Part shown: one piece after another, positions 1 to 9,291 of the stretch | Numbering within the stretch: the stretch's first letter is position 1 | Layout: each line of letters opens with the position of its first letter | Virus record (IMG/VR): IMGVR_UViG_2778261509_000008 | DNA from: a virus | Lineage: Duplodnaviria; Heunggongvirae; Uroviricota; Caudoviricetes | Length of the DNA stretch: 9,291 nucleotides | Reading direction: 5' to 3' (one strand) | Made by a program: the position numbers and the translations under genes | The notes under the pieces: model-generated | What the model saw: only the letters and a program-made list of their open reading frames with translations | What the model was told of the DNA's origin: nothing | Database searches by the model: none

Positions 1-99
1 AGTCATCGGGCATTATCTGAACATAAAACACTATCAATAAGTTGGAGTCATTACCACAAAAGTAATCCTTGCTATGGGTGGTTAATCATGCGTTAATGG

Positions 100-249
100 T
101 GTTCTGGTTTGTTACAAATTTATCTGAAGCAGTCATTGTTATAATTTTATTATTTGTACCTCTTGAGATTTCCTTGTTGGTTTTTCTCTCTGATATTTTT
201 TTTTCGGACCATTCTGCCCAAGGGCTAATTTCTTCAAAAGGTAATAATT
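100..249 (+). promoter_or_regulatory. Putative promoter and long AT-rich 5' leader of the cold-shock gene
   Basis: AT-rich untranslated stretch directly upstream of the csp ATG, with an SD-like aagg at 238-241 and a tataat hexamer at 140-145. CspA-family genes are known to carry long structured leaders. No convincing -35 element at proper spacing was found, so the promoter position is not resolved. Confidence 0.3.
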
Positions 250-462
250 ATGTCTAACAAAATGACTGGTTTAGTGAAATGGTTTAACCCTGAAAAAGGT
301 TTTGGTTTCATCACGCCGAAAGATGGCAGCAAAGATGTGTTTGTCCATTTCTCAGCAATTCAGAGCAACGATTTCAAAACATTAACTGAGAATCAGGAAG
401 TTGAATTTGGTATTGAGAACGGACCTAAAGGTCCTGCCGCTGTTCATGTAGTGGCGCTTTGA
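250..462 (+). CDS. cspI: Cold-shock protein, CspA family (70 aa), CspI-like
   Basis: 70-aa ORF starting [23 protein letters not shown] with RNP1-like KGFGFI and RNP2-like VFVHF motifs, diagnostic of the cold-shock domain. SD aagg sits about 8 nt upstream of the ATG. The sequence matches my recollection of E. coli CspI (Qin prophage), which I could not verify by search. Confidence 0.9.
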
Positions 463-472
463 GGTAGACAAT

Positions 473-661
473 ATTACAAACCATATTCACTTTAGATGCC
501 CGTGTTGTCATGGTTCCCAGTATAGAACATCATCTTTTGATGTTTCTGACATGAATCCTTTCGGGGCAAAATGTATCTTTTGTAAATCAATGATGATTAC
601 ATTTGATAATATTTCACAATACTTAAATGCCAGCCGTCTGTCGTTGGATTTAAAAAAGTGA
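473..661 (+). CDS. Small zinc-ribbon-like protein (ynfQ/ymcF-like); start codon uncertain (ATT at 473 or ATG at 551)
   Basis: Reading frame is open from 452 to the TGA at 659-661 and encodes two CxxC pairs (CPCC ... CIFC) about 20 residues apart. The only ATG in frame is at 551, downstream of the first Cys pair. An ATT at 473 lies 8 nt after a GAGGT SD-like motif (461-465) and would give a 62-aa product. A strong intrinsic terminator follows at 666-689. A small gene between csp and ynfN/gns matches the cspG-ymcF-ymcE-gnsA / cspI-ynfQ-ynfN-gnsB arrangement as I recall it. Confidence 0.4.
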   Translation: MTNHIHFRCPCCHGSQYRTSSFDVSDMNPFGAKCIFCKSMMITFDNISQYLNASRLSLDLKK

Positions 662-665
662 AAAT

Positions 666-689
666 GAAGGCTCCTTCGGGAGCTTTTTT
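666..689 (+). terminator. Rho-independent terminator after the csp / zinc-ribbon ORF unit
   Basis: Stem gaaggctcc / ggagcttt around a TTCG tetraloop (675-678), immediately followed by a T6 run (684-689). It begins 5 nt after the stop at 659-661. Confidence 0.65.
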
Positions 690-733
690 GCTTGGTGTCT
701 ATTCGATGGATACTCACATACTACGGTAACATC

Positions 734-964
734 ATGAAAAAAATCATAGTTTTTTTTAACTCTGAACCAGCAGTGGTAGTGCCAGCGATGACTGGAGTTA
801 ACACCATCATGCGTGAATATCCAAATGGCGAAAAAACACACCTTACTGTAATGGCCGCAGGGTTTCCATCTCTGACCGGAGATCATAAAGTCATTTATGT
901 AGCCGCGGATCGACATGTTACTTCAGAAGAAATTCTGGAAGCAGCAATAAGGCTCTTGAGTTGA
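734..964 (+). CDS. Small hypothetical protein, YnfN/YmcE-like (76 aa from ATG 734; alternative start ATG 809 gives 51 aa)
   Basis: ORF ends at TGA 962-964. In-frame ATGs are at 692, 734 and 809 and none has a strong SD. Position between a csp gene and a gns gene matches ynfN (Qin) and ymcE as I recall them. The 51-aa form from 809 (MREYPNGEKTHLTV...) matches the size I remember for K-12 YnfN. Confidence 0.55.
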   Translation: MKKIIVFFNSEPAVVVPAMTGVNTIMREYPNGEKTHLTVMAAGFPSLTGDHKVIYVAADRHVTSEEILEAAIRLLS

Positions 965-1135
965 TTTGATGCTATTGCATTGATAATTCAGGAAAATTCT
1001 CTTTGTCTGTTTGTGTAAAATTTAGACTATCGTATGTTGATTATTGCGATGTTTCATCTTATCTTTTACACGTTTGCACCATATAATCGACTTACTGTGT
1101 AACTGGAAAGTCATAACAGACTAAAAGAGGAAATG

Positions 1136-1309
1136 ATGAATATTGAAAACTTAAAAACAAAAGCAGAAGCAGATATTTCTGAATATATAACAAAAAAAAT
1201 TATTGAACTTAAGAAAAAGACCGGGAAAGAAGTTACCAGTATTCAGTTTACCGCACGGGAAAAAATGACGGGTCTTGAAAGCTATGATGTCAAGATTAAT
1301 TTAATCTGA
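1136..1309 (+). CDS. gnsB: GnsA/GnsB-family protein (57 aa)
   Basis: ORF MNIENLKTKAEADISEYITKKIIELKKKTGKEVTSIQFTAREKMTGLESYDVKINLI. SD aaagagg at 1123-1129 precedes tandem ATGs at 1133 and 1136. The C-terminal FTAREKMTGLESYDVKI matches my memory of GnsA/GnsB. This ORF is under 60 aa and is absent from the supplied ORF track. Confidence 0.8.
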   Translation: MNIENLKTKAEADISEYITKKIIELKKKTGKEVTSIQFTAREKMTGLESYDVKINLI

Positions 1310-1336
1310 TGTATTCAATAATAAAATTTATCCATA

Positions 1337-1360
1337 AACCTCGTTTTTACGGGGTTTTGT
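1337..1360 (+). terminator. Putative intrinsic terminator downstream of the gns gene
   Basis: Hairpin ccucg (1339-1343) / cgggg (1350-1354) with one G-U wobble pair and a 6-nt loop, followed by tttt g tt. It lies 28 nt after the gns stop. Confidence 0.45.
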
Positions 1361-1423
1361 TATATTTGAATGGTTCCGAATATCTAAATCACAATTGTTG
1401 ATGGTTTTTATTAAACCAATGCA

Positions 1424-1452
1424 GTCCGGCTCAGGAGTGAGAGAAGCCGGAC
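1424..1452 (-). terminator. GC-rich hairpin in the convergent intergenic region (possible weak or bidirectional terminator for the ydfO-like gene)
   Basis: Perfect 8-bp inverted repeat gtccggct (1424-1431) / agccggac (1445-1452) with a 13-nt loop, 8 nt downstream of the minus-strand stop at 1461-1463. The flanking U-tracts are weak on both strands, so terminator function is uncertain. Confidence 0.35.
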
Positions 1453-1460
1453 GTTATGGT

Positions 1461-1871
1461 TTAGCGTGGTAAGATCTGTGTAGTTTTCTGGATGCTTTCA
1501 GTAAATAGTAATGAATTATCAAAGGTATAGTAATATCTTTTTTGTTCGTGGATATTTGTAACCCACCGAAAAACTCCTGCTTTAGCAAGGTTTCTTCTGT
1601 ATTCCTGAAATGTGATCTCTCTGGATTTCAGCTTATTAGAGGTCGTTTCTATAAGATGCCTATCCTTTGAAAATTTGACAGACACAATGTTTTTTAGGCC
1701 CTTTAATAACACTGTATTATCATTTTTTAATACAATATGAACATTCTCTGTGGCTAAATAGTAAATGTAATGTGAGACATTGTGACGTTTTAGCTCAGAA
1801 TAAAACCATTGATAGTTTAAATCGTTTCGAACTTTATCAAATATTTGTTTAAAAATGACTACCTGATCCAT
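1461..1871 (-). CDS. ydfO: DUF1398-family protein, YdfO-like (136 aa)
   Basis: Minus-strand [34 protein letters not shown]... The ORF track begins 5 codons upstream at 1886 (MEGLS), but the GAAGG SD is positioned for the ATG at 1871. The sequence matches my recollection of the YdfO/YbcV/YcgX (DUF1398) prophage family. Confidence 0.8.
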
Positions 1872-1928
1872 AGATAAACCTTCCATGTGATATGAGGGGG
1901 CGTAGTCTGCACGATTATCTAAATTGCT

Positions 1929-2162
1929 TCAATCTGGTCTGACCTGTTTTCTGAGCAATTCAGTAATGTCACTCTTTTCTTTGTTTGCTTCAGGAGAAAC
2001 TCTTTTTTCTGAGCACAGTCTCCGGCGGCAGGCTTCAATGACCCAGGCTGAGAAATTCCCGGACCCTTTTTGATCAAGAGCGATGTTAATTTGTTCAATC
2101 ATTTGTTTAGGAAAGCGGATGTTGCGGGTTGTTGTTCTGCGGGTTCTGTTCTTCGTTGACAT
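1929..2162 (-). CDS. ynfO: Small basic protein with predicted ribbon-helix-helix (CopG/Arc/MetJ-like) DNA-binding fold, YnfO-like (77 aa)
   Basis: Minus-strand ORF with a basic N-terminus (TKNRTRRTTTRN), then a beta-strand-like IRFPKQMIEQI and helix-like segments (NIALDQ ... FSAWVIEACRRRL), a pattern typical of RHH proteins. Weak SD ggga upstream. The RHH fold is inferred from sequence pattern only. Confidence 0.65.
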   Translation of the reverse strand: MSTKNRTRRTTTRNIRFPKQMIEQINIALDQKGSGNFSAWVIEACRRRLCSEKRVSPEANKEKSDITELLRKQVRPD

Positions 2163-2289
2163 GAGGTTGTCCCGTATTCAGTGTCGCTGATTTGTATTGT
2201 CTGAAGTTGTTTTTACGTTAAGTTGATGCAGATCAATTAATACGATACCTGCGTCATAATTGATTATTTGACGTGGTTTGATGGCGTAG

Positions 2290-2550
2290 ATGCACGTTGT
2301 GACATGTAGATGATAATTATTATCATTTTTCGGGTCCTTTCCGGCGATCCGACAGGTTACGGGGCGGCGACCTCGCGGGTTTTCGCTATTTATGAAAATT
2401 TTCCGGTTTAAGGCGTTTCCGTTCTTCTTCGTCGTAACTTAATGTTTTTATTTAAAATACCCCCTGAAAAGAAAGGAAACGACAGGTGCTGAAAGCGAGC
2501 TTTTTGGCCTCTGTCGTTTCCTTTCTCTGTTTTTGTCCGTGGAATGAACA
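2290..2550 (+). other. cos: Lambda-type cos site (cosQ, cosN, cosB) for DNA packaging
   Basis: The lambda cohesive-end sequence GGGCGGCGACCT is at 2362-2373, preceded by the lambda right-end motif gacaggttacg. cosB-type heptamers CGTTTCC are at 2414-2420 (R3) and 2515-2521 (R1), with GGAAACG at 2475-2481 (R2, inverted), and an A/T-rich IHF-like stretch at about 2441-2458. A 15-bp inverted repeat gaaaggaaacgacag (2471-2485) / ctgtcgtttcctttc (2511-2525) is present. Nu1 starts at 2551. Confidence 0.85.
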
Positions 2551-3070
2551 ATGGAAGTCAACAAAAAGCAGCTGGCTGACATTTTCGGTGCGAGTATCCG
2601 TACCATTCAGAACTGGCAGGAACAGGGAATGCCCGTTCTGCGAGGCGGTGGCAAGGGTAATGAGGTGCTTTATGACTCTGCCGCCGTTATAAAATGGTAT
2701 GCCGAAAGGGATGCTGAAATTGAGAACGAAAAGCTGCGCCGGGAGGTTGAAGAACTGCGCCAGGCCAGCGAGGCAGATCTCCAGCCAGGGACTATTGCGT
2801 ACGAACGCCATCGACTTACGCGTGCGCAGGCCGACGCACAGGAACTGAAGAATGCCAGAGACTCAGCTGAAGTGGTGGAAACCGCATTCTGTACTTTCGT
2901 GCTGTCGCGGATCGCAGGTGAAATTGCCAGTATTCTCGACGGGATCCCCCTGTCGGTGCAGCGGCGTTTTCCGGAACTGGAAAACCGACATGTTGATTTC
3001 CTGAAACGGGATATCATCAAAGCCATGAACAAAGCAGCCGCGCTGGATGAACTGATACCGGGGTTGCTGA

Positions 3071-3096
<26 letters not shown>
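2551..3096 (+). CDS. nu1: Terminase small subunit Nu1 (181 aa)
   Basis: 181-aa ORF MEVNKKQLADIFGASIRTIQNWQEQGMPVLRGG..., near-identical to phage lambda gpNu1 as I recall it, with an N-terminal winged-HTH region. It sits directly downstream of cosB, as in lambda. Confidence 0.95.
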
Positions 3097-6777
<3,681 letters not shown>

Positions 6778-6797
<20 letters not shown>

Positions 6798-8097
6798 TCT
6801 CCCGCATATTGCCAGCATGGCTTTTAATGAGCCGCTGATGCTTGAACCCGCCTATGCGCGGGTTTTCTTTTGTGCGCTTGCAGGCCAGCTTGGGATCAGT
6901 CGCCTGACGGATGCGGTGTCCGGCGACAGCCTGACTGCCGGAGAGGCACCCGCGGCGCTGGCGTTATCCGGTGATGATGACGGACCACGACAGGCCCGCA
7001 GTTATCAGGTCATGAACGGCATCGCCGTGCTGCCGGTGTCCGGTACGCTGGTCAGCCGGACGCGGGCGCTGCAGCCGTATTCGGGAATGACCGGTTACAA
7101 CGGCATTATCGCCCGTCTGCAACAGGCTGCCAGCGATCCGATGGTGGACGGCATTCTGCTCGATATGGACACACCGGGCGGGATGGTGGCGGGAGCATTT
7201 GACTGTGCTGACATCATCGCCCGTGTGCGAGACATAAAACCGGTATGGGCGCTGGCCAACGACATGAACTGCAGTGCAGGTCAGCTGCTTGCCAGCGCCG
7301 CCTCCCGGCGTCTGGTCACGCAGACCGCCCGGACAGGCTCCATCGGCGTCATGATGGCTCACAGTAATTACGGTGCTGCGCTGGAGAAACAGGGCGTGGA
7401 AATCACGCTGATTTACAGCGGCAGCCATAAGGTGGATGGCAACCCCTACAGCCATCTTCCGGATGACGTCCGGGAGACACTGCAGTCCCGGATGGATGCA
7501 ACCCGCCGGATGTTTGCGCAGAAGGTGTCGGCATATACCGGCCTGTCCGTGCAGGCTGTGCTGGATACCGAGGCTGCAGTGTACAGCGGTCAGGAGGCCA
7601 TTGATGCCGGACTGGCTGATGAACTTGTCAACAGCACCGATGCGATCACCGTTATGCGTGATGCACTGGATGCACGTAAATCCCGTCTCTCAGGAGGGCG
7701 AATGACCAAAGAGACTCAATCAACAACTGTTTCAGCCACTGCTTCGCAGGCTGACGTTACTGACGTGGTGCCAGCGACGGAGGGCGAAAACGCCAGCGCG
7801 GCGCAGCCGGACGTGAACGCGCAGATCACCGCTGCGGTTGCGGCAGAAAACAGCCGCATTATGGGGATCCTCAACTGTGAGGAGGCTCACGGACGCGAAG
7901 AACAGGCCCGCGTGCTGGCAGAAACCCCCGGTATGACCGTGGAAACGGCCCGCCGCATTCTGGCCGCAGCACCACAGAGTGCACAGGCGCGCAGTGACAC
8001 TGCGCTGGATCGTCTGATGCAGGGGGCACCGGCACCGCTGGTTGCAGGTAACCCGGCATCTGATGCCGTTAACGATTTGCTGAACACACCAGTGTAA
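6778..8097 (+). CDS. C: Prohead protease / minor capsid protein gpC (439 aa, GTG start)
   Basis: Starts at GTG 6778 (MTAELRNLPHIASMAFNEPL...), preceded by a strong SD gaggaggag, and overlaps the B 3' end by 20 nt. The ORF-track start at 6643 is only the first upstream in-frame ATG inside B. Length matches lambda gpC, a ClpP/S49-like head protease. Confidence 0.9.
7492..8097 (+). CDS. nu3: Scaffolding protein Nu3, nested in-frame within the 3' part of C (201 aa)
   Basis: In-frame internal ATG at 7492 (MDATRRMFAQKVSAYTGL...) at the position corresponding to lambda Nu3, sharing the C stop codon. Nested C/Nu3 initiation is established lambda biology. The local SD is weak. Confidence 0.55.
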   Translation: MDATRRMFAQKVSAYTGLSVQAVLDTEAAVYSGQEAIDAGLADELVNSTDAITVMRDALDARKSRLSGGRMTKETQSTTVSATASQADVTDVVPATEGENASAAQPDVNAQITAAVAAENSRIMGILNCEEAHGREEQARVLAETPGMTVETARRILAAAPQSAQARSDTALDRLMQGAPAPLVAGNPASDAVNDLLNTPV

Positions 8098-8106
8098 GGG
8101 ATGTTT

Positions 8107-8439
8107 ATGACGAGCAAAGAAACCTTTACCCATTACCAGCCGCTGGGCAACAGTGACCCGGCTCATACCGCAACCGCGCCCGGCGGATTGAGTGCGAAAG
8201 CGCCTGCAATGACCCCGCTGATGCTGGACACCTCCACCCGTAAGCTGGTTGCGTGGGATGGCACCACCGACGGTGCTGCCGTTGGCATTCTTGCAGTTGC
8301 TGCTGACCAGACCAGCACCACACTGACGTTCTACAAGTCCGGCACGTTCCGTTATGAGGATGTGCTCTGGCCGGAGGCTGCCAGCGACGAGACGAAAAAA
8401 CGGACCGCGTTTGCCGGAACGGCAATCAGCATCGTTTAA
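8107..8439 (+). CDS. D: Head decoration protein gpD (110 aa)
   Basis: [30 protein letters not shown]..., 110 aa, starting 10 nt after the C stop. The ORF-track start at 8101 adds two codons. Matches lambda gpD as recalled. Confidence 0.93.
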
Positions 8440-8459
8440 CTTTACCCTTCATCACTAAA

Positions 8460-8481
8460 GGCCGCCTGTGCGGCTTTTTTT
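8460..8481 (+). terminator. Terminator-like hairpin with T7 tract in the D-E intergenic region
   Basis: Stem gccgc (8461-8465) / gcggc (8470-8474) with loop ctgt, followed by ttttttt (8475-8481). It lies 14 nt upstream of the E start codon. It is probably read through under Q antitermination in an active phage; this is inference. Confidence 0.45.
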
Positions 8482-8494
8482 ACGGGATTTTTTT

Positions 8495-8770
8495 ATGTCG
8501 ATGTACACAACCGCCCAGCTGCTGGCGGCAAATGAGCAGAAATTTAAGTTTGATCCGCTGTTTCTGCGTCTCTTTTTCCGTGAGAGCTATCCCTTCACCA
8601 CGGAGAAAGTCTATCTCTCACAAATTCCGGGACTGGTAAACATGGCGCTGTACGTTTCGCCGATTGTTTCCGGTGAGGTTATCCGCTCCCGTGGCGGCTC
8701 CACCTCTGAATTTACACCGGGATATGTCAAGCCGAAGCACTTAGCATGGCTTTCTGAGGCTTTCGTGTAG
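8495..8770 (+). pseudogene. E: Major capsid protein gpE, 5' fragment only (first ~82 codons, then unrelated sequence)
   Basis: Begins MSMYTTAQLLAANEQKFKFDPLFLRLFFRESYPFTTEKVYLSQIPGLVNMALYVSPIVSGEVIRSRGGSTSEFTPGYVKPKH, matching the lambda E N-terminus as recalled. It then continues as LAWLSEAFV and stops at 8768-8770. Full-length lambda gpE is 341 aa, so similarity ends near 8740. Confidence 0.85.
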
Positions 8771-8902
8771 TTGCTGGTTTTTACACTTAATCTTTTGATA
8801 ATAAAGAATAAGTTTATCTGGCGCTTTCACTGAATTTTCCTCGTTATCTGTGTGTTGCAATCATCTCTGTATTGCAGCTTGTATTGCTTTTTGGGGCTAA
8901 AA

Positions 8903-9142
8903 ATGGCTGGCGAGAACAAACTGAGCGACAAAGCGCTTAAAGGATATCTGGGGAAACCCAGAGAAAAGCAGATCACCATTGCTGATGGAAAGGGGCTTTC
9001 TATTCGTGTGAGTACTAAAGGGGCTGTGAGCTTTGTTTTCTTCTACAGGTTAGCAGGTGGCCGGGCTGCTCCGGTCTGGCTAACGTTGGGTAAATATCCT
9101 GATATGTCACTCAAACAGGCAAGGGAAAAGCGCGACGAGTGA
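8903..9142 (+). pseudogene. P4-family tyrosine integrase, N-terminal arm-type DNA-binding domain fragment only (79 aa)
   Basis: ORF MAGENKLSDKALKGYLGKPREKQITIADGKGLSIRVSTKGAVSFVFFYRLAGGRAAPVWLTLGKYPDMSLKQAREKRDE fits the pattern of the N-terminal arm domain (DUF4102-like) of P4-type integrases (LTDK..K. ... DG.GL.L.V...G.K.W..RYR ... LG.YP..SL..AR.KRDEAR). It ends at TGA 9140-9142. None of the three downstream frames continues as an integrase core or catalytic domain. SD-like gggg precedes the ATG. Confidence 0.7.
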
Positions 9143-9203
9143 GCTGGCCCCCTGAAATACCAGACAGTAGATGTATCTTAAAATAAGAGATAGGCTTGGA
9201 TAT

Positions 9204-9291
9204 ATGTCTAACACTAGTTCTAATTTTGAGATGGCTGGCGTTTTGTTAGGAAAAGAGGTGCGTAAACGTAAAACACCTCAGGAAAAAATCG
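9204..9291 (+). CDS. Possible 5' end of an ORF running off the window (MSNTSSNFEMAGVLLGKEVRKRKTPQEKI...), product unknown
   Basis: ATG at 9204 opens a frame with no stop before the window end. The SD is weak and I recognise no similarity, so this may not be a real gene. Confidence 0.2.
   Translation, partial: MSNTSSNFEMAGVLLGKEVRKRKTPQEKI

Follow-up and report, generated by a model that had tools for sequence, protein, structure and literature searches.

The region under study is very probably an accessory gene block, or moron, of the kind carried by Qin/Tritos-type lambdoid prophages of Escherichia coli, namely cspI-ynfQ-ynfR-ynfN-gnsB (Table 1). It lies near the start of the window, meaning the whole 9,291-nucleotide stretch of viral DNA that was analysed (IMG/VR record IMGVR_UViG_2778261509_000008). 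With comparably high confidence, the block can be placed 3' of the lysis cassette and 5' of ydfO-ynfO-cos-terminase. This block is already known and common; existing annotation and publications cover its genes, where they lie in the prophage, their induction by cold, and their classification as morons. Positions 56-2400 of the window shared 99.4% DNA identity with the Qin prophage of strain K-12, in the reverse orientation of the K-12 record, and gene coordinates were obtained by projecting the RefSeq annotation of near-identical loci onto the window. CspI, YnfQ, YnfR, GnsB, and YdfO showed no differences from the K-12 proteins, YnfN was the same over the 51 residues shared with K-12, and YnfO carried three substitutions. 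All four genes named in the preliminary description (csp, a zinc-ribbon ORF, ynfN, and gns) were present on the + strand where it had placed them. Its count of four small + strand genes nevertheless falls short of the five annotated in the block, as it overlooked ynfR (664-729), along with the ATT start of ynfQ, two minus-strand genes, and the IS1 end.

Table 1. Features of the window, with position, strand, and basis of assignment.
Feature	Position	Strand	Basis or remark
IS1 element end	1-55		IS1 ends in L001, L003, and L004 match at 98-100%
Candidate cspI promoter, TTGCTA-17-GTTAAT	69-97	+	Read by eye; fits leader start
cspA-type thermoregulator RNA (long 5' UTR and cspI coding region)	103-489	+	Rfam RF01766
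cspI, cold shock protein, 70 aa	250-462	+	Pfam CSD E 1.6e-31; RefSeq; identity to K-12 CspI
ynfQ, YmcF-like zinc-ribbon small cold-shock protein, 62 aa	473-661	+	PF23641; RefSeq
ynfR, 21-aa small ORF reading across the hairpin	664-729	+	RefSeq
Intrinsic-terminator-like hairpin, GGCTCC-TTCG-GGAGC and T6	666-695	+	Fold and conservation; directly 3' of ynfQ
ynfN, intact 76-aa form	734-964	+	phrog_3425, full length, E 7e-54
Candidate weak gnsB promoter, TTGATT-17-TATCTT	1037-1065	+	Inferred
Candidate gnsB promoter element, TATAAT	1082-1087	+	Inferred
gnsB, GnsA/GnsB family, 57 aa	1136-1309	+	PF08178 E 3e-35; PHROG match
Intrinsic-terminator-like hairpin and T-run	1336-1367	+	Scan match 1336-1357; after gnsB
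ydfO (DUF1398)	1461-1886	-	PF07166 E 1.7e-46; RefSeq (RefSeq start at 1871)
ynfO (YlcI/YnfO, DUF3950)	1929-2162	-	PF13132 E 5e-21; NF041551
Lambda-type cos cohesive end, GGGCGGCGACCT	2362-2373	+	Read directly from sequence
nohA/nu1	2551-3096		ORF
Large terminase subunit	3071-4996		ORF; portal and head genes follow

At a coverage of at least 80%, the block (250-1360) occurred in 2095 of the 5426 complete E. coli genomes, nearly always as one copy per genome, and its presence in about four of every ten genomes therefore marks it as ordinary; seven phage records also carry it. Gene order and orientation were those of K-12 Qin (cspI-ynfQ-ynfR-ynfN-gnsB-ydfO-ynfO-nohA, b1552-b1548 region), which is truncated after nohA, whereas the window runs on into complete terminase, portal, and head genes, and which has its rzpQ side where the window has the IS1 end. 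The block was 99.8-99.9% identical to the window in Tritos and PhiR42_1, and 94% identical in 2H10, HannyBb, PhiR63_1, and mEp460_ev081, the 94% variants being distinguished by a 36-nt insertion after gnsB, just upstream of the terminator, and by a stop codon in ynfR.

In homologous prophages and phages, the annotation places the block between the lysis genes and cos, and in Tritos its neighbours are an Rz-like gene on one side and the end of the genome on the other. Where the phage records carry the lysis cassette immediately 5' of the block, the window has IS1; the IS1 end abuts the cspI promoter region and replaces the lysis-gene side of the prophage, and the lysis genes normally found 5' of cspI are missing from the window because of it. 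None of the 5426 complete genomes contained the exact IS1/cspI junction as a single uninterrupted match. Given that the IS1 end is situated 14 nt upstream of the candidate -35 element of cspI, expression of the gene could be altered. On the other side, the earlier placement of the block upstream of cos was right insofar as a lambda-type cos follows, but the minus-strand genes ydfO and ynfO intervene after gnsB. Lambda itself carries morons between Rz and cos (bor, lom-type), which are accessory cassettes with their own promoter and terminator and are expressed in the lysogen; the block shares this late-region position, but its gene content is unrelated. The inter-module position, the cspA-type leader, and the terminators of the block, together with a putative promoter, are those of a prophage moron, and the initial view of the genes as a cold-shock accessory block upstream of cos thus agrees with our results. 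The moron reading is also already published, as cspI, ynfN, and cspB of Tritos (block 99.8% identical), an inducible prophage of the AIEC strain LF82, are listed as morons, with expression of cspI at 93-fold, ynfN at 27-fold, and cspB at 59-fold over the prophage background (PMC9928086). A reading of the block as a defence system was rejected, PADLOC having returned a generic CSD model for CspI only.

CspI belongs to the CspA family of RNA chaperones, and its CSD match (Pfam, E 1.6e-31) spanned residues 5-69; the top NCBIfam match of the protein was CspG at 137.8 bits, slightly under the cut-off of 144. The structured 5' UTR was recognized by the RF01766 model at 111.9 bits, above the gathering score of 78 (E 1.2e-28). 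This match begins at 103, which points to a transcript start near 103-105. In 1999, Wang, Yamanaka and Inouye reportedly gave the length of the cspI 5' UTR as ~145 nt. A simple promoter scan was negative on the + strand ahead of both cspI and gnsB, and the promoters in Table 1 are therefore candidates read by eye; the UTR length and the extent of the operon are likewise putative. Induction of cspI upon temperature downshift was reported by Wang et al. 1999, as relayed in PMC7406224.

The zinc-ribbon protein YnfQ matched PF23641 over positions 1-61 of 62 (E 1e-31), and its two CxxC pairs (C9, C12, C34, C37) were invariant. Its gene starts with ATT at 473, which lies 8 nt after a GAGG Shine-Dalgarno sequence and 10 nt past the cspI stop codon; between the stop codon at 449-451 and Met27, the ynfQ frame (open over 452-661) contains no ATG, GTG, or TTG. 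The paralogue ymcF is likewise ATT-initiated. D'Lima and colleagues are said to have proved the non-canonical start of YmcF/YnfQ experimentally in 2017 and to have found YnfQ to be cold-induced. We surveyed 80 species-representative loci encoding YnfQ/YmcF homologues, annotated by tblastn and simple scans. The ATT start of ynfQ homologues tracked csp adjacency across Enterobacteriaceae: at the 43 loci where a csp gene ends at most 40 nt upstream, the codon for residue 1 was ATT in 39, ATC in three, and ATG in one, and at the 37 loci where csp is not directly upstream, it was ATG in 23, ATT in 13, and TAC in one. In several genera of the same survey, ynfN followed ynfQ at +65 to +99 nt; gns was confined to Escherichia and Citrobacter loci. 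These patterns support csp-ynfQ(-ynfN) as the conserved core of the block.

Folding of the 666-689 hairpin with its T6 run gave -14.9 kcal/mol (z -2.65), consistent with the terminator initially proposed at this site, and a hairpin and T-run at 1336-1357, as had been anticipated for a terminator belonging to gns, folded at -11 kcal/mol (z -2.4). Terminator-like sites in 1-2400 numbered four against an expected 1.9 +/- 1.2, a count that is not significant alone, and we credit the two terminators because they are conserved and not because of this count. Both hairpins were unchanged in the 94%-identical block variant, and a hairpin and T-run followed the stop codon of the ynfQ homologue in 32 of the 43 csp-coupled loci, with differing stem sequences. 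The first hairpin is spanned by ynfR, which runs on for 40 nt past it. In the 94% variant, the stop codon shortens ynfR to 12 codons but still leaves the hairpin covered, suggesting that the YnfR peptide itself is not what is conserved. SPA-tagged YnfR is strongly induced by cold shock (PMC6001520). AZT induces cspI (6.5-fold), ynfQ (5.9-fold), and ynfN (5.8-fold) in K-12 with matching LexA and SspA dependence (PMC11228462), and the levels of cspI and ynfN change together from one growth phase to another (PMC7406224). The cold induction of YnfR and the tracking of cspI by ynfN in published RNA-seq therefore indicate that the first terminator is leaky or regulated. It appears that ynfN is co-transcribed or co-regulated with cspI, with substantial readthrough at 666-689, and these expression patterns weaken the preliminary statement that csp and the zinc-ribbon ORF share this terminator, insofar as it would make them a closed unit.

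The anticipated ynfN-like gene proved to be an intact one. Its 76-aa product is the conserved form of YnfN, with an N-terminus that is kept across genera, whereas the K-12 gene has lost 1 nt from a T8 run, and this frameshift is the reason why K-12 YnfN is annotated with 51 aa; the DNA of both the window and Tritos encodes the intact protein. The YnfN family is small and restricted to Enterobacteriaceae. Its AF2 model (pLDDT 89.5) comprised five strands and a C-terminal helix, and a search for structural neighbours gave no significant fold match. A relationship to YdfK, another small cold-shock protein of Qin, was considered and rejected, the two having no similarity.

GnsB was assigned to its family by a match to the GnsA structure in the PDB (4XO2; E 5e-20) and by 67% identity to GnsA. 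Plasmids carrying gnsA or gnsB raise unsaturated fatty acids and rescue growth at low temperature (bioRxiv 10.1101/2024.03.27.586906), and that preprint quotes Sugai et al. 2001 for the observation that Gns overexpression increases unsaturated fatty acids and suppresses fabA6(Ts) and a secG null mutation. The gnsB gene was absent both from the Tritos moron list (PMC9928086) and from the AZT list (PMC11228462), so its expression may be low or may depend on a separate weak promoter. A TTGATTATTG motif, located ~95 nt 5' of gns and kept in the prophage, Citrobacter, and chromosomal loci, could be part of such a promoter, namely TTGATT-17-TATCTT at 1037-1065. A quite different role for this end of the block would be that of a toxin-antitoxin (addiction) module stabilising the prophage, with GnsB as the toxin and YnfN as the antitoxin, paralleling the proposed YmcE-GnsA pair. 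Names and lists speak for this idea: PF08178 is called 'GnsA/GnsB toxin of bacterial toxin-antitoxin system', the RefSeq name is 'GnsA/GnsB family addiction module toxin', and PMC8484670, citing Wei et al. 2015, includes ymcE-gnsA among the type II toxin-antitoxin systems of E. coli. However, instead of an adjacent and usually overlapping gene for a YmcE-like antitoxin, the block presents ynfN, which is separated from gnsB by a 171-nt gap with no overlap and whose product has no similarity to YmcE. The gene patterns across the 80 loci also argue against a YnfN-GnsB pair, with ynfN present but gns absent at loci of Trabulsiella, Yokenella, Scandinavium, Raoultella, and Klebsiella, and the reverse, gns with no ynfN, holding for the chromosomal locus and one Citrobacter locus (L015). 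As PADLOC yielded no match for YnfN or GnsB and plasmid-borne gnsA or gnsB rescues growth rather than killing cells (bioRxiv 10.1101/2024.03.27.586906), we regard the addiction-module explanation as very unlikely.

Comparison with the chromosomal cspH-cspG-ymcF-ymcE-gnsA locus revealed a partial likeness. DNA identity amounted to 74.5% between cspG-ymcF and window positions 246-609 and to 73.2% between gnsA and positions 1118-1310, and no DNA counterpart of the intervening ynfR-ynfN-spacer segment (610-1117) was present in the chromosomal locus. The two loci thus have in common a csp gene, a 10-nt interval, an ATT-initiated zinc-ribbon gene of 62 aa, a hairpin and T-run crossed by an ORF, and a gns gene, but differ in an unrelated middle segment, the chromosomal one having no ynfN. 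The chromosomal ymcE overlaps both of its neighbours, and phage genes are absent around that locus. It is ynfR that ymcE matches by position, as both cross the hairpin that follows ymcF or ynfQ and use the same frame on its 3' arm. A middle gene common to both loci was rejected, YnfN and YmcE giving no BLASTP alignment at E<=100. The paralogy with cspG-ymcF-ymcE-gnsA proposed in the initial description hence extends to three pairs, csp, ymcF/ynfQ, and gns, at 73-74% DNA identity, but breaks down at the middle gene. The chromosomal locus was also collinear with a longer stretch of Qin, as cspH to the 5' part of cspG matched Qin cspF-cspB (75.9%), and a second csp pair (cspB/cspF) is found just after the Q antiterminator gene in homologous loci. 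A sliding comparison resolved cspG into a mosaic, in which the upstream region, the 5' UTR, and the first ~100 nt were cspB-like and the rest was cspI-ynfQ-like, and the chromosomal locus may therefore be a prophage relic. In the simplest reading of these sequence comparisons, the chromosomal island would be what remained of a Qin-like late region once recombination between two csp genes had removed the lysis cassette.

For the working of the block, we propose that a cold-shock promoter belonging to the block would drive its transcription, through a thermosensing 5' UTR of ~145 nt and independently of phage late transcription. One mRNA would serve cspI and ynfQ, with ynfQ beginning at an AUU 10 nt past the cspI stop codon, and the conserved leaky terminator after ynfQ would set the ratio of upstream to downstream products (ynfR, ynfN, and possibly gnsB). 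Csp-family proteins are reported, by Bae and colleagues in 2000, to act in antitermination. Cold may raise readthrough either by antitermination of this kind or by ribosomes translating ynfR over the hairpin, and the lysogen would gain RNA-chaperone capacity and a lipid-fluidity factor in the cold or under other stress. Because the block and the late operon share the same orientation, Q-antiterminated late transcripts would cross the block in lytic growth too. This orientation, the location between lysis and packaging genes, the further csp pair right after the Q antiterminator gene, and the retention of the block in seven phage records, among them that of the inducible prophage Tritos, would also suit a block that mainly serves the phage, holding late mRNAs in an unfolded or antiterminated state and the membrane in a lysis-competent one for lytic growth and packaging at low temperature. 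The expression record speaks otherwise. Block genes are expressed from a repressed prophage both in Tritos, where their level lies well over the prophage background without induction (PMC9928086), and in K-12 Qin (PMC7406224, PMC11228462), a cryptic prophage whose block genes react to cold, to long-term stationary phase, and to AZT (PMC6001520, PMC7406224, PMC11228462). Additionally, deletion of cspI affects how the host competes in long-term stationary phase (PMC7406224), and the Escherichia chromosome has a paralogous block as a fixed feature that lacks phage genes. We therefore consider a mainly phage-serving role very improbable and favour a lysogen-expressed moron controlled by its own leader and terminators.

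These results carry little weight as a discovery, and their main value lies in corrections: the five genes of the block, the ATT start of ynfQ, the unrelatedness of ynfN and ymcE, the leaky terminator, and the 76-aa form of YnfN. Tentatively, two ideas can be combined, although we hold the combination to be possible rather than probable. The chromosomal island would be a fossil of a Qin-like late region with cspG as its hybrid junction, and the nearly invariable AUU/AUC start of csp-coupled ynfQ/ymcF, together with the positionally conserved, leaky terminator crossed by a translated ORF, would constitute a temperature switch that sets the Csp : YnfQ : YnfN/Gns ratio through translation and antitermination. 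As a small evolutionary pointer, part of the cold-shock regulon of E. coli (cspG/cspH/gnsA) appears to be co-derived with a lambdoid late-region cassette, and such a shared origin fits the notion of prophages as suppliers of stress-response paralogues to their hosts.

The start codon of ynfQ, and of its homologue ymcF, varied with the gene lying upstream. Across the 80 Enterobacteriaceae loci surveyed (L007-L086; 43 with csp directly upstream and 37 without), 42 of the 43 ynfQ/ymcF genes directly behind csp began with ATT or ATC, whereas a non-AUG start was present in only 13 of the 37 others. Three of these loci (L008, L055, and L072) carried E. coli-like or Scandinavium-like sequence, yet their assemblies were labeled Veillonella parvula (MAG), Mucilaginibacter (MAG), and Chryseobacterium, and they are probably contaminating or mis-binned contigs.

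Features of the cspI-gnsB block and its flanks (window coordinates)
Feature	Position	Remark
IS1 end	1-55	adjoins the cspI upstream region
ynfQ/ymcF start codon	473-475	ATT
ynfR	664-729	reads across the terminator hairpin
T8 run	751-758	inside ynfN
Strong hairpin, GTCCGGC...GCCGGAC	1424-1451	folded on the minus strand; just 3' of the ydfO stop

The block was also compared with a 94%-identical variant (L006), for which the 90-95% identity band comprised 562 genomes. In this variant ynfR stopped prematurely, 12 codons in (L006 1915-1953), but the hairpin and its T-run were invariant. The variant also differed from the window around gnsB, with an extra 36 nt inserted between the gnsB stop and the gnsB terminator (window point 1310-1311). 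Farther downstream, different genes took the place of ydfO, one for a hypothetical protein of 68 aa and the other a shorter member of the YnfO family. The hairpin beyond ydfO was stable when folded on the minus strand (-19.7 kcal/mol, z -5.0) and had no adjacent T-run; it may represent the ydfO 3' end or a stabilizer element.

The conserved length of the YnfN protein is 76 aa. The run is T8 in the window and in phage Tritos but T7 in K-12 MG1655. This shifts the reading frame of the K-12 ynfN, whose annotation accordingly gives a 51-aa protein starting at an internal Met.

Upstream of cspI, the IS1 end lay 14 nt from the candidate -35 element, and none of the 5426 complete E. coli genomes searched contained this exact IS1/cspI junction in one uninterrupted stretch. 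In the related genome ECONIH5, IS1 was located 142 bp farther upstream than in the window, whereas in strain 10, another related genome, it followed gnsB.

Comparison with cspB and cspI of the K-12 Qin prophage revealed that the chromosomal cspG of K-12 (L003 2200-2900) is a mosaic, in which the upstream region, the 5' UTR, and the initial ~100 nt are cspB-like and the sequence beyond is cspI-ynfQ-like. The chromosomal cspH-cspG-ymcF-ymcE-gnsA island is collinear with the late region of Qin, except that the lysis cassette of Qin has no counterpart in the island.

Follow-up and report, generated by a model that had tools for sequence, protein, structure and literature searches.

Two adjacent minus-strand genes beside the cohesive end of a lambdoid prophage are ynfO and ydfO, known from Qin-type lambdoid prophages and already catalogued, although their functions are uncharacterised. 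By comparison across phages, satellites and Escherichia coli genomes, the two are separable neighbours rather than a conserved unit. The best reading, to which we give a probability of roughly 55%, is that of a small ribbon-helix-helix (RHH) regulator next to an accessory ("moron") gene that is optional and under separate control. What the genes are, which families they belong to, how they are distributed across genomes and that they can be separated were all observed directly and are described first.

The window (the whole stretch of DNA analysed, 9,291 nt) is the right arm of a lambdoid prophage joined via cos to lambda-type head genes (open reading frame [ORF] listing and Pfam). Its plus strand carries a cspI-like cold-shock gene (250-462), with an Rfam match to the cspA thermoregulator leader (103-489), followed by a ynfN-like ORF and gnsB (1133-1309). 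The latter has its own terminator-like site (1336-1357) and converges on a stable minus-strand hairpin directly 3' of the ydfO stop codon (1424-1452; dG, -21.9 kcal/mol; z = -5.6), a candidate terminator. On the minus strand, ydfO (1461-1871; DUF1398; 136 amino acids [aa]) and ynfO (1929-2162; YlcI/YnfO family, DUF3950; 77 aa) are separated by a 57-nt spacer (1872-1928) that contains a -10-like GATAAT (1914-1919) and the ydfO Shine-Dalgarno sequence. Starting from the more upstream ATG, at 1886, ydfO would be a 141-aa ORF (1461-1886, minus strand); the Shine-Dalgarno sequence GAAGG stands 7 nt before the internal ATG (1871), whose 136-aa product is the one chosen by RefSeq. Past ynfO lies gggcggcgacct (2362-2373, plus strand), which from established lambda knowledge we take to be cosN, the cohesive-end sequence at the genome end in the virion; it matches the lambda cos region in alignment. 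Nu1 (2551-3096, plus strand) comes next, then A, W, B, C/Nu3, D and the start of E. The first-pass annotation, made from the letters alone, had described two co-oriented genes 57 nt apart on the strand opposite Nu1 and A, lying between the cold-shock/gnsB cluster and cos, and the ORF listing and the coordinates of the cspI-like gene, gnsB and cosN bear this out. It had also called the 77-aa protein basic, in agreement with our count (18 K+R versus 9 D+E), and the second protein a DUF1398 member, as Pfam confirmed (PF07166; E = 2e-46; 157.5 bits against a cutoff of 22).

Gene identity was established from Pfam, RefSeq and, for ydfO, a solved structure. The ydfO product was identical at 140 of 141 residues to E. 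coli YdfO (PDB 2HH8 chain A, determined by NMR), and YnfO matched both Pfam DUF3950 (PF13132; E = 5e-21; 74.6 bits against a cutoff of 25) and NCBIfam YlcI_YnfO_N (NF041551; 34.5 bits against a cutoff of 30). RefSeq gives a matching layout, cspI-ymcF-ynfR-ynfN-gnsB, then ydfO and ynfO on the other strand, then nohA and terminase. A 1,251-bp query covering ydfO, ynfO and the cos flank (window 1300-2550) was matched in 4,840 of 5,426 complete E. coli genomes, so the stretch of DNA with both genes is present in about 90% of them. Apparent homologues in Staphylococcus, Streptomyces, Flavobacterium and other unrelated taxa were left out of the distribution arguments, because many are 3.5-kb lambda control-DNA contaminants or noisy reads.

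Lambda itself has both genes before its right end, namely lambdap78 (a YbcV-type DUF1398 gene) and a 64-aa YnfO homologue at about 48109-48303 (complement strand), 200 bp from the right end and unannotated in NC_001416. The plus-strand gene lambdap79/ybcW is interposed between them. Lambda "orf-64" was considered as the YnfO homologue and rejected, being lambdap73, between Q and S. The PHROG/RefSeq label "head protein" or "putative envelope protein" for DUF1398 was taken as annotation carry-over, because the gene runs antisense to the late operon and lambda can do without it (lambdap78; PMC10695390). The function of DUF1398, described at the outset as uncharacterised, is still so in the searchable literature. 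Naming the pair adds no new entity, as these y-genes are already catalogued and present in lambda too.

The distributions of the two genes differ. Among 50,697 phage records, 155 had a YnfO-like gene and 43 a DUF1398 (YdfO-like) gene; all 43 were lambda-like, and at least 112 records had a YnfO-like gene without DUF1398. In phages BP-4795 and JLK-2012, for example, a DUF3950 gene lies between Rz and HNH-TerS-TerL on the opposite strand, with no DUF1398. Diverged YnfO relatives were scanned at one genome per species, and none of their 40 loci had DUF1398, Nu1 or gpA within 6 kb. Their hosts included Salmonella, Klebsiella, Enterobacter, Serratia, Pectobacterium, Brenneria, Xenorhabdus, Pantoea, Tatumella, Buttiauxella and others. 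Some of these relatives reside in P4-like or PICI-type satellites, as the sole opposite-strand gene between integrase/AlpA/BRO and primase, and others in other islands. The reverse separation is seen in E. coli, where DUF1398 DNA was found in 5,376 and ynfO DNA in 4,184 of 5,426 genomes, leaving at least 1,192 with DUF1398 and without YnfO. The surplus DUF1398 copies are ycgX, an orphan beside bluR (PMC3509220) that has no YnfO partner and is present in nearly all E. coli. Pairing of ynfO with ydfO is thus, by these comparisons, limited to closely related Escherichia lambdoid phages.

Within the class of 77-aa YnfO proteins the picture is uniform, with both genes in tandem in 83 of 86 loci and a spacer of about 57 to 60 nt. 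The YnfO proteins of these 86 loci are 96 to 99% identical, and given that identity we attribute the constant tandem order to recent common descent. Co-transcription and functional coupling may occur within this lineage, since the genes are tandem there, the spacer is fixed at about 57 to 60 nt and a terminator scan of the ynfO-ydfO spacer found none. Because ynfO and ydfO share a reading frame in the window and a variant that fuses them is known (P0122, 233 aa; TGA to TGG), programmed TGA read-through from ynfO into ydfO was considered, and rejected: across the 86 loci the frame of ydfO relative to ynfO was 0 in 38, 1 in 8 and 2 in 37, and some in-frame loci have a second stop. The variable frame indicates that the in-frame arrangement is not a designed feature.

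The 77-aa protein had been predicted to adopt an RHH fold. At the level of topology that prediction held. An AlphaFold2 monomer model (mean pLDDT, 70; core, 77 to 85) gave an extended segment (residues 14-18) and two helices (19-32 and 37-52), which fits the strand-helix-helix topology of the Arc/MetJ/CopG superfamily, where a unit of roughly 45 residues has a brief loop ahead of its second helix. Foldseek of the model against the PDB returned no matches. The sequence profile searched against PDB sequences likewise gave only noise and reached no solved RHH relative. The core common to 26 family members (k-x-I-R-F-P-x-x-L-I-E-x-I ... N-F-S-A-W-V-I-E-A-C, with a conserved G-S-G-N-F-S loop) spaces its strand, helix, loop and second helix as Arc and Mnt do (Arc, FNLRWPREVLDLV; YnfO, RNIRFPKQMIEQI). 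With hhalign, YnfO residues 11-33 fell on Arc residues 8-30 (E = 0.013 in this single comparison; probability, 3%), and a weak PHROG match to HicB-like proteins was also found. The RHH-like core spans residues ~13-52; the variable tail (residues 53-77) has been swapped wholesale between lineages past residue ~52, as expected with a mosaic junction at the end of a DNA-binding core. That YnfO is an RHH protein, probably DNA binding, is therefore supported by the predicted model and the family motif but not proven.

From the gene order, the first-pass annotation had proposed a two-gene toxin-antitoxin or phage-exclusion module, and the comparative evidence does not support this. As a type II toxin-antitoxin module, YnfO would be the RHH antitoxin and YdfO the DUF1398 toxin, with autoregulation through an inverted repeat. 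Gene order and sizes fit such a module: in RelBE, ParDE, DinJ-YafQ and TacAT, too, a small RHH protein is encoded upstream of a protein of about 130 aa on the same strand. The RHH-like fold and the weak HicB-like match point the same way, and RHH antitoxins are among the weak structural neighbours of YnfO. The genes of such a module would stay together across diverged homologues; here they do not, either in the 40 diverged loci or in phage records (155 versus 43), and lambda places an opposite-strand gene between them. DUF1398 survives alone as ycgX, unlike the toxin genes of known modules. The 57-nt spacer contrasts with the overlapping or abutting genes usual in these modules, and the exchange of the YnfO tail between lineages also speaks against such a module.

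Nor is DUF1398 a recognised toxin family. No toxin family was found for YdfO in Pfam, NCBIfam or PADLOC, DUF1398 being its sole significant family match, and neither YnfO nor YdfO matched any defence model in PADLOC-DB 2.0 at E <= 1. The protein had been produced for NMR (2HH8), and its overexpression was tolerated: the published account describes raised peroxide resistance and reports no toxicity (PMC4077768, citing Wang et al. 2010). One in-silico study lists ydfO as essential; this was disregarded because a strain lacking the entire Qin prophage grows normally (PMC11430063). Structure prediction of YdfO from 15 close homologues reached a pLDDT of 47, so that its fold gave no functional lead. 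Taken together, we regard a toxin-antitoxin function as extremely unlikely.

An anti-phage or superinfection-exclusion pair expressed from the prophage, with YnfO as sensor or regulator and YdfO as effector, fares slightly better and is still very improbable. Both genes occupy a typical moron slot and, like bor, run against late transcription, which makes expression from the prophage plausible; both are dispensable for lytic growth, and stress and the prophage regulator DicC each alter ydfO expression. Against this reading stand the missing PADLOC matches for both proteins, the unconserved pairing, the retention of a lone chromosomal DUF1398 gene next to bluR in nearly all E. coli, and a search of the available literature in which no defence phenotype was found for either gene. 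The useful outcome here is negative, in that the toxin-antitoxin/exclusion reading can be dropped on comparative grounds.

Returning to the preferred reading of a regulator with an optional neighbour, the satellite and island relatives of YnfO show a clear operator-like arrangement. Upstream of ynfO-like genes in satellites and islands lie subfamily-specific palindromes of 12 to 16 bp, in 2 to 4 copies, 50 to 140 nt upstream, and they are conserved across genera as islands within diverged sequence. TGGTAnnTACCA occurs twice in Leminorella, Buttiauxella and an E. coli satellite, where ATGGTAnnTACCAT and TGGTACCTACCA flank a diverged spacer; Xenorhabdus and Pectobacterium have the palindromes TGTTTAAACA and GTGTTAAAACAC, and a Klebsiella has three copies of TGTGCGCACA. 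This pattern supports the view that the YnfO family comprises operator-binding regulators. A further palindrome pair seen among the satellite relatives is GTGTTTAAACAC.

In the window, the candidate operator is an inverted repeat (ATCAATTAATACG / CGTCATAATTGAT; 2232-2264) that had been proposed as the site of YnfO binding. Its 8-nt perfect cores are present as described (ATCAATTA at 2232-2239 and its complement at 2257-2264), and the repeat widens to 13-nt arms with 85% complementarity and a 7-nt gap. It ends 70 nt upstream of the ynfO ATG and lies about 100 to 130 bp from cosN, which places it upstream of cosQ and not within it. ATCAATTA matched twice against 0.32 expected (two matches were reached in 4 of 200 shuffles), and 13 comparable inverted repeats occur in the same 1.2 kb, so that the repeat alone is only mildly above chance. 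The suspicion that it resembles the lambda right end was well founded: the repeat is exact in every lambda-type cos flank examined, lambda included, and in those flanks the entire ~200 bp around it is conserved, not the repeat alone. A block immediately upstream of ynfO (2163-2249, minus strand), defined by homology comparison, is the candidate promoter and control region. One locus (L043) has lost the distal arm of the repeat at a mosaic breakpoint, and homology there is limited to about 87 nt beside ynfO. Upstream of BP-4795-type or diverged ynfO genes the ATCAATTA repeat was absent. No sigma-70 promoter was found by scanning upstream of ynfO on the minus strand, and manual candidates there were all weak. 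Identification of the 2232-2264 repeat as the YnfO operator is accordingly unproven and draws on an analogy, the 25-bp spacing of its cores against 24 to 36 bp in satellites.

These observations bear on a third alternative, in which ynfO and ydfO form a regulator-plus-cargo operon: YnfO would repress a single promoter upstream of ynfO through the 2232-2264 repeat and so set the level of a bicistronic ynfO-ydfO transcript, making the pair a functional unit other than a toxin-antitoxin module. The tandem arrangement with a short conserved spacer and no intervening terminator in 83 of 86 close loci, the retention of ~87 nt upstream of ynfO even across the mosaic breakpoint, and the resemblance of the 25-bp core spacing to that of the satellite palindrome pairs (~24-36 bp apart) are all consistent with this arrangement. 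It is, even so, doubtful. BP-4795-type YnfO has the identical DNA-reading strand (TTTRNIRFPNQ) with an unrelated upstream region that lacks the repeat, L043 has lost the distal arm, and the lambda-type repeat does not follow the GTGT...ACAC theme of the satellites. Moreover, ydfO has its own PdhR site and lambda-type phages separate the genes.

That site is a PdhR-box-like palindrome (AACAGGTCAGACCAGAT, 17 nt; exact match at 1932-1948, minus strand) inside the 3' end of ynfO, 60 to 76 nt before the ydfO start. The identical 17-nt sequence was reported to be a genomic-SELEX site for PdhR at ynfO>ydfO (PMC7660256). Downstream of it, the first 25 nt past the ynfO stop are the same in nearly all of the 86 loci while the rest of the spacer varies, and GATAAT falls in a spacer stretch that is near-invariant among the loci checked. 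Expression data from the literature agree with separate control: loss of PdhR lowered transcripts of the DLP12 paralogue ybcV ten-fold, imidazolium ionic liquid induced ydfO more than 100-fold, and ydfO expression changed upon DicC induction. Reported ydfO phenotypes are stress-related: the gene is strongly and transiently induced, and cells overexpressing it tolerate peroxide better. The PdhR site, GATAAT, these responses and the hairpin after ydfO together suggest a putative ydfO promoter.

The constant location of DUF3950 genes raises a further alternative, that the protein is a cos or packaging factor; by binding DNA close to the genome end, or by contacting the small terminase, it would adjust packaging or the late transcription that crosses cos. 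Members of the family stand just before unrelated packaging modules (lambda types, Nu1/A; BP-4795 types, HNH-Terminase_2). In two satellite proteins that have diverged from each other, DUF3950 is fused to the N-terminal helix-turn-helix (HTH) of a Terminase_2 small subunit (E = 1.6e-11), and such satellites insert into prophage late genes; one of the fusions belongs to a satellite inserted in the packaging (terminase) genes of a BP-4795-like prophage with its own DUF3950 gene. PGAP, however, calls that same fusion ORF two pseudogene fragments, and many family members reside in islands with no packaging genes nearby. Established knowledge of lambda also weighs against it: nothing beyond terminase, IHF and proheads is required for packaging in vitro, and some 200 bp of cos is enough. 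A packaging role is thus improbable. YnfO was also considered as a relative of Rpp, the known PICI redirector of lambda terminase, and found to be unrelated, Rpp being a 144- to 153-aa winged-helix MerR-like protein; this, too, weighs against the packaging reading.

A broader and still rather unlikely proposal combines these strands. DUF3950 proteins would be unrecognised small RHH regulators common to lambdoid phages and P4-like/PICI-type satellites, binding subfamily-specific palindrome pairs at the satellite control region. Fusions to the small-terminase HTH would link repression or induction to recognition of the packaging site, and the phage copy beside cos would contribute to cross-talk between phage and satellite or help to control what happens at cos. 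If the family does regulate satellite induction or cos events, this would fill a gap in the understanding of enterobacterial satellite control. Two leads follow from the present analysis, namely, the apparent RHH regulators of the YnfO family with palindromic candidate operators in satellites and the YlcI/YnfO ORF missing from the lambda record.

Under the preferred reading, ynfO and ydfO would be separable accessory genes that occupy the final ~900 bp ahead of cos, on the strand opposite the late operon. YnfO would be a small dimeric Arc/Mnt-type RHH DNA-binding protein of a narrow enterobacterial family, found in two settings, the lambdoid lysis/packaging junction and P4-like/PICI-type satellites beside arrays of 12- to 16-bp palindromes, and would most likely act as a transcriptional repressor or autoregulator. 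YdfO would be optional DUF1398 cargo, placed downstream of ynfO in one phage lineage, and ydfO is probably under its own host-controlled promoter (PdhR site and GATAAT), possibly with read-through from ynfO as well. We infer DNA binding by YnfO, its autoregulation and the ydfO promoter from the features set out above.

Compared with known systems, the pair is closest to E. coli K-12 Qin ynfO (b4533) and ydfO (b1549), the same genes in the same order beside nohA/Nu1 and cos, with DLP12 ylcI and ybcV as paralogous counterparts and lambda lambdap78 as a further one. Identity to the closest known genes is 99 to 100% for ydfO and 95 to 97% for ynfO, and nothing of substance differs; residue 19 of the window YnfO is Lys where most relatives have Asn, and the window prophage keeps the full lambda-type head genes that are deleted in K-12 Qin. 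Among regulators, the nearest parallel is Arc/Mnt of P22 immI. Like YnfO, these are small, phage-encoded proteins with an N-terminal basic arm, two helices and a loop ending in N/S; both share the strand motif N-x-R-aromatic-P (FNLRWP in Arc, RNIRFP in YnfO) and are encoded within or beside the late region. A further parallel is the operator-like palindromes that flank promoters in satellite relatives of YnfO. The two differ in that the sequence match is not significant (hhalign probability, 3%), Mnt has a tetramerisation coiled coil where YnfO has a variable tail of 10 to 25 residues, no antirepressor gene adjoins ynfO in the window, and operator binding is a putative property of YnfO.

As accessory genes, ynfO and ydfO resemble in several respects the morons bor and lom, which are non-essential and lie opposite to, or insulated from, late transcription. 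In both cases, presence varies between otherwise similar phages; ynfO and ydfO also have the opposite orientation, a dispensable lambda homologue and, after ydfO, a terminator-like hairpin, with putative promoters, and host regulators act on ydfO. Bor and Lom are outer-membrane proteins with known phenotypes, whereas YdfO is a protein without an evident signal peptide or defined activity.

Immediately 5' of the ynfO-like genes of satellites and islands lie 12-16-bp palindromes in 2-4 copies, particular to each subfamily (loci L150, L151, L158 and L171, about 5545-5589; L128, 5878-5980; L134; and L140, 5916-5983; loci from other genomes are numbered in their own coordinates). Examples are TGGTAnnTACCA, present twice, and GTGTTTAAACAC. 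The palindromes are kept between genera, whereas the intervening spacer diverges, and they are likely operators.

Some satellites also carry open reading frames (ORFs) of 120-129 aa in which the DUF3950 (YnfO-like) domain is joined to the N-terminal helix-turn-helix of a Terminase_2 small terminase (L171, 6001-6363; L170, 4714-5103). The architecture is common to two versions diverged from each other, and one such ORF was annotated by PGAP as two pseudogene fragments. A different fusion was found in some E. coli sequences, where the TGA stop of ynfO (window 1929-1931) is replaced by TGG, giving an in-frame YnfO-YdfO protein (homologue P0122, 233 aa). The relative frame of ynfO and ydfO varies and is not conserved at other loci.

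Lambda itself encodes a 64-aa YlcI/YnfO-family ORF, 200 bp from its right end (NC_001416, about 48109-48303, complement; the same ORF as 3587-3781 of locus L002), for which no gene is annotated in that reference record and which is given as hypothetical in a newer lambda record. Lambda right-end DNA was also present on short contigs (many of about 3.5 kb) in assemblies labelled Streptomyces, Flavobacterium, Cohnella, Arcanobacterium and others (L089-L120, L141 and L146, plus many homologous proteins), accompanied by many frameshifted "proteins". These sequences look like contamination from sequencing control DNA and make the taxonomic range of both families (YnfO-like and DUF1398) appear wider than it is.

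Within the ynfO/ydfO neighborhood of the window, a toxin-antitoxin label attaches to gnsB only (1133-1309; Pfam GnsAB_toxin, described as "toxin of a toxin-antitoxin system"), which is convergent with ydfO and has its own terminator-like site (1336-1357). An Rfam match to the cspA thermoregulator (103-489; 111.9 bits) takes in the leader of the cspI-like gene together with its entire coding sequence (250-462). A sigma-70-like site on the plus strand (2297-2326; GTGACA, 16 nt, TATCAT; 10 of 12 matches) lies directly upstream of cosQ/cosN, oriented towards the small terminase gene Nu1.

A YnfO-family ORF of 58 aa in Salmonella enterica subsp. diarizonae/arizonae (L123 and L124, about 5995-6171) is flanked by genes for a SopB-like inositol phosphatase and a PipD-like dipeptidase; the layout is similar to that of SPI-5, with the neighbors named by eye from translations. 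At the right end of the window (8495-9291), gene E, which encodes the lambda-type major capsid protein, is interrupted past codon 82 (about 8741) and followed by foreign DNA, in which an integrase N-terminus (Arm-DNA-bind_3, 8903-9139) is itself truncated at about 9142 by additional foreign DNA containing an ORF start at 9204. The break in gene E agrees with E:Phage_cap_E:80, the insertion site of "helper-embedded satellites" (bioRxiv 10.1101/2022.07.18.500453).

Follow-up and report, generated by a model that had tools for sequence, protein, structure and literature searches.

The window is the entire 9,291-bp draft contig NLPY01000095.1 (GCA_002231095.1), assembled from short reads, and it carries a lambda-like head module in which an exact copy of the 12-nt lambda cohesive-end sequence (2362–2373) is followed by the genes Nu1, A, W, B, C, and D. 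Their products have 181, 641, 68, 533, 439, and 110 residues, respectively, lengths that we take to equal those of the lambda proteins, and the module is as it had been described in the first-pass annotation, which was made from the letters of the window and considered the region from cos through D to be collinear and apparently intact. Downstream of D lie, in this order, a 5' fragment (E') of gene E, which encodes the major capsid protein, a segment that we assign to the arm of an attachment site, a fragment of a tyrosine integrase gene (int'), and the left end of an insertion sequence. The contig stops 152 bp inside this insertion sequence, and the right IS junction, the remainder of int, the body of the integrated satellite, attR, and the 3' part of E would all lie beyond it.

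The prophage accessory region upstream of cos encodes a 70-aa cold-shock protein (250–462), followed by genes of the GnsAB, DUF1398, and DUF3950 families. The sole Rfam match in the window, at 103–489, is to the cspA thermoregulator (RF01766, 111.9 bits), an RNA element unrelated to the junction treated here. This moron region (window 1–2000) differs from that of the prophage in CB6837 (locus L001), which does not share it and is otherwise 98% identical.

The start codon of E is the ATG at 8495 (not 8496), and E' (8495–8739, plus strand) comprises codons 1–82, ending in GYVKPKH. In protein comparisons, intact major capsid proteins from lambda-like phages share every one of these 82 residues (100% identity), which match the Pfam model Phage_cap_E over profile positions 1–78 of 329. 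At the nucleotide level, identity to lambda-like phages ceases at 8739 (with a query beginning at 8441, the hits cover query positions 1–299 or 2–299), and past codon 82 the reading frame runs through nine unrelated, satellite-encoded codons (LAWLSEAFV; 8740–8770, plus strand) to a TAG at 8768–8770. The loss of E identity near 8740 after GYVKPKH, with a stop nine codons later, had been noticed in the first-pass annotation and is confirmed; we also agree with its statement that no capsid can be made from E as encoded in the window, where residues 1–82 are joined to nine unrelated ones. A divergent but intact E allele was considered as a possible refutation of this picture; E has no in-frame continuation past 8740.

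The 10-bp sequence AGCCGAAGCA at 8730–8739 (plus strand), which falls within E codons K79-P80-K81-H82, corresponds to the identity block, or crossover core, of an attachment site used by helper-embedded phage-inducible chromosomal islands (HE-PICIs), a class of satellites described by Tommasini, Mageeney & Williams (2023, NAR Genom Bioinform 5:lqad036; PMC10111431). In the supplement to that study the core for the site group E:Phage_cap_E:80 is given as aacccaagca (PMC10111431). E' (8495–8739) constitutes the phage-derived B arm of attL, and the segment from 8740 to 8902 (plus strand), upstream of int, constitutes the satellite (P') arm, which is 100% identical to CB6837 and 99.4% identical to other instances and agrees with the attL alignment in supplement file 5 of PMC10111431. 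E is interrupted at codon 80, in that the core spans codons 79–82 and is centred on P80, and direct comparison places the interruption at the same position as in NRG857c (locus L010). In the current Pfam Phage_cap_E model, residue 80 of E aligns to approximately profile position 76 rather than 80, and the site is therefore identified by aligning it directly with the published prototype, 11capE of NRG857c, rather than by the number of the profile position.

The satellite arm also contains the doubled motif of HE-PICIs, tcTGTATTGCagctTGTATTGCt (8866–8888, plus strand), with its two cores at 8868–8875 and 8880–8887. The pattern TGTATTGC-N4-TGTATTGC is found exactly at 8868–8887 and is the single match in the window, with 0.02 expected by chance. 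The published doubled motif, tgTGTATTGCantgTGTATTGCa, is specific to the family and is located on either side of the attP centre, at 132 ± 2 bp downstream of it and at 81 ± 2 bp upstream (PMC10111431). In the window, 131.5 bp separate the core centre (8734.5) from the downstream motif, which starts at 8866, and the partner of this motif in CB6837 ends 81.5 bp upstream of the centre of the attR core. The doubled motif is a proposed binding site for either the arm domain of Int or AlpA. Also in the attL arm, a degenerate third half-site, TGTGTTGC, occupies 8852–8859 and precedes the doubled TGTATTGC motif by 8 bp. A scan of positions 8400–9291 for promoters and terminators yielded counts like those of shuffled sequence, and we therefore make no claim of an int promoter.

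The int' reading frame (8903–9139, plus strand) begins with the ATG at 8903, 132 bp past the stop codon of E' and 163 bp past the breakpoint, and comprises the first 79 codons of an HE-PICI tyrosine integrase gene, followed by a TGA at 9140–9142. The 79 residues match a single Pfam model, Arm-DNA-bind_3, over profile positions 1–65 of 83 and accordingly represent an incomplete arm-type DNA-binding domain. They are identical at 79 of 79 positions to the 411-aa Int of CB6837 and at 78 of 79 positions to the Int of the HE-PICI 11capE in NRG857c, and this N-terminal identity, assessed by pairwise comparison, places int' in the HE-PICI integrase clade; the int regions of CB6837 and NRG857c are themselves 99.9% identical at the DNA level. 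That only the arm-binding N-terminus of an integrase, stopped at 9140–9142, lies about 160 bp downstream of the breakpoint had been correctly recognized before. The sequence from 9140 to 9291 encodes no catalytic domain and consists of the left end of the IS; given that the window is one draft contig, the lack of a catalytic domain describes the contig and not necessarily the genome. A sequencing-type frameshift after which the integrase frame would resume was likewise checked, and int has no continuation there, the IS following directly from 9140. A predicted 391-aa protein from an ENA contig (P0004) combines the Pfam domains Phage_Nu1 and Phage_integrase and shares 81% identity with the HE-PICI Int across 77% of its length; it may be a gene call that runs from a split Nu1 into the Int of an HE-PICI at another late-gene site.

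To place the junction among related genomes, we used positions 8441–9291 as a megablast query against 5,426 complete E. coli genomes. The segment 8441–9141 was matched end to end in 170 of these, with identities of 99.4–99.9% among the 30 matches listed, and with so wide a distribution the junction is no deletion end point peculiar to one genome. In CB6837, which is 100% identical to the window over 8740–9141, the RefSeq annotation shows that the junction is followed by the full 411-aa integrase gene, an HTH regulator, an Icd-like gene, and genes for a primase and SSB, then by a capsid homologue, a decoration gene, and a terS-like gene, and finally by the 3' part of E (annotated as "missing N-terminus"), FI, a head-tail joining gene, and a tail gene. 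NRG857c has the same layout. In both genomes the RefSeq annotation includes the PICI content expected behind int (alpA, Bro zone, primase, and late zone, over ~10–20 kb and without tail or lysis genes). The satellite of CB6837 measures 10.6 kb, and the two satellites are roughly 10.6–11 kb long. The core AGCCGAAGCA is present in CB6837 at both attL (position 12290 of L001) and attR (22861), 10,571 bp apart, and the two ends in NRG857c carry the variant AACCCAAGCA, 11,077 bp apart; of the corresponding pair in the present genome, the attL copy is seen at 8730–8739 and attR would lie beyond the contig end. When the satellite of CB6837 is removed in silico, the joined halves restore an open E frame of 341 aa. 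Because the halves of E are flanked by the 10-mer and yield an open frame when joined, we conclude that the element entered by site-specific integration.

The CB6837 satellite additionally contains (L001 20943–21470) a 96.8%-identical copy of the helper cos and Nu1 5' region (window 2331–2858). Its mismatches are concentrated in the cosN cohesive-end segment, where GGGCGGCGACCTCGCGGG is replaced by GGGCGTCAGGCGCGCAGT, and the flanks are almost identical; judged from the sequence, these mismatches may be relevant to packaging specificity.

These comparisons bear directly on the interpretation offered in the first-pass annotation, namely that a decaying lambdoid prophage was joined, by deletion or recombination, to an unrelated integrative element such as a P4-like satellite or island. 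The window taken by itself, which shows fragments of E and int and nothing further of either gene, is what such a fusion would leave. Against it stand the end-to-end presence of the junction in 170 complete genomes, the full integrase, satellite, and other half of E found ~10.6–11 kb farther on in CB6837 and NRG857c with the 10-bp direct repeat flanking, the exact restoration of E upon in silico excision together with the published precise excision (PMC10111431), the arm motif at its published spacing, and the coincidence, to the base, of the break in int with the terminal TG of an IS. For the 8740 junction, the conserved pair of attL and attR refutes a fusion by deletion or illegitimate recombination, and we assign this explanation a very small probability. 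What stands of it is that two unrelated mobile elements abut near 8740; their description as decayed remnants does not, as the same attL is conserved in 170 genomes. Comparison with related genomes had itself been proposed there, and it did reveal the full-length integrase and island, with the 3' part of E following.

We therefore read the region as the attL of an HE-PICI of the 11capE, or E:Phage_cap_E:80, type in which int was later hit by an ISEc48-like IS, and we put the probability of this reading at about 0.9. E:Phage_cap_E:80 is the commonest HE-PICI site, with 201 instances and a 10-bp identity block (PMC10111431). Neither NLPY01 nor GCA_002231095 is listed in those portions of the supplements to PMC10111431 that were available. 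For 11capE, precise excision after mitomycin C treatment has been demonstrated by qPCR and deep sequencing (PMC10111431). Upon induction the composite is excised and replicated first, and the satellite is excised later; integration postpones expression of the helper capsid until the satellite has excised, and helper replication and late transcription run into the embedded satellite (PMC10111431). In the window, Nu1 through E' as well as int' are all encoded on the plus strand, and the satellite is co-oriented with the late gene that it interrupts and with the late operon.

The second break in the window, at the end of int', has a different origin. The segment from 9140 to the contig end at 9291 (plus strand) is the left end of an ISEc48-like element of the IS3 family, with a left inverted repeat that starts TGAGCTGGCCCCCTGAAATACCAGACAG. 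Positions 9140–9291 are 100% identical to positions 2502–2653 of ETEC1739 (locus L009), RefSeq-annotated ISEc48 copies start exactly at TGAGCTGG, and most matches to annotated ISEc48/IS3 transposase copies begin at query position 41, which corresponds to 9140. In ETEC1739 the complete element (L009 2502–3837) measures 1,336 bp; its terminal inverted repeats, which are imperfect, begin TGAGCTGGCCCCCT and TGTTCTTGCCCCCT, and it carries a CDS annotated as frameshifted (ISEc48-family transposase with programmed frameshift). Transposases of the IS3 family are encoded in two ORFs with a programmed −1 frameshift. In the window, the first of these, orfA, starts at 9231, or at the in-frame alternative 9204, which places its first 20–29 codons within the contig. 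Intact int reads ...GACGAG TGCCGTGG..., whereas the window reads ...GACGAG TGAGCTGG...; the first 2 bp of the IS, its terminal TG, are ambiguous between int and IS. The stop codon of int' is formed by the first three bases of the IS, its terminal TGA. It is this insertion, and no deletion, that accounts for the lack of a catalytic domain in the window. The first-pass annotation did not recognize this third mobile element, the IS inserted at 9140. A perfect direct repeat of 16 bp, tacatgcagtaacacg, lies on either side of the ISEc48 copy in ETEC1739 (L009 2486–2501 and 3838–3853) and is far longer than the target duplications of 3–4 bp usual for the IS3 family.

This int is present in 176 complete genomes and is uninterrupted across the 9140 site in 174 of them, and by megablast the int::IS junction is absent from all 5,426 complete E. 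coli genomes. An identical junction was found in one more assembly, Logan SRR3993777 (L004), which is 100% identical and includes 25 nt of the IS; the int::IS junction rests on these two assemblies, one draft and one Logan, and the latter may derive from the same strain or reads. A gapped pattern search of JGI metagenome contigs for the right IS/int junction returned no matches. After a simple insertion, the sequence beyond the window would be expected to contain the right end of the IS (...GGGGGCAAGAACA), a short target duplication, and int from codon 80 onward (TGCCGTGGTTGG...), and, were the remainder intact, the satellite body would come next, followed by the upstream copy of the doubled motif, another AGCCGAAGCA, and codons 83 onward of E (GAGGTGAATCCG...).

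Some opening is left to an assembly artefact, that is, a chimeric contig or a misjoin at a repeat in a strain whose integrase is intact, since the contig is a draft built from short reads and its end lies in a multicopy repeat. Against an artefact, the break in int coincides exactly with the IS's canonical TG terminus, and SRR3993777, with the reservation just made about strain and reads, has the same junction with 25 nt of IS; we regard an artefact as highly improbable. A sub-variant of the reading that we prefer keeps the attL and the IS and adds a later deletion or rearrangement that was mediated by the IS and ends at it, and by which what remains of int, the satellite, and perhaps also E's 3' part and the tail genes are gone or have moved; true decay would then start at 9140 and not at 8740. 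This would fit a contig that ends in the IS with nothing downstream in view, the lack of a simple insertion at the 9140 site in any complete genome, and the opportunity for IS–IS recombination afforded by up to 27 places matching this IS in related strains. Yet draft contigs end in multicopy IS elements whatever follows, so that the contig end carries no information on this point, and simple insertion is the commonest outcome of transposition. We accordingly consider a further rearrangement unlikely, though worth keeping in mind.

A recurrent hot spot for IS insertion or breakage at int codon 79 was also entertained, as five further assemblies (L002 and L005–L008) gave a 79-aa product with no IS sequence attached, and was rejected. 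Their contigs end at positions equivalent to window 9139, 9140, or 9141, with all three codon phases represented. The look-up picks any contig that ends within that codon, and the five 79-aa products are therefore a selection effect and not evidence; among the contigs retrieved, only SRR3993777 has a real int::IS junction. That five unrelated assemblies end in one int codon is most likely due to this selection, and a common break or fork at this point is less likely.

Taken together, the preferred reading, an HE-PICI attL with a subsequent IS insertion, gives the following history. The tyrosine integrase of a satellite of ~11 kb recombined the 10-bp core of its attP (A[A/G]CC[C/G]AAGCA) with the matching sequence at codons 79–82 of E in a lambdoid prophage, thereby splitting E. 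In the intact system, the composite excises and replicates on induction, and late excision of the satellite restores E (PMC10111431). Later, in the present genome, an ISEc48-like element of the IS3 family entered int after codon 79, leaving a partial arm-binding domain. With Int reduced in this way, the satellite would be without its own means of excision, and E would then remain split and the prophage would have no gpE of its own. To judge from the sequence, the satellite is thus probably locked in place and E is not restorable. Exceptions to the loss of capsids might arise through a related Int acting in trans or through substitution of E by the E homologue of the satellite, which in CB6837 is 41% identical to E. 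A stronger version, in which E is never restored and the IS-locked composite is either a dead end or a helper built with the satellite capsid homologue (41% in relatives), strikes us as quite doubtful. As a further speculation, the surviving arm-domain fragment of 79 residues might continue to bind the doubled motifs and hamper related HE-PICI integrases.

For annotation, the locus illustrates a trap, in that a truncated capsid gene beside an integrase gene in a lambdoid prophage is a signature of an HE-PICI and not of decay. In an intact HE-PICI, E is meant to be restored on excision, and calls of prophage completeness that are based on split late genes would be wrong. Here the IS in int probably makes the interruption of E permanent, which would provide a small natural case in which one mobile element immobilises a second, which in turn inactivates a third.

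The satellite can be set against several known systems. The hallmark genes of P4 are psu, sid, and delta, and its helper is of the P2 type. A P4-like satellite was rejected because none of these genes is annotated in the satellites of CB6837 and NRG857c and the helper is lambdoid; the P4-like trait is limited to the integrase architecture (Arm-DNA-bind_3 plus Phage_integrase in Pfam). The first-pass proposal that the second element is an integrative one with an integrase of P4 architecture is therefore upheld, and the example that it offered, a P4-like satellite, is not. With the cf-PICIs, exemplified by EcCIEDL933, the satellites sharing this attL have in common a major capsid gene homologue of their own. 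The cf-PICI gene set also includes portal, protease, large terminase, and head-tail connectors, whereas the CB6837 and NRG857c satellites are annotated with capsid, decoration, and terS-like genes only and not with portal, protease, large terminase, or connectors, and this class was rejected as well; according to the preprint abstract, cf-PICIs encode all proteins for their own small capsids (bioRxiv 10.1101/2022.09.08.507074). The classical Gram-negative PICIs, for which EcCICFT073 is the model (primary work cited in PMC10111431), resemble the relatives with this attL in their layout of int, alpA-type HTH, primase, and then late genes, the last comprising a capsid homologue, a terS-like gene, and a cos-like region, and in their lambdoid helpers. 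Classical PICIs, however, reside at chromosomal att sites away from the helper, whereas the satellite in the window is embedded in one of its helper's late genes. The IS agrees with ISEc48 of the IS3 family over the 152 bp of its left end that the window holds.

The counterpart of the locus is Eco567.11capE in prophage 50icd of E. coli NRG857c. The two share the target gene, the codon, the place of the core, the distance of the doubled motif, and the orientation within the late operon, the attL given in the supplement matches the satellite arm of the window, and the Int N-termini differ at one of 79 residues. Two synonymous positions, which go with the E allele, distinguish the core of the window from that of NRG857c (AGCCGAAGCA vs AACCCAAGCA), the E 5' side of the window is ~94% identical overall, and, in contrast to 11capE, the int of the window is interrupted by an IS and its satellite body would lie beyond the contig end. 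The HE-PICI system is thus already known and nothing at this locus is new in kind; what the locus adds to it is an ordinary IS insertion.
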